From contig JAJDCL010000013.1 of NCBI GenBank assembly GCA_029260875.1, positions 7,985 through 71,984 on the forward strand: a DNA stretch of 64,000 nucleotides. The letters are read 5' to 3'. Below the pieces are notes generated by a model. The model did no database searches, was not told the DNA's origin, and worked only from the letters and a program-made list of their open reading frames with translations. Shown in pieces: positions 1 through 64,000 of this stretch (the first letter of the stretch is position 1; each line of letters begins with the position of its first letter). The DNA comes from Candidatus Saccharimonadota bacterium. Its GTDB lineage: Bacteria; Patescibacteriota; Saccharimonadia; Saccharimonadales; OFTM59. The position numbers were made by a program, and so were the translations under genes.

Positions 1-1
1 T

Positions 2-262
2 ACAAAGTTGGCTCGCTTCTTGTTAAGTTCACCTGATAATGTTGTGAAAAAGTGGGACATTGAAGATTTAGCCCGTGAAGTTTATGACGCTCACTTTGCT
101 AATGCTAAAGATGAAGAAGGATGGAAAATCAAAATAAAGGGCTACGCAAATCATTTTAATCAACAGGTAATGATAGCCTCAGGCGGCAAGATGCCCAAAT
201 TTATAGACAGCAGCAATAAAGGCGTTCTTTACTTTATAAATCCAGATTATCTCAATCTGTAA
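2..262 (+). CDS. hypothetical protein, C-terminal fragment (frame open to window start)
   Basis: The frame has no stop from nt 2. The listed ORF 8..262 begins at TTG. No motif recognised. Confidence 0.4.
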   Translation, partial: TKLARFLLSSPDNVVKKWDIEDLAREVYDAHFANAKDEEGWKIKIKGYANHFNQQVMIASGGKMPKFIDSSNKGVLYFINPDYLNL

Positions 263-313
263 AAAGCTTACTTATCCACAGATTTAAACTGATTATTTTA
301 CAGCTTCTTTGTA

Positions 314-553
314 ATGGGTTATGTGCAGGACAAGAAGAATACCCATCAACAAAATAAGGCTACGAAACAGCAGCCAGTAGACCCACAAGAACAAGCCGCA
401 CATAAAGGCGTGGCTACTGAGTTGAGTGCCGAAGCATTACACAACCTAACAGGTTGGTTTGATGTTCTTATTCAGATGGACCTTGCACAAAAAGTACGTA
501 ATGAAATAAGGAGCAAGGAAAATGGACGAGGAACAGAAAACACGAACAATTGA
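314..553 (+). CDS. hypothetical small protein (element-borne)
   Basis: 79 aa with a Gln/Lys-rich N-terminus. Overlaps the next ORF by 32 nt. No motif recognised. Confidence 0.35.
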   Translation: MGYVQDKKNTHQQNKATKQQPVDPQEQAAHKGVATELSAEALHNLTGWFDVLIQMDLAQKVRNEIRSKENGRGTENTNN

Positions 554-836
554 CCAGTTCAATAATTGGTGCGACCACTGCCAACTGTATGCAGTTAAGT
601 TTTATATCTGGAACACGGAAGCGAACCAGCTAGAAACAATCATTGACGAGGCTATAAACACACTGCCAGGCAAAGTTGGTCCAGAAGACTGGCTTAAATC
701 AATCAGAGCAAGTTTTGGTCAAACACATCACAGCGACATTCGGGATATCGTCACACAGCTTAACTTGATGCTTGAAGCCCCGTGTAAAAACGAGATTTGC
801 CAGGTTGCGTGTGCCAAGTTGAGGAGCAAGAAATGA
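522..836 (+). CDS. hypothetical protein (element-borne)
   Basis: 104 aa. AAGGAG lies about 11 nt upstream of the ATG. Cys-containing (CDHC ... CKNEIC..AC). No family recognised. Confidence 0.4.
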   Translation: MDEEQKTRTIDQFNNWCDHCQLYAVKFYIWNTEANQLETIIDEAINTLPGKVGPEDWLKSIRASFGQTHHSDIRDIVTQLNLMLEAPCKNEICQVACAKLRSKK

Positions 837-955
837 GGCTGCTTTACTCGGTACTCCAAAAGTCACTGCGAAAGTGCATTGATTGGCTTATGAGCTTTTG
901 GCTCTGGGCTAACAAGCAGGAAAAGAAGTTAGAGGAGCGAAAGCGATGGAAGTGA
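833..955 (+). CDS. possible 40-aa coupled small ORF (MRLLYSVLQKSLRKCIDWLMSFWLWANKQEKKLEERKRWK)
   Basis: Found by hand; below the ORF-track cutoff. Its ATG overlaps the previous TGA (ATGA), and its stop overlaps the start region of the next gene. It fills an otherwise empty 110-nt gap. Confidence 0.25.
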   Translation: MRLLYSVLQKSLRKCIDWLMSFWLWANKQEKKLEERKRWK

Positions 956-1257
956 CAGAAGTAAACATCGTGCCTGTCAAAGCTGTTGATGGTTTAGTGG
1001 CTTTTGCCAGCTGTGTGGTCAATGGTCAGCTGTATCTTGGCTCAATGGGCGTGCATCGCCGCCTAGACGGCTCAGGCTACCGCATTACCTACCCAACAAA
1101 GCGGATTGGCAGTCGTGAGCTGAACTACTATCATCCGCTCAACAAACAAGCTGGAAGTGCCATTGAACAAGCTATCGTTGCCAAGTGCAACGAGCTTTTT
1201 GAAAGAAGTGATGACAATTATGGTAGACACAGTAAAACTACTGCTGACAATCAATGA
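946..1257 (+). CDS. SpoVG-family-like protein
   Basis: MEVTEVNIVPVK..DGLVAFASCVVNGQLYLGSMGVHRR.DGSGYRITYPTK....LNYYHPLNKQAGSAIEQAIV follows the SpoVG pattern (MEVTDVRL...KA.ASI..D..F.V..I.V......F.AMPS......D..HP.N...R..I..A.). AGAGGAG SD lies upstream. Confidence 0.6.
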   Translation: MEVTEVNIVPVKAVDGLVAFASCVVNGQLYLGSMGVHRRLDGSGYRITYPTKRIGSRELNYYHPLNKQAGSAIEQAIVAKCNELFERSDDNYGRHSKTTADNQ

Positions 1258-2350
1258 CCCGATGATTTTGCATAGAGGTGCATTCTCACCATTGTCTGTA
1301 CAGCAACTAGTAGGTACGAGAGGCAACCAAAGAACATACCTAAACCCCTCGCCAACCTACGCCAAGATGGGCAAGTATATGCCCCGCTTAACGTTACACC
1401 GCAGACCAAACAAAACTAGGGGCGTTGTGTACCAACTGGCTATCGAGTTTTCTGCACCGAAACTTCTGTTCAAGCAAAACTTTGACGAAGTTACAGAAGC
1501 AGATTTTGAGCCAATTATCGCTGCCTTGCAGCAGTGTATCTTTGAGCTAACTGGTCATAAGTTTTTCCCTCATCAGTTAAAAGAGGCTGAGGTCAATGCG
1601 TGGCATCCGTGCAAGAACGTCGTGTTTATGGATTACACCTCGTGCCAGACCATCCTAAACACAATCGGCAAGTTGGATATAAGCCGCACCTACGACTTGC
1701 AGCGGACTAACTTTAGAGATGGTCACGTCATTCACATCCATTGCAACTCTTTAGATATAGCCTTTTACGACAAGCTGGCTGACCTGCGTCGTGCCAAAAT
1801 AAGTGAAAAACGAGCCTTTGAAAAAGATAACCGCATACAGATGAGCTTGCTTGAACCACTTCGTGAAGTTGCACCTATTGAAGTGTTGCGTTACGAAGTT
1901 CGGCTTGTTGGTAAAAAAGCCGTCGAGCGTGCATACCCAGATATTGAGGCTAGAACATTCGAGGGTCTGTATAAGAAACAGCTATGCCAAGGATTACTGC
2001 TTGAACACTGGGGCAAGTTAACAGCATCAGTAAATATGCTTTCCCTAGACGAGAAACGTCCTTACCAGCTGTTCCAAAACTATTTGATAGAAAACCCTGA
2101 TGCTACGCCGCAAGCTGCACTGGCTGCTACTGCTGTGCTACTCATCAACGGACAAGAGGGCGTACGGAACTTACGCAACCTGATTGAAGCAGCCTATACA
2201 GACACAACTTGGTACAGGATTAAAAAGCTCGCTAAAGCACCTAAAGCACACCGCTTTTCACACTTCCAGCGAGTAACAGACACACTGGAAACATTCACGC
2301 CAACAAAGTTGAGCGAGTATTTAAAACATATTGAAAATAGTAGCAACTAA
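1211..2350 (+). CDS. hypothetical protein, candidate replication initiator (phage/plasmid gene II/X-like N-terminus)
   Basis: The track ORF 1157..2350 overlaps the SpoVG-like gene. The in-frame ATG at 1211 (MTIMVDTVKLLLTI...) is more likely. The N-terminal M-x-D-x-x-x-L-x-L motif and the size resemble filamentous-phage/plasmid Rep proteins. The product call is weak. Confidence 0.5.
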   Translation: MTIMVDTVKLLLTINDPMILHRGAFSPLSVQQLVGTRGNQRTYLNPSPTYAKMGKYMPRLTLHRRPNKTRGVVYQLAIEFSAPKLLFKQNFDEVTEADFEPIIAALQQCIFELTGHKFFPHQLKEAEVNAWHPCKNVVFMDYTSCQTILNTIGKLDISRTYDLQRTNFRDGHVIHIHCNSLDIAFYDKLADLRRAKISEKRAFEKDNRIQMSLLEPLREVAPIEVLRYEVRLVGKKAVERAYPDIEARTFEGLYKKQLCQGLLLEHWGKLTASVNMLSLDEKRPYQLFQNYLIENPDATPQAALAATAVLLINGQEGVRNLRNLIEAAYTDTTWYRIKKLAKAPKAHRFSHFQRVTDTLETFTPTKLSEYLKHIENSSN

Positions 2351-2376
2351 TGTTAAGTTAATAAGGAGTAATAGTT

Positions 2377-3876
2377 ATGGAAAAGAAAATAATACTTATA
2401 GCCAGAGTTTCAGACATAGAGCAACGCAAAGCATTGCCAGCTCAAAAGCAACGGCTAGAAAATTACGCAAGGCAGATAGGTTCAACTTGGAAATACTACG
2501 AGTTTGACGAAAGTGCCTATAAAGACGACAGGCAAAAGTTTGCAACGTTGATTGAAGATAAGGTTCAGTCACTCAAACAACCAGCCATAATCGTCTTTGA
2601 CAAGATTGACCGTTTTACCCGTGATGCCTCACAAAGAGAAGTGCGAATAATGAGCAACCTGGTTGAAAAAGGTAGCATTGAAATACACTTCCCATCAGAC
2701 AACCTGTTCATTACGCAAAACTCGCCAGCGACTGATTTATTTAGGCTCGGCATCGGTATGCTACTGGCAAAATACTATTCAGATGCCAGTCGTGATAATG
2801 TAAAACGCCGTTTTGAACAAATGCTAAATGACGGCATCTGGGTACACAGAGCACCAATCGGCTACAAGAATGTGCTAAAAGGCGGTACACCGCAGAAACC
2901 AATCAAGGACATAGAAGTTGACGAGAACAAGGCACACTACATTGTAAAAGCATTTGAACTGCGTGCTATGGGCAAACCGTATGCGGTTATTGCTAAGGAA
3001 CTTGGAGCAATGGGCTTTCGCAGTAATATCGCCAACAGCAAAGCACCAAACAAGGCGTTCTTAGAACGAATACTGAACAATAAGTTTTACTTCGGTGTTA
3101 TGGTCCACTCTGGCAGAGAGTACAAACATAACTATCCGCCACTGATAAGCCAAGCGTTATTCCGTGAGTGTCAGCGTGTCAAAGAAGAACGCAAGCACGA
3201 GAAAACTAAATACGACAGCAAAGACTACCGCTTTAAGAAAATCGTAAAGTGCGGCAAATGTAAGCGTGCCGTATCGCCATTCCAAGCTCGCAATACCGTT
3301 TACCTACGTTGTGCTAACAATAAGTGCCATAATGCAAACACGGCTGAAAGTCTTATACTGGATGGTGTGACAGCGGACGTAACCTATGTAGATGTGCCAG
3401 AAGAATGGATTGACCAGGTCATTGCTGAATTACGCAACAGGCACGATAACCAGCAGCTGTACTTCACTCAGAACATTGAACAGACCAGGAACGAATACGA
3501 CAAAATCAAAGGCAAAATGCGAAAGATTTACCACGATTTGCTTGATGGGCGTATTACTCAGGATATGCACGACGAAATTGCTAATGAGCTAGAAGCTCGG
3601 CAGCAAGAATTGAATGACCGCCTAAAGTTGCTAACAAGCGATAACAAGTCGTTCCAAGTGACTGCTTCTTATCTGTTAGACCTAGCCCAACGCTCTGCTG
3701 AGCTGTTCAGAACAAGCGATGAAGCGTTGCAACAGAAACTTTTGGAATATGTACTTTCAAACATTGAATTAAAGGACAAAAAGCTGTCTTATATACTAAA
3801 CGACCCCTTTAGAACCATCGTTGAGGCAAAGAAAAAGAGCCTTTCGGCTCATAATTCAAATATTTGGTGCGGGTAA
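2377..3876 (+). CDS. large serine recombinase (serine integrase)
   Basis: N-terminal resolvase motif IILIARVSDIEQRKALPAQKQRL (catalytic Ser in RVSD). Recombinase domain. Zinc ribbon CGKCKRAVSP...LRCANNKCHN. C-terminal coiled coil. Strong SD AAGGAG. Confidence 0.9.
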   Translation: MEKKIILIARVSDIEQRKALPAQKQRLENYARQIGSTWKYYEFDESAYKDDRQKFATLIEDKVQSLKQPAIIVFDKIDRFTRDASQREVRIMSNLVEKGSIEIHFPSDNLFITQNSPATDLFRLGIGMLLAKYYSDASRDNVKRRFEQMLNDGIWVHRAPIGYKNVLKGGTPQKPIKDIEVDENKAHYIVKAFELRAMGKPYAVIAKELGAMGFRSNIANSKAPNKAFLERILNNKFYFGVMVHSGREYKHNYPPLISQALFRECQRVKEERKHEKTKYDSKDYRFKKIVKCGKCKRAVSPFQARNTVYLRCANNKCHNANTAESLILDGVTADVTYVDVPEEWIDQVIAELRNRHDNQQLYFTQNIEQTRNEYDKIKGKMRKIYHDLLDGRITQDMHDEIANELEARQQELNDRLKLLTSDNKSFQVTASYLLDLAQRSAELFRTSDEALQQKLLEYVLSNIELKDKKLSYILNDPFRTIVEAKKKSLSAHNSNIWCG

Positions 3877-3941
3877 AGGGACTCTAACCCTTGGCCTCGT
3901 CCTTGGCAAGGACGCGCTCTAAACAACTGAGCTACACCCGC
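3865..3941 (-). tRNA. tRNA-Gly (anticodon GCC), CCA encoded
   Basis: The minus strand reads GCGGGTGTAGCTCAGTTGTTTAGAGCGCGTCCTTGCCAAGGACGAGGCCAAGGGTTAGAGTCCCTTTACCCGCACCA. This folds as a cloverleaf with anticodon loop TTGCCAA. The 3' 12 nt overlap the integrase stop. Confidence 0.9.
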
Positions 3942-3974
3942 ATGTTTGAACTAACACATTTTGTCAGAGTTCTC

Positions 3975-4128
3975 TGAGTTTTTAAAGAGTGCGTTCTTGG
4001 CCTGGCAAGGACGGCCACACTAGCGCGACCCCGAAACTTTCATACTTTAAACCATTTTAAAATCTGAAAGATTGCCTTGCAAGCTGCCATCGGGCAGTTC
4101 TCATTCTAAACAACTGAGCTACACCCGC
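3975..4128 (-). pseudogene. decayed tRNA-Gly copy (perfect 5' 24 nt, about 90-nt unrelated insert, degenerate anticodon/T-arm remnants)
   Basis: 4105..4130 is a perfect 26-nt direct repeat of 3918..3943 (tRNA nt 1-24 plus 2 upstream nt), and the D-stem is broken after it. 3996..4013 matches the tRNA anticodon/variable region with a 7-nt deletion. Weak similarity continues to CTCTTTA (vs CCCTTTA). Confidence 0.5.
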
Positions 4129-4141
4129 ATAACAGATACAC

Positions 4142-4169
4142 AGTATAGCGCATGGTCTAATAAGTACAA
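4142..4169 (-). promoter_or_regulatory. sigma70-like promoter upstream of the tRNA-Gly remnant
   Basis: On the minus strand: TTGTAC, 16 nt, TATACT, ending 13 nt before the 5' end of the remnant at 4128. No comparable box lies directly before the intact tRNA. Confidence 0.4.
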
Positions 4170-4179
4170 ATGCTAACTT

Positions 4180-6135
4180 TTAGTTTTCGTCGCGCATATC
4201 TCGGATTGGGTTGCGACGCAGGTTGCGTAAAAGTGGGAATAAAGCGCTGATAAGACCTGCAAAAAGTGTTAACCCAAGTAGATAAATCATATCAGGACCG
4301 TGAAACGCAAAGAGTTTAAAGGTTTTTGTAAGATCCTGAGCATTATAAGCCACGAGTGCTTGCAGGGTGAACTCTGACGCATAGCGCCCTTCAATAAACT
4401 GCGAAAGCCCATAGCCCACTACAACAGCAAAAAGACATATTAATACCGATAGAATAATGGTATAGAGCACATAGATCTGAGCAATGTCAAACTTTTTGGC
4501 GCCAATTGCGCGAAAGACGGCTGTTTCGCGCCGACTATCGGCAATGATTCTTCCGACCGTACCAATCATAATTATCGCGGCGATGATAGCCACAACCAGT
4601 GCGGCTACCCGGAAGAATTTGCCAAAACCGTTTTTGACTGATTCAAGGGCCAGGCTGTTGCTGCCGTAAGGTATAAGTTGAAAAACTTTACCTTGTTTGG
4701 CGCATTCTGCGAACGGATCATCACCCGGCGCACCCACAGAGCCAGTTGAAATACTTATGTTGCCAAAGTCTGGATTACAGTTTTCTTTATCAATGAATTG
4801 CTTAGCCAAGTCGGCACTTGGGAATTCTACGAATGGACTATTCTCATAGGGGTTCATCATATTAATGTCACCCGAAAAGTTTTGCTTGAGAGCTGGCGTA
4901 GATTCTTCTAGCTCAATTGGAGTAAACCAGTAACTCTGATAGCCCAGCGACGAGCCAACCAAACTACTCACTAATCCCGTGACAACCGAAGCTCCAAAGG
5001 CTGGTGGCTCGGGCAAAACACCAATAACCCTAAAGCTAACTATGGACTGTGCGGGAGCCTCCGTGCCAAAGAGACTGTCGAACTGCTCCTGCTTGTCGGC
5101 TAAGGTTTTTTCTTCTGGTGTTCGGACGTCACGAATAATTGGTACCGCACCACATGGGTCTTTTGGCAGACCATACTGCAGGCTGGGTCTTTGATATTCT
5201 TTGTTATTTTTGTTCTGCTCTATCTCTTGTTGAACCCGGACGGCGCTGTTCACGAGCTCTAATGACGCGCTGTTGCGCTGGCAGACTTGGAATTTGAGAT
5301 TGGGGGCACCTGCCCTGACGGCCTTAATTCTCTCTAGGCGCTCGGGTGGTTTAGCATTAGAAGACAATGGCTTCAGCCCGAGAAGCTGTTCGACGGCGGA
5401 GTATGGAGCTAGGACCGGCAGGCTGCCATCCTCGCCGACAGCGTAGCTACTATCGGGCAAGGTAAATGGCTTTAACATATCTTGGCTGATCAAACTCCAG
5501 GATTGAGTAAACGAATCTGTGCCGATTGGCGGACCAAATTGCTGCTGAGTATTATCTTGTTCTAGTGGTTCCTTGCCATCTTTCATAACCTTTAAGATTG
5601 GATTGCTTTGGCCAAGAATTAAAGACTTTTTCTGGTAGTAACCATTGGCTTGATATGGCGCGGCTAGTTTCTCTAGATCAGCTCGTCCGGGCAATGGGTG
5701 AATCGCCAAATTTTCCTTCAGCGCTTGGCGCGCCGCTGGATGTTCGGGATTTAGAAAAGTTTGCTTGGGAATTGAGCCAAGTATTTCCTCCACGGGAGGT
5801 GGGTCAGTGGCTGCGTCGTATTCTATGCCTAGGCGCTTGGCCTCGGCTTTCTTGCGGGCAACCAATTCTTGGTGAATGGCCACGGCTCGTTTATTGAGTT
5901 CTGGGTTTGACTGAGAATCTAGTGCCCCCTGTGTCACAGCCTGTACTATGTAGCGCTCACCCAGGCCTTCTTTGCTAAAAGATTGGACGCTAGAGAAAGC
6001 GCCACGCATAACAAACGAAGCTGCAGACAAACCACTCAACAAAAGACCAGCAATAACAGTAGTCACAACAAGGCGTATTTTACGAGTCTTAACCTTTGTA
6101 AGGGCTAGCTTGGAGGCATCACTTAGGCGAATCAT
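4180..6135 (-). CDS. ABC transporter permease, FtsX/MacB-like with large extracytoplasmic domain
   Basis: N-terminal TM, a roughly 480-aa external region, and a C-terminal 3-TM FtsX module (..[33 protein letters not shown]..). 4-nt overlap with the upstream ATPase gene. Confidence 0.85.
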
Positions 6136-7016
6136 ACCTGTAGCCTTTCCCCGTCCTTCATAACTATCTCACGGTCTGCCCTAGATGCTACCTTTGCATC
6201 ATGCGTGACAACAATAACGGTGGTCCCAAAATCATGGCGAATTTTATCAAACAGATCAATAATCCCTCGCCCATTTACGCTGTCAAGATTACCTGTTGGC
6301 TCGTCCGCTAAAATAACTTTCGGGTTGTTAAGTAGCGCTCGAGCAATGGCTGCGCGTTGCATTTGGCCACCAGATAACTCCTTGGGCATGTGGCGCAGGC
6401 GGTCTTCTAGGCCCACAGCCACTGCTAGTTCTTTAGTTCTGGCTACACGCACTCCGCGCCTCTCACGGGCAAACATACCTGGGACCTCTAAATTTGTCTG
6501 CAAACGTAAAAATGGTTGAAGATAAAAGAACTGGAACACAAACCCGACAGTTTTGTTACGAAAGATTGATAGCTTCCTGTCGCTGAGCTTGGCCAGCTTT
6601 TTGCCATCGACGCTTACAAGGCCCTTTGTAGGCTTATCCAACCCGCCGATAAGTTGCAGTAGCGTGCTCTTACCACTGCCACTAGCGCCGGTAATTGCCA
6701 CAAACTCCCCCTGCTGTATGGTAAGGCTCACCTCTTTTAGAGCATTGACTTTTTGTTTACCTAACTTATATGTTTTTGAGACATCTTCAAGCCTAATCAC
6801 TACAGGCGCGTCCTCTGCGACTTTATAGCTGTCCGCATTTTGGCTCACGTTTTCAGCCGCCACATCAGCCAATGCCTGTTGAGCTAATTCTAGATTGTTG
6901 TCAAAAGCGTTTAAAAACTCGCGCGCCTTTGCCGTGGGTGACGCAACGTTCATCGGGAGTTGGGGCGCGCTCTTCATAGTAGATAATATGATAATACCAT
7001 TAACAATATCAATCAC
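6132..7016 (-). CDS. ABC transporter ATP-binding protein (MacB/LolD-type)
   Basis: Walker [12 protein letters not shown], signature [15 protein letters not shown], Walker [13 protein letters not shown] roughly 70-aa N-terminal extension means the true start may be internal. Confidence 0.9.
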
Positions 7017-7071
7017 GCATGCACGGACTTGAACTAAAGAGATAATTACCTTAGAATACCCTGGTCAGCGT

Positions 7072-7147
7072 GGCTCTTTAGCTCAGTTGGTAGAGCAGAG
7101 GCTTGAAGAGCCTTGTGTCCCCAGTTCGAGTCTGGGAGGAGCCACCA
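7072..7147 (+). tRNA. tRNA-Phe (anticodon GAA), CCA encoded
   Basis: GGCTCTTTAGCTCAGTTGGTAGAGCAGAGGCTTGAAGAGCCTTGTGTCCCCAGTTCGAGTCTGGGAGGAGCCACCA. Anticodon loop TTGAAGA. Confidence 0.9.
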
Positions 7148-7149
7148 TA

Positions 7150-7181
7150 GAAAATGCCTCAGCTTCGGTTGGGGCATTTTC
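7150..7181. terminator. bidirectional intrinsic terminator between tRNA-Phe and the MazG-like gene
   Basis: AAAATGCCTCAGC-TTCG-GTTGGGGCATTTT forms a roughly 13-bp stem with a UUCG tetraloop. A/T runs flank both sides. Confidence 0.6.
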
Positions 7182-7197
7182 TATGTTTGATAGCTTG

Positions 7198-7515
7198 TTA
7201 CTTTTTCTTCTTAAAGCGGCCTTTGTCTCTTGTCTCCAGTTTGGCTATGGATTTTTCTAGTGCTTTATCCAAATCAATGCCTTCTGTATTCGCAAGACAG
7301 ATAATGCTGTACATGATATCGGCCAGCTCATCTGCGAGTTCTTCATGTGTCTCCCCAACTTTCTTGGGCTTGTCACCGTACTTGTGGTTCAGAATACGAG
7401 AGACTTCTCCGACCTCTTCTATAATGCGCGCTAGCTGACTAAGCTGATGCCAATACGGCTTCTCGTAGGCCTGTAGTTCGGCGTCCATCTTTTGCTGGTA
7501 GTGTTTTAGGCTCAT
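7198..7515 (-). CDS. MazG-like nucleotide pyrophosphohydrolase
   Basis: Paired acidic motifs IIEEVGEVSRIL and HEELADELADIMYSIICLAN. Size of about 100 aa. Confidence 0.8.
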   Translation of the reverse strand: MSLKHYQQKMDAELQAYEKPYWHQLSQLARIIEEVGEVSRILNHKYGDKPKKVGETHEELADELADIMYSIICLANTEGIDLDKALEKSIAKLETRDKGRFKKKK

Positions 7516-8267
7516 TGCCTGTTTTGGCGTAGGACATCTATCAATTCCATCGGAAACGCAAAGAAGGTTTTCTGTGAAGGTTCTGCAGAGATACGTTCAA
7601 GTGTGTTTAGGGTACGAAGGTTAATCGCACCAGGCGTACCGCTAAGTAGTTTTGCGGCGTCAGCTAGTGTCTGAGCCACCATTCGCTCGGCATCGGCGTT
7701 AATTACGTTTGCACGACGCTCACGCTCAGCCTCGGCCTGCTTAGCCATTGCCCGTTTCATATCCTGTGGCAGCTCAATGTTTTGAAGCTTGACGTTTTCA
7801 ACATCAATACCCCATTTGTCGGTTTCGGCGTCCACGATCTGCTTTATCTGCGTACTAACTTCTTCTCGCTTACCAAGAAGCTCGTCTAGCTCAACATTGC
7901 CCACTACATCCCGAAGAGCTGCTTGAGCAAACTGCGAGGTGGCGTAAGTATAGTTTGTTGTCTCAAGTACGGCTTTGGCCGGATCAACAACGCGAAAGTA
8001 AACTACTGCGTCAACACCAATCGTAACGTTGTCTTTTGTGATTACCTCTTGCTTTGGCACATCAACAGGCGTAGAGCGCACATCAACTTTACGAATAGTC
8101 TGAATTATAGGGATAATGATGTTGAAGCCTGGGTTACGCATGCCAGTAAACTTCCCAAGCGTTAAGATAATCCCGCGTTCGTATTGATTAATAATACGAA
8201 TTCCGTTGACCAACACTATAAAAACTACTACGAGAAAAGCTAGAAACATAACAACCTTGGCCTCCAT
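7512..8267 (-). CDS. SPFH/band-7 (stomatin/slipin-like) membrane protein
   Basis: N-terminal TM, then ..YERGIILTLGKFTGMRNPGFNIIIPIIQTIRKVDVR...VITKDNVTIGVDAVVYFRVVDP.. and an Ala/Glu-rich coiled tail. Confidence 0.9.
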   Translation of the reverse strand: MEAKVVMFLAFLVVVFIVLVNGIRIINQYERGIILTLGKFTGMRNPGFNIIIPIIQTIRKVDVRSTPVDVPKQEVITKDNVTIGVDAVVYFRVVDPAKAVLETTNYTYATSQFAQAALRDVVGNVELDELLGKREEVSTQIKQIVDAETDKWGIDVENVKLQNIELPQDMKRAMAKQAEAERERRANVINADAERMVAQTLADAAKLLSGTPGAINLRTLNTLERISAEPSQKTFFAFPMELIDVLRQNRQ

Positions 8268-8555
8268 TATGTCTTTATTGTAGGTCTAGAAGACAAAATA
8301 CCAAAATAATTATTGCAATCTATCGGTTTTGCGACCTTCATAACCCCCGGCATGTTGTTTAATATCGCGCCTAGGATCTATAATCGCACTCTTTACGGAG
8401 GCAGTGGCTGTGAGTGTAAAAAATTCTACTGGTATGGTTCGCCACTAACAAGACAAACATTTTAATATTGGTCAGTCAAACCGTCCACGTAATTGCTGTT
8501 GGTAATTTGAGGTTGTACGCAAAAATAAGTTAAGATAATAGTATAGTACTTAAGA

Positions 8556-8643
8556 AGCGCGAGTGGCGGAATTGGTAGACGCGCTAGCTTCAGGGGCTAG
8601 TGGGCTTCGGCTCATGGAGGTTCAAGTCCTCTCTCGCGCACCA
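8556..8643 (+). tRNA. tRNA-Leu (anticodon CAG), long variable arm, CCA encoded
   Basis: GCGCGAGTGGCGGAATTGGTAGACGCGCTAGCTTCAGGGGCTAGTGGGCTTCGGCTCATGGAGGTTCAAGTCCTCTCTCGCGCACCA. Confidence 0.9.
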
Positions 8644-8813
8644 ATAAATATGTCGGCCGTATTACCGGCTTATTTATTGGTTTGGTAGAATGTCTTGGAC
8701 CTCGGTACCCGAAGGGTGGAGGGTCTTGGAGCGAGGACACGCGCAGGAGTTTATTCCGAGCATGCCGCAGCGGATAAAGGACGAAGTCCGCTAGTCCTCT
8801 CTCGCGCGCACCA
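8644..8813 (+). repeat. tRNA-Leu-associated 170-nt structured element, copy 1 (ends in a duplicate of the tRNA 3' end)
   Basis: Near-identical inverted copy at 10977..11144. It begins with a 16-bp hairpin that includes the tRNA CCA. It ends GTCCTCTCTCGCGCGCACCA, which matches the last 18 nt of the tRNA plus a GC insertion. Confidence 0.8.
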
Positions 8814-8870
8814 AGATTGAACCTATCGCGTATCTCTGTATTTTGTAGTACTATACGCTGGTAACTTTTG

Positions 8871-8947
8871 GGGCGCTTAGCTCAGTTGGCTAGAGCATCT
8901 CGTTTACACCGAGAGGGTCGGGGGTTCGAGTCCCTCAGCGCCCACCA
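8871..8947 (+). tRNA. tRNA-Val (anticodon TAC), CCA encoded
   Basis: GGGCGCTTAGCTCAGTTGGCTAGAGCATCTCGTTTACACCGAGAGGGTCGGGGGTTCGAGTCCCTCAGCGCCCACCA. Anticodon loop TTTACAC. Confidence 0.9.
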
Positions 8948-8949
8948 AG

Positions 8950-8986
8950 AAAAACACTCCGCCTAAACGGAGTGTTTTTTGTTTTT
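8950..8986. terminator. bidirectional intrinsic terminator
   Basis: AAAAACACTCCG-CCTAAA-CGGAGTGTTTTT followed by TGTTTTTTG. Lies between tRNA-Val (+) and the 3' end of the minus-strand small membrane-protein gene. Confidence 0.7.
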
Positions 8987-9244
8987 TGCTGCTTTATTGC
9001 GTCGCTCATGAATAGAAGTAATGCCACGCAAAGCTACTACAACCCATACAACATCAAGCACGACGCTAATGTGCGCACTGCGATTTAAGTTATAAATCAT
9101 CAGCAAGCCAGCGCCCAATAAATTGTCTAGCTCATACCAAAATGACTTGTTTGTCCAGCGTCCAATAGATGTTCTATAAAAACCAAATAATATAAGAGCT
9201 GCGCCAGCAGTGCCTATCACCGTGAGCAAAGTATCTGACATCAA
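8963..9244 (-). CDS. small integral membrane protein (about 3 TM), unknown function
   Basis: 93 aa, hydrophobic segments, basic C-terminus. Only 3 nt from the upstream oxidase gene. Confidence 0.6.
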   Translation of the reverse strand: MMSDTLLTVIGTAGAALILFGFYRTSIGRWTNKSFWYELDNLLGAGLLMIYNLNRSAHISVVLDVVWVVVALRGITSIHERRNKAAKNKKHSV

Positions 9245-9247
9245 ATA

Positions 9248-10918
9248 CTAATTTCTCGGCATGTGATCATACAGGTGCTCCATCGAATATTCTTGCCGCA
9301 ATAATGGTTTGATTTCATCAAGCTTTACGTTGACCTTTACGCCCGGGTTTAAGATCCCGTAAGGGTCAAACATCTGTTTTACCTTCTGGAAAAGATCATA
9401 AACCTCAGCCCCGTAAAGTTGTTCTAGGTATGGTGCGCGCAAACGTCCGTCGTTGTGCTCGCCGCTAGTGCTCCCCCCGAGCGCTATAACCATCTTGTAA
9501 TACTCGTCTATCAGCTTAAAAGCCTTCTGACGGTCCCCTACCTGGCTTAAGTCTAAGAATGGTTGCATGTGTAAATTGGCGTTACCGGCATGACCCCATA
9601 TAGCTGACTGTAAATGAAAGCGTTCAAACAACTCATAAACATTTTGGATATATTTTTGGAAGTTCTCAACCGGCACAATACCGTCTTCAATAATCGGCAG
9701 CGCTCTAAGCTTGCCCTCAGTATGAGCTATAAGCGCAGCGGCGCTGTGCCTTATTTTCCATAGATCTTCCTTCCTTTCTGGCGTCTTTTCTACCTGGTAT
9801 GACACTTGGTATTTGTTTAATATTTTAACGGTTTTCTTAGTAAGACGCTTTTGTGTGCGCTCGCTTGGGTTATCAAACTCTATGAGTACCACAAGCTTTG
9901 GGAAGGGCAGGTCAACAATACCTTTAAGCTGGTTTGGGTTGTGCTCGTGTAAAAAGCTCAACAGTTTTTCGTCAACCATTTCAATTGCACTTGGTGTTTC
10001 CGGAAGCTCGCGGAGCTCCATAACAACCTGTTCCGCTACTTGTATGTCATCAAAAAAGGCTGCGATGAGAGTGGTTTCTGGGTTGTAGACTTCTGTTTCA
10101 AGGGTGGCTTCAGTCACGATCGCCAAAGTGCCCTGTGAGCCAACAATAAGTGGGGTCAAGTCAAACGAACCATCTTTACGTTTCACTTCGGACAAAGCAT
10201 AGCCCGCTGAATTTTTACTAACCCCTATAACAGACTGGTCAATTAATTCTTTGTGCTCTTCTATTAACGTGTCCAGGCTGCGGTAAATCTCTCCCTCAAA
10301 CGTTGCTAAGCCGAGCTTTTTATTAAGCTCCCTTTTACTGAGACGACGAGTTTCGACAATTTCACCATTGGCCAATACAACCCTTAGGGCCCTGACGTAC
10401 TCGCGTGTACTGCCGTATTTGATCGTCTTCTCGCCAGATGCGTTGTTCGCCACGGCTCCGCCAATCGTACAGTACTCAATAGATGACGGGAATGGTGGCA
10501 AAAAACGGTTGTGTGTGTGCAGGGATTGCTGCATCTTGCCGTAATTAATCCCAGGTTCAACAGTAATAGTACCGCTCTTGCCGTCTAGCTCTATAATGCG
10601 ACTCATGTGCGCAGGAAACACCACCATTATGCCAGCACCTAGCGCACCCCCAGCCTGGTCCGTACCAGCACCTCGCGCAGTAATTGGTACTATCCGACCG
10701 CGTTCGGCCAGCTGCCAGCTAAACCTAGCAGTTTTGCGCACATCATTTTCGTTCCGCGGGTAGACTATTATTGCAGGAGTAACGGTAAATACGCTGCCGT
10801 CAGTTGAAAAATAATTACGCGCATCGGACGAAGTTATAACTTCGCCGGATAGATGTTCTTGCAAATAATGTGCAACTTTATTCATGCCCTTCGTGACTAG
10901 TATCCCGCCTATTAGCAT
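9248..10918 (-). CDS. FAD-linked oxidase (GlcD / D-lactate dehydrogenase-like)
   Basis: FAD-binding PCMH-type motifs ..PITARGAGTDQAGGALG.. and ..GGSTSGEHNDGRLR... The alternative start MNKVAHY at 10885 is possible. Confidence 0.9.
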   Translation of the reverse strand: MLIGGILVTKGMNKVAHYLQEHLSGEVITSSDARNYFSTDGSVFTVTPAIIVYPRNENDVRKTARFSWQLAERGRIVPITARGAGTDQAGGALGAGIMVVFPAHMSRIIELDGKSGTITVEPGINYGKMQQSLHTHNRFLPPFPSSIEYCTIGGAVANNASGEKTIKYGSTREYVRALRVVLANGEIVETRRLSKRELNKKLGLATFEGEIYRSLDTLIEEHKELIDQSVIGVSKNSAGYALSEVKRKDGSFDLTPLIVGSQGTLAIVTEATLETEVYNPETTLIAAFFDDIQVAEQVVMELRELPETPSAIEMVDEKLLSFLHEHNPNQLKGIVDLPFPKLVVLIEFDNPSERTQKRLTKKTVKILNKYQVSYQVEKTPERKEDLWKIRHSAAALIAHTEGKLRALPIIEDGIVPVENFQKYIQNVYELFERFHLQSAIWGHAGNANLHMQPFLDLSQVGDRQKAFKLIDEYYKMVIALGGSTSGEHNDGRLRAPYLEQLYGAEVYDLFQKVKQMFDPYGILNPGVKVNVKLDEIKPLLRQEYSMEHLYDHMPRN

Positions 10919-10976
10919 TAACGCTTATCTTGTGAGATATGATATCACAAAAAGCTCCTGGCAAGGAAAAGTCGTT

Positions 10977-11144
10977 TGGTGCGCGAGAGAGGACTAGCGG
11001 ACTTCGTCCTTTATCCGCTGCGGCATGCTCGGAGTAAACTCCTGCGCGTGTCCTCGCTCCAAGACCCTCCACCCTTCGGGTACCGAGGTCCAAGACATTC
11101 TACCAAACCAATAAATAAGCCGGTAATAAGGCCGGCATATTTAT
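10977..11144 (-). repeat. tRNA-Leu-associated structured element, copy 2
   Basis: Reverse complement of copy 1, with 3 substitutions and one 2-nt indel. It directly follows tRNA-Leu(GAG) and ends in an exact GTCCTCTCTCGCGCACCA. Confidence 0.8.
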
Positions 11145-11231
11145 TGGTGCGCGAGAGAGGACTTGAACCTCCAAGGTTTTTACACCACAGCCACCTCAAG
11201 GCTGCGCGTCTACCAATTTCGCCACTCGCGC
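11145..11231 (-). tRNA. tRNA-Leu (anticodon GAG), CCA encoded
   Basis: The minus strand reads GCGCGAGTGGCGAAATTGGTAGACGCGCAGCCTTGAGGTGGCTGTGGTGTAAAAACCTTGGAGGTTCAAGTCCTCTCTCGCGCACCA. Confidence 0.9.
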
Positions 11232-11299
11232 TCGTCAAAGCAAGTAAGGATTAAAGCCAGTTAATCTTACGTTTTTTAACCCAAAAACTCAAATAAGGA

Positions 11300-13081
11300 T
11301 TATTTATTAACTTGGGCTTGTCTGATCATCCAGTTGTGCACATTGCCCAGGCGGTCCGATGTACTGTTGACCATTTTTACATCAAAGTTATAAAGATTGC
11401 CGCGAACTATATACAACAAACGCGGCTGATACAGAGCAAGTGCGGGTGCATCGTTTCGCCATGCTTCTAGGAAAGGCTGGTACTTGACAGCTCTCAAGCC
11501 CGGATCAATTCTGGTCCGGCCACCTTCTAATGCTTGGTCGGCAGACACGGAGCTGTATTCACTAAAATTCAAGCGATCAGCTGCTTGCACGGCACCCTGG
11601 GAGCTGTGCCAATAGGCATATACGTCCGGGTCAGCCCCAAGACCAATCCCATTCAACAAAGCACCATAGTTGTGGTCACGGACAATTGTCTGAAAATCCG
11701 CCTCTTCTTGCTGTTCAATTTTTACCTGCACACCTACAGCTTGCCAAGATTTTTGAAGAAATTGCGTAACATAGGTGAATTCACTGTTGTTTTGAGCTTG
11801 CAAAGTAAAACTTAGTAGTTGGCCATCTTTAACCCGCACACCGTTACCCCCACGCAGCCACCCTGCTTCGTCCAGAAGACGATTAGCTTCTTCAATGTTT
11901 GTTTCTAGCTGTACAAGTTTTCGGTCATAACCATCGTGGCTGCGCAAGAATGGGCTATCTACAGCAATCGCCGGGTAGCCCAGACTGTTAACGAGCGCCA
12001 CTGTGTCAACAGCACGCACAAGCGCTTGTCGGACCCTAACATCATTAAGTTGCTCATGAGATATTCTAAAAAACACCATGACCGCTCCAGTTATAGGTAC
12101 ACTGTAGGCCGTAATGTTTGCGCCGGGCTCCATAGAATCAGGCACACTACTAAGGCCCACCATTGCATTAATAGCTTTGTCTTCAAAGCTTTTGAGAAGC
12201 CTTTGGTCATCTCTAAATGTCCGCACGATGAATCGCTGCAGCTTGGGTGCGCCTGCATAATACTTGTCATTACGAGACAGAGCTATTCGCTCCTCCCTTT
12301 CTTCGGGTGTTGTGCCACGGACCTCAACCTCTTCCCACTTAAAAGGTCCGGAGCCAACCGGGTTAGAGGTATTAAAGTTGGCTGAGCGCAACTGACTAAT
12401 CGGCACATCCTTAAGCAGATGTTTTGGCACCAGACCGTTGGTGAGCGAATGAGGGAATGATGCTAGTACGTTGGGGAGCGTGAACACAACCGTTTTAAGG
12501 TCGGGGGCTTCAACCTTAACCCCTCGCCAGCTTATAAATAGCGGCGATTTAGCATCAGGGTGCTGTATAAGCTGGTAGGTAAACAAAACATCTTCCGCCG
12601 TAAGATGCTTGCCGTCATGCCAAACAAGCTGATCCCTTAGCACTACCGTGTATTTGCGACCGCTTTCGTCTACAGACCAAGATTTGGCCAGGTCGCCGAC
12701 TAGTACGTTCTGTTCGTTGTATTTAAGTAGGCCGGAAAAAATAAGATGCGAAATCGTCTTATCTACCCCTGCAACTGCGTAGAGTGGGTTAGCGTTCGTA
12801 AACGAACCTATGACCCCCTCCGTATAGATTCCGCCGGAAGTCGGGCGAAAATCAAGATAATACGTATTTAGAGCGCGGGTTTGTGCAACCACCACCCCCG
12901 CCAACAAAACCAGTAACAGCATCCAGCTCACAACAAAACGGCGGACTACATATAACCTGCCAAGTCTGCGAAAGAAGTGTCGCTCTATTTGCTCCTCGGC
13001 CTGTTCGCCGATATCTTCTACGTGGCGGCGACTGTGCTTATAGCGACGACGCCAAAGTAAACGCGTGGTTCGGTTTATCAT
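11300..13081 (-). CDS. ABC transporter substrate-binding protein, family 5 (peptide/nickel type), N-terminally anchored
   Basis: N-terminal TM, then ..KYTVVLRDQLVWHDGKHLTAEDVLFTYQLI.., typical of SBP_bac_5. No cognate permease or ATPase is adjacent. Confidence 0.85.
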   Translation of the reverse strand: MINRTTRLLWRRRYKHSRRHVEDIGEQAEEQIERHFFRRLGRLYVVRRFVVSWMLLLVLLAGVVVAQTRALNTYYLDFRPTSGGIYTEGVIGSFTNANPLYAVAGVDKTISHLIFSGLLKYNEQNVLVGDLAKSWSVDESGRKYTVVLRDQLVWHDGKHLTAEDVLFTYQLIQHPDAKSPLFISWRGVKVEAPDLKTVVFTLPNVLASFPHSLTNGLVPKHLLKDVPISQLRSANFNTSNPVGSGPFKWEEVEVRGTTPEEREERIALSRNDKYYAGAPKLQRFIVRTFRDDQRLLKSFEDKAINAMVGLSSVPDSMEPGANITAYSVPITGAVMVFFRISHEQLNDVRVRQALVRAVDTVALVNSLGYPAIAVDSPFLRSHDGYDRKLVQLETNIEEANRLLDEAGWLRGGNGVRVKDGQLLSFTLQAQNNSEFTYVTQFLQKSWQAVGVQVKIEQQEEADFQTIVRDHNYGALLNGIGLGADPDVYAYWHSSQGAVQAADRLNFSEYSSVSADQALEGGRTRIDPGLRAVKYQPFLEAWRNDAPALALYQPRLLYIVRGNLYNFDVKMVNSTSDRLGNVHNWMIRQAQVNK

Positions 13082-13084
13082 GTT

Positions 13085-13297
13085 TTAGGCTGCAACGTGC
13101 AGAACAAGGGAAGCCGCGAACACAAAAGCCAGGATAATAGTCGCCTGGTGCAGTGTGCGGTCTGAACCTCGCCTGACGGTATTAACTTCGGCGCTCCCGC
13201 CAAGCCCAGCCCCAAGGCTGGCTCCGCGCGTCTGAACCAGAATAAGAATGGTCAATAAAACGCCAGTTAAGATTGTCAAAAAATTATAAATGCTCAT
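13085..13297 (-). CDS. secG: preprotein translocase subunit SecG
   Basis: 70 aa, two TM, LVQTRGASLGAGLGGS motif. Confidence 0.8.
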   Translation of the reverse strand: MSIYNFLTILTGVLLTILILVQTRGASLGAGLGGSAEVNTVRRGSDRTLHQATIILAFVFAASLVLHVAA

Positions 13298-13656
13298 CTC
13301 TCCTCCAAAATAGTCGTCACCAAGTAGTTTACCAGCCCTATAACGATACCCGCAATTATTGCCGAGGTAAAGCTCGTAACGTAGAGCTCCGGATATAACC
13401 GGCTAACTATAGCAACCATCAGCCCATTCACAACAATCATAAAAAGCCCAAGGCTAAAAAGAATGGCTGGCAGCGACAAGATAATAACTATAGGTTTAAT
13501 AATACTGTTTACTAGAGCTAGAATAAGCCCCGCTATTATGATAACGCCAATCCGACTATCATAAGTGATACCACTAAAAAGTCCGGCAGCAACCCAAAGC
13601 CCAAGGCTACACACGAACCAGCGCACAGCAAACCTATACATTGCACTATGTGACAT
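13294..13656 (-). CDS. DUF360 / phage-holin-4_2 family membrane protein (YvlD-like)
   Basis: Four TM. ..LILALVNSIIKPIVIILSLPAILFSLGLFMIVVNGLMVAIVSRL.. matches the family signature. Confidence 0.7.
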   Translation of the reverse strand: MSHSAMYRFAVRWFVCSLGLWVAAGLFSGITYDSRIGVIIIAGLILALVNSIIKPIVIILSLPAILFSLGLFMIVVNGLMVAIVSRLYPELYVTSFTSAIIAGIVIGLVNYLVTTILEER

Positions 13657-13674
13657 AATCTCGCCTATTGTAAT

Positions 13675-14892
13675 TTAGAACAGGGATTGGGGCAAGCTGG
13701 CGCTTAAGTTTTTAACCCCTTTGTCGGTGATCACTACATCGTCTTCTATCCTTATGCCTATCCCTTCTTCGGGTATATAAATTCCAGGCTCCACGGCTAA
13801 TACCGTGCCAGCTACTAAAGGGCGCTCAATATCACCGGCATCGTGAACGTCAATCCCAAGATAATGCGAGGTTGCATGAGGGTAATACTTTCTCACATTA
13901 GACCTATCGGCAGTTTTAATAAGACCCAGTTCCATGAGTTTTTGGCCCATGAATTTTTCTGTTTGTGATTCGTATTCGCGCAATAAAGTCCCGGGCTTTA
14001 ATAAGCTCATGGCAAAATTTTGGACCTCTATTACGCTCTTGTGAACCGCTTGCAGCCTTGTGTTAGGCTGGCGTGCCCATGTCCTGGTCAGGTCAGCAGC
14101 ATAATGGTCGTATTCTGCCCCAACGTCCATGAGCAGTGCATCTTTAGCCCCGATTGGTGCTTTATTATTGACCGGATGAAGCTGGCAAGCGCGTGCACCG
14201 GCCGCAATAATAGGAGCAAAGCCATGCCCCGTTCCACCACGATCAACAAACTCTTTACTTAATTCCAGCTCAACTTCAAACTCGTTACCGTAAAGGTTTT
14301 GATTAAACCTATCATGAATAATTTTTAAGGACTCAACTGTTATGTTCACCGCCTTAGTGATTGCCTTGAGTTCTGTTGGCTGCTTTACCATTCGCATACG
14401 CTGTAGGTGTGGCCTAAGGTCAAACAGCGTAATTTCCGTGTTAAGTTGCTTTATGTTTTTGGTCAATCTTCGTCTTGCTGGATTGGTGTACATCCCAAGC
14501 TGCTCAATAAATACAGGTGGCGCCAACAACGTGGCAATGTTCTTAACGTTCTTAATGCGAGGGGCCAGGCGCTTCCAGCCTTCTTCTTCGGACAATATTT
14601 CGCTAATTCCGCTTGTCGTCTGCAGGGCTTCGATATCAATTACGCCATCAAATGCCTCCACTACTGTTGAGCGTTCGGGAATAATTAAATACTCCTTGCC
14701 CTTGTCCATAACCAGTATAATATTCGGCTCATCAATCCCAGTTAGATACCAAAAATTGCCATCCTGCTTAAAAGGGAAAGCGCTGTCCATGCTTTTTTGT
14801 AGCATACCGTTTGCGGTTAGTATTACTGGCAAGTCGCTGTTCAGTAGGTGTAATAGTTTGCTACGGTTGCCTTTAAAAAATTCAGTACTCAT
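13675..14892 (-). CDS. Xaa-Pro aminopeptidase (M24B)
   Basis: Metal ligand motifs ..LLMDVGAEYDHYAADLTRTW.., ..HYLGIDVHD.., ..VLAVEPGIYIPE..GIRIEDDVVIT. Confidence 0.9.
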   Translation of the reverse strand: MSTEFFKGNRSKLLHLLNSDLPVILTANGMLQKSMDSAFPFKQDGNFWYLTGIDEPNIILVMDKGKEYLIIPERSTVVEAFDGVIDIEALQTTSGISEILSEEEGWKRLAPRIKNVKNIATLLAPPVFIEQLGMYTNPARRRLTKNIKQLNTEITLFDLRPHLQRMRMVKQPTELKAITKAVNITVESLKIIHDRFNQNLYGNEFEVELELSKEFVDRGGTGHGFAPIIAAGARACQLHPVNNKAPIGAKDALLMDVGAEYDHYAADLTRTWARQPNTRLQAVHKSVIEVQNFAMSLLKPGTLLREYESQTEKFMGQKLMELGLIKTADRSNVRKYYPHATSHYLGIDVHDAGDIERPLVAGTVLAVEPGIYIPEEGIGIRIEDDVVITDKGVKNLSASLPQSLF

Positions 14893-14901
14893 ATCAACCT
14901 C

Positions 14902-15618
14902 CTAGTGTACTTGGCTGCTAAGCTCATCCCAAAAAGCATGGAACCAAACGCGATGTCCACGGCTGCTTGGATGAAAAAAATCGGCAGCATAAATCAGTAA
15001 GCTATCACTTGCTTTTGTGGATTTGTAAAGCGAAGCCACCCTAAGGCCTCTTTTGCTGGCAATCTCACGAATAATTTCGTTGGCTCTAGGTACATTTTTT
15101 TCTGCACCACGCTTAAGACCCCCGCCAAAATAAGGGACTTCAGCAATAATCGCATGCTCAGGCAAGCTATTTACAAGCTTCTTTGTGTCGCGGTAGAAAG
15201 CGTCTTCATCCCAACCCTTGGCAATGTCATTAGACCCTAACGCCACGGTTATAATATCTGGCTTATGGGCTTTTAGAACCGGTATTTGGGTCGCAACACC
15301 ATCACTAATTTTTGCTCCTGACATGCTTAGATTAATAACGCGTACCGTGCGGCCCGCTTTTTGTTCTAGGGACCTAGCCAAAAGCCCCACGTATCCTTCG
15401 CCAGGAGAGCCCGCCCCGACGCCCACCCCCACTGAATCGCCTACGGCTACATATAGCAACTCGTTTGATTGAGGAGCTGCCACAGCCCGCTTTGCCCAGT
15501 ACTTTGTATAACGGCTGCTCTGTGTGCTGACAATAATTAGCAAAATAATTTCTGCGGCCACTACTACCACCAAAATCGTACCGATTATCATCATTATTGT
15601 TTTATTATACTTCTTCAT
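14902..15618 (-). CDS. SGNH/GDSL hydrolase family protein, N-terminally anchored
   Basis: Block I ..YVAVGDSVGVGVGA.., block V ..FFHPSSRGH... N-terminal TM. Confidence 0.8.
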   Translation of the reverse strand: MKKYNKTIMMIIGTILVVVVAAEIILLIIVSTQSSRYTKYWAKRAVAAPQSNELLYVAVGDSVGVGVGAGSPGEGYVGLLARSLEQKAGRTVRVINLSMSGAKISDGVATQIPVLKAHKPDIITVALGSNDIAKGWDEDAFYRDTKKLVNSLPEHAIIAEVPYFGGGLKRGAEKNVPRANEIIREIASKRGLRVASLYKSTKASDSLLIYAADFFHPSSRGHRVWFHAFWDELSSQVH

Positions 15619-17137
15619 TATGCCCAGAACGGTTTACTTTTTGTTCAACATTTAGATATTGCCGTAAGAGAGTTGCCTTATTGATGCCCAAAATTTTTTC
15701 TAGCTCAGCTTGGTGCGCACTCATAACACCCTTGATAGAGCCAAATGTTTTAAGCAGTTTTTTGCGTGTAGCCGGCCCAATGGTCGGGATGTCGTCAAGT
15801 AGGCTTGCTGTTTGTCGTTTTAGTTTTAGAGTCGTATGATAGCTGACCGCAAAACGGTGCGATTCGTCACGGATCCTCTGCAAAAGTTTTACGACATTTG
15901 TGTTCTTGGGTAACGTAATGAGAATATACTCAGCGGTTTCTGTCATAAATCCGCCAAGCTTGTGCAAATATTCGATATTTACATCAACTAGGGATTTAGT
16001 TTTGTGTATAACAATCTGTTCATCTCGTTTTGCCAACCCAATAAAAGGCAGCCTACTATAGCCTAGCTCGTCGCGAGCCCTTATACCCGCATCTAGCTGA
16101 CCTTTACCCCCATCAATCAGCACAAGGCTAGGCGATTCCCATCGTTTCGTATTGCGTTCGCTAAGGCGTCGCACGATAGTTTCGTGCATGTTGTAAAAGT
16201 CATCGTTGTGGTTGAATTTGGTTTTAAATTTGCGGTATTCGCCTTTGTTACTGACACCATTTGTAAAAACAACCATGCTAGCAACCACATCAGAACCCTG
16301 CTGGTGACTTATGTCATAACCCTCAATGCGCTTCGGAAACGCTTCCAGTCTAAGCAGGTCAACAAGTTCACCTAAAGCGTGATCCTTACTTATATCTAGA
16401 AATTCTTTGTCGCTGAATATTACTTGACGCGACAAGCGTTGCAGCGCAAATAGCTGGTTCCGAGCTTTTGCTGCCTTTTCAAACTCGGACTGCTTGGCGT
16501 ATGCTTTCATCTCTTTTTCTAACTCGCGGTCAATACTTTTTCGTTTGCCTTCAATGACCATAATCAGTTTTCGCAAGTTTGCGCGATATTCTTCAAGTTT
16601 TGTCTTGCCTTCTTCTAGACCCGGGTCCAGCCCTAAATGATAGTGCAGGCTGGCCCTTTTTTGACCCGGGATCCGCCGCGTTGCAAATGGAAACACTTTT
16701 CTTAGTAGCTTTAGTGCCTGCTTGACACTCGATACACTTAAGTATGGGCCAAAATATCTTGCTCCGTCATCCATAGGTCGCCTGGTGGTACTCACTGTTG
16801 GGAAATCGCTGTCGTAATCAATCCGGATATAGACCATCGACTTGTCGTCTCGCAGCAGAATGTTATAACGCGGCATGTAGCGCCGTATCATTTCGCCTTC
16901 TAGAAATAGCGCTTCCAGCTCGCTGTCCACGCACATCCAATCAACATCAGCTATGTCGGCAACCAAAGCCTCAGTTTTTGGGTCACGTCCACGACTTTTC
17001 TGAAAATACTGTCTTACGCGGTTTCGTAGGTTGGCCGCCTTGCCTACATATATAATTTCGTTGTTCAGGTTTTTATGAAAATAAATACCCGGTTGGTTCG
17101 GGAGCCCTTTGAGCTTTTCTTCTAGCCTATCTGTCAT
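15605..17137 (-). CDS. uvrC: excinuclease ABC subunit C
   Basis: GIY-YIG (GIYFHKNLNNEIIYVGKAANLRNRVRQY), endonuclease domain, C-terminal HhH (IPTIGPATRKKLLKTFGS). Confidence 0.95.
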   Translation of the reverse strand: MTDRLEEKLKGLPNQPGIYFHKNLNNEIIYVGKAANLRNRVRQYFQKSRGRDPKTEALVADIADVDWMCVDSELEALFLEGEMIRRYMPRYNILLRDDKSMVYIRIDYDSDFPTVSTTRRPMDDGARYFGPYLSVSSVKQALKLLRKVFPFATRRIPGQKRASLHYHLGLDPGLEEGKTKLEEYRANLRKLIMVIEGKRKSIDRELEKEMKAYAKQSEFEKAAKARNQLFALQRLSRQVIFSDKEFLDISKDHALGELVDLLRLEAFPKRIEGYDISHQQGSDVVASMVVFTNGVSNKGEYRKFKTKFNHNDDFYNMHETIVRRLSERNTKRWESPSLVLIDGGKGQLDAGIRARDELGYSRLPFIGLAKRDEQIVIHKTKSLVDVNIEYLHKLGGFMTETAEYILITLPKNTNVVKLLQRIRDESHRFAVSYHTTLKLKRQTASLLDDIPTIGPATRKKLLKTFGSIKGVMSAHQAELEKILGINKATLLRQYLNVEQKVNRSGHNEEV

Positions 17138-17690
17138 TGTTTATAACGTCTTTATTGTTTCTTACTGGTAGATAGGCTTTCATAAGCTTCCGCTCAACTT
17201 GCCGAGTCCGGAACATACTATCAAGCGGGTTATCGTTGCCAAGATGCTCGACCCAGACGGTGGTCATGCCTGCCCGCTTGGCGCCCCACATATCTGCGAT
17301 AAGCTTATCGCCAATCATCGCCGTCTCAGTTGGTTTTGAGTTAAGTTTCTTGTAGACACGATCAAAAAAACGCCTGCTTGGTTTACGCGTAAAGAGCGTG
17401 GCCCGGACAACTTTGGCCTCAATACTGTCCGCAAGCGGTTGAAGGTCGTTGGTTATGCGATTACTAGCTATGCACCAGTCCTTAAATAAATGCCTCTTCG
17501 CCTGCAAGAACCGATGCGAGGCGCTAACCATCGTCGTGCCACGAAAGATCACTAGCGTGCTGTCAGCATCAAATGCAATATACTTAATCCCACGTCTTTT
17601 GAGCAGACTAAAATCAACGTCGGTTAACGACCTGGATATGTAATTGGGTACGAAATGAGGCGTTCTGGCCTCCCTCTTTAGCGCTATCAT
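17127..17690 (-). CDS. HAD-superfamily phosphatase (YqeG-like, subfamily IIIA)
   Basis: Motif I YIAFDADSTLV. Motif IV MIGDKLIADMWGAKRAGM. Confidence 0.75.
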   Translation of the reverse strand: MIALKREARTPHFVPNYISRSLTDVDFSLLKRRGIKYIAFDADSTLVIFRGTTMVSASHRFLQAKRHLFKDWCIASNRITNDLQPLADSIEAKVVRATLFTRKPSRRFFDRVYKKLNSKPTETAMIGDKLIADMWGAKRAGMTTVWVEHLGNDNPLDSMFRTRQVERKLMKAYLPVRNNKDVINNDR

Positions 17691-17697
17691 ACATATA

Positions 17698-18561
17698 TTA
17701 TAGATTAGAAGTTGCTGAGGCGCCTACACACTGTTCGCAATACTCGTTAGATGCGCAGGCCTGGCAGACCAAAACTAGACGGTTACAGGCTACGTTACTG
17801 CAATTTTCGTGGTTGCTTGTGGCGCCCCCACAATGCACGCACACGCCAACATCCTTGCTCAGCTCAGAAAATCCTACGTTTAATCGTTTATCAAATACAA
17901 AGCACTTGCCCTCCCAAAACCCGTCGTCTTTGAATTCCTGGCCATATTTAACTATCCCGCCGTCTAAGTGATAGACCTCCTCAAAACCTTTATGCTTCAT
18001 GTACGCACTAAGATATTCACAACGAACATCCCCGGTACAGTACGTAAGCACCGGCTTGTCCTTGGGGATTTTTGCAAGCTCAGATTTGATGTCCCGAAAG
18101 TTTTTGATCTTTGGTTTAATTACATTCTTGCCCTTAAAAGCGCCTATCTCGCTTTCATAATCATTGCGGGCATCTAGCACAATTGCGTCCGGGTGCTCCT
18201 GAAGATACTTGTGCCACGCTTTTGGTTTAAGACCTTTGGTGCTGTTAAATACATCAAAGCTCTCATCGGGGGCTAAGGTCACAAGCTCAGGGCGTAGCTT
18301 GATAGAAAGACGCGGAAAATCATCCCGCTCCCCATCGCTCCATTTGTACTGGGCCTTTTTAAAAAGTGGGTGCTTGTTCATGTCTCTGATGTACATTTTT
18401 ACATCCTGCATTTCACCGCCAATAGTACCGTTGATGCCTTGCTTGGCAACAATAATACGCCCTTTTAAGTTAAGCCTCTCGCACAAATTGCGCTGCCAGA
18501 ACATCACTGTCTCAGGGTCTGGTACTGGAACAAATTTGTAGTATAAAACAATCTTCTGCAT
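17698..18561 (-). CDS. trhO: rhodanese-domain protein TrhO/UPF0176 (tRNA U34 hydroxylase family)
   Basis: N-terminal IVLYYKF..., rhodanese loop YCTGDVRCE, C-terminal Cys cluster. TGGTATAAT box 7 nt before the ATG. Confidence 0.85.
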   Translation of the reverse strand: MQKIVLYYKFVPVPDPETVMFWQRNLCERLNLKGRIIVAKQGINGTIGGEMQDVKMYIRDMNKHPLFKKAQYKWSDGERDDFPRLSIKLRPELVTLAPDESFDVFNSTKGLKPKAWHKYLQEHPDAIVLDARNDYESEIGAFKGKNVIKPKIKNFRDIKSELAKIPKDKPVLTYCTGDVRCEYLSAYMKHKGFEEVYHLDGGIVKYGQEFKDDGFWEGKCFVFDKRLNVGFSELSKDVGVCVHCGGATSNHENCSNVACNRLVLVCQACASNEYCEQCVGASATSNL

Positions 18562-18626
18562 CCCAAATATTATACCAAACCACCCCTCTCTCTCAATTAT
18601 GTGACGGCCGTACTATAATTGAATAC

Positions 18627-19109
18627 ATGGCGAGAATAAATCAGTCAACAAAATATATCCTTGAAGCATTTATCCCCTATAGTAGGGCCAATCTGCAGCT
18701 GGCATTTAAGCCAGCAACCTTTTTCCGGGAGCTAGAAAAAATAAGCCACACCAAAAGGCGCACACTGCAAAGTGCATATTACCGCGCGATAAAAAGGGGC
18801 TTGTTGGTCATAGACGACACCGGCATACCTCGCTTAACAACTAAGGGGCGCCATAAGGTTAAGGCCTACAGCCCGTCTCGTCTTAGTAAGGGCGCCTGCA
18901 TAATTGTAGTTTTCGATATTCCTGAGAGCGAGCGTGCCAAGCGCTCTCATTTACGGGCATTGCTGCGCGAGCTTTCGTTTACAAAAGTTCAGCAAAGCGT
19001 GTGGATGTCCCGGTATGATCATCGTGAATATATAGCGATGGAGCTAAAAGAATACAGTCTAGAGAAAAATGTAGTTGTCTATGAAGCTCTTAAGCTCAAC
19101 ATCAAATAG
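18627..19109 (+). CDS. PaaX-like / Cas2-fold domain protein (wHTH N-terminus plus ferredoxin-like C-terminus)
   Basis: The C-terminal half, ..CIIVVFDIPESERAKRSHLRALLRELSFTKVQQSVWMSRYD.., follows the (V/I)xFDIPE..R..R..LR..L...GF..LQ.SVW pattern shared by the PaaX C-terminal domain and Cas2-like proteins. It is a lone plus-strand gene in a minus-strand run. Confidence 0.55.
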   Translation: MARINQSTKYILEAFIPYSRANLQLAFKPATFFRELEKISHTKRRTLQSAYYRAIKRGLLVIDDTGIPRLTTKGRHKVKAYSPSRLSKGACIIVVFDIPESERAKRSHLRALLRELSFTKVQQSVWMSRYDHREYIAMELKEYSLEKNVVVYEALKLNIK

Positions 19110-19231
19110 TTTCAATATTGAGCCGGCCGTCATGTTTTTGAATATGTGTTTATTGGGTTGAGGGGCGTGGGGGGTAAGATGGTTGGGATAAGAGAGGTGT
19201 GTGGTTTTGTGAGGTGGTTTTTTATTATCCG

Positions 19232-19260
19232 TTGACAACAGTGGTATAATTGTTGATATT
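19232..19260 (+). promoter_or_regulatory. promoter(s) for the ABC exporter leader
   Basis: TTGACA (19232-37), 17 nt, GATATT (19255-60). An overlapping extended -10, TGgTATAAT, lies at 19242-50. It is about 150 nt upstream of the exporter ATG. Confidence 0.5.
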
Positions 19261-19289
19261 ATTACAAACCTAAGGAAAGGGCGGCTGCA

Positions 19290-19358
19290 ATGCCTCAGTT
19301 AACTCGATTTTTTACGATTTGTCATAGTAGCCGTCCGACTAGTGTTTTAGCCTCTTAA
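19290..19358 (+). CDS. candidate 22-codon leader peptide (MPQLTRFFTICHSSRPTSVLAS)
   Basis: Found by hand. AAGGAAAGG lies 8 nt before the ATG. It sits inside the exporter leader between the promoter and the SD hairpin. Confidence 0.3.
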   Translation: MPQLTRFFTICHSSRPTSVLAS

Positions 19359-19411
19359 TAAAAACTTAGTAATATTTTCTAACCTAAGCGCGGAGCAAGG
19401 AGGCTCCCGCC

Positions 19412-21193
19412 ATGAATAATGACCGTAATGTCCGCGCAATTAGACTTGCAATTAAACACTATTGGCAACAAATAAAGCTTGACTGGAAAGTTGTCCTACC
19501 GGGCTTGTTGTTGCCAGGTATAGGTAGTGCATTGATATTTTATGTTCCGCCTATTGTTGTTGCTAAGTTACTTAATTTTCTAAGTATGAAACCTGCGTTT
19601 GAGCTTAAGGAGCTGCTGCCATATGTAGGTGCGTTTTCGGCGTCCTGGCTTCTTGGTGAACTGTTTTGGAGGGTTGGCGAGCATCTTGTTATAAAAGGCG
19701 AAGCTCGCGGTATACGAAGGCTTTCAGTTAATGCAATGGGGTATTTGTTTGAAAAAGACTTGGGTTTTTACAATGACAATTTTGCAGGCTCGCTGACGAA
19801 AAAAGTTACTGGCTACGCTCAAAACTACTTAAGGATGATGGATATATTGCTTTACAACATCAGCTCGCGGTTTGTGCCATTATTTTTCGTGATTTATGTG
19901 CTTGCCCGCTTTTCGCCCTGGCTTGTGGTTGCTCTTCTTGGAATGATTTCAATAACAATCGTTATTGTGTTGCCGTTGATCAGGCACCGCCAGAAGCTTG
20001 TTACGGCCCGGGAAACAGCCAGCAATGCTTTGGCGGGTAATGTTGCTGATACTATAGCCAACATAGCAGCTGTTAAAACATTTGCGCATGAGTCAGATGA
20101 GCTGCGCCGTCATAAAGCTAACAGTGAAGACTATGTAAGTAAAATGAAAAGGTCGTGGGACTATCAAAATCTGCATATCAATACGATTATTTCTCCACTA
20201 TTTGCTTTGACCAACGCAATAGGCTTGGTGCTAGCCTTATGGTTAAGCCGGGGCAGCGCCGATGCAATTGAAGTTGTGGTGGTTACTTTCAGTTATTTTA
20301 CGCTCGTCACTCGCTTCATGTGGGAGTTTAATATGATTTACCGCAACATTGAAACCACTCTTACTGAAGCTGCTCAGTACACAGAGCTGATATTAAATGA
20401 GCCACGATTGAGAGATGCTCCACACTCCAAGCCCATAGACATAACTACAGGCGACATTGAATTTAAGAATATTGTTTTCCGTTATCACGACAATGCTGGC
20501 AATCATCTGTTCAGTAAGTTTAATCTGAGCGTTAAAAGTGGGGAAAAAATTGGCCTGGTAGGGCATTCTGGTGGCGGCAAAACAACACTTACAAAGCTTT
20601 TGCTTAGATTAATGGATATTGATTCGGGCGAAATCCTGATTGATGGGCACAACATTGCATCGATTCGCCAGCATGATCTTAGACGTCATATCACCTATGT
20701 GCCCCAAGAGCCGTTGTTATTCCATAGGTCATTAACCGACAATATCCGTTACGGCAACCCTGACGCTTCTTCAGAGCAAATTATCAGAGCAGCCAAGTTG
20801 GCCCATGCTGATGAATTTATTGGGCAATTAGCAAAAAAATACGACACGCTAGTTGGAGAGCGGGGCGTTAAGCTATCCGGCGGCCAGCGCCAACGGATAG
20901 CTATCGCACGTGCCATGCTCAAGAAAGCGCCCATACTGCTGCTTGATGAAGCCACAAGCGCGCTCGACTCGGAAAGCGAAGCACTAATTCAGGACGCGCT
21001 TTGGAAGCTGATGGAAGGTAAAACAGCCGTAGTTATAGCCCACCGCTTAAGCACTATTCAAAAAATGGATCGTATTATTGTTCTTGAGGAAGGGAAAATT
21101 GCAGAGGAAGGCAACCATAAAGAACTTCTGGCAAAAAACGGCAGGTATGCGCGTTTGTGGGATCATCAATCAGGTGGATTCTTAGCGGACTAA
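19412..21193 (+). CDS. ABC exporter, fused permease-ATPase (MsbA/type I exporter-like)
   Basis: Six-TM N-terminal half. Walker A GHSGGGKTTL, signature LSGGQRQRIAIARA, Walker B LLLDEATSALD. SD AAGGAGG. Confidence 0.9.
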   Translation: MNNDRNVRAIRLAIKHYWQQIKLDWKVVLPGLLLPGIGSALIFYVPPIVVAKLLNFLSMKPAFELKELLPYVGAFSASWLLGELFWRVGEHLVIKGEARGIRRLSVNAMGYLFEKDLGFYNDNFAGSLTKKVTGYAQNYLRMMDILLYNISSRFVPLFFVIYVLARFSPWLVVALLGMISITIVIVLPLIRHRQKLVTARETASNALAGNVADTIANIAAVKTFAHESDELRRHKANSEDYVSKMKRSWDYQNLHINTIISPLFALTNAIGLVLALWLSRGSADAIEVVVVTFSYFTLVTRFMWEFNMIYRNIETTLTEAAQYTELILNEPRLRDAPHSKPIDITTGDIEFKNIVFRYHDNAGNHLFSKFNLSVKSGEKIGLVGHSGGGKTTLTKLLLRLMDIDSGEILIDGHNIASIRQHDLRRHITYVPQEPLLFHRSLTDNIRYGNPDASSEQIIRAAKLAHADEFIGQLAKKYDTLVGERGVKLSGGQRQRIAIARAMLKKAPILLLDEATSALDSESEALIQDALWKLMEGKTAVVIAHRLSTIQKMDRIIVLEEGKIAEEGNHKELLAKNGRYARLWDHQSGGFLAD

Positions 21194-21236
21194 TAGCCGT
21201 AACGGCTGTCTCAGACTTTGTGTAGCTGTAGTAAGA

Positions 21237-21971
21237 TTACTCGCCCTTGGGTTCTGCTTGTTTGTTGCCACCTGGCTGGTCTTCTGTGGTCTGCGGCTCT
21301 TTCTCGGTGTCGGCTCCGTGTTCTGACTCAACATCTTCGGTTTCATCAGCAGTTTGTTCTGCAAGTTCAGCTGCTGCAGCGTTAGCTTCTGCTTCTTGGT
21401 CTTTTGGCATCTCTACTACCGCAAGTTGAGTTTCAGGGTCGGTAAGTACCGTAACACCAACGGGAACCTTTAGGTCAGCAACCGTAAGGTGATCCCCAAC
21501 CTCTGCCAGACTAGACGGGTCAACCAAGATCTCATCCGGTAAGTCTTTTGGCAGCGCTTTTACCTCAACATGGTCAAGCTGCTGCAAGACCATCAAGCTT
21601 AGCTTTTCGGCCGGGATCTCAACTTCCATAAATTCAACCGGGATTTCAGCCTCTACAGCTTCATTCTGTCTTATAGCCTGAAAAACCATATGGCGCATGT
21701 TTCGCTTGGCTGGCTCATAGTTCACATCCTTAATCAGTGCCAGGTACTGTTTAGATCCAACCTTTAATTCTACTGGGTGATGCTTGCCCGCAGCCACATA
21801 TGCCTTGCTCAAGGTTGTGTAGTCCCCTGATACATGGATTGAAGGGTTGCCGTGGTCGTGTATAACCGCAGGCACCAAATTCCTTGCTCGCAAACTTTGC
21901 AAACCCTTGCCCACAATTGCTCGTTCTACTAACTCAATACCGATACTGTCGCTGGACATGTGTTCCTCCAA
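21237..21971 (-). CDS. rplY: 50S ribosomal protein L25 / Ctc form with acidic C-terminal tail
   Basis: ..RARNLVPAVIHDHGNPSIHVSGDYTTL...HHPVELKVGSKQYLALIKDVNYEP..RNMRHMVFQAI.. then a Glu/Ala/Thr-rich tail. The start may be the second Met (MSSDS). Confidence 0.85.
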   Translation of the reverse strand: MEEHMSSDSIGIELVERAIVGKGLQSLRARNLVPAVIHDHGNPSIHVSGDYTTLSKAYVAAGKHHPVELKVGSKQYLALIKDVNYEPAKRNMRHMVFQAIRQNEAVEAEIPVEFMEVEIPAEKLSLMVLQQLDHVEVKALPKDLPDEILVDPSSLAEVGDHLTVADLKVPVGVTVLTDPETQLAVVEMPKDQEAEANAAAAELAEQTADETEDVESEHGADTEKEPQTTEDQPGGNKQAEPKGE

Positions 21972-22015
21972 ATTTTCTGTTTCCTTATTATAGCAAACAA
22001 GTTAACCTTATAGGT

Positions 22016-22669
22016 ATGTTTGATGTTGGACATCTAATACAGGCCGGTGGCATTTTACTAATCGCCATGATTGTTTTTGCTGAATCGGGCTTATTGATTG
22101 GTTTTTTTCTCCCGGGCGATTCACTTCTATTTGGCGCAGGTTTAGCAGCTTCACAGGGGCGGTTTTCGCTTATGGCTTTGATTCTGGCGGTTATTGTGGC
22201 AGCTATAATCGGAGATAACGTTGGCTATAGTATTGGGCGGCGTGCAGGCCCCCGCCTTTTTCGCCGTAAAGATAGTTTGTTTTTCCGTCAAGAGTATCTT
22301 GAACAAGCAGAGACTTTTTATAAACGTCATGGGGGCAAGACTATAGTCCTCGCCCGCTTTACTCCAATTGTTAGGACCTTTGCGCCAGTTGTTGCTGGCG
22401 CAAGCAAAATGCCTCGTAAGCGTTTTTTATTCTTCAACGTAGTCGGTGGCATAGTGTGGGGGGCTGGCTTGCCGATGTTAGGATATTGGGTAGGTGGCAG
22501 AATCCCCCACCTAGACCAGTACATTGAGGTGGTTATGGTTGGAGTCATAGTCGCTAGTTTTGGGCTAGCTTTGTACCACCTACTTAAAGAAAAGGAAACG
22601 CGCCAACGCGTCGTAAATAAGGTTCGCCTTATAGTTCGTAATATTTTTCTTAACAAGAACATTGATTAA
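22016..22669 (+). CDS. DedA/VTT-domain membrane protein
   Basis: The track ORF 21884.. overlaps rplY. The in-frame ATG at 22016 gives MFDVGHLIQAGGILLIAMIVFAESGLLIGFFLPGDSLLFGAGL.., a typical DedA N-terminus. Confidence 0.85.
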   Translation: MFDVGHLIQAGGILLIAMIVFAESGLLIGFFLPGDSLLFGAGLAASQGRFSLMALILAVIVAAIIGDNVGYSIGRRAGPRLFRRKDSLFFRQEYLEQAETFYKRHGGKTIVLARFTPIVRTFAPVVAGASKMPRKRFLFFNVVGGIVWGAGLPMLGYWVGGRIPHLDQYIEVVMVGVIVASFGLALYHLLKEKETRQRVVNKVRLIVRNIFLNKNID

Positions 22670-22740
22670 GCTAGGCCAAAAGCGCCTGCGAAACGCGCGG
22701 TCAACTGCGTGGATGAATTTACTGACGAGACAGCCCGCAG

Positions 22741-25551
22741 CTACAGGCTTTTTCTAAGAAATAACCCCGTGTAACTTTTGGAATTTTTAGCAACAGCCTC
22801 TGGCGTACCTTCAGCAACAATCTGGCCGCCTGCAGCTCCACCCTCTGGACCCATGTCTATAATGTGATCCGCATTTTTTATAACATCAATGTTGTGCTCA
22901 ATCACTATCATGCTATTCCCCGCATCTACTAGGGCGTGCAGCACACTCAACAGCTTATCTACGTCAGCTATGTGAAGGCCGGTCGTAGGTTCGTCAAGAA
23001 TATAAAGCGTGCGACCAGTAGGACGGCGCGATAGCTCCGTAGCCAACTTAACACGTTGAGCCTCTCCGCCAGATAATGTGGTGGCGGATTGTCCGAGTGT
23101 AATATAGCCGAGGCCGACATCTACTAAAGTTTGCAGTTTCCGGGCGATTGCCGGAATGTTGCCAAAGAATTCGGATGCAGTTTCGCAGGTCATTTCAAGG
23201 ATGTCACTGATTGTTTTGCCCTTATAATGAATCTCTAAAGCTTCGCGGTTATAGCGCTTGCCTTTGCATATATCGCACGACACATAAACATCGGGCAAAA
23301 AGTGCATCTCTATTTTTATAATGCCATCGCCGGCACAGTTTTCGCAGCGGCCGCCACGAACATTAAAGCTGAACCTGCCTGGGCCATAACCGCGAACCTT
23401 TGCCTCTGGCACGCTAGAGAATAATTCCCGGATTGGGGTAAACAGACCGGTGTAAGTTGCGGGGTTTGATCGTGGCGTACGACCGATTGGTGACTGGTCA
23501 ATAATAATAGCCTTGTCAAGATACTTAATACCCTCAATGTCTTCGTGACGGCCAGGCACGGTGTTCGCACGCATCAGCCTTGCCGATAACTCTCTCGCTA
23601 AAATGTCATTAATCAAAGACGACTTACCTGAGCCGGACACACCGCTCACTACCACCAATTTGCCAAGAGGTATACTGACTGTTACGTCTTTTAGGTTGTT
23701 CTCTTTCGCGCCACGGATAATAAGTTCTTTGTCGCTTCCTGATCGCCGCTTTTTCGGCACAGGAATACTTTTTTCGCCGCGTAAATATTGCCCAGTTATG
23801 CTGTCTTTAGACTTAGCTACTTCGTCTGGCTTGCCTTCGGCGACGATTTTGCCGCCGTGTATACCCGCCCCGGGCCCCATATCTATAAGATAGTCGGCAG
23901 TGCGGATCGTTTCTTCATCGTGCTCAACTACAATAACAGTATTCCCCAGATCTCGGAGGTGCTTAAGCGTACGGATTAAGCGCTCGTTATCGCGTTGATG
24001 CAGTCCGATGCTAGGCTCGTCCAGGACGTATAAGACTCCTTGCAGTCCAGAGCCAATCTGAGTCGCCAAACGTATTCGTTGCGCCTCACCACCAGATAGT
24101 GTTACTGCGCTGCGCGCCAGATTTAAGTAGTTAAGACCAACGTTTTGCAAAAAGGTTAAGCGCGCTCGGATCTCTTTAAAAATTTGGCTGGCAATTTGTG
24201 TTTCCGTTTTATTGAGCCGAAGACCATCAAAAAACTCAATCGCCTCGTCAATACTTAGTTCACAAATGTCTATGATTGAGAGGTCAGCAACCGTGATTGC
24301 TAGGACTTCCGGTCGGAGGCGACGACCGTTGCATTGATGGCAAGGTCGTTCGCGCATAAAGCGCTCTATGTCACGGCGCATAAAATCACTGTCCGTTTCT
24401 TTGTGACGACGTTCAAGATTTGGGATGACGCCCTCATATGTGGTCTCAAACGAGCGCCCCATGCTTAGGCTAACCTTGTATTTCTCGTTACCCGTCCCGT
24501 AGAGAATCATGTCCAGCTCCTGTTGTTTGAGTTCGCTTGTGGGCACACTTAAGCTAAATCCGTACTTATCAGCTACCGCTTGCATTTTTTTCATATACCA
24601 AGCGTCCGCATTGACGCGGTTGAAGGGCCGTATAGCTCCTTCGCTAATCGTTAATCGTCCGTTAGGGATAACTAGTTCCGGGTCAACCTCCATGCGCGAT
24701 CCCAGCCCCGTGCAGACAGGACAAGCGCCATGAGGGCTGTTGAAGCTGAACGTTCTAGGCTCAAGCTCTGGTATAACCACATCCGGGTGATCCATACAGG
24801 CATACATTAAACTATAAACAAACTCTTCGCTGGTATCAGCGTTAACAACTTTTAGCCGTCCGTCAGCTATATCCAGCGACTGCTCAATTGACTGAGTCAC
24901 GCGACCCCTAGCTTCTTCGTTATTCACTAGGCGGTCCACGACTAGGTCAATCGTGTGTTTGTATTTCTTATCTAGTTCGGGGAACTCGTCAAGCGCATAA
25001 ACCACACCGTCAACGCGCACGCGGGCAAAACCTGCGCGCTGATACTGCTCCGGTATATGTTCAAACGCACCTTTTTTATCAACTACTATTGGCGCCAATA
25101 TCATGAGGCGGGCATCTTTAGGTAATGAAGAAACTTGATCAACTATGGCGGTTGATGTCTGGCGAACCACCGGACGGCCGCACACCGGACAATGAGGTAT
25201 GCCTATACGAGCAAACAACAATCGGAGATAATCATATATCTCTGTGACGGTCGCAACTGTGCTGCGCGGGTTGCGGGAGGTTGACTTTTGATCAATGCTG
25301 ATTGCCGGACTAAGACCGTCAATCTGATCAACATTCGGCTTTTCCATAAGTCCCAAGAATTGGCGGGCATAGCTACTCAGAGATTCAACATAACGCCTTT
25401 GGCCTTCGGCATAAATTGTATCGAATGCTAAAGACGATTTGCCCGAACCCGAAAGCCCGGTGATAACAACCAGCTTGCCACGCGGAATCTCAACATTAAC
25501 ATTCTTGAGGTTGTGTTCACGTGCCCCCTGTACCTTAATAACGTCTCCCAT
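22741..25551 (-). CDS. uvrA: excinuclease ABC subunit A
   Basis: 936 aa. Two ABC modules ([23 protein letters not shown]; [11 protein letters not shown]), zinc modules, two LSGGE signatures. Confidence 0.97.
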
Positions 25552-25599
25552 AAACCTCCTTTGGAATCAGGAGAGTATAGCAAAAAACAGGGTAAAAAT

Positions 25600-26352
25600 C
25601 TAGTTGTCATAACGAGGACCTGGAATGTACGGCCCCGCAAGAAGGGCATCGTTTTCTGGCATGGTCGCAGGCTTAGGACCTTCGTCAGGTTTAGGGGGAG
25701 ATATCTCTGCAAGTCCACCAAAATGTAGTAGTCCGGGGATTCTGAACGGTAATATTTTTTCTAGTGTAGCTGGTTCGGTGTCGCTTATAGTCCAGCTATC
25801 AATAGTGCCTATGGATACGTGCGGTCTAGAAGCGACTCCACCGAATTTTTTCAGACCAGGGTAACCCCGAGTCCCTAAAATATCATTAATAGCATCCTGT
25901 TCCTGAGTTATGACCGACGCTGATTTTTCAGTAAAGACTATGCCTAGTGACATCCATCTGGCGCCGCGATTTTTGGAAAATAGACCGAGTTCTGAGGTTT
26001 CAAGGTCAATAGGCTGGCCACCTAAACCATAATCGTCTAACAAAAGTTTACATATAATTTGGCTAGTTAGGGGTTCGTCCCCGGGACGCCGTCTCCTAAA
26101 AAGAGCGTCAGGATACTCGCTTATACCGGCTACGGTTACACCCATCGAGCTTGGCGTGAACCCTTTACCGTTATAGTAACCTCCTAGTCTTTTACCAAGC
26201 TCAGCTTGGAATAAGTTCACAGGAGAGTCGTCTGGCGCTATGATTTTATGACGCAAAGAATAAATCCCGATATTTATCGCTTGCACTTTTCGGCTCGGTT
26301 TTTTGGCTACAGCTTCACCTTCATGCGTTTGACGATTGTTTTTACGTGACAT
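25600..26352 (-). CDS. hypothetical protein (basic N-terminus, Pro-rich C-terminus)
   Basis: 250 aa, long clean ORF. It has a single HxSx-like motif (RPHVSIG), but I could not find the second 2H-phosphoesterase motif, so no family is assigned. Confidence 0.6.
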
Positions 26353-26660
26353 GGTTTACGTTTTTATCAAAACTAACAAAAGTTTTAAATTTTTGATTGT
26401 ATTGACCCTCTCACCACCATTTTGTTTTTACACTCTTGTCTTATTGTTATTTTAGCAGTTTGTGTTTCGGGCTGCTAGGTTTTTTGTGTTAGGCTTGTTC
26501 GTGTTAGCGATATTTAAGTCTCGGTTCAGAGTCAAGAAAGTTTTTTATAGTTAAGCCTCTGCCCATTTTGGGTGGCAATCTTTGAACTCCGGGACTGTGA
26601 AGTGATGCACCCTGGAAGCTATATAGACGGTAAATCATAAGGTAAAGGTATAGTATAAAC

Positions 26661-27080
26661 ATGCGGCATATACGACAGATTATTTTAGACGGTCTTGGGA
26701 TACTGCTAATCCTGGCATCTCCGTTTCTTGGTGTACTGCCTGGCCCGGGTGGAATTTTGGTGTTCGCAGCGGGGCTGTGGCTATTAGGCCATAATCATGG
26801 TTGGGCGAAGAGATGGCTGGAAAAGACAAAGCAAAAAAGCCTAAATTTAGTTGACGTCTTTTTCGTAAACAACCCGTTAGTTCAAGCGCTTTATGATCTT
26901 GTGGCTGTTATATTAGTAATACTTGGCGTATATATCTTAGATACACGCAGCGGCACCATACCACTTACTATTGCAAGTCTCTTAAATGTTATTGGTATAA
27001 GTTTAATTCTTGGCAATCGTAGGCGGCTTCTGCGCTTAGCAAAGTTTCTGGCCAATCTAAATAGTTCCAAAAAAGATTAA
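26661..27080 (+). CDS. PGPGW-motif transmembrane protein
   Basis: ..LASPFLGVLPGPGGILVFAAGLWLLG.. matches the PGPGW family signature. TATAGT box 6 nt before the ATG (leaderless candidate). Confidence 0.7.
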   Translation: MRHIRQIILDGLGILLILASPFLGVLPGPGGILVFAAGLWLLGHNHGWAKRWLEKTKQKSLNLVDVFFVNNPLVQALYDLVAVILVILGVYILDTRSGTIPLTIASLLNVIGISLILGNRRRLLRLAKFLANLNSSKKD

Positions 27081-27125
27081 TAGCACAAGCATCTAAACAC
27101 TCTTATTGTATTATATTCAATAATT

Positions 27126-27353
27126 GTGTATGATATGTTTATTAAGGATGTTGGCTGTATGCTAGAGTTCATCGTTTTGGGCCAGGTGCCCGGGACAAAT
27201 ATTCAACTTACATTTATTCAGGTGCTGCTTGTGTCTGAACTGTATATGATGGTGTTGCTGGCGTTACACGAGATAAACCTACGGCGTAATATAGTGCTGA
27301 GACTGGGTGGTACAAAAATCCTAAGTGTGGCTATTCGGAACCTAAAGGCATAA
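27126..27353 (+). CDS. possible small membrane protein
   Basis: 75 aa (or 64 aa from MLEFIVLGQVPGTNIQLTF..). Hydrophobic. Its 3' end overlaps the convergent sbcB by 23 nt. No motif recognised. Confidence 0.35.
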   Translation: MYDMFIKDVGCMLEFIVLGQVPGTNIQLTFIQVLLVSELYMMVLLALHEINLRRNIVLRLGGTKILSVAIRNLKA

Positions 27354-28770
27354 TAGATTGCCCGTATAGCATCAGCTCGTCTAATATATAGTTTTGTTCA
27401 GGGCTTATGCCTTGCCTGGTTTTTAATTCTTCAATTTGCTTGAAGTAATCCGCCAAACGGTTTCCACCGTTACCCCCAGTCAGTTTTCGTTCTTTGTGGG
27501 CGTTCCACTCTGAGTGCTCCTTCTCAGTTAAATATTTAGGAAAATTACGTGCCTTGTACAGTAGCAAAAGCGCTTGAAGTCGTTGATCTTTAAACTTCAC
27601 GTCTAGGTTCACAAGATCATCGCCATCGGCTGCTCGCACAATGCTCATTTTGGTTTTGTCCAGATCGCCAAAGAAACCTTCGTATAAACGAGCGTCCACA
27701 TCATCGTCCGTCTCTAGTAAGCGTGCTTGCTGTTTTTCATCGAGTAGCTCCAAAGCTTGCAAGATAGAGCTAATAAATTCACCATTATTCTGTAATATTT
27801 TAAGGTTGCTTTTTATTTGTGCCAGGTCCAGGCTTAATCGTTCCTTGCTGGCACTGTCAAGGACTGACAAGGGCGCAATAGCAGGGCAACGATTAAACTG
27901 CAGCGTTTTTACTGGTAGCCTAGGGTCCGTAGAATCTTTCTTCCAGCGCCATGCCTCTGCAAGCTCTAACGGTGAAAGTTTTAAAAACGGACCAGGGTCT
28001 TGCCTCAGATCATAAACAAGCACACGTTTTCTTTTGGGATGGTCCGCAAGTTTATGTACGATGGTCGTTTTCTGGCATTCATGATCATATTTTCCTGAAG
28101 TATAAATAAACGGCTGACCCATATTAACGAGCTCAGCAACCATATTCTTTTGGCGCATACTCAGTAAAAAGTCAAAAAGTTTTGGTTGTTTGTTTTTAAC
28201 AAGTCTGGCCAATGCCAAAGTTGCGTTTACATCGCTCAGTGCGTCATGAGCGTCATTGTGATCAAGGTTATTGATAGCCGTCATCAGCTCCAAGCGACAA
28301 CTTGGCCTACCCGTAGAGTCTACGGGCCACTTGATACCTTCCGGCCGAAGCGCCCGAGTCATTCTAACCACATCCAACAAGTCCCAGCGTGAACGCCCCT
28401 CCTGCCATTGCCATTCATAAGGGTCGTAAAAGTTACGGTAGTGTGAATAACGCATAAACTCATCATCAAACCGCACAGTATTAAAGCCAGTAAAGATGGT
28501 GTCTGGCGCAACAATCTCCGCATGAAATATCTTTAAAAACTCTGCTTCAGTAAGGCCTTGTGCTCGGCTTTGCTGAGGAGTTATGCCAGTTACTAGAACT
28601 GCTACTGGATCCGGCAGCACATCCTCACTTAGTGCAATCAAAAAATTATAAGGCTTGCCTATTGGTTTTAGATCTAAATCAGTACGCTGGCCAGCGAACT
28701 GCACAATACGTGCATCCTTAGGGTTAAAGCCTGATGTTTCCAGGTCATAAAAGAAAAAACTATCTGCCAT
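27331..28770 (-). CDS. sbcB: exodeoxyribonuclease I
   Basis: DEDDh motifs FFFYDLETSGFNP, ..FNTVRFDDEF.., ..HDALSDV... Size and the C-terminal SH3-like/helical region fit ExoI. Confidence 0.9.
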   Translation of the reverse strand: MADSFFFYDLETSGFNPKDARIVQFAGQRTDLDLKPIGKPYNFLIALSEDVLPDPVAVLVTGITPQQSRAQGLTEAEFLKIFHAEIVAPDTIFTGFNTVRFDDEFMRYSHYRNFYDPYEWQWQEGRSRWDLLDVVRMTRALRPEGIKWPVDSTGRPSCRLELMTAINNLDHNDAHDALSDVNATLALARLVKNKQPKLFDFLLSMRQKNMVAELVNMGQPFIYTSGKYDHECQKTTIVHKLADHPKRKRVLVYDLRQDPGPFLKLSPLELAEAWRWKKDSTDPRLPVKTLQFNRCPAIAPLSVLDSASKERLSLDLAQIKSNLKILQNNGEFISSILQALELLDEKQQARLLETDDDVDARLYEGFFGDLDKTKMSIVRAADGDDLVNLDVKFKDQRLQALLLLYKARNFPKYLTEKEHSEWNAHKERKLTGGNGGNRLADYFKQIEELKTRQGISPEQNYILDELMLYGQSIMPLGSE

Positions 28771-28845
28771 TATTAATTATCAGTTTAGCACCTAGTTTTG
28801 CACATTCTTAATTTAAGCCCGAATAACAGTGAGTGCCTTGCGTTG

Positions 28846-30120
<1,275 letters not shown>

Positions 30121-30152
30121 TTAGTAAGAGTACATAGGTTAAGGGTCCGCGT

Positions 30153-31184
30153 CTAGTAAATGAAACGATAGTTATGGAACTGATCAGGAGTTATTGTGCG
30201 GTAGGTGACACGCCCCCACGAAGGGTAGTTCATGTCCGAAACCTGGAATGACCCATCCGGGTTTTCCTTTTCAACATAAGCTACATGCCCTAGCCCGCCT
30301 ATGTTTGCATGCCACAAAACGGCTCCAGCTTCCGGCTTAGTGCCAGCAGACAGCCCTGAGCGCTGCGCCAAATAGTACCAGCTAATTGCATTGCCAAGGC
30401 TTGTAGGAAGAGGACGACCTGTCTCAATCCGGCGTTTTGCAGCATGCCACGTACACCACCCGTAATCATAGCCGTTACCACCATAATGTGCAGTCAGCGG
30501 GCGTCTGTTGGGCTGTACGCCATCAGCAATAATTATGCGATCTCCTACTTGTAGGCCCCCTATTTCAGCATCGTTCATTTCTATCAACTTCTGCTGGTTA
30601 GCGTTATAGCGTATGGCTAGGCTATCGACTGTATCGCCAGCTTTAACTACATAAACAATGCCATTGGTCGGAGGGATGAACAGCTCTTGGCCAAGCTGTA
30701 AATTATCACCGTTTAGCCCGTTTGACCATTTAATAGAATCGGATGTAATACCAAACTTAGTAGCCAGGCTTGTCACGCTATCGCCAGCTTGAACTACATA
30801 CTTTATGATGTCCTTTTTAGATTTGAGTTCTGTAGTAACTATTTGGGGTTTGGCAACAACTGAGTTTTCTGCGGGCGAAACCGTTAACTGTGCGTTGACG
30901 CTGTCCGCGTGGTTGACCACAGCAACAGTTTCATCCAGTCGAGTCATTTTAGCCACGTGCACAGCTATGTCGGCCGAAGATAGCTGGTCAAGCGGGTTGG
31001 CGGGGACGCCCGAGTCAACCGTTTTCGCAACTGCATTATGACTGACCGTACCACCCGTGGGAGAACCGTTAGATACAAAAATAATAACCGCCGCCAGTAA
31101 AGCTAAATTGGCGAGTAAGAGGCTGTAACGAACTGCCCGTTTTTTAGAACGGTGAATGTGCTTCTTAAAGAGACGCTTATACAC
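30153..31184 (-). CDS. LysM-repeat / CHAP-domain peptidoglycan hydrolase, N-terminally anchored
   Basis: Two LysM repeats (YVVQAGDSVTSLATKFGITSDSIKWSN; YVVKAGDTVDSLAIRYNANQQKLIEMN). C-terminal CHAP (..YGWCTWHAAKRR.. ...GHVAYVE). Apparent GTG start. Confidence 0.85.
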   Translation of the reverse strand: MYKRLFKKHIHRSKKRAVRYSLLLANLALLAAVIIFVSNGSPTGGTVSHNAVAKTVDSGVPANPLDQLSSADIAVHVAKMTRLDETVAVVNHADSVNAQLTVSPAENSVVAKPQIVTTELKSKKDIIKYVVQAGDSVTSLATKFGITSDSIKWSNGLNGDNLQLGQELFIPPTNGIVYVVKAGDTVDSLAIRYNANQQKLIEMNDAEIGGLQVGDRIIIADGVQPNRRPLTAHYGGNGYDYGWCTWHAAKRRIETGRPLPTSLGNAISWYYLAQRSGLSAGTKPEAGAVLWHANIGGLGHVAYVEKENPDGSFQVSDMNYPSWGRVTYRTITPDQFHNYRFIY

Positions 31185-31417
31185 GCCCGTGACAGATCTG
31201 TTACCTAGTCTTTGACTAAGAGTGGTAGTACGAATACTGAATCTCCCGGCTTGTAGCCGTTCCCTTACGATTGATTTTTAATTATTTACTGGAGAAGGCG
31301 AGCCATCTCCTCTGTTAGTAAAGACAATCGCGGGGTAACAAGTGCGTCCTCATAAGAAATGTGAGGCTACGAATCAAGTTACCGTCAGATAGTAGCAAAA
31401 TTATGTCATAAATGCAA
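31185..31417 (-). promoter_or_regulatory. promoter plus roughly 200-nt structured 5' leader of the LysM/CHAP gene
   Basis: On the minus strand: TTGCAT (31417-12), 17 nt, TACTAT (31394-89). The leader contains three hairpins and three copies of AT(T)CGTA. Confidence 0.4.
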
Positions 31418-31463
31418 GATTTCTAACTAGTTTTGCACCTCATAATTATACGTTCTAACTCCG

Positions 31464-32525
31464 TTAGCGACAGCTACTACAGTGCTCGCGGACAAGTCTC
31501 GTGTGCTCATCCAGCGTACGAGAAAAGTAATTAACACCGTTATCACCAGAAACGAAGTATAAGAAGTCTGTTTGTGCCGGGGAAGCAACAGCGTTCAAGG
31601 AATTCTTGCCAGCATTACTGATAGGCCCCGGAATCAAGCCCTTGTTTTGATAGGTATTGTACAGCGATGTAAAACCAGAGTGAGGCTCCTCTCCAGCTAA
31701 GACTGCACCATAGTCTGTTGTTGCATCAGACTGCAGCGGCATATTGTTTTTTAGACGCAGCAAGAATACCTGGGCTACCTGTTTTTTATCTTCTATGTCC
31801 TTTTGCGGGTCTTTGCTACCAACTTCTTGCTCGATTATAGAAGCAAGTGTCACCCCCTCATGTACAGTCAGGCCTTGGCGCACAAAGCCAGCTCTTACCT
31901 CTGGCGTTAGGTAATTGTGCATCTGGTCAAGTGCGGCACGTACTATGTCGCTAGCCGTTGTTACGGGCGCTTTTGCGAATGACTCGGGATAAAGATAACC
32001 TTCTAGACTTGCTTCTTTAGGCTTGTCGACTAGTGCCGGATGATCCGGATGGGAGCTCGGGCTCAGGGCTACTTCAACATCACTGGCCGCGAAGCCCTGG
32101 TTGATTAAGTCGTCGCGCACCTCGTCTATGCGCTTAGCCGGGAAAATAGTAACCAAATTCGTTGTCTCCTTTCCGTGGGTCAATATTGTAAAAATATCAG
32201 CTACAGACTGGCTTGGCTTAAGAGAATAGGTCCCTGCTTTTAGATCTTCACGAGCGCCGTTACTACGAACAAACCATTCAAAAGCCCAGGATTTACGTAT
32301 AATACCGGAATCTTCTAAGATAACAGCTATCTCGTGCGTAGTTGTGCCGACTGGTATGGTTATTATTTGGCTTTTCTCTGAGCTGTTTATTGGCCTAAGG
32401 TTCTGATTATATGCGCGCCTAATAAAAACCGCTGACCCTGCGCCCACAACTAGCAATATAATAAGTAAAGCTATAAATGTTTTATGCCACTTGCGGGGGA
32501 GCTTTTTGATAGTGTACTTAATCAT
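31464..32525 (-). CDS. mltG: endolytic transglycosylase MltG (YceG family)
   Basis: N-terminal TM. ..LASIIEQEV.. and ..YNTYQNKGLIPGPISNAG.. signature. Confidence 0.9.
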   Translation of the reverse strand: MIKYTIKKLPRKWHKTFIALLIILLVVGAGSAVFIRRAYNQNLRPINSSEKSQIITIPVGTTTHEIAVILEDSGIIRKSWAFEWFVRSNGAREDLKAGTYSLKPSQSVADIFTILTHGKETTNLVTIFPAKRIDEVRDDLINQGFAASDVEVALSPSSHPDHPALVDKPKEASLEGYLYPESFAKAPVTTASDIVRAALDQMHNYLTPEVRAGFVRQGLTVHEGVTLASIIEQEVGSKDPQKDIEDKKQVAQVFLLRLKNNMPLQSDATTDYGAVLAGEEPHSGFTSLYNTYQNKGLIPGPISNAGKNSLNAVASPAQTDFLYFVSGDNGVNYFSRTLDEHTRLVREHCSSCR

Positions 32526-32955
32526 TCAAAACCTCTTCCGATTTGTTACTTTGCCGGAGATAATCTTCCAGTATAAAGGTTGCAGCCAGCGCGTCAATCA
32601 TGCCCATATTTTGCTTTTTGGGGTGCGTAAGGATTTCCTGCTCAGCTTTTTGCGATGTCAGCGCCTCGTCTTGTGAGTATACAGGGATTGAAAAGTGTCT
32701 CTTAAGCCCTTCAATAAACTGGCGCGTATGGACGGTCTGCTTTGTCTCTTGGCCATTCATGCCTCTAGGCAAACCAACAACAATAGAAACAACTTGCTCC
32801 TCCTGGATGATTTTAGCAAGCTTATCAAAGATTGATTGATCGTTGATGAGAGTAGTCAGCGGACCAGGCAGCCGAGCAATAGTATTGGCTCTTGCAACGC
32901 CAATTCTGCGCCCACCTACATCAAGTGCCAGAATTGTAGTGTTAGTTGCTTTCAT
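32518..32955 (-). CDS. ruvX: Holliday-junction resolvase-like nuclease RuvX/YqgF
   Basis: ILALDVGGRRIGVARAN... and ..VVGLPRGMNGQE... Confidence 0.9.
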   Translation of the reverse strand: MKATNTTILALDVGGRRIGVARANTIARLPGPLTTLINDQSIFDKLAKIIQEEQVVSIVVGLPRGMNGQETKQTVHTRQFIEGLKRHFSIPVYSQDEALTSQKAEQEILTHPKKQNMGMIDALAATFILEDYLRQSNKSEEVLND

Positions 32956-34618
32956 TATCCGCTGAGCCGGCGTCTACTGTCTCAACTATCACATTGATTT
33001 TTGCGGGTTCTTTCGGCGCCTTCGTAACCCAAAATGGCTTATAGTTCACGCTTACATCCGTTACTCCCGGGCGAGCTTTAATAAGGTTCCTAGCTTCTCC
33101 TTCTTTCTTGCCGGTAATTTCTTGCTTTAACGCGTTCTCGTCAATTTCTGGTCCAGCTACCACCAGTGTTTGTAGCGTATAACTTATATCTCCGTTAGGT
33201 TTTCTTTCGCCTATCTGAAAAACTGCTTCTTCAAGCCCGTAATCACTAATCTTCTGCCGGTCAGAGTCAATATCGTCCGCAATGGCGTTATCAATCACAG
33301 GCGTTAGGTGCTCAGACTTTATGCCCAACATAGTAAAAGTCATTGTAACATTTACTGTTACTTCAGCGGCCTCAGTATTAACATCAGGAGAGCTAACAGC
33401 CTCTGGTTGCCCAATACTTAATGTATCTTCAAGAGCTATCAAGCCTTCTGCAGTCAGCTGTTGCTTTAGCTCGTCTTTAGCGCTGCCCGTAAAGCTATCT
33501 ACAATCTTTTGGCGCAGCCCGTCAATATCGCCCTGGCTGACAACCTTAACCATCTGATTGGTGCCGCCCTTCATGTCAGATCCCTTGCCTTGCACGCCCG
33601 CAAACCCAGCAACCACATAGTCACGTTCTGACAGGTTGTAGTTGTCTCCGGGGTTCTGGGCGGTAACATCAACTGATTTTGTTGGCGTTATGCAGGTTTT
33701 ACTCCCACCAGTTAATATACTTTGCGGTAAAGTGACTGCTTCGTCGGTTATAAACGAAAGCCCGCCTGAACTTATGGCAGTATTAGCCGGAATTACTAAG
33801 TCGCCGTCCTTGGTACTGCAGTTTTTTAATACTACATCGCCAGTTGCTTTTTGGCCGACATTTTTTTGGCCAGTCGCTGGTGTCTTTTGGCTTTCGCCTT
33901 TCTTTAATTCTTTACTGACCGAAGGGACGATGGCTTGCTCTTCGTCTAGTTCTTGAGCATTTGGGCTTGCGATAAATTTTACCGAAGAGCTAACGTTCTC
34001 CGTGTTTGTTTTGATATGCACTTCTGCGGTAGGCATAACAAAGATAGCCATGTAGCCCCCTATCAGCAACAGAACCACAATCAATCCGGCAACAAGTAGT
34101 TTTGTGCGAAACTTATTAAAGTTAGGTACTTTTAGCCCCTTAGGTGGTTTTTGCTTTTTTGCTTTTTTGGTGCTGGCATCTGAGACCGGTTCTTCGTTGT
34201 CCACCTCAATAGTTTCGTCTTCAAAATCAGTAAACCCAGCTAGCACGCCTACAGGTTTCTGGGGGTCAAGTGGCGTCTCGGGCTCTTTTACTTGCTCCAA
34301 GCCCTCATCTATCGAATCAGGACTGGGCGGAGGAGGTGGAACCGTAGGTTTACTAAGAAGGGTTTTGGCCACGTATAAGCCGACTGCTCCAGCCAGAGGC
34401 ATAAGTGCAGCTTCAGACGTGATTAGTACTAGGTGCTTCTTGGCTTCTTCACTGCTGCGCTTAAGCAGCTTCATATTCACTATGGACTGTAGGATAGCGG
34501 CACGCTTGGGCAGCACCAGAGCCACAATTTTTTGCGGTGAGGAACGGACCTTTTCAATGATAGAGGTTATCTCATCATCAATATCTATATAAATTGTGTC
34601 TTTTTTGTCGCTAGTCAT
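32942..34618 (-). CDS. hypothetical bitopic membrane protein (cytoplasmic N-domain, Pro-rich linker, one TM, roughly 350-aa external beta-rich domain)
   Basis: 558 aa. TM LLVAGLIVVLLLIGGYMAIFV. 2-nt gap from the ftsA-like gene. No family recognised. Confidence 0.7.
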   Translation of the reverse strand: MTSDKKDTIYIDIDDEITSIIEKVRSSPQKIVALVLPKRAAILQSIVNMKLLKRSSEEAKKHLVLITSEAALMPLAGAVGLYVAKTLLSKPTVPPPPPSPDSIDEGLEQVKEPETPLDPQKPVGVLAGFTDFEDETIEVDNEEPVSDASTKKAKKQKPPKGLKVPNFNKFRTKLLVAGLIVVLLLIGGYMAIFVMPTAEVHIKTNTENVSSSVKFIASPNAQELDEEQAIVPSVSKELKKGESQKTPATGQKNVGQKATGDVVLKNCSTKDGDLVIPANTAISSGGLSFITDEAVTLPQSILTGGSKTCITPTKSVDVTAQNPGDNYNLSERDYVVAGFAGVQGKGSDMKGGTNQMVKVVSQGDIDGLRQKIVDSFTGSAKDELKQQLTAEGLIALEDTLSIGQPEAVSSPDVNTEAAEVTVNVTMTFTMLGIKSEHLTPVIDNAIADDIDSDRQKISDYGLEEAVFQIGERKPNGDISYTLQTLVVAGPEIDENALKQEITGKKEGEARNLIKARPGVTDVSVNYKPFWVTKAPKEPAKINVIVETVDAGSADNESN

Positions 34619-34620
34619 TT

Positions 34621-35925
34621 TTAAACTCTTAGTATTCTATCAATTCTTTCACGGATAGACCCGGCTGGGCGGTTATTTTCTTGGAATAGGGTATCGGCGC
34701 CGACGCGCAGCAACCCCATTGCTGTAATGTAAGTATGGTCAGTTACTGCGCCTGTTTTGTCAACAATACCGCTGACTTGATCTGGGTGTATGTGATGGAT
34801 AATAGGCCGACGGGTGAAAGGTAGTTTGTTGTACCAGTTGGTTTTTTCCAGTCGCTCAACCAACATATCAAGGCTTGATCCACCACCACATAACAAAATA
34901 CGGTGCGGTAAATGGTCGAGTTTTGTAAACTCGCCCAGTGCCAGTTCTATACCGCTAATCCAAACATCCAGTGTTTTACCTAGCGCCTCCTCAATAGCAG
35001 GGGCTTTGGATTTAGGCACAACGCTCGTCCCGAGCCCAAGCTTCAATTGCTCTGCCTGAGTAAACTCTACCCCCAGGTCACGCTCAATTGAACGAGTAAA
35101 TGCGCGCCCGCCAATACCAAACATCTTGGTGCCCTGGACTCCGCCTTCGTCAATAACAGCAATGTCGGTCGTGCCACCGCCGACGTCCATTAATATAGCG
35201 CTCATTGTAGCGTTTGGGTCATCACCAATCACTGAGCGCGCAACAGCAAATGGCTCTGCTGCCACGGCTAATAAATCAAGGTCAAGTTCCTGAGATGTCC
35301 GCTCAAGCGCCCCTATATGTATAAGTGGCGCAAACGCTGCAAACAAATGAACAAGCACATCTTTGCCCTGAAAGCCAACTGGGTTTGTAACTTTATATCC
35401 GTCAATGTCAATATTTACGAGCGCGCTGTTAACCAAGCGAATTTCTACTTCTTTGCCACCTAGTTCCCAGGCCAATTGCTTTTTTGCTCTTGCTTCAGCC
35501 CGCTCCTGGACCAATGCAATAATCCGTTCAACTTCCGCCATGTCTAATGGTTTTGTAGAATTTTTGCGTGTTGCACGAACAGTGGTGGTTGTGCCTTTTA
35601 CCAGTTCTCCTGCTATACCGATAACCGACATACGCACACTGACCCCTGCCTGCTGTTCTGCTTGGTTTAGAGCTTTATCGCAATTACCAACTACAGCAGC
35701 TATGTCCGCTATCGCACCGGCCTGCATGTCGGTAAGCTGCTGATGCGCCCTGCCTACCCCGATAATTTCAAGCTGGCCGTCTTTAATTTCAGCAATGAGT
35801 GCTTTGACGTTTTCCGTACCTATATCAAGGCCCACCACGTACCGCCCGCTGTCGCTACCCCTGGCTTTATCTTGCCGAGCATGCGCCAAGACAGACTTAG
35901 AAATACCTTTTAATTTATCAAGCAT
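34621..35925 (-). CDS. ftsA: actin-like ATPase, FtsA-like cell division protein
   Basis: Phosphate-1 GLDIGTENVKALIAE, phosphate-2 DVGGGTTDIAV, C-terminal amphipathic tail GSIRERIDRILRV. Confidence 0.75.
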   Translation of the reverse strand: MLDKLKGISKSVLAHARQDKARGSDSGRYVVGLDIGTENVKALIAEIKDGQLEIIGVGRAHQQLTDMQAGAIADIAAVVGNCDKALNQAEQQAGVSVRMSVIGIAGELVKGTTTTVRATRKNSTKPLDMAEVERIIALVQERAEARAKKQLAWELGGKEVEIRLVNSALVNIDIDGYKVTNPVGFQGKDVLVHLFAAFAPLIHIGALERTSQELDLDLLAVAAEPFAVARSVIGDDPNATMSAILMDVGGGTTDIAVIDEGGVQGTKMFGIGGRAFTRSIERDLGVEFTQAEQLKLGLGTSVVPKSKAPAIEEALGKTLDVWISGIELALGEFTKLDHLPHRILLCGGGSSLDMLVERLEKTNWYNKLPFTRRPIIHHIHPDQVSGIVDKTGAVTDHTYITAMGLLRVGADTLFQENNRPAGSIRERIDRILRV

Positions 35926-35967
35926 AATCTCTATAAGTATAGCACGAACAGAGGTGGCAAATAAAAC

Positions 35968-36762
35968 TTAGGCAGCTCTTTTAAAATGTGCGTTGTACGG
36001 CTGGGTTCCACTTGCCGGAATCGCACGGTCTACCATGATAATTTCTTGTAGATTTAGACAGCTCTTCATGACCGCGACTACACATCGCTCTAGCGTACCC
36101 CTGTAGCGCTCTTCTCGGGTCATCATGCCTTCATTATGGTGAGGGTGTGGCACCCCCCAACAGCTAACTAGTATTAACGAAGTGATGGCCGGACTGATGA
36201 AGCGTTCCAGTTTTTCTTGTGCTGTTTTGTCGTTATATTTTTGAGCTACATTTGCGTTACCTGCAGCACCTATAAGGTCTGCACAAATTAACAGGCTCTT
36301 ACCGATTGTGTTAAGAGTTGCTGACTGCTGATCATCAAACCCAAATACCCCCTTTTCTTTTTTACTAAACGTTATTTTTTTGTCTTGCTGCCCAACTTTA
36401 AGGCCCGATTCGTATGTCACCACGCTGACACATGGCTTAGGTTTTCCAAAAGTTGCGGTACCAACAAGCATAATAACCCCAGGCATTGAGCGCGAAACCG
36501 CTTCGATGCGATGCCCACGACTTGAAATAACGTCAACATTTCTAGGGATAAGTTCCAGGGGCCCAGTTGCCGTAATTAGTTCTGGCGAGACAACATAACC
36601 TTTTGTATCAGGTAAAGACTCCAGTGCTTCAATATATTCTGGCCAGTTTGGCGCAGAGATCGCCGTCAATAACGTCTTATCTCTCATCGTAAAGTTATGA
36701 ACGCCGTGTGTGCGTTCATAACGCACAGAGATGCCACCTTCCAATGCTTGACTGCCACTCAT
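35968..36762 (-). CDS. hypothetical protein (possibly carbon-nitrogen hydrolase-like)
   Basis: 264 aa. ..KSLLICADLIGAAG.. resembles the Cys block of CN-hydrolases, but the other catalytic blocks are not confidently seen. The alternative start is MRDKTLL at 36687. Confidence 0.55.
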   Translation of the reverse strand: MSGSQALEGGISVRYERTHGVHNFTMRDKTLLTAISAPNWPEYIEALESLPDTKGYVVSPELITATGPLELIPRNVDVISSRGHRIEAVSRSMPGVIMLVGTATFGKPKPCVSVVTYESGLKVGQQDKKITFSKKEKGVFGFDDQQSATLNTIGKSLLICADLIGAAGNANVAQKYNDKTAQEKLERFISPAITSLILVSCWGVPHPHHNEGMMTREERYRGTLERCVVAVMKSCLNLQEIIMVDRAIPASGTQPYNAHFKRAA

Positions 36763-36788
36763 CCTTATATTATACCACGGTTGTCAAG

Positions 36789-38669
36789 TTATTGCAAAAC
36801 GGCTTTGACGCGCCTTATGCCGGCGGAGCTGGCTTCTTCTTTGGCAAGTTTAAAGCGCTTGCCGCCTTCAGCTAACTGGCCAGTGTGTTTTACGTGCGGG
36901 CCACCGCATATTTCCATGCTGTATGGCTTCTCGCCTGGTTTGCCCATCGTATATACCTTGACTGTGTCGCCGTATTTATCGCCGAACGCGCCTTTAGCGC
37001 CCATTTTGAAGGCGTCAGTGGTCGGGTAATCTTTGTATGTCACCGTAAGGTCGGCGTCAATTTGCTCATTCACAATACGCTCAACTTCTGCTTTTTCTTC
37101 GTCAGTCATTTTTTGCGGATGCGAAAAGTCAAAACGTGTACGCTCCGCCGTAACGTTGGACCCACGCTGAATAACGTGGTCACCAAGCACTCGCCTGAGA
37201 GCTTCGTACATCAAATGCGTCGCGGTGTGCAGTTTTGTCGTTTCTTCAGAATGGTCGGCCAAGCCGCCTTTGAACACACCCTTGCTAGCCGTCTGACTCC
37301 GCTCGCGCTGATCGCTCATTTTCTGCTCAAACTCTCTACGCCAGCTATCTACTACTTCTATACCTTGCAGCGCAGCTTCTTCTACGCTCAGTTCGTAAGG
37401 GAATCCGTATGTGTCATACAATATAAAAATGTGGTTTCCGTCCAGTTTACTACCCGTCGCCATTTTCTTTAGCTCTCGCACACCTTTGCGGAGTGTTTGG
37501 CGAAAAAGTTTTTCTTCGTTTATTAGAGTTTCAATAACTTTGCCACGGTTATCTTTTACCTCAGGAAAGTCTGTGTGGTACATATCCGTAATTACAGGTA
37601 CTACGTTTTCTAAGAAGTTTTGTTCTATGCCTAGTTCAAACGCAAAGCGAATTGCCCGGCGCAGCAAACGGCGCAGCACGTAGCCTTGCTCTTTATTACT
37701 GGGCTTGACTCCGTCTACAGCTAAGAATGTTGCAGCCCTAAGGTGGTCAGCTATTACGCGCATGCTTTCTGTGTGGCTGTCGTAGTTTTTACCGGAAAGT
37801 TTTTCTAGTTCTTCAATGATTGGCCAGAGTAAACTGATCTTAAATACGTCAGGATTATTTAGTTGTGCGGCTGCTATACGTTCCAGGCCACCGCCAAAGT
37901 CTACGTTTTGCTTCGGTAGTTTCTCAAAACCACTGTCGGCACGCACATACTCCATAAATACTGAGTTGCCGATTTCTAGAAAGCGACCGCAGTCACAATT
38001 TGGGTGGCATTTTTTCCCCCAGTGTTCATCGTGAGGCAAGCCAAAGTCATAGAACACTTCGCTGTCCGGACCCCCCGGTTCACCAACTGGCATGTCTTCA
38101 ATCTTGCCGGAACGACACCACCAGTTTTTGCTAGCATCGTAATAAAAAATTCGTCCGCCTTGCACGCCAGCTTCATAAACCGTTTCTTCACTGCCAATCT
38201 CTACAGCTTTGGCGTCAATACCCTTTTTCTTAAACACTTCACTCCAGACGTTGGCGGCTTCTTCGTCTTTCGGGATGTTGTTTTTAGAGTCACCGATAAA
38301 GCATGTAACGTAAAGCCTGTTTGGGTCCAACCCGACCACGTCTGTTAAAAACTCAAAAAACCACGAGATCTGTTCTTTTTTAGAATAATCTCCTAGGCTC
38401 CAGTTGCCGAGCATTTCAAAAAAAGTTGTATGGCGGTTATCGCCGACTTCTTCAATGTCCTGTGCGCGCAAACATGTCTGGCTGTTTACCAGCCTTACTC
38501 CTTCAGGATGTTGTTCGCCGAGCAAATATGGGATCAGTGGCTGCATGCCGCTGCCAGTAAAAAGTGTGGTCGGGTCGTTTTGTGGCACTAACTGAGCCCG
38601 CGGTATCACCGCATGCCCACGTTCCTTAAAAAAATCTAAATATGCCTGGCGTATTTCCTGCGCTGTCAT
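36789..38669 (-). CDS. alaS: alanine--tRNA ligase, short form (626 aa)
   Basis: MTAQEIRQAYLDFFKERGHAVIPRAQLVPQNDPTTLFTGSGMQPL... Editing motifs HTATHLM and CGGPHV. The ORF stops soon after the editing domain. Confidence 0.95.
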   Translation of the reverse strand: MTAQEIRQAYLDFFKERGHAVIPRAQLVPQNDPTTLFTGSGMQPLIPYLLGEQHPEGVRLVNSQTCLRAQDIEEVGDNRHTTFFEMLGNWSLGDYSKKEQISWFFEFLTDVVGLDPNRLYVTCFIGDSKNNIPKDEEAANVWSEVFKKKGIDAKAVEIGSEETVYEAGVQGGRIFYYDASKNWWCRSGKIEDMPVGEPGGPDSEVFYDFGLPHDEHWGKKCHPNCDCGRFLEIGNSVFMEYVRADSGFEKLPKQNVDFGGGLERIAAAQLNNPDVFKISLLWPIIEELEKLSGKNYDSHTESMRVIADHLRAATFLAVDGVKPSNKEQGYVLRRLLRRAIRFAFELGIEQNFLENVVPVITDMYHTDFPEVKDNRGKVIETLINEEKLFRQTLRKGVRELKKMATGSKLDGNHIFILYDTYGFPYELSVEEAALQGIEVVDSWRREFEQKMSDQRERSQTASKGVFKGGLADHSEETTKLHTATHLMYEALRRVLGDHVIQRGSNVTAERTRFDFSHPQKMTDEEKAEVERIVNEQIDADLTVTYKDYPTTDAFKMGAKGAFGDKYGDTVKVYTMGKPGEKPYSMEICGGPHVKHTGQLAEGGKRFKLAKEEASSAGIRRVKAVLQ

Positions 38670-38702
38670 CCGTAGAATTGTACCAGATGAGCACCTCTTA
38701 TT

Positions 38703-39866
38703 CTATCTAGGGGTAATTTTAATGATCTGATCGTCATTATTGCCGTTGTCTGTAGTAATATACATGCCTTCGTCGGGCCCCATTACGACACTACGTATCC
38801 GCCCGTATTCACCAACGAAAAGCCTCCGCTCGCCCAGCACCTTCTTGCCGCTCGCGTCAAGTTCATATAGACGTACGTGCTCATCTTTAAGCACAGCAAC
38901 CGCTAGCTGGTTTTCGTAGGCTTTCCATTTTGACCCGCTGATTATGACAGCCCCTGATGGGGCAATGGTTGAGTTACCGGAGGTCCAGGCTGCATTAATT
39001 GCATCTGAGTAGTTCCTTGTGTCCGTCATAGGTACCCGCTCGTTATAGCCAGGTACCGGATCCCAGCCAAAATTCCCACTAAGTAGCTGGTTAATTTCAT
39101 CGTCCCGATCAGGGCCATGTTCAATACTAAAACCAAAAGATCCGGCCTTTAAGCTAGCGAAGAACGCTATGCCCTGTGTGTTACGATGACCATAACTGTA
39201 AATTCGCTGGTCAAACGGTTCACCCAAGTTTCCCTCAACTGGGCTGCCTTCCCGGTCTATCCGGAGTATTTTCCCGCCAAGATTTTTAGGGTCCTGCGGA
39301 TTTTCCCCAACAGCAGCATCACCTGTGCCGATCCACAGATTCCCATCCGGACCAAACCTGGGCCTACAGCCAGAGTGCCGACCACTTGGGTTGACCGGAA
39401 TTCCTGTGACTATTTCCGTCTGCTCTGTAAACCCCGCCTCCTCATTGCCTAGCTTCCAGCGACTGATACGGACATCCTCGGCGGTGCTATAACAAGCGTA
39501 TATAAACCTGTTGTCAGCAAAATCTGGGTCGACCACAAAGCCCATCAGTCCACCCTCACCACGTGCATATATATCACTAACTGTGTGCAAGGTTACTTTT
39601 CTGCCGTTTTTAATCTTACTGATCGTACCCGCACGTTCTGTAAAAATCGCCGTGTTGTCGGGTAGAAAACCTATATCCCATACGTTATTAAGACCATCCA
39701 GCTCTAGCTGACTGCTTAATTCTGGGGCTGAAACTCGAGTTATGGCAGGCCCGGTCTGTGTATTAGCTGGGGCTACTGTTTTTTGAATCCGGACATAGTA
39801 AAAAAACCCGCCTGCAATTATTGCCCCAAACAACACCATAAATATAAGCTTCTCTCGTTTGCTCAT
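38703..39866 (-). CDS. PQQ-dependent sugar dehydrogenase-like beta-propeller (soluble aldose/sorbosone dehydrogenase family), N-terminally anchored
   Basis: ..GGLMGFVVDPDFADNRFIYACYS.., ..GGKILRIDREG.., ..SYGHRNTQGIAF... Confidence 0.85.
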   Translation of the reverse strand: MSKREKLIFMVLFGAIIAGGFFYYVRIQKTVAPANTQTGPAITRVSAPELSSQLELDGLNNVWDIGFLPDNTAIFTERAGTISKIKNGRKVTLHTVSDIYARGEGGLMGFVVDPDFADNRFIYACYSTAEDVRISRWKLGNEEAGFTEQTEIVTGIPVNPSGRHSGCRPRFGPDGNLWIGTGDAAVGENPQDPKNLGGKILRIDREGSPVEGNLGEPFDQRIYSYGHRNTQGIAFFASLKAGSFGFSIEHGPDRDDEINQLLSGNFGWDPVPGYNERVPMTDTRNYSDAINAAWTSGNSTIAPSGAVIISGSKWKAYENQLAVAVLKDEHVRLYELDASGKKVLGERRLFVGEYGRIRSVVMGPDEGMYITTDNGNNDDQIIKITPR

Positions 39867-39919
39867 AACATAAGCTTAATACAACTTAACCGACGAGAGA
39901 AATTTTGTGCGGTGGCCTG

Positions 39920-40963
39920 CTAAATACAAATACCACCACCAAGAACGCGGTCACCGTCGTAGACAACAGCCGACTGACCAGGCGTAATAGCGCGCACCTG
40001 ATCTTTTAGTTTTAATATGATGTCCCCTCCCGCTATGCTTGTTGCACATTTTACTAATGGCGCCCTGTAACGCGTGCGCACCATGTAGGTCTTATCGGGG
40101 TCCGGTTGATTATTTATCCAATGGAGGTCTGTCAGTTCTATTGTTTGTCGCCATAAATTTTTATCGTCTAGGTCAGTGGTGACATAAACCTCGTTTTTTT
40201 TCATGTTTTTACCCACAACATAATACGGTAGACCGCCACCGATATTGAGCCCATGACGCTGGCCAATCGTATAAAAGATAGCACCTCCGTGCTGTCCGAT
40301 GATCTTGCCGCTGGTGTCCATAACAACACCGGGATCTGTTGACACATACTGCTGAAGGAAATCTTTGATGCCAACCTTTCCCACAAAACATATACCCTGA
40401 CTGTCATGCTTTTCGGCCGTTGCAAGTTTAAGTTTTTTTGCAAGATCACGAACCTCTTGTTTGCTATTATATTCGCCGATTGGAAAGAGTGTTTTTTCTA
40501 GAGCTTTTGCACTGACTCGGTACAAGAAATATGTCTGATCTTTATCAGTGTTTTTGGCTGTCAACAATCGACCATTGCTCGTACGAGCATAGTGGCCAGT
40601 TGCTATTAGGTCGGCTCCGTCCTCCATGGCAGTGTTGAGGAAAAGTTTAAACTTAATCTCTTGGTTGCACATAATATCTGGGTTCGGCGTTCTGCCGGCT
40701 TCATATTCCCGGATCATGTAGTCAACTACTTTTTGTTTATATTCGGTCTCAAAATCGTAAACTCGTAGGTCTATGCCCAGCTGAACCGCGACACGCTTAG
40801 CGTCCTGGTAATCATCCTTCCACGGACACGGAAACCCGGGGATGTCTTTTGTCCAGTTTTTCATATACACCCCCGTGACCGCATAACCCTGCTCTTTTAG
40901 CAAAGCTGCAGCGACAGAGCTATCAACCCCACCGGACATCCCGACATATACGTTCTTTTTCAT
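39920..40963 (-). CDS. mnmA: tRNA 2-thiouridine(34) synthase MnmA
   Basis: PP-loop VGMSGGVDSSVAA, ..ATGHYAR.., catalytic Cys context ..DSQGICFVG... Confidence 0.95.
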   Translation of the reverse strand: MKKNVYVGMSGGVDSSVAAALLKEQGYAVTGVYMKNWTKDIPGFPCPWKDDYQDAKRVAVQLGIDLRVYDFETEYKQKVVDYMIREYEAGRTPNPDIMCNQEIKFKLFLNTAMEDGADLIATGHYARTSNGRLLTAKNTDKDQTYFLYRVSAKALEKTLFPIGEYNSKQEVRDLAKKLKLATAEKHDSQGICFVGKVGIKDFLQQYVSTDPGVVMDTSGKIIGQHGGAIFYTIGQRHGLNIGGGLPYYVVGKNMKKNEVYVTTDLDDKNLWRQTIELTDLHWINNQPDPDKTYMVRTRYRAPLVKCATSIAGGDIILKLKDQVRAITPGQSAVVYDGDRVLGGGICI

Positions 40964-41010
40964 AACTCACCTATTCTAACAGATAAGAAACCGCTGACTG
41001 CGAACAATGC

Positions 41011-41880
41011 CTAGAAAGGACGTTCGCCCTGTTCTAGGCGTTGGCGAATTAGCTTAAGTTCGTATCTTCTGCCAAGCCAAAAAGTTATAACAATGAGCGG
41101 TATCAATATGGCGGCTGGCTGCCAAAGTATCCTGACAGTCTCCTCTCCGTCGCCGGCCGTACCGTTATCAACATTATCTTGGCTCAGAGGTCCGTTACCT
41201 ACACCAACAAGCTGAAGATACGCTACAACACCATTGGCGTCCACCGCCTTAACAATAATGTTATAAACTCCTGGGGTTTTGTAAACATGCGCTATGTCAA
41301 AAAGCCCAGCTAATGGTCTACTGCTTAAGTCTTGGGGCGTACCGTCACCCCAATCCACACTTATAGCATACGAGCCTTGCCCGCCACTCAAAATAATCGG
41401 CCAGGCTAGTGTTTGCCCAGGATTTGCTCCTCGTTTTGCAAAGTTACTGGTTAGGCTCACACGAGAAGTTGCCCCTGGCCGGCCATCATTAAACGTAACT
41501 CTCACAATATTAGAATCTGGGCCGGGCTGGTCTAGGGCGTCATAAACACGAACCACGAGTTCGTTTAGGCCACTAAAAAGATCAATCTGGATAGAAAAAC
41601 TACCGTTGCTGCACTGGGTGGAGCCAGCAAAAACATTATTTTTAAAAACTTTTACCAGCAAGCCGTTAGGACAAATACCCGCAACCGTAACGGGCAAACC
41701 AGTAAAACTTTGTCCGTCACTTGGGACAGATATGGTAGCTCCAACAGAGGGAGGCGGGCTGCTAATACGCCCCTCTATTCCTATAGAGCCACTCTCCTCG
41801 GCAGCATAAGATATGGGGGTTGTCACGCCTACAGCAAGACATATGGCAATTAGTACCAATATAGTTCTGGTGTGGCGCAT
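41011..41880 (-). CDS. surface-locus protein: signal peptide, Ig-like module, PKD domain, C-terminal TM anchor
   Basis: PKD signature ..AISVDWGDGTPQDL...HVYKTPGVYNIIVKAVDANG... C-terminal TM AILIPLIVITFWLGRRY. Confidence 0.8.
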   Translation of the reverse strand: MRHTRTILVLIAICLAVGVTTPISYAAEESGSIGIEGRISSPPPSVGATISVPSDGQSFTGLPVTVAGICPNGLLVKVFKNNVFAGSTQCSNGSFSIQIDLFSGLNELVVRVYDALDQPGPDSNIVRVTFNDGRPGATSRVSLTSNFAKRGANPGQTLAWPIILSGGQGSYAISVDWGDGTPQDLSSRPLAGLFDIAHVYKTPGVYNIIVKAVDANGVVAYLQLVGVGNGPLSQDNVDNGTAGDGEETVRILWQPAAILIPLIVITFWLGRRYELKLIRQRLEQGERPF

Positions 41881-41905
41881 ATTACAATTATATTAACATA
41901 AGGGT

Positions 41906-42886
41906 TTAGCGACGAAGTTTCTTGTACCTAGATCCGGCAGCAAACTTTCTAACCCGTATGATAATCAACACTATTAGGACAATGAAAATGATGACGGCAA
42001 GCACAAACCACCACGGCAAATACCAAAATACGCCACGTATAGTCAGAATATCGCCACCGTTGCCAAAACTAACGCTTGCGGTTGCCACATAACGCCCAGG
42101 CACGCTGACACCTTGCACGGGGTTTTTAAAAACTCTGGTACTTGACGGCAAAATATTACTGCGCGGGTCGGTGTCGTTAAGTTCGTATTCGTGAACTTGT
42201 TTACCTAGAGGGTTCACTAAAGTGACACTCCCGAATGGCTTTATAAATCCGTTGCCCTGATTGCCTATACGGATACCGATTTGTTCTGGCTTAGCACTGA
42301 AGATTGTTCCAGCTACATCTTTACGATAAAAGAGCACATCTTTTGCCTGCACTTGTTGACGGATCTCGCCCGGCACCTCAATCATTACTATTGTCCCTAC
42401 GCTCGCTGTGAGGGAAACCTCGCCTGATTCTAGGGCCCGGTTATTTACTGGTATAGCTGCATACCGAATAATCCCATAGTAGGCACCGGGAGCCGCATCC
42501 TCTGGTATCTGTACCGGGATATCAAAATTTTGTCTCTCGCCATTTTTCAGGTCTAGGTCTGTAACCCCAACCAGAAACGGTCTTATACTGGGAGCCCGAC
42601 TCATCTCGCTTTCAGGCAGCAGCCTAGGCTCGCCTGTTTCACCGTCAGACTCAAAGTCATTAATAAATACCTTCGCAACAATGTCTCCGTTAGTGACATT
42701 GCGCACGCTCATCTTAATAATATCGGCCTGGCCACGTTCGATACTAAGTTCTGTGCGGGTGGGTGAAATACTAAGGCCGCTACCTGTATTATCGTCATCT
42801 GACTGTGCAGATATGTACGTAGTCAACCCCGCAACCGAGCACGTAACCACCAACAGCATAACCAGTAACTGTTTTGCCTTACTCAT
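41906..42886 (-). CDS. surface-locus protein: signal peptide, two beta-rich modules, C-terminal TM plus basic tail (DUF916/DUF3324-like layout)
   Basis: ..LSISPTRTELSIERGQADIIKMSVRNVTNGDIVAKVFINDF.., ..FDIPVQIPEDAAPGAYYGIIRY.., ..VPGRYVATASVSFG... Ends WWFVLAVIIFIVLIVLIIIRVRKFAAGSRYKKLRR. SD GGAGGAG. The family call is inferred from architecture. Confidence 0.75.
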   Translation of the reverse strand: MSKAKQLLVMLLVVTCSVAGLTTYISAQSDDDNTGSGLSISPTRTELSIERGQADIIKMSVRNVTNGDIVAKVFINDFESDGETGEPRLLPESEMSRAPSIRPFLVGVTDLDLKNGERQNFDIPVQIPEDAAPGAYYGIIRYAAIPVNNRALESGEVSLTASVGTIVMIEVPGEIRQQVQAKDVLFYRKDVAGTIFSAKPEQIGIRIGNQGNGFIKPFGSVTLVNPLGKQVHEYELNDTDPRSNILPSSTRVFKNPVQGVSVPGRYVATASVSFGNGGDILTIRGVFWYLPWWFVLAVIIFIVLIVLIIIRVRKFAAGSRYKKLRR

Positions 42887-42957
42887 GCTAGAACTCCTCC
42901 GTTTGTTAATCCCAGTAATTTATCCTAATTTTACAGGAACAATGAGCATACATAAAA

Positions 42958-44013
42958 TCAAAATGCTGCTGTAGCCATAAATGTAAGGGTAGCGCTATAA
43001 ATGCCAGGCTCCTGATTGGCGGATACATTCACTAAGTAAGAGATTGTAAATAGGTTAAATTCGGTTGATAAACTCGATGATGACAGATTGCTGCCAGACT
43101 GAAACATGAAATTATTGGGCACATTATAGTTTGGGCTCGGGGCAGCTGTGCCGGGGCCGACAGCTTCCTCGCCGACAGATGGGTTGGTGTTCGCTCTTAA
43201 ATTAACCCCAAACTGACTCGTCCCAGGCAGACTGGGCGAAGGATTGATTAGTGCAGGGATGGTATTGTTGCCTGCTGTCATTGTGTTCCCCAGTATTTTT
43301 ACGCTGTATCCACCTGGGTCATTACTTGAGCCAGAGTATTGGGAAGTGCCGGTATTGGGAGTAGATCGTTTCAGTTCATTCAGATCAATGTAAAAACCGT
43401 TGGCGGCAGTACAGTTCAAAGCAACTGTTATCCCGCTACAAAACGTGAGGTGAGGCGGGACGAAAGCATCTACGTTCAGTGATTCAACTGTAGCAAAAGC
43501 AACACTCCCATAATCGTTAAATAGACCCGTTGCATCTGTGCTGCTATAGGTTCGAACCCGAACATATATAGATGCGGAATCCGAGGGGTTGATGATGTTA
43601 TCGAATACGTAGGTGGAGAATGTGGTCAGGCCAGGTGATGGTAACCGCGTCAACACAAGCTGGTTGGCACTTGAGGCAGATAGGTTAATTGTGAAGCCAA
43701 CGTTCCCCGACTGGCTGGTCAGTAGGGCGCCAAGAACATCTAGCCCTACCGGAGGAGTGCATGGATTTTCATTAAGAGGGCTGTTAGAGCAATACTCAAA
43801 AATTATAGATCCAATTACAGCGGTACTGGGTATGGTGCTACCAAAACTGTGCTGGGATACAGCGCCAGGTATGGCGGTTGATATGCTCACAGAGCGTGAA
43901 TCCAGAGTAGCCGCAAGGGCAGCAGGATGCACTAACAAAACAGACACTACTATGACGAGTAGTGTCTGTACGCTGTGCAAAGTGATGCTAATTTTATGAA
44001 GAAGTCCTCGCAT
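42958..44013 (-). CDS. surface-locus secreted beta-rich protein, paralogue B (351 aa)
   Basis: Signal peptide ..VHPAALA/ATL. Ser/Thr/Asn-rich. Two Cys pairs. GTSQFGVNL core. Ends ..GIYSATLTFMATAAF. No LPXTG and no TM. Confidence 0.8.
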   Translation of the reverse strand: MRGLLHKISITLHSVQTLLVIVVSVLLVHPAALAATLDSRSVSISTAIPGAVSQHSFGSTIPSTAVIGSIIFEYCSNSPLNENPCTPPVGLDVLGALLTSQSGNVGFTINLSASSANQLVLTRLPSPGLTTFSTYVFDNIINPSDSASIYVRVRTYSSTDATGLFNDYGSVAFATVESLNVDAFVPPHLTFCSGITVALNCTAANGFYIDLNELKRSTPNTGTSQYSGSSNDPGGYSVKILGNTMTAGNNTIPALINPSPSLPGTSQFGVNLRANTNPSVGEEAVGPGTAAPSPNYNVPNNFMFQSGSNLSSSSLSTEFNLFTISYLVNVSANQEPGIYSATLTFMATAAF

Positions 44014-44056
44014 TAGTAATGTTGTACTTCGATTAACCCATTATGCTTATATATTA

Positions 44057-45352
44057 CTAGAAAGTTGCTGTTGCTATAAAATCTGCTTGAACTGTATACG
44101 AGCCTGTTGGCGTAGCAGCTGAAGCAGTCGCAGCAAACTTCAAAATTAAAGCTTCATCATCTACCACCTTTGTTGCTGAGCTGGCAGAGCTGGCAATAGT
44201 ATCGGCTGCAGCAGTTGCGTCCCACGCATATTGGCCAGTAGTTGTCCCTGAAACCATATTTATGTCTGAAACATAGGTGTTGTTAGGGGCTGCAGCGCCA
44301 TCGTAGTCCACATTTCTAACTAAGTTATACGTTCCCGTCCCGAAGTTACACGTATAGGCTGTAGCGCTTACGCAGTTAACCCCCGCCACGACCATACCGA
44401 ATTTTTCCGTACCAGCAGTAAACGTCCCCGGGGTGGTGCCTTGAGCATTAAAACATTGGTCCGTCACCACAACGCCCGAACATGTTGCGCCGGCAACTTT
44501 TAGTGTGCCACTAGAGTTGTTCAAAATTGACTTGTATGAGATTACGACGCCATTTAAGGCGTTTGTTCTGACCATAGCGATACCGTTTACGTTACTTCCA
44601 CCATTGCTGGTTGCTACGGGCGAAACGTTCGTAAAGCCACTTTCCACGTTACCAATATCTACAACTGTTCCGCTAATGGAGCTACAGTCAGCACCAGGTG
44701 TTGTTGTCGCGTCATTAATGGTTGTAGACCCAACACAGAAGACTAGATTTTCCTGAACGCGGGCATTAACTGTCAGGGTTTGAGACGTGCTCTGAGCAAA
44801 TACGCCCTCCCAAACTAATGTAGTGCCTGCGTCACTATATATACGCATGCGCGTGTAGTAGCTTCGGTTTGCGGTTGCGTTGTTTGTGATATCTGTTGGG
44901 TCAAGTGAAATGGTTGCTTCGTCTCTACTGGCACCAGCGTCTGCGGTTGTTTTATCAACTAAAATTTGGTTATTGGTGCCACCGTTGTCGCCCGACTGAC
45001 GGCTAGCCGTATTGCCGTTAGAGGTGAAGTTAGTCAGCGTAGCTGTCACTGAAGCAGCAATGGTCGGGGTGTTGACTGTAGTACAAGTACCAAGCGGAGT
45101 GTCACAAAATTCAATTTCAATGTGATCTATGTTTGCGACATCGGCGGTTGTGTCAAAGATCCAAGTAAGGTCTGTAGTCTGGCCTGGACGGGCTGTCGTA
45201 GATTGCAGCTCCCGTTCTGTTAGTGTGGGCGCAGCATGCGCTAAGCTTGGGGTAAGTAATGGGACGAAGAAAGAGAGCAACAACATAAATACATATGTGA
45301 GGGCTTCAAATCTTCCTGATTGAGACCTAAGGCCAGACCATAACTTACTCAT
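44057..45352 (-). CDS. surface-locus secreted beta-rich protein, paralogue A (431 aa)
   Basis: Signal peptide ..PSLAHA/APT. Thr-rich. Cys pairs. GTEKFGMVV core. Ends ..GSYTVQADFIATATF. Confidence 0.8.
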   Translation of the reverse strand: MSKLWSGLRSQSGRFEALTYVFMLLLSFFVPLLTPSLAHAAPTLTERELQSTTARPGQTTDLTWIFDTTADVANIDHIEIEFCDTPLGTCTTVNTPTIAASVTATLTNFTSNGNTASRQSGDNGGTNNQILVDKTTADAGASRDEATISLDPTDITNNATANRSYYTRMRIYSDAGTTLVWEGVFAQSTSQTLTVNARVQENLVFCVGSTTINDATTTPGADCSSISGTVVDIGNVESGFTNVSPVATSNGGSNVNGIAMVRTNALNGVVISYKSILNNSSGTLKVAGATCSGVVVTDQCFNAQGTTPGTFTAGTEKFGMVVAGVNCVSATAYTCNFGTGTYNLVRNVDYDGAAAPNNTYVSDINMVSGTTTGQYAWDATAAADTIASSASSATKVVDDEALILKFAATASAATPTGSYTVQADFIATATF

Positions 45353-45505
45353 TTTGTTTCCTTTTAATTGTTTTTAATTATTTCAATACTGTTTGTAACA
45401 TAGACTGGGGTGAAGCGCAAACGTTTATGTTGCCGATATCCACAGGAGTTACTCTAAAAACCTGCGTCGGTCAGGCGTAACGACCGGTTCGCAAACACTT
45501 AATAA

Positions 45506-46195
45506 TCAGCGTGTTTGGAAAGATTCCAGGATGCCCTTGAGCTCGCGACCACTACCATTTGCTGTTAGGTCTTTATATACAATCATGTACCGGGCGTGTG
45601 TGTTGTCGGGTCGCTTTAGTTCAATGTAAGGACCGCCACCGACCTGGCCGACAATCACATCAAAACTGCTACCATCGCCTCGGCAAATGAAGGTGGTGTT
45701 GTTAAGTTCTACGGATCGTATCTGCTTCTTCTCTGTCTCAGGCAGAGCGCTGTTACAGTGATCGCTAATCCCGCTTAGAAGCTCAAGAGTACCATCTGCG
45801 TTAGGCCTCACGGCTTGTACGTAGGACACGTCTATTGGTTGAATCGGCGGGTTTATATAGATATTAAGCTCGTGTTCAATCAGAGGGCCCCTAAACAATC
45901 TATAGACAAATTTATTAGCGGTTGTCTCTTTTGCGTCAACTAGCCAAGCCTTGTTTGCCTGAAACTGAAAGTAAGCTGTTCGGAAGATTTCAACTGACGG
46001 TGACTGAATACTTGTTTGCACATCTGATACGGGCTCTGGGGTTTCTGGTTCTGTAAATATGCCTGTTGTCAGCATTAAGACCGTCAGCAAAACAGGCATA
46101 CCTACTAATACGCCCATCAAAAACCACCTGCTGTGCGCCATGACTTTGTGCCGTCGTTTGGGAGGATGGTCTATTTGATAACGTTCTTCAAACAC
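45506..46195 (-). CDS. surface-locus N-terminally anchored protein, unknown function
   Basis: 229 aa. TM WFLMGVLVGMPVLLTVLMLTTGIF, then a roughly 170-aa external domain. No motif recognised. Confidence 0.7.
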   Translation of the reverse strand: MFEERYQIDHPPKRRHKVMAHSRWFLMGVLVGMPVLLTVLMLTTGIFTEPETPEPVSDVQTSIQSPSVEIFRTAYFQFQANKAWLVDAKETTANKFVYRLFRGPLIEHELNIYINPPIQPIDVSYVQAVRPNADGTLELLSGISDHCNSALPETEKKQIRSVELNNTTFICRGDGSSFDVIVGQVGGGPYIELKRPDNTHARYMIVYKDLTANGSGRELKGILESFQTR

Positions 46196-46261
46196 TGTGC
46201 TTATACCCCAGCCTAGCTTAACATATATGTTGTATAAAAAACCGTTGGAACGAATTCGGAG

Positions 46262-47032
46262 TTAGTAGGTTACTACCGCGACAAGATCGTGGTCCATGCG
46301 ATAAGTCCCGGCTGCTGTAACGTTGTTGATATTCGCAATATAAGAGATTGTATAGTCTGTACGACCGACCGCCTGCCTGCCCACTGTAGCCTGAGAGCGG
46401 GCAATGGTATCGCCCACTCCGTAAGCGTACTGATTGGAGTCGTCATAGTCACGCGCTCCACCGGGGCCATCACCAAAAGCTTGCCCATCGGCATAGCTAT
46501 CACTAGGCACATTAACCCGATCAGCGCCAAAAGTTATCGGCGAAGTGTTAGCAACTAAATTGATGCCAAATTCCTCTGTCCCAGGCATAGAAACGTCTGT
46601 GGTTGATTTAGCATTTAACACAGCTCCGCTTTCGCTTGTTGGTGGCTGGCTCATGGTCTTTACTAAGTAGGTGCTTGATAAGTACGTGCGAATCCAAAAC
46701 ACACCAACGCCAGTTCCGGTTGATGAGCTACTCAATGAACCTAGATCAACTACAGTGTTATTGACGAACATTTCTAGATAGGGTGCATTAGGCGTATAAA
46801 AACCCGCTTCAACATCGTAGTTCGTGCTAGACGAAAGCCCTACACCAAGACTACCAAGAGCTGCCTGAGCATTATAGCTACCGGAGTTTAGGTTCACTTC
46901 GCCACCACTGCCAAAGTATGCCTCTTCAACTCTATAGCTACTTGAGGAAGACTGTGCGATGGCACCGACAGGCATTAAAAGACTAATCATCAAAAGCAAA
47001 GCTATAGTTCTTGCGTGTTTTGCATAATTCAT
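46262..47032 (-). CDS. surface-locus secreted beta-rich protein, paralogue C (256 aa)
   Basis: Signal peptide ..PVGAIA/QSS. Three N-terminal S-x-x-Y repeats (SSSYRVEEAYFGSGG / SGSYNAQAALGSLG / STNYDVEAGF). GTEEFGINL core. Ends ..GTYRMDHDLVAVVTY. Confidence 0.8.
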   Translation of the reverse strand: MNYAKHARTIALLLMISLLMPVGAIAQSSSSSYRVEEAYFGSGGEVNLNSGSYNAQAALGSLGVGLSSSTNYDVEAGFYTPNAPYLEMFVNNTVVDLGSLSSSSTGTGVGVFWIRTYLSSTYLVKTMSQPPTSESGAVLNAKSTTDVSMPGTEEFGINLVANTSPITFGADRVNVPSDSYADGQAFGDGPGGARDYDDSNQYAYGVGDTIARSQATVGRQAVGRTDYTISYIANINNVTAAGTYRMDHDLVAVVTY

Positions 47033-47127
47033 CCTGCCTTAGATTATTTCCCAACTTGGCGCTTTGTGCAATCTGTTTATGTTTTTTGGTTGTCAATGTA
47101 TTATGGGGTAAGTAGTAAAGAGCAAAT

Positions 47128-48114
47128 ATGGAAACAGCACCAGCAGACAAAGATATAAATTCTCTTGAGGATAGCAGCACAGGCTCAGACCAACCTTTTA
47201 ACACAGTGCGTACTGATGGTGTCCAGCAGGATAACAAGCAGGCCAGCAATAAGCCGAAGAGCGAGAAAATTAATCAGCGCGTGCAAAGACTTATCACACG
47301 AGTTAATATATATTTCCTATTATTCATCTTTGTGGTTGTACTAGCCGGAGCCGTTGTATTTATAAGTTTGCAGCAGAACAAAAAACAGGTCAATGAGGAC
47401 AACCTTACAGCTACCCGATTGACCGCGGAAGAGCTACAAGAGCTGGGCAACAGCGATGCAAAAGTTGGCGACCCTAAACAAACCCTAACTATTGAGTCTA
47501 ATGCAATTTTCAGTGGCCAAGCCTTAATCAGAGGCGATCTCGATGTGGCGGGCGAGATTAAGGTGGGGTCTAATTTAAATTTGCCAGGGCTAAATGTTTC
47601 TGGTGCAAGCACTTTAGGTCAAATATCAGCTAATGATCTGACGGTGGCCAATAACGCTTCCATTCAAGGTCAGCTGAATGTCCAACGAGCGCTATCGGTA
47701 GCCGGGAGCGCTGTTTTTGGTGGTCCCGTGACCGCACCACAGATCACCGTCAGCACCCTTCAAGTCAACGATGACCTCCAGCTCAACCGCCATATTGATG
47801 CAGGCGGGCAGACGCCAAGCAGGACAAATGGTAGCGCACTTGGCTCAGGTGGCACTAGTTCCATAAGCGGAACAGATACGGCGGGGACGCTGAGCGTCAA
47901 TACTGGTGGTAGCCCGCCAGCAGGTTGCTTCGCTACTATTACTTTCACTCAGGCGTTCAGGGATACACCTCATGTGGTGGTTACGCCTATTGGCTCTGCT
48001 GGTGGTACGGTGAGTTATTACGTGAACCGCTCCAGTACTAATTTTAGTATTTGCACATCAACCCCTCCGCCCGCCGGTGTCTCTTTTGCTTTTGACTACA
48101 TAGTAATAGATTAG
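47128..48114 (+). CDS. N-terminally anchored beta-helix-like repeat protein with compact C-terminal beta domain
   Basis: TM IYFLLFIFVVVLAGAVVFISL. Repeats ..GDLDVAGEIKVGSNLNLPGLNVSGASTLGQISANDLTVANNASIQGQLNVQ... C-terminus ..CFATITFTQAFRDTPHVVVTPIG...FSICTS.. Transcribed divergently from the surface locus. Confidence 0.75.
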   Translation: METAPADKDINSLEDSSTGSDQPFNTVRTDGVQQDNKQASNKPKSEKINQRVQRLITRVNIYFLLFIFVVVLAGAVVFISLQQNKKQVNEDNLTATRLTAEELQELGNSDAKVGDPKQTLTIESNAIFSGQALIRGDLDVAGEIKVGSNLNLPGLNVSGASTLGQISANDLTVANNASIQGQLNVQRALSVAGSAVFGGPVTAPQITVSTLQVNDDLQLNRHIDAGGQTPSRTNGSALGSGGTSSISGTDTAGTLSVNTGGSPPAGCFATITFTQAFRDTPHVVVTPIGSAGGTVSYYVNRSSTNFSICTSTPPPAGVSFAFDYIVID

Positions 48115-48137
48115 TTTAAAAACAGGCTAGCGACACA

Positions 48138-48445
48138 CTATACGTCCAGAAAAACTATGACTCTGTCCTTTTTGACATGCATAATACCCCGGTTAATGGT
48201 GATTTTTTCATCACCCTTATCAGTGCGGACGATAATGTCGCACTCACTTAATAAAGTCATAAAGTTATGGTGCCGTGGCAAAATATCAAAAGGTCCTGTC
48301 TCATTTAAGGCAGAAATACTTTGCGCTTCACCATCGTAATAGGTCTTAAACGGCGCATAGACTTTTACGTGCATGCGATCTTTGCCACCCCTTAGATCGC
48401 TTGATCTTGGAGTAGCCGGTGGCACGCTCTTTGTTGATTCAAGCA

Positions 48446-48446
<1 letters not shown>
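48138..48446 (-). CDS. atpC: F-type ATP synthase subunit epsilon (beta-sandwich domain only)
   Basis: ..VKVYAPFKTYYDGEAQSISALNETGPFDILPRHHNFMTLL..C.IIVR... TAATG overlap with atpD. No C-terminal helical hairpin. Confidence 0.8.
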
Positions 48447-50612
<2,166 letters not shown>

Positions 50613-50616
<4 letters not shown>

Positions 50617-52127
50617 TTCTCTGCCTCAATCTTGCCTTGGTGAGGTTGCTTTTCTTTTACATCTATAGTTGAGGGGTCTTGCTTAGCATGCTCTGTTGCA
50701 CCCCTTAATACGATGATGCAGTTTTCTTTCAGATCATCACGGACCTTCTCATAATCTTTATCATCTTTTATTTTTTGGGCCGCTTCCCTGGCTTGATTTT
50801 TGAGCTTTGGCACATCCAGCACACTATCTTTTTCAATGTTTAGGATAATATCGAGCATAAGTTGCTGCTCTATAAGAGAATATGTTTCTGATGGACTTTG
50901 GGTAAGTAGCTCAAAAATGCGCTTGCCTGCATCAAGGGTGTGTCGGGATTCAATGGCCAGCTCTGATCCAAAATGTGAGAATTCCTCTGCCTGACGGTAG
51001 TCAGCTAAAAGTTTTAGGGTTTGAGCGGCTATGGATTTTTGTCTTTTGGTGTGCCCCGAGCCTCCGACGCGCGTTACGGACAAGCCCATGCTAAGCGCTG
51101 GCCGGATACCATTCCGAAAAGTATCCATATCTAAGATCCACTGCCCGTCGGTTATAGACATTATATTGGTCGGCAGGTACGCTGTAATGTCGCCCCCGAC
51201 AGCATTGACCAGCGGTATGCTTGTAAGATGTTTGCCGTTTTTTTCTAAACGGCCGGCACGTTCAAGTAGTGATGAGTGAGCGTAGAACATGTCCCCCGGG
51301 TACGAATCACGCCCAGGACTTACACCTGACAGCAGGGCAACCTCACGATACGTATGGGCGTGGCTAGTTAAATCATCATAAATGATTATGGTATCTTGGT
51401 CTTGTTCCTGCCACAGATACTCTGCCATAGCACACGCCACGTAGGGGGCTAGGTAGCTTACCATTAGTGATTCAAACATAGTAGAAACAACTACTATGGC
51501 TTTGTCTAGCCCTCCGCTTTCTTCTAAGCGGCTCAGCAACATGTCCACGTCACTGCGTCGCTTGGCTATTAAGGCATAAACTACTATTTGATCGGTATTC
51601 TTTTGATTAATGGTCAGCTGGGTTACAAGCGTACTTTTACCAGATTTGCTATCCCCTAGCAAAGCCATGCGTTGACCCCGGACTATCGGAAATAACGCGT
51701 CTATCGCAAGCACGCCACTTTCTAGTTGGGTATCAAGCAGTTTGCGCTGATACAGTGGTGGCGCCGTGTTAAACACAGGCCATGTTGTATCGGCAGCTAT
51801 GGGACCCTTGCCATCAAGTGGTTCGCCGGTTACAGACACGACACGCCCTATGAAATCCTTGCCCACCTTACATACCAGCTCCTGATGTTGCACGACTGCT
51901 ACAATACCAACAGAAACGGGGACGGTACCTAGGTGCAAAACCACCACATGGTCGCTCAGCACCTGGTGAACAAAACCCTTGCTGCCGTCTTCAAACATAA
52001 TAAGCGCGTGTATGGCGCACGGCTGCAGGCCCTGTACCCTGACCAAAAATTTATCGACCGCTATTACTTCTCCTACTGGGTGCCCGGTTTCTACCAATCG
52101 GTCAAAGTGTTGATTGCCTGAACTCAT
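50613..52127 (-). CDS. atpA: F-type ATP synthase subunit alpha
   Basis: Walker A variant [10 protein letters not shown], ..IYDDLTSHA.., ..[15 protein letters not shown]... Confidence 0.93.
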
Positions 52128-52816
52128 TGCTCGACCTTTCTCTGTGATGGCTCTGTAGAGATTATTGGCACAACGGGCTGCGCGGATAGCGGGGTGGTTA
52201 TTGGCTTATCGCTAATTTCCGGCTGCAAGGCTCTCGTAGCTACAGCCTGGGTAGGCACGGGGGTGCGATCTTTGAGTGTGGCCAGCTTGTCTATTAGTAT
52301 GTTCTTCCCCTCAGAAAATCTCTGGCGCAGACTGAAATCAAACTGCTTATTTGTGGTTCTTACTATGCAGCCCGCACCGATTGTCGGCTGCAACCCAACT
52401 TGTAGTAAAACTAAATGACTAATGTTATCCCTGAGCCAAGCGATCAGTTTCTGTAAAAATAACGGCGACGGATCGGAACTAAAGCTTATATGTATTACTG
52501 GCGCATTGGTCCTGACTTTTTCAAGAAAATCACACATCTCACGCCTGTCGCTTTTAAGCAGTCCATCGAGTTTATTTTGCTGCAGCATCTCATCTAGCAA
52601 TCGGCTAGTTTTAGGCAGTTTGGGCTTTTTGTCTGGCTCACGCAAGACTGCTGCCTCTAAAAAATTATTCAGCGCATCAAGCTCACGAAGAAGCCGAGCG
52701 ACATCCATGCGCCCGACTATACTTAGCGGCAGCTGCAGATTTGGTCGTGTTTGCGTTTGTTCGTGCATAACAACCCCCTTACGCCTCGCGCCTGTTAAGT
52801 GCGCGTGTAAAAACAA
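52124..52816 (-). CDS. atpH: F-type ATP synthase subunit delta (OSCP-like) with extensions
   Basis: ..[58 protein letters not shown].. follows the delta C-terminal pattern. Operon position fits. Confidence 0.7.
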
Positions 52817-52833
52817 AGGACCGATTCATAACC

Positions 52834-53463
52834 TTAAACCCCGCCTGATATATCCGCAATAATCGCATCTTTGTTGGCCTTAAGGTCATTTAGAATAAAT
52901 TCCAGCTGATCGTTCATATCAATCTGGTCGCCTATAGCTGCTAGGACGTAATGATTAATAATATCTGCCATATTGTCCTCAAACCGCTTGATCAACAGCG
53001 CCCGTTCCTTGTCAGCTTCAAGCTTTATCTGCTGAATCATGACTTGGCGCTGTTGCTCTATTGCTTCTTGTGTTTTAGATATGGAGTCAATCGCAAGCTG
53101 TTTGGCGTCTGTTATAGATTCTTCATACTTGGCAAATTCTTCCTGCAGGGTTCGGGTAATCTCTGCTTTCATATATTCATTAAGCTGAGATGTAGTTAGC
53201 CTGAGGTCTTGCTGCAAAAACATTGCGTTTTCACCAATAATTTTCTCAAAGTGCAGTCGGCCACGGTTTCTCAGCTCCTCACGAAACTCGTTATTGAAAA
53301 TGTGCTCAACATCCTCCTCAGCCCGGTCTGTCATGACGTCCTTGGCGTTTTTGTGTTTACTCTTTTTACGTCCAGTACCGCTTAGACGCGATACTACCCA
53401 CAAAAATGCTAGCGTTGTTGACGCCAAGCTTCCGAGTATTAGTGCGAGTGCCCAACTATTCAC
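52834..53463 (-). CDS. atpF: F-type ATP synthase subunit b-like (one TM plus long coiled coil)
   Basis: N-terminal TM ALALILGSLASTTLAFLWVV, then about 170 aa of charged heptad-like sequence. Position upstream of delta. Assigned by architecture only. Confidence 0.6.
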   Translation of the reverse strand: MNSWALALILGSLASTTLAFLWVVSRLSGTGRKKSKHKNAKDVMTDRAEEDVEHIFNNEFREELRNRGRLHFEKIIGENAMFLQQDLRLTTSQLNEYMKAEITRTLQEEFAKYEESITDAKQLAIDSISKTQEAIEQQRQVMIQQIKLEADKERALLIKRFEDNMADIINHYVLAAIGDQIDMNDQLEFILNDLKANKDAIIADISGGV

Positions 53464-53486
53464 CTAGGTGCCCACCTTGTAAAAAT

Positions 53487-54311
53487 TTATAGCTTTAATA
53501 GTAAATATACCCCAAATATGCCACTTACGAAAATAGTTAACCCAACAATCACTATTTGCAACATGCCCTGGATGATTGACTTTTTGCTTAACGGATTGCG
53601 TCCAACAGATGTAATCCCTGCCTTTACGCCTCCAAATAGTAGGCTGGCCGCAATAGCTGTGCTAATAAAAAAGATCGCCAAGCCCAAGTAAATTCGCGGA
53701 GCCTCAACTGGCTTACCGGCTATATCTTGAGCTGCACGAATCAAAAAATCTGGTAAGTTAGAAACAGATTTTTGTATTGGGTTACGGGCCACTTGTATAT
53801 CTGCTTGTATACGACCTACAGTAATCGTCCTATCCCCTACTTGCTTTGAACTTACCACACTGTTTTGTCCGTCAAAAAACTCTAGGGCCTTGCCAATAAC
53901 AAACGGCAGCTTATCATCTACGCGCATACCTATCCCGTCCAAAGCGGAGACCGATATGTAATCGCCTGGCCTGACAGGACCGTTCTGGTTGCTCACAAGC
54001 ACGTCGTACCGGCCTGATGTTGCAACAAAAACCTTCTGACCTTCTGCTGACAAAGTTACGGGCGCGTCATTAGCGTCTACGACTACACCGTGCAACCGAC
54101 TGGAGTCGTCCGCCCCCGCCGCCTCAACCTTGGTCGTGCTTGACTCGCTAATTCGTACAAGCATCCCGCGCTGTAAGCTGTTCTCCGCGCTATAGCCCTG
54201 TGTTACTGCTTGAGCCCGCAAGATCCCAGTCGCGCTAGCCATAATCAAGAACACTAACGCAGTCAGCGCTAGCAGCCGATACATAGGAAAAAGTTGTTTG
54301 ATTTTTGTCAT
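53487..54311 (-). CDS. secreted-domain protein with C-terminal c-subunit-like helical hairpin (no carboxylate)
   Basis: Signal/TM, a roughly 190-aa external domain, then ..LAIFFISTAIAASLLFGGVKAGITSVGRNPLSKKSIIQGMLQIVIVGLTIFVSGIFGVYLLLKL. The loop KAGITSVGRNP resembles c-subunit KA.EGIARQPE, but helix 2 has no Glu or Asp. Confidence 0.75.
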   Translation of the reverse strand: MTKIKQLFPMYRLLALTALVFLIMASATGILRAQAVTQGYSAENSLQRGMLVRISESSTTKVEAAGADDSSRLHGVVVDANDAPVTLSAEGQKVFVATSGRYDVLVSNQNGPVRPGDYISVSALDGIGMRVDDKLPFVIGKALEFFDGQNSVVSSKQVGDRTITVGRIQADIQVARNPIQKSVSNLPDFLIRAAQDIAGKPVEAPRIYLGLAIFFISTAIAASLLFGGVKAGITSVGRNPLSKKSIIQGMLQIVIVGLTIFVSGIFGVYLLLKL

Positions 54312-54356
54312 TATGGTTTTGTTTGATTAAACCATAATCATTATAGCCCTGTCTGT

Positions 54357-55502
54357 TTAGCTAATCAATTTTGCTAGCTCTCTGGTGAGATTTTGAATAT
54401 CAGAGACGGTCGTATTCCGCCCAAACGTAAAACGCAGAGAGGACCTAGCTGCTTCTTCGCTGAGCCCCACTGCTGACAGTACGTGCGAGGGCTTTTCGCT
54501 GCTTGCACTACAAGCCGAGCCTACAGCACATTGAATACCCGCTTCATCAAGCCTCATCATCAGCTGCTCGTTGTCCTGCTCGGCAAAAGTTACATGCACG
54601 TTATTCGGTAGTCGCCATTTAAGCGACCCGTTAATAATGGTGCCCGGAAATTTTTCAGACAGCAATGCAATAAATTCATCTCGTAGTTCTTGCGTGCGCC
54701 ACGACTCCTCTGGGCGTATAGTCTGGGCCTTATTAAGCGCAACGCTTAGGCCGATAATACCCATAACGTTCTCGGTGCCACTGCGCCGACCGTTTTCTTG
54801 CCCACCACCAACTATCAAGGGCATTAAAGAAACCCCCGCCTTAACAAATAAGGCGCCGCTCTGTTTTGGTCCGTATATTTTGCCACCGTTCAATGTCATC
54901 ATGTCAACGCCGAGCCGTGAGACGTGCAAGTCCAGATAATTTCCCGCCTGTGCTGCATCCGTGTGAAAATATAAAGGCAGTTTTATGCCCCGTTTTTGGC
55001 GGTCCTTCTTAATTTCTTCTAATACTTTTGCGATCCGACGCAGGGGCTCTATCGTACCTATCTCGTTGTTGGCGTACATAATACTTACTAAAACCGTTTT
55101 ATCATCAATAGCTCTTGCCAGTGATGTAAAGTCAATTCTCCCGTCCGGCTGGACCGCGACAACACGGTTATCGTAGCGCTTTGCAGGTTTTAAAATTGAA
55201 TCATGTTCTATAGCACTGATTACGAGATTCGCCTCGGGGTAATTTTCCATAATACCGGCAATGGCTAAGTTATTAGCTTCAGTTCCGCCAGCTGTAAATA
55301 TAATTTCACTAGGACGGGCACCCAGCCAATAAGCTATCCGTGCTCTTGCTTTTTCCAGATCTTTAGACACGGCTTTAGCGGAAAGATACGAAGCTGATGG
55401 ATTATAAAATTGATCCATCCAGTACGGCTTCATAGCAGCAAGAACATCTTGGTCTAATGGCGTAGCTGCAGCATAGTCAAGGTATGTAGTCTTCCGGTTC
55501 AT
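54357..55502 (-). CDS. cysteine desulfurase (class V aminotransferase, NifS/IscS-like)
   Basis: ..YFHTDAAQAGN.., PLP-Lys block ..TLNGGKIYGPKQSGALF.., ..RSGTENV.., catalytic Cys ..GSACSASS... Confidence 0.9.
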   Translation of the reverse strand: MNRKTTYLDYAAATPLDQDVLAAMKPYWMDQFYNPSASYLSAKAVSKDLEKARARIAYWLGARPSEIIFTAGGTEANNLAIAGIMENYPEANLVISAIEHDSILKPAKRYDNRVVAVQPDGRIDFTSLARAIDDKTVLVSIMYANNEIGTIEPLRRIAKVLEEIKKDRQKRGIKLPLYFHTDAAQAGNYLDLHVSRLGVDMMTLNGGKIYGPKQSGALFVKAGVSLMPLIVGGGQENGRRSGTENVMGIIGLSVALNKAQTIRPEESWRTQELRDEFIALLSEKFPGTIINGSLKWRLPNNVHVTFAEQDNEQLMMRLDEAGIQCAVGSACSASSEKPSHVLSAVGLSEEAARSSLRFTFGRNTTVSDIQNLTRELAKLIS

Positions 55503-55521
55503 GCTGTTAGATTACTATAAG

Positions 55522-55890
55522 TTAAGCGATTGCAGCGTAAAGTTCAGATTTAACACGATCGCGGTAAAGCTGGGTCGCGTCAACTAATCGGTCCAATTCT
55601 TGGCCGGTAACTTTTTGATATTGTCCGTTTTGTGACTTCAAAATAACGTCAGGCCTCACATCATAGCGAGTAGTTTTGATTTGGCGTTGGCCGTTTTGGT
55701 CAATCCACTCTTCATGCCAGACCCATGTATGCTCGTCAAGACAGAAGAACTCACGGCGCCCGCCGGGACGAACAGGCCCAAACAGCTGCCCGCCTATCCT
55801 GGCCTCGTGCCTTAGTAGTTTGCGATAAAGGTCGGCTCGGCGTTCAGCCTGCTTTTGAGCTACAATATTATCAATTAGCTTGCGTAACAT
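55522..55890 (-). CDS. hypothetical protein (122 aa)
   Basis: Clean ORF. Its ATG overlaps the stop of the upstream 105-aa ORF by 1 nt. No motif recognised. Confidence 0.6.
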   Translation of the reverse strand: MLRKLIDNIVAQKQAERRADLYRKLLRHEARIGGQLFGPVRPGGRREFFCLDEHTWVWHEEWIDQNGQRQIKTTRYDVRPDVILKSQNGQYQKVTGQELDRLVDATQLYRDRVKSELYAAIA

Positions 55891-56207
55891 CAGCCCGCCA
55901 TCCTCAGTTCGTTACTCATATGATCCAGTGAATCGGCTGCCGACCGGGCCTCGTCGTTCGCACGATTCCGGTAATCAGTCAAGCTAGGGACATTCGCTCG
56001 GACCTCTTCAGGTACCGCTAGTGCAGGATCAGCTAATGGTCCTCCATGATTAGAAACTGCGGTCAAAGGTGTATTTGTGTGCTCTTGTTGCTGAACATGC
56101 TGAACATACCCTACGGCTACGTCTAGCAAACTAGGGCGTTCTCTAATCCCGTCAAAAACTCCAAGCTGTTGCTCAGGGGTTGGAAAGTTATAAATCTTAG
56201 CGCTCAT
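55890..56207 (-). CDS. hypothetical protein (105 aa)
   Basis: 4-nt overlap with the tatD stop. No motif recognised. Confidence 0.55.
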   Translation of the reverse strand: MSAKIYNFPTPEQQLGVFDGIRERPSLLDVAVGYVQHVQQQEHTNTPLTAVSNHGGPLADPALAVPEEVRANVPSLTDYRNRANDEARSAADSLDHMSNELRMAG

Positions 56208-57025
56208 GTTAGTTTAAATAGTTCCTTTGCATTCGTGGTCGTGACAGCGGCCAACTTGCTCAAGGGTTCCCCTCGGAGTCGGCTCAGAAATTCTGCGGTC
56301 ACTCTCACATGTTTTGGCTGACAGATTGTACCACGGTAAGGTGCTGGTGTCAAGAAGGGAGCGTCAGTTTCAAGAAGTAAATTGTTTAGCGGCACGGCTT
56401 TTGCCGCATCTAGGTGCCTATTATCTTTTGTAAACGTCATAATGCCGTTTAGCCCTACATACAGGCCACGTGAAAGGATTTGCTCAAGATCACTACGCAC
56501 ACTGCTAAAACTGTGCACAACTCCTTTAATCCCCCTATATTCGTCAAATATAGGCCAAAAATCTTCAAATGCCTCCCGAATATGAAAAATTAGTGGCAAA
56601 TCGTGCTCTTGTGCTAGCTCCAACTGAAAACGCAATAGTCTTTTCTGATCTGTTGGGGACGAATGGCTGTAATGAAAATCAAGCCCGCATTCACCAATAG
56701 CAACAACCTTATGTTTCTCTAACAAATTGCGAATCTTTTGCAATTTGTTAGGAGAGTTCACATAATCTTTTGCTTCGTGAGGATGAACCCCAACGCTAGC
56801 CCACGAATTTTGTCTAGTCTGCACAAAATTTACAGCTGTTTCGCTGTCTTCCAGGCTTGTCCCTACACAAATTAGGTTCTTCACGCCATACTCTAACCCC
56901 TCCCGGATCATAGTGTCGGTGTCCACCCCCGGGTCTTTTTGCCAGACAGCACTGATTGGGTTGTTGCCTAGCAGTCCAGCGTCAGCCTCGTGTATATGAC
57001 AATGCGTGTCGGTCAGCTCAAGCAT
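56204..57025 (-). CDS. tatD: TatD-family metal-dependent hydrolase/DNase
   Basis: MLELTDTHCHIHE.. (HxH), ..ECGLDFHY.., ..VHSFS.., ..ETDAPFLTP... The start is moved to the Met at 57025. The track start 57097 would overlap metG by 80 nt. Confidence 0.9.
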   Translation of the reverse strand: MLELTDTHCHIHEADAGLLGNNPISAVWQKDPGVDTDTMIREGLEYGVKNLICVGTSLEDSETAVNFVQTRQNSWASVGVHPHEAKDYVNSPNKLQKIRNLLEKHKVVAIGECGLDFHYSHSSPTDQKRLLRFQLELAQEHDLPLIFHIREAFEDFWPIFDEYRGIKGVVHSFSSVRSDLEQILSRGLYVGLNGIMTFTKDNRHLDAAKAVPLNNLLLETDAPFLTPAPYRGTICQPKHVRVTAEFLSRLRGEPLSKLAAVTTTNAKELFKLT

Positions 57026-58472
57026 TTTCTGTAGTCGGAGCCGTCTCCTTGCGGGGGAACAGGCTAGTTTCTGTTGGGCGTACGATCCCGTCTTCAAAGA
57101 TATGGCGTATTTTACTAGCTGTCTCGGGGAGTAGAGGCTCTAAGAGCTGAGCGATTTCAAGCAAGCAGCTAACCTGATACGCTAAAACTTCTCGCAAATG
57201 GTCGGCGTCATCGTCTTTATGTATTTTCCAGGGCTTTTCCTCATCAATGTATTGGTTAAGGCCACGGACTTGCTCCCATACCTCGTTCAAAGCTTGATCA
57301 AATCGATAATCTTCTAACGCTACACGATATTGAGCGGTGTCGTGTTCCGCGGGTGGGATATCACCTATAAGACCGTTCTGGTACTGCTTAATCATAGCTA
57401 CTGTGCGCTGTACGGCATTGCCGAGCTCATTGCCGAGCTCATTATTATAGGCACTGTGCAGCTTGGCCCAGCTGAAATCTCCATCATCGTAACTAGGTAC
57501 GTGTCGCAAAAAATAATATCTAAATGCATCCGCGCCATACTCATCAATTATTTCTTTAGGGTGAATTACGTTGCCCAGGCTCTTGCTCATCTTTTGGCCT
57601 TCAACGGTTATAAAACCATGCACAAACAGATCTTTAGGTAGAGGCAAACCAAGCGCCAGTAACATGCCAGGCCAAATTGCGGCATGAAAACGCAAAATGT
57701 CTTTGCCTATAACCTGCACATTAGCCGGCCAATAACCTTTAAAGTCTTTGTGCTCAGGATAACCAAGCACAGTTATATAGTTCATTAGCGCCTCAAACCA
57801 AACATACATAACCTGATTTTCATCGCCCGGCACAGGTATGCCCCAGTTAATTTTCTCTTTTGGGCGTGAGATACTAATGTCGTCTAGGCCACTTTTTAAA
57901 ACTTGGTCAATTTCGTGTTTGCGCGTATTTGGAAGTACACGAAACGTACCACTCACTAATGCTCGCTGGATCGGCTGTGTATATTTACTAAGCTTAAAGA
58001 AGTAGTTCTCTTCCTCAATTTTTTCATATGGTTTGTTGTGGTGAGGGCATATACCTTTGTTTTCTTTTGCCGCGGCTTCAGTTACAAACGCTTCGCAGCC
58101 AGTGCAGTACAAACCGCTGTATTTGTCTTTATAGATATCTTTTTCTAGCGCTTTCCAGATTAGGCCGGCACGCTGTTCATGGCCAGGGTCAGTTGTTCTG
58201 ATAAATCGGTCATTGCTGATATTAAGCAGCTTGGCTACATCACTGAATTGTTTGCTGATTTCGTCACTGAATTGTTTGGGGGTCTTGCCTTGTTCGGCGG
58301 CCTTTTCGGCAACTTTACCACCATGTTCGTCAGTACCCGTGCTAAAAATAACGGACTTTCCTTGTTGGCGGGCATAGCGGGCCATAACGTCACCGTGCAA
58401 AAGCTCCATACCAAAACCAATATGTGGCTCGCCGTTAACATAGGGAATAGAAGTGGTGACATAGTAATTCAT
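57018..58472 (-). CDS. metG: methionine--tRNA ligase, short form (484 aa)
   Basis: HIGH region ..PYVNGEPHIGF... KMSKS present (QKMSKSLGN). No C-terminal tRNA-binding appendage. Confidence 0.95.
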   Translation of the reverse strand: MNYYVTTSIPYVNGEPHIGFGMELLHGDVMARYARQQGKSVIFSTGTDEHGGKVAEKAAEQGKTPKQFSDEISKQFSDVAKLLNISNDRFIRTTDPGHEQRAGLIWKALEKDIYKDKYSGLYCTGCEAFVTEAAAKENKGICPHHNKPYEKIEEENYFFKLSKYTQPIQRALVSGTFRVLPNTRKHEIDQVLKSGLDDISISRPKEKINWGIPVPGDENQVMYVWFEALMNYITVLGYPEHKDFKGYWPANVQVIGKDILRFHAAIWPGMLLALGLPLPKDLFVHGFITVEGQKMSKSLGNVIHPKEIIDEYGADAFRYYFLRHVPSYDDGDFSWAKLHSAYNNELGNELGNAVQRTVAMIKQYQNGLIGDIPPAEHDTAQYRVALEDYRFDQALNEVWEQVRGLNQYIDEEKPWKIHKDDDADHLREVLAYQVSCLLEIAQLLEPLLPETASKIRHIFEDGIVRPTETSLFPRKETAPTTENA

Positions 58473-58516
58473 AGAGTTCTTAGTATAACAGGCTTGCTAC
58501 GTGAACTATTGGCCAG

Positions 58517-59239
58517 CTAGTTACGCCCTTTGGCCAATAGTCGTAAGATCTCCAGATATAACCAAACAAGCGTCACCATAAGCCCGAACGCGCTGTACCA
58601 TTCCATATATTTGGGGGCCTTGGCTTCAGCGCCTTGTTCAATAAAGTCAAAGTCCATGACAAGGTTCAAGGCCGCTATCCCAATCACAAATACAGAAAAT
58701 ATAATACCGCCAGTACCACTATCCCAGATTAGTGGCAAGCTGTTGCCGGTAAATATCCCGACCAACAGGTTCACGATGTAGTAAAGAGCAATCCCGCCAG
58801 TTGCAGCCGTAACCGCCAGCTTAAAGTTTTCGGTAACTTTGATTAGTCCGCTTTTATAAATAACAAGCATGCAGAAAAATATACCAAAGGTAAGCGCCAC
58901 CGCGGTCATTACAATACCGCCGTATTCCGCTTCAAAAAGACGCGAAACAACACCTAAGAAAAATCCTTCCAGCACAACATAAATTGGTGTAGTAACAGGT
59001 GCCCATTGCTTTTTAAAGATCGTAACAATTGCAACCAAAAACCCTACAATCGGTGCTGCTAGGGCAAGCAACATAAAATTCTCGCCGGCATTCCAGCCAA
59101 AGATTGCGCTCGCAACACATAACATCAACGCCGTCAGTGACTTGTTGACCGCACCATTTAGTGTCATCGGATCGGCGTCCGCTTCTAATCCCTCAAAAGT
59201 TTTTTTGCTGAGTGCCGGGTTGCCAGTTTTGTATGCCAT
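58517..59239 (-). CDS. Bax inhibitor-1/YccA family membrane protein
   Basis: Seven TM, N-terminus MAYKTGNPALS.., C-terminal ..YLEILRLL.. typical of BI-1-like proteins. Confidence 0.8.
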   Translation of the reverse strand: MAYKTGNPALSKKTFEGLEADADPMTLNGAVNKSLTALMLCVASAIFGWNAGENFMLLALAAPIVGFLVAIVTIFKKQWAPVTTPIYVVLEGFFLGVVSRLFEAEYGGIVMTAVALTFGIFFCMLVIYKSGLIKVTENFKLAVTAATGGIALYYIVNLLVGIFTGNSLPLIWDSGTGGIIFSVFVIGIAALNLVMDFDFIEQGAEAKAPKYMEWYSAFGLMVTLVWLYLEILRLLAKGRN

Positions 59240-59500
59240 ATTTCCTTCTGTCCGTTAATAAATTATAACGTAATTACAAAAGTGTTGTTTAAAACCATCA
59301 GGTTCAGAGTGATTCTCTAAGATCCTGGCGATCTATATTATGTAAAAATTCCGCTAATCTCTTTAAAAAAACACGCGCCTGCTTTTTACAATTTTCTGCA
59401 TGACTACTGACAAGCCTAATCAACCCGTCTCGTTCAGTTCTGGAAATTACCGTATCTCATCAACCAACAATCCCGCACTTTGCTTCGCATCTACAGTTCG

Positions 59501-60142
59501 CTACTTTCCATGTTTGATAAGTTCCCAACTGCGCGCGCAAAAACCATTAGGGTTTGTTTGACATTCTTCGGCCGAATACGTATCTAAATATCGATGCATG
59601 ATAGCCGAATAAGCTATATCAGCCTCGTCTAAGTGCTCAAGACGAGGACGGCGCTGCATGAGATACATTACTTCCACTCTTCCGGCCCCGGCTAATTCGG
59701 CTTCATGGGCCACTTGCACCGACATACTACCCTTTGTACCAATATCGTCTATGACCAAAACTAGCCCAGACCTCAACGTGCTCATCATTGAGCGAGCAAT
59801 AGAATTAAGGCGCACTTTTTTCTTATCGGTTGGATATTTTTCAGACCGAAGCCCAGATATCTTGGGGATACCAAGCGCCATGGATATTGCGAACCGGTTT
59901 GCTCCGTTGGCGGTTCCAATCAGTGCTACTGGCAGACCCTTAGGGCCATAATGATCATAAATAAACTCTATACCCGCATTTACAAGTTCAGCGTACAAAG
60001 AACCTTCCTTTGGGATTGCGTCTATATTTATCTTTTGCCCGTGCATACCGTCGGCAAACTCGTGATGCACCCCCTCTGGGTCAAAAACGCCGGGATGCTG
60101 AAGTATTTCGTCTTCAAGTTCTTTAAGATTTGCCGTATCCAT
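59501..60142 (-). CDS. phosphoribosyltransferase (orotate PRTase-like)
   Basis: PRPP loop ..GLVLVIDDIGTKGSMS... 1-nt gap from pyrF. Substrate specificity not established. Confidence 0.6.
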   Translation of the reverse strand: MDTANLKELEDEILQHPGVFDPEGVHHEFADGMHGQKINIDAIPKEGSLYAELVNAGIEFIYDHYGPKGLPVALIGTANGANRFAISMALGIPKISGLRSEKYPTDKKKVRLNSIARSMMSTLRSGLVLVIDDIGTKGSMSVQVAHEAELAGAGRVEVMYLMQRRPRLEHLDEADIAYSAIMHRYLDTYSAEECQTNPNGFCARSWELIKHGK

Positions 60143-60143
60143 A

Positions 60144-60896
60144 TTATGCAGCTCGCGCCCTTTTTACTTCTTCAAATACTGCCCAGAATGCGTCCCGTGG
60201 TGTCAAGCCACCTATTAGTCCAAATTGCTCAGTAATCGGGCGGCCCACTACAATTCTACTCGCGCCCCATTCAATTGCCTCAGTGGGAGTCGCGTAATTC
60301 TGCTGATCGTTAGGCATAGACCAAGCAGGCCTGATGCCAGGCGTCACCTTCTCAACATTATCAAAATCCGAGTACTTGGCGAGCATACGTAAGTCTTGTG
60401 GCGAACATATCACACCGTCCAGACCAACCTCTAGAACTTTATTCGCAAAACAGAGAACCTGTTCATTTCGAGGACGCCCGTAATCGCTTAACACTTCATC
60501 ATCAGTCTTATCAGTTAATAATGTAACCCCTAAGACCTTTGTCTCAGGCGAGACTTCATCTCTTAAATCAAGTAGGGCTTCTAAAGCAACAATTGAACTG
60601 TCGGCAAAAATATTAATAAAATCTGGCTGACATGAAAGTATCACCCTACCAAGGTCATGAACAGTGTTATTAATTTCGTGTAGTTTAGCGTCAGCGAAGA
60701 CGTCGAACTCATGAATCTGTGCTTCATTTATTGGCGCAGGCCAACCAGTCTTAGCTGCAATAGTTTGCCCAATCTTGCATCCTGCACCGGTACCATGTAG
60801 TTGGCCTAGTAAGGACCGCGCCTCGGCGCTATATATACTTTCACAATCAAAGGCTACATAAATTTGCGAAGCTATCTGTCGGTCAGTTGTTGTCAC
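60144..60896 (-). CDS. pyrF: orotidine-5'-phosphate decarboxylase
   Basis: ..VAFDC.., ..CKIG.., ..ADAKLHEINNTV.. (DxKxxDI block with D to E), ..GLDGVICS.., ..VTPGIR.., ..IVVGRPIT... Confidence 0.8.
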   Translation of the reverse strand: MTTTDRQIASQIYVAFDCESIYSAEARSLLGQLHGTGAGCKIGQTIAAKTGWPAPINEAQIHEFDVFADAKLHEINNTVHDLGRVILSCQPDFINIFADSSIVALEALLDLRDEVSPETKVLGVTLLTDKTDDEVLSDYGRPRNEQVLCFANKVLEVGLDGVICSPQDLRMLAKYSDFDNVEKVTPGIRPAWSMPNDQQNYATPTEAIEWGASRIVVGRPITEQFGLIGGLTPRDAFWAVFEEVKRARAA

Positions 60897-60945
60897 AAGC
60901 TATTGTCTCGCTTCTTCCGCCCGTTAATTTGTTTTGATTATAAAC

Positions 60946-61113
60946 CTATGTTGACGATAAATGCCATAAGCCGCAGTGCTTACAATGATAGGCTTTTAGT
61001 TTCACACCGCGTCGCCATTTAAGTGTAGCCGCCGAGCCCTGCGCCTGGAGCTTAGTATCAAACACTAATTTGTCCGCACATGGCAGCACTGTTTCACTCT
61101 TTTCCATCAACAT
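60946..61113 (-). CDS. possible small zinc-ribbon protein
   Basis: C-terminus ..LPCAD...KAYHCKHCGLWHLSST. The track start 61155 overlaps the trehalase gene by 62 nt, so an internal Met (61113 or 61107) is more likely. Confidence 0.35.
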   Translation of the reverse strand: MLMEKSETVLPCADKLVFDTKLQAQGSAATLKWRRGVKLKAYHCKHCGLWHLSST

Positions 61114-62404
61114 ATTCTTGGCAGAAGCGTTCAAAGACAGCATTTGTCCAGCCAAATCCGGTTTGTGTTGGATATAAGCCTTTTGCGGGCGGCTTATCAG
61201 GCTGCACTACATTGTATTTTTCCAGGAACACACCGTGGCTGTTGAACCAGTTAAGGTTAGTCCTGATCCATTTAAACGCTATTCGGCGCGCGTCTTCGTG
61301 ATACCCGTATCGTTGTAGGCCTTTGACAACTATGAGATGCAACGGCGCCCAACCATTTGGATATGCCCACTGCGTAGGTATAGTACCTCGGACGTATTGG
61401 TTTAAGGGTTGAACATCGGTCGTTGCCAGGCCTCCGCGGTTCTCAAAACGCCGAAGTGACTTTACTAGTTCTTTAGCCCTTTTGTTATCTACCATCCCCG
61501 CCCACATTGGGAAATAGCTTGCGAGCGATGACACGTTGCCGCGTTTTCCTTTTTCGTAATTATAGTCATAGTAAAGATCTCTTAATTCACTCCACATAAG
61601 CTCGTTCATAGTCTTATTGCGTTCTGCTGCTGCGACCTCCCAATAAGCCGTCTGTCTACGATCATTTAGTAGGCGATAATAACGCGCAAAGTCGGTTTCG
61701 TATTTATACAGCATTGCATTTAGGTCCACCGGAAGATAGTTGAGACATTTGTGGTTAAAGCGCGGGGTCATATCCCAGCCACTTTCTGCTTCTGCCAAAT
61801 TGTGTTGGTAATTAATGTCGTAAAAGCGGCTAAGGTCTCTGTGAACTTTGCGAGCATTCGGTTTAGTGGTGCCCATCCACACAATTTCATATTCTTGTTG
61901 AGCGACTGTCATACACCCCTGCAACCACTCCAGACTCATGTTGTATTTTTCATAAGCCTCCCAAATAAATGTGGTAAGAAGTGGTGGCTGACTTCTCCCC
62001 ATCAGAAATGTCCGCGAAGCATTTGGAATAATTTTGTACCTTTTGAACAAGAAAATAATGTTTTCGAGCATACCAAGCACTAGGTCTTTGTGCTCTTCGT
62101 CCATAATACCCTGAACCATAAAGTAGCTATCCCAGTAGTACATCTCGTTGTAGTCAAATTCAGTACCTACTTCATAAGAAGGCACAAGATAAGGTTTGGG
62201 TAAGCCTATAAGGCTATCCTCGTCATTGGGGCAATAACGCTGCAGCTTACCCCAATACTGCTTAATGTATGCGCGAGCCGGGAGGACATCATCAGCCGTT
62301 AGCTCGTGAGATGACTTAAAAAGCTGGAAGTTTCGCACTCTACGCACGGCGTCATTGGCGGGGTTTAGTATCATAAGCCACTGGTCGCTTTCGTGTATTT
62401 GCAT
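61094..62404 (-). CDS. alpha,alpha-trehalase (GH37)
   Basis: GH37 signatures ..EFDYNEMYYWDSYFMVQGI.. and ..QWAYPNGWAPLHLIVVKGL... Confidence 0.9.
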   Translation of the reverse strand: MQIHESDQWLMILNPANDAVRRVRNFQLFKSSHELTADDVLPARAYIKQYWGKLQRYCPNDEDSLIGLPKPYLVPSYEVGTEFDYNEMYYWDSYFMVQGIMDEEHKDLVLGMLENIIFLFKRYKIIPNASRTFLMGRSQPPLLTTFIWEAYEKYNMSLEWLQGCMTVAQQEYEIVWMGTTKPNARKVHRDLSRFYDINYQHNLAEAESGWDMTPRFNHKCLNYLPVDLNAMLYKYETDFARYYRLLNDRRQTAYWEVAAAERNKTMNELMWSELRDLYYDYNYEKGKRGNVSSLASYFPMWAGMVDNKRAKELVKSLRRFENRGGLATTDVQPLNQYVRGTIPTQWAYPNGWAPLHLIVVKGLQRYGYHEDARRIAFKWIRTNLNWFNSHGVFLEKYNVVQPDKPPAKGLYPTQTGFGWTNAVFERFCQEYVDGKE

Positions 62405-62841
62405 GATCTATGCATCAATTGATGTGGTAAGCCCAAGCCTGCATTATTTCGTCGCTCGATATACCTGCAAAGTTTGCGAGCTGAATAACCGCCTAGCGTA
62501 TCCGCTGTAGTCTTCTGAGCATAGCTGCTTGCAGTGGTATTGTTTCCTTCTGTCTTCAGCCCCATCATACACTTATGTTAGCAGATTCACGGTGCTCCCG
62601 TGCAAGCGTTGTTTGATCACACCTTACCCTGTGGTGATAATCATATTTTGCAGCACTGCCCCCTGGCCTAACGTTGTATCAGGCTAGTAACAGCTTAGCG
62701 ATTACCTTTTACTTACCGGCAGTTCAGTTCGCGCCGTGTTTTTGCCCCTTCTCTGGCTAGCCCTCTGTGCACTGTTATGGTTAGATCCTCTTGGTAGAGA
62801 GAGACACTTTTCTGGATAAGCCTTGGTAATATTTTTATCAA

Positions 62842-63315
62842 CTAAATAACTTCAATAACTGCGCGCATTTGTACCGGATGGGGCGAACAATAGTACAGGT
62901 ATAGCCCCGGCTCATCAAATGTGTAGCTGTAGGATTCGCCACGATCCAATATGTCGCTACTAGGGCCTTGCATTGGGCTGTTCTTATCTGTTTTAACGTC
63001 GTGTCCGATCATACCGTTATTAGTCCAAGTGACTGTCGTACCAACACTAATCTTCATAACTGTAGGATCAAAGTAAAAATCACCTATTGTAACGTTGGCT
63101 TTCTGTGCACCCACCCTGTCTGTGGTGGATTTCTTTATTGCGGTGCGTATGTGGTCATTAGATTTACTTTGGTTCGTCTCACTAATAACACTACTATCCG
63201 CCTCTTCCTTGGCATTACTCTGATCTACGGGGCTGCTGCCTGAAAATTTAGCCAGCACAACAAACCCACCAACCAAAATTATTCCTGTTACTATAAATGT
63301 TAAGGTTTTCTTCAT
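62842..63315 (-). CDS. cupredoxin (plastocyanin/amicyanin-like blue copper protein), N-terminally anchored
   Basis: Type-1 Cu ligands ..GHDV.. and ..YYCSPHPVQM... N-terminal TM. Confidence 0.85.
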   Translation of the reverse strand: MKKTLTFIVTGIILVGGFVVLAKFSGSSPVDQSNAKEEADSSVISETNQSKSNDHIRTAIKKSTTDRVGAQKANVTIGDFYFDPTVMKISVGTTVTWTNNGMIGHDVKTDKNSPMQGPSSDILDRGESYSYTFDEPGLYLYYCSPHPVQMRAVIEVI

Positions 63316-63375
63316 TCTCCCTCCTAGTATATATTATAGCCATTTTGCGATTCAGGCATAACACCAGACAATTAA

Positions 63376-63405
63376 CTTGACAAATAACCCAGGGCCTTTA
63401 ATAAT
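63376..63405 (+). promoter_or_regulatory. promoter for the terminal partial ORF
   Basis: TTGACA (63377-82), 17 nt, AATAAT (63400-05). The ATG lies 9 nt downstream, giving a near-leaderless arrangement. Confidence 0.45.
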
Positions 63406-63414
63406 GACATTATT

Positions 63415-64000
63415 ATGAATGCAAGTCCGGAATATTTAGACCTCGAGGCGTTCATTGACGGACAATTACCCCCCATATTAGCGGCTCAGAATGCTGTGCT
63501 TTGTTCACCAACTACTGCAGAACTGACAAGCTTGTACTTATCTGAGCTAGATGCTGCTACCCAATTAACTGCTAGAATTCGAAGTTTGAATTCGCGACTT
63601 GTGATAGAAGGACGCAGTAATATAATTGATGCCGAGATCGAGAATTTTGTTATCAGCAGGGAGGAAGAAAGAGTTGAACGGCTGTGCTTACATATAGAGA
63701 GTGATGTCCGAAACGAGTTAAGGCGTCGCCACTTTTTAACTGCGTTAATTGCAAACGACGCAGGCGCAAAAAAAACTACTAAGCACCACAGAGATGCCTT
63801 GCGCGCTATTAAGGCTCCACCGGGCGTTAAGCGTGGAGGACGAATGATCGCCGGACTAGACGAATACCCCTATGAGATTTATTTTGGAACAGGCAGACCA
63901 GAGATCATGGATGCTGTGATTTCGGCCGCTTTAGATCGTCATGAAATCTACCCAATCGCCGACCCTGTCGTCGAACGAACAGTAGCCGGTTTACTACATA
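63415..64000 (+). CDS. hypothetical protein, N-terminal part (frame open to window end)
   Basis: Hand-translated as MNASPEYLDLEAFIDGQLPPILAAQNAVLCSPTTAELTSLYL...RHEIYPIADPVVERTVAGLLH. 195 codons with no stop. Absent from the ORF track because it has no stop in the window. Confidence 0.6.
   Translation, partial: MNASPEYLDLEAFIDGQLPPILAAQNAVLCSPTTAELTSLYLSELDAATQLTARIRSLNSRLVIEGRSNIIDAEIENFVISREEERVERLCLHIESDVRNELRRRHFLTALIANDAGAKKTTKHHRDALRAIKAPPGVKRGGRMIAGLDEYPYEIYFGTGRPEIMDAVISAALDRHEIYPIADPVVERTVAGLLH

Follow-up and report, generated by a model that had tools for sequence, protein, structure and literature searches.

Small non-coding elements with a structured core at tRNA 3' ends in Saccharibacteria

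The two inserts that follow the tRNA-Leu genes of the window (the whole 64,000-nt stretch of Candidatus Saccharimonadota DNA that was analysed) belong to a modular family of tiny non-coding elements (about 130-190 nt) that occupy tRNA 3' ends in Saccharibacteria and are, most likely, mobile. The genomes of Saccharibacteria and other CPR bacteria measure ~1 Mb, with few recognised mobile elements. Our results reveal several families of small structured inserts scattered among the tRNA genes of Saccharibacteria; literature searches returned no published description of them.

Two near-identical inserts in the window

An initial annotation of this DNA had reported an insert of about 170 nt, nearly identical behind both tRNA-Leu genes, and this is what we observe (Table 1). 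The two copies are inverted, 2.2 kb apart and 98% identical amid unrelated flanks, and their likeness ends precisely at the distal ACCA. They differ by three substitutions (copy 1/copy 2: T/C at 8656, G/T at 8662 and T/C at 8753) and a GC indel; as first described, two of the three substitutions fall in stems and turn C-G or G-C into U-G or G-U. A 29-nt core probe has two matches in the window, one in each insert (0 expected), and GTCCTCTCTCGCGCACCA is present in four copies (0.02 expected), which correspond to the two tRNAs and the two distal repeats. The repeat closing the insert, also recognised initially, is a copy of the last 19 nt of the tRNA. The 170-nt insert contains no ORF.

The first hairpin does incorporate the tRNA CCA, and it agrees with a terminator-like consensus in both copies. 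In copy 1, it caps a long imperfect palindrome, made of the tRNA 3' half and its inverted copy (IR). The IR of this copy reads TGGT-AGAATGT-CTTGGACCTC and is approximately the reverse complement of GAGGTTCAAGTC...ACCA. Within it, TGGTAGAAT (8683-8691) resembles an extended -10 and was considered as an own promoter; it belongs, however, to the inverted acceptor copy, which has decayed, and is unconserved in relatives, and a promoter scan over it gave no match. A closing helix between GAGCGAGGAC and GTCCTCTCTC had also been proposed. It is present in the single-sequence fold, but can form in only 4 of 51 elements; since GAGGAC is constant in relatives while the 3' repeat varies with the tRNA, this helix is not upheld. 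The partner of GAGGAC is GCAYGCC, in a covarying helix.

Table 1. Coordinates of the tRNA-Leu genes and of the parts of the two inserts in the window
Feature	Position	Strand	Basis or description
tRNA-Leu(CAG), intact host gene	8557-8643	+	ARAGORN; Rfam tRNA 52.7 bits; last 19 nt (8625-8643) repeated at 8793-8813
Insert copy 1, behind tRNA-Leu(CAG)	8644-8813	+	
Terminator-like hairpin, copy 1	8641-8680	+	Folds and terminator-like scan; outer stem CCAATAAATATG...GGCTTATTTATTGG, tRNA CCA paired with TGG
IR, copy 1	8683-8703	+	Read from sequence; inverted, internally deleted copy of tRNA 3' part
Hairpin H1, copy 1	8697-8725	+	GGACCTCGGTACCC-GAA-GGGTGGAGGGTC; folds
a', copy 1 (3' strand of H1)	8714-8725	+	GGGTGGAGGGTC, copy of variable-arm end, T-stem 5' strand and T-loop start of tRNA-Leu
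Family-A core, copy 1	8726-8792	+	Conserved structured RNA, ~67 nt; covariation
Core leader	7 nt at start of core	+	TTGGAGC
Helix Pa	8731-8732 and 8736-8742 paired with 8760-8766 and 8770-8771	+	
Hairpin Pb	8746-8749 paired with 8754-8757	+	
Hairpin Pc	8779-8789	+	GGAC-GAA-GTCC
B2, copy 1	8793-8813	+	Displaced copy of tRNA nt 58-76, AGTCCTCTCTCGCGC[GC]ACCA, with 2-nt GC insertion
tRNA-Leu(GAG), intact host gene	11145-11231	-	ARAGORN and Rfam; 3' half identical to that of tRNA-Leu(CAG)
Insert copy 2, behind tRNA-Leu(GAG)	11144-10977	-	
Terminator-like hairpin, copy 2	11108-11147	-	Fold and terminator-like scan
IR, copy 2	11085-11105	-	
H1, copy 2	11063-11091	-	a' at 11063-11074
Family-A core, copy 2	10996-11062	-	1 substitution relative to copy 1: G-C in Pb where copy 1 has G-U
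B2, copy 2	10977-10995	-	Exact 19-nt tRNA 3'-end copy; 59 nt upstream of FAD-oxidase start codon

An element family behind many tRNAs

The core of the window inserts (family A) extends well beyond tRNA-Leu, which had initially been taken as the element's target: we detected about 130 occurrences in genomes and metagenomes related to this organism, itself a Saccharibacterium (CPR), 103 of which have a same-strand tRNA 78-128 nt upstream, and these tRNAs represent 29 anticodons and 18 amino acids. The order of the parts is constant, namely an intact tRNA, a terminator-like hairpin, the IR, an apical hairpin module, a', the core and B2. Of 100 family members, 81 have a hairpin comparable to the terminator-like one behind their tRNA. 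The apical hairpin module is conserved in many members whatever the tRNA, and only its counterpart, the short H1 apex, is found in the window. The a' segment is a direct copy of tRNA nt ~44-57 and B2 is the displaced tRNA nt 58-76 with the terminal CCA; the core sits between the two, precisely at the T-loop junction of nt 57 and 58. Where a' stops, exactly 19 nt of the tRNA are left in 60 of 100 elements; the start of B2 lies 18 or 19 nt before the tRNA 3' end in 57, and B2 reaches the CCA in 52. About half of the members have a degenerate B2, and decay also affects the outer IR. All three segments match their own tRNA over a greater length than they match other tRNAs (10.5 vs 7.6 nt for a', 15.3 vs 7.8 nt for B2 and 10.9 vs 7.8 nt for the IR).

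Cores and flanks vary separately. The core of the window Leu elements is ~93% identical to that of an element behind tRNA-Val in a close relative (L082), while H1 and B2 differ; likewise, Ala and Met elements have 67 of 68 core nt in common and unrelated H1 hairpins. Core identity is independent of tRNA type (0.690 for the same anticodon vs 0.675 for different ones). The initial proposal of either a miniature element or a structured RNA can be kept in part: the succession of tRNA, insert and 3' repeat is real and general, and a conserved structured RNA is present, but the 170 nt are a composite. Its suggestion of a tRNA-like 3' end does not hold, as B2 is a displaced gene fragment (nt 58-76) lying outside any tRNA-like fold.

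Occupancy is patchy and differs even from the close relative L082. Among 80 species, 29 (15%) of the 190 orthologous tRNAs are occupied, and L082, in which the FAD-oxidase protein is 91% identical, carries no element behind either tRNA-Leu.

Besides family A, we recognised three sister core families (B, C and D), and cores range from 55 to 105 nt. Family C is found in partial tRNA copies, at the T-loop, D-loop, anticodon loop and variable loop, and also inside the hairpin of another core, while family A lies outside its usual junction in one case (anticodon loop, between nt 37 and 38, in L166). Some elements are in tandem (L180), one core is nested within another (L082), one element is reversed (L076), and small deletions occur at some core junctions. 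Direct repeats measure 13 to 72 nt across elements; some copies, probably young ones, have long locus-specific repeats, which comprise the 3' end and the terminator (up to 72 nt). Finally, gene cassettes bounded by 6-8-nt NNNCCA repeats are located between tRNA and element, with 0.5-5.8 kb of cargo in L140, L168 and L185, as expected if newer arrivals displace older ones outward. Uninterrupted partial tRNA copies awaiting a core ("empty pads") are absent from the 208 loci, in which the sole uninterrupted copies are those of a reversed C element and of the anticodon-loop A core.

The core RNA

The core is an RNA fold on the tRNA-sense strand. Covariation was evaluated on 53 distinct cores and 11 pairs, with 500 shuffles and slid pairings as controls. 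In this set, 99.1% of cells are paired, and 80 cells show double changes, compared with 22.9 +/- 3.5 in shuffles and at most 7 in slid controls. Double changes are seen in 10 of the 11 pairs, and none of the 500 shuffles reaches the observed value on any of five measures. Compensatory changes in the family-A core thus rise above phylogenetic noise, as those of a structured RNA do, and the covariation that the initial annotation had regarded as informative is present. On the tRNA strand, G-U oppositions outnumber A-C ones (21 vs 2).

No RNA family of Rfam 15 accounts for this fold; a match to one would, according to the initial annotation, have reclassified the element. At the gathering threshold, only tRNAs were recovered in the window, and relaxed searches (8500-8900, E<=10; five loci with cores A-D, E<=1) gave the same result; no covariance model of Rfam 15 for group I/II introns, ribozymes, T-box, tmRNA, Y RNA/YrlA or integrase-associated motifs matched. 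We also considered a tRNA-like fold closed by the acceptor stem and rejected it: the core is unchanged when the acceptor differs (in L003, the same B core is found with two 3' ends), and the acceptor part of the IR is degenerate.

The strand of the core fold was at first ambiguous, given conserved A-C oppositions, and was settled by a larger alignment.

Proposed mobility and alternative readings

We give roughly even odds to the following account: the elements would be non-autonomous mobile elements carrying a structured RNA, propagated by a recombination mechanism that we propose here. A unit made of the 58-76 copy, terminator, IR, a' and core would enter a tRNA gene by recombination within 17-22 shared nt (Campbell-type integration); the 3' end brought by the element would restore the tRNA, and that of the gene itself would come to lie on the far side. 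The recombinase, acting in trans, may be specific for the T-loop/3' end, or may be RecA acting on short identity. The predicted circle junction would join the core 3' end (...GTCCGCT) to AGTCC...ACCA, followed by ATAAATATG. Cores would then spread and homogenise among elements by gene conversion, with the near-universal T-loop flanks (GGTTCG on one side, A/GTCC on the other) as microhomology, which would account for both the exact junction between nt 57 and 58 and the many tRNA-specific versions. The RNA might be produced by read-through or from a weak own promoter, and could serve the maintenance or movement of the element.

Several lines of evidence argue for this account: the number of core occurrences and the diversity of the tRNAs preceding them; the exactness of the junction, with matches specific to the tRNA of each element; cores in common between elements whose flanks follow the tRNA; gain and loss among orthologous tRNAs, down to the difference from L082 at tRNA-Leu and tRNA-Val; tandem, nested and reversed copies; young copies with long direct repeats; cassettes with NNNCCA bounds, which fit the serial arrival described by tDNA-island models (PMC4383910; doi 10.1101/2020.12.28.424599); RNA structure on the tRNA strand; and the recent copying suggested by the two window inserts. 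There are also points against it. Neither in nor beside the elements did partial Pfam scans of neighbouring ORFs reveal an integrase, transposase or reverse transcriptase. The sole nearby recombinase is a large serine recombinase (2377-3876), 4.7 kb away at tRNA-Gly, and nothing ties it to the elements; an ORF beside it (1157-2350, 397 aa) was considered as TnpB-like and has no Pfam match. Our searches brought up neither an integrase nor another mobilising enzyme, so that mobilisation in trans is what we infer. The evidence for excision or integration is presence or absence between species, with no free or circular form and no empty-site reads found; nor did viral, phage and plasmid collections or the element flanks contain an autonomous parent, many as the copies are. 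A covarying RNA fold is of no obvious use to a DNA element moved by a host recombinase, 17-22 nt are short for RecA-mediated recombination, and plain gain and loss of an old, vertically inherited RNA gene offers an alternative history. Lastly, a single insertion does not explain conserved modules interleaved with tRNA-specific segments, hence the need to assume gene conversion.

Non-autonomous derivatives of mobile elements include MITEs (Correia, RUP), CIMEs of streptococcal ICEs and IS200/IS605-derived PATEs, some of which carry RNA hairpins, terminators or promoters. Like them, the elements are short, non-coding, multi-copy and presumably moved by an enzyme encoded elsewhere. Unlike them, they have no terminal inverted repeats of their own (inverted segments copy the host tRNA), no fixed-length target duplication and no known autonomous parent, and they combine target-derived segments within the unit with selection on a one-strand RNA fold. 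Another partial analogue is provided by tandem inversion duplications, which the Roth laboratory reportedly described in Salmonella as arising by snap-back at palindromes. The order direct, inverted, direct (tRNA 3' half, IR, a' plus B2) is the same, and a palindrome, here the terminator, marks the first junction; in our elements, however, a foreign conserved module lies at the second junction, the third copy holds the core, and the arrangement recurs at many tRNAs.

Unlikely, in our opinion, is that the elements are host-beneficial structured ncRNA genes linked to tRNA genes, with a role in tRNA processing, quality control, regulation or protein binding. The tRNA-identical and tRNA-complementary segments would then be functional, and patchiness would reflect loss from an ancient vertical set. 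The strong covariation and its G-U pairs in the tRNA-sense orientation, the constant layout behind 29 anticodons, the pairing of H1 (a mean of 10.8 of 14 positions across the family) and the retention of elements in very small genomes are all consistent with such a role. Low occupancy of orthologous tRNAs, a different occupancy in a relative with so similar a neighbouring FAD-oxidase, copies in tandem, nested or reversed, and the degeneracy of B2 and of the outer IR are not. Moreover, the elements showed no conserved promoter, and most are set apart from the tRNA by a terminator-like hairpin. In H1, 66 compensated vs 44 uncompensated positions were counted, a count biased by window choice.

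It also seems unlikely that the elements form an RNA-programmed mobile system, whose scaffold (apical hairpin and core) is interleaved with tRNA-identical or tRNA-complementary segments, the RNA guiding a trans recombinase or the core invading tRNA loops and returning to DNA. As a rival explanation, we rate as rather unlikely an RNA-level mobile element of either kind: guide-like, a modular RNA guiding a recombinase, or intron-like, fixed in DNA by reverse transcription or recombination and surviving only in partial tRNA duplicates. Cores are indeed found only in loops, the fold under selection is that of the tRNA-sense strand, and conserved and target-specific segments are interleaved. Furthermore, a' begins in the variable region of the tRNA, where modified bases would be expected to stop reverse transcriptases. 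Against this stand the lack of a match to group I/II introns or to any Rfam ribozyme family, the small deletions at some junctions, the fact that RT, TnpB and IS110-type genes were not found nearby, and an inverted copy that this model does not explain. We found no complete tRNA interrupted by a core (a true intron), as interrupted copies are devoid of the 5' two-thirds or of the acceptor 3' strand; removal of C cores restores a tRNA in one borderline case only, and an intact tRNA is always alongside.

Archaeal tRNA introns at non-canonical positions, for which transposition has been proposed (PMC4033280, PMC4390854, PMC4090602), resemble our elements in that related short sequences occur in the D, anticodon, variable and T loops of different tRNAs. 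The interrupted copies studied here are, by contrast, fragments beside an intact gene, in a bacterial host. We know of no bacterial splicing endonuclease. If core invasion were true, it would be the bacterial equivalent of the transposition of archaeal tRNA introns, and only partial tRNA duplicates would tolerate it. Group I introns occur in Patescibacteria tRNA genes, and this phylum reportedly has no group II introns (PMC13011429). Like our elements, the former belong to this phylum and are inserted in tRNA loops, where standard tRNA finders handle them poorly, but our cores are 55-105 nt long, have no Intron_gpI match and lie in partial copies. The guide-like version recalls TnpB/IscB omega RNA and IS110 bridge RNA, in which a structured scaffold is joined to target-matching segments; B2 lies 3' of the scaffold, as the TnpB guide does. 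This likeness is one of layout; the target-matching parts of our elements are 13-19 nt gene copies including a self-paired hairpin. In partial Pfam scans, no TnpB, IscB or IS110-type gene adjoined the elements examined; the neighbours other than the 1157-2350 ORF are housekeeping genes.

We think it quite improbable that the elements are passive scars of integrase-mediated islands or prophages at tRNA genes, i.e. attL, a remnant and attR, of which internal deletions would have left the att-proximal arm. An intact tRNA with a displaced 3' fragment defines tRNA/tmRNA-gene islands in Islander (PMC4383910), and models of tDNA islands have later arrivals pushing older inserts outward (PMC4383910; tycheposons, doi 10.1101/2020.12.28.424599). 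Our elements share these features: the insert supplies a new 3' end, which keeps the tRNA intact; the original 3' fragment is displaced to the far boundary, with repeats from T-loop to CCA (19 nt in the window; B2 from nt 58 or 59 to the CCA in the family); and serial arrivals displace older inserts, leaving partial tRNAs. Integration in tRNA genes is said to fall into sublocation classes (Williams 2002). The cargo between tRNA and element in three loci and the serine-recombinase element adjoining tRNA-Gly in the same window also fit with scars. Random deletions, however, would not produce a constant size, a nucleotide-exact junction and a covarying fold. Whereas islands measure kilobases and their integrases are tRNA-specific, these inserts of 130-190 nt have neither integrase nor genes, hold an extra inverted tRNA copy and a covarying core exactly between nt 57 and 58, and one core serves about 29 different tRNAs, a range not expected of scars. 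An integrase fragment is never adjacent, the sequence to the left of B2 is the core where a T-loop att core predicts a T-stem arm, and no homologue of the elements was found in viral, phage and plasmid collections.

A simple local event without wider meaning, either a segmental duplication (the alternative raised in the initial annotation) or gene conversion of tRNA-Leu and its downstream spacer, agrees with two near-identical inverted copies behind tRNAs that share their 3' halves, but is refuted by homologous cores behind tRNAs of 18 specificities in many genomes, by the closest relative, in which this core follows tRNA-Val and is absent behind tRNA-Leu, and by core covariation, and we see next to no chance that it is correct.

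Mobility, if real, would place the elements among the smallest targeted elements known and raise the question of what redirects one core to about 29 different tRNAs; if their RNA is functional, it constitutes a new, abundant RNA class linked to tRNA genes. The inserts duplicate tRNA pieces, make inverted repeats and accompany local inversions and gene cassettes; tRNA annotation, genomic-island finders and CPR genome binning can all be misled by the partial tRNA copies. They also break short-read assemblies: a look-up of population variants of the window's own locus returned short contigs only, broken at the repeats.

The two tRNA-Leu inserts and their relatives

The initial annotation had reported a near-identical sequence behind both tRNA-Leu genes of the window, and this observation is confirmed: aligned to each other, the two inserts differ at three substituted positions and by one GC indel; their similarity ends exactly at the distal ACCA. 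A 29-nt mid-insert probe matches the two inserts only (0 expected in the window), and the 18-nt tRNA 3' end, described as repeated, is present four times in the window, against 0.02 expected. The initial 40 nt do fold into the proposed first hairpin, CCA included, and both copies match a terminator-like consensus. As had been stated, two of the three substituted positions lie in stems, where they replace G-C by G-U. The closing helix proposed for the insert did not hold up, as it is not conserved and can pair in 4 of 51 members. The two inserts are mutually inverted, with a tRNA-Val, a small ORF and a FAD-linked oxidase gene between them.

Features of the window and of related loci (L-numbers), with coordinates
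Feature	Locus	Positions	Strand	Basis
397-aa ORF	window	1157-2350	+	
Serine recombinase	window	2377-3876	+	
tRNA-Gly, intact	window	3865-3941	-	
Partial tRNA-Gly(GCC) copy	window	3991-4128	-	
Copy, 5' 24 nt	window	4105-4128		
Copy, remainder	window	3991-4013		
C core in D-loop of copy	window	4014-4104		
tRNA-Leu(CAG)	window	8557-8643	+	ARAGORN + Rfam
Insert behind tRNA-Leu(CAG)	window	8644-8813	+	alignment with second copy
tRNA-Leu(CAG)-tRNA-Val cluster	window	8557-8947		
Insert behind tRNA-Leu(GAG)	window	11144-10977	-	alignment with first copy
tRNA-Leu(GAG)	window	11145-11231	-	ARAGORN + Rfam
160-aa ORF	window	18627-19109	+	
Cassette, tRNA-Gly to element	L140			
Cassette, tRNA-Arg(CCT) to element	L168	13160-13960		
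Cassette, tRNA-Glu to element	L185	5020-11070		
Insert of another type	L185	5103-5215		
smpB-core tandem	L172	1642-1913		

The oxidase has its homologues in Candidatus Saccharibacteria. Scanning one genome per species yielded 80 syntenic Saccharimonadales loci (L002-L081), in which the same two tRNA-Leu genes lie beside the oxidase, both varying in strand relative to it. In these loci, tRNA-Leu(CAG), tRNA-Leu(GAG), tRNA-Val, tRNA-Phe and tRNA-Gly often have a repeat of their own 3' terminus about 140-190 nt downstream; the repeated stretch measures 13-22 nt and in most cases begins within the T-loop. Profile searches separated four core families (A-D). The window belongs to family A, which in other genomes is also found behind tRNA-Phe and tRNA-Val. 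Scanning metagenomes with a degenerate family-A motif retrieved at least 120 stretches and, together with the loci found before, at least 130 occurrences, of which at least 103 have a same-strand tRNA within 260 nt upstream. The distance from tRNA to core is 78-128 nt in at least 100 cases, 21 nt in one (L166) and about 245 nt in three, and the host tRNAs represent at least 29 anticodons and at least 18 amino acids. The search of related genomes for further copies and other tRNA targets, proposed in the initial annotation, thus found many, and they are not confined to tRNA-Leu.

Element anatomy and the core RNA

The order of parts is constant among family members: intact tRNA, terminator-like hairpin, IR (the 3' half of the tRNA in an inverted copy that is decaying), a' (a direct copy of tRNA nt ~44-57), core, and B2 (displaced tRNA nt 58-76). 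Many members carry between IR and a' an apical hairpin module that is conserved whatever the tRNA (e.g. GAGATTTTGC....GCAAAATATCGTAG). Among the matches listed, 81 of 100 members have the terminator-like hairpin, with CCA and TGG in its stem; in 60 of 100 elements a' stops where exactly 19 nt of tRNA remain, and B2 starts 18 or 19 nt before the tRNA 3' end in 57 and reaches the CCA in 52. These end positions of a' and B2 make the core a precise insertion at T-loop nt 57|58 of a partial tRNA copy. All three copies match their own tRNA specifically, over 10.5 nt (a'), 15.3 nt (B2) and 10.9 nt (IR), versus 7.6, 7.8 and 7.8 nt for other tRNAs.

RNAalifold predicted a hairpin Pb and a helix Pa in which conserved purine-rich loops break up the pairing, first from 17 sequences and later from 53 distinct cores. 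In the 53-sequence alignment, 99.1% of core cells are paired and 10 of 11 core pairs show double changes. Double-change cells number 80, versus 22.9 +/- 3.5 after shuffling (0 of 500 shuffles reach 80), and slid controls give at most 7. The covariation check suggested earlier thus backs the core fold with double changes far above shuffles. Hairpin Pc covaries visibly (GGAC/GTCC, GGCC/GGCC, GGGC/GCCC, GCAC/GTGC), and the window and its close relative L082 have A-U where most members have G-C. Wobbles on the tRNA-sense strand comprise 21 G-U versus 2 A-C in the 53 cores. On the tRNA strand, the core forms a folded RNA. Rfam has no family that matches any of the cores searched.

Turnover, displacement and interpretation

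Across the 80 species, no more than 29 of 190 orthologous tRNAs are followed by a copy of their last 17 nt. L082, the closest relative (oxidase 91% identical), has no element behind either tRNA-Leu; its tRNA-Val is followed by a family-A element with a core ~93% identical to the window's and with Val-specific hairpin H1 and B2. Core identity is independent of tRNA type (0.690 for the same anticodon versus 0.675 for different ones), and an Ala and a Met element have 67 of 68 core nt in common, with unrelated H1. Elements occur in tandem in L180, one is reversed in L076, and in some young copies the direct repeat runs through the locus-specific terminator, for up to 72 nt.

Among the matches listed, 27 family-A occurrences without a nearby tRNA are preceded by 6-10 nt of a tRNA 3' terminus and a terminator. 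At three loci (L140, L168 and L185), a tRNA lies 0.5-5.8 kb further upstream of the family-A element. The cassettes in between contain a glyoxalase-like gene (judged from translation), a 123-aa membrane ORF, or a glycosyltransferase/HIT/HAD cluster, and the tRNA terminus recurs at their borders as repeats of 6-8 nt (GCACCA or GGTCACCA); no integrase was found in these intervals. tRNA genes have been described as seeds from which newer inserts push older ones outward (doi 10.1101/2020.12.28.424599; PMC4383910), a picture that the distant elements and cassettes fit.

The inserts are solidly established as members of a modular family that contains an RNA core and is tied to tRNA 3' ends. We favor non-autonomous mobile elements, the mechanism of which we infer as follows. 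An element would enter a tRNA gene through the segment common to both and, because integration would use this shared segment, the tRNA would be regenerated and its old 3' end displaced. Cores could be exchanged between elements via the conserved T-loop flanks. We identified no mobilizing enzyme for the elements, and they match no phage, plasmid or viral sequences. The mobile-element reading does not account for what the RNA fold does, for the way conserved parts alternate with tRNA-specific ones, or for the inverted copy; through this inverted copy, the elements have a direct, inverted, direct order that recalls snap-back duplications. Rival explanations are a host RNA gene that has been lost in places, scars of islands, or an RNA-level element, intron-like or guide-like; the group I introns reported from Patescibacteria tRNAs (PMC13011429) are distinct from these elements. 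Local duplication is refuted. Our literature search found no description of such elements. They belong among tRNA-gene-targeting insertions that preserve the gene, inserts of a kind already known, and there is a real chance that their mechanism is new.

Sister cores and the neighborhood of the window

The family-C core is also found upstream of intact tRNAs, within partial 5' copies of those tRNAs: in the T-loop for tRNA-Leu (L021, L006, L046, L082), the D-loop for tRNA-Gly (window and L005), the variable loop for tRNA-Val (L024, L026), and the anticodon loop after nt 37 in L081, where the acceptor of the copy differs from that of the adjacent gene. The degenerate tRNA-Gly(GCC) copy of the window lies ~50 nt upstream of the intact gene and holds a single core; this site in L082 has two C cores, one nested inside the other. 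Removing the C core restored no complete tRNA, apart from one borderline case, and none of 208 loci contains an uninterrupted partial tRNA copy, apart from a reversed C element and an anticodon-loop A core. In L166, a tRNA-Met copy of 50 nt carries a short family-A core at 37|38.

The intact tRNA-Gly overlaps at its 3' end with the end of a large serine recombinase (499 aa, Resolvase and Recombinase domains), whose final codons, W-C-G-stop, read as ...TTACCCGCACCA in reverse complement. A recombinase also occupies the corresponding position in L082. The arrangement resembles an element integrated at tRNA-Gly; a repeat of the tRNA-Gly 3' end was sought in window 1-3864 and not found. The 397-aa ORF directly upstream of the recombinase, which has no Pfam match, may be cargo of this element. 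Compared with L082 and L085, the window has its tRNA-Leu(CAG)-tRNA-Val cluster in inverted orientation. Many oxidase-bearing short-read contigs are only 2.0-2.3 kb long, which we interpret as breaks in assembly at the flanking repeats. Elsewhere in the window, the 160-aa ORF matches the Cas2-like PaaX_M and CRISPR_Cas2 domains.

In L172, the last 80 nt of smpB are joined to a short family-A core in a unit of 157 nt that occurs twice in tandem, with 84-91% identity of the second copy to the first. Finally, an insert of another type, ~75-100 nt long, lies behind both tRNA-Leu genes of L059 and also occurs in L185; it comprises ..ATTACAGATACnAAAG.., a hairpin and a degenerate T-arm copy at its end, which suggests that insert families other than A-D exist.
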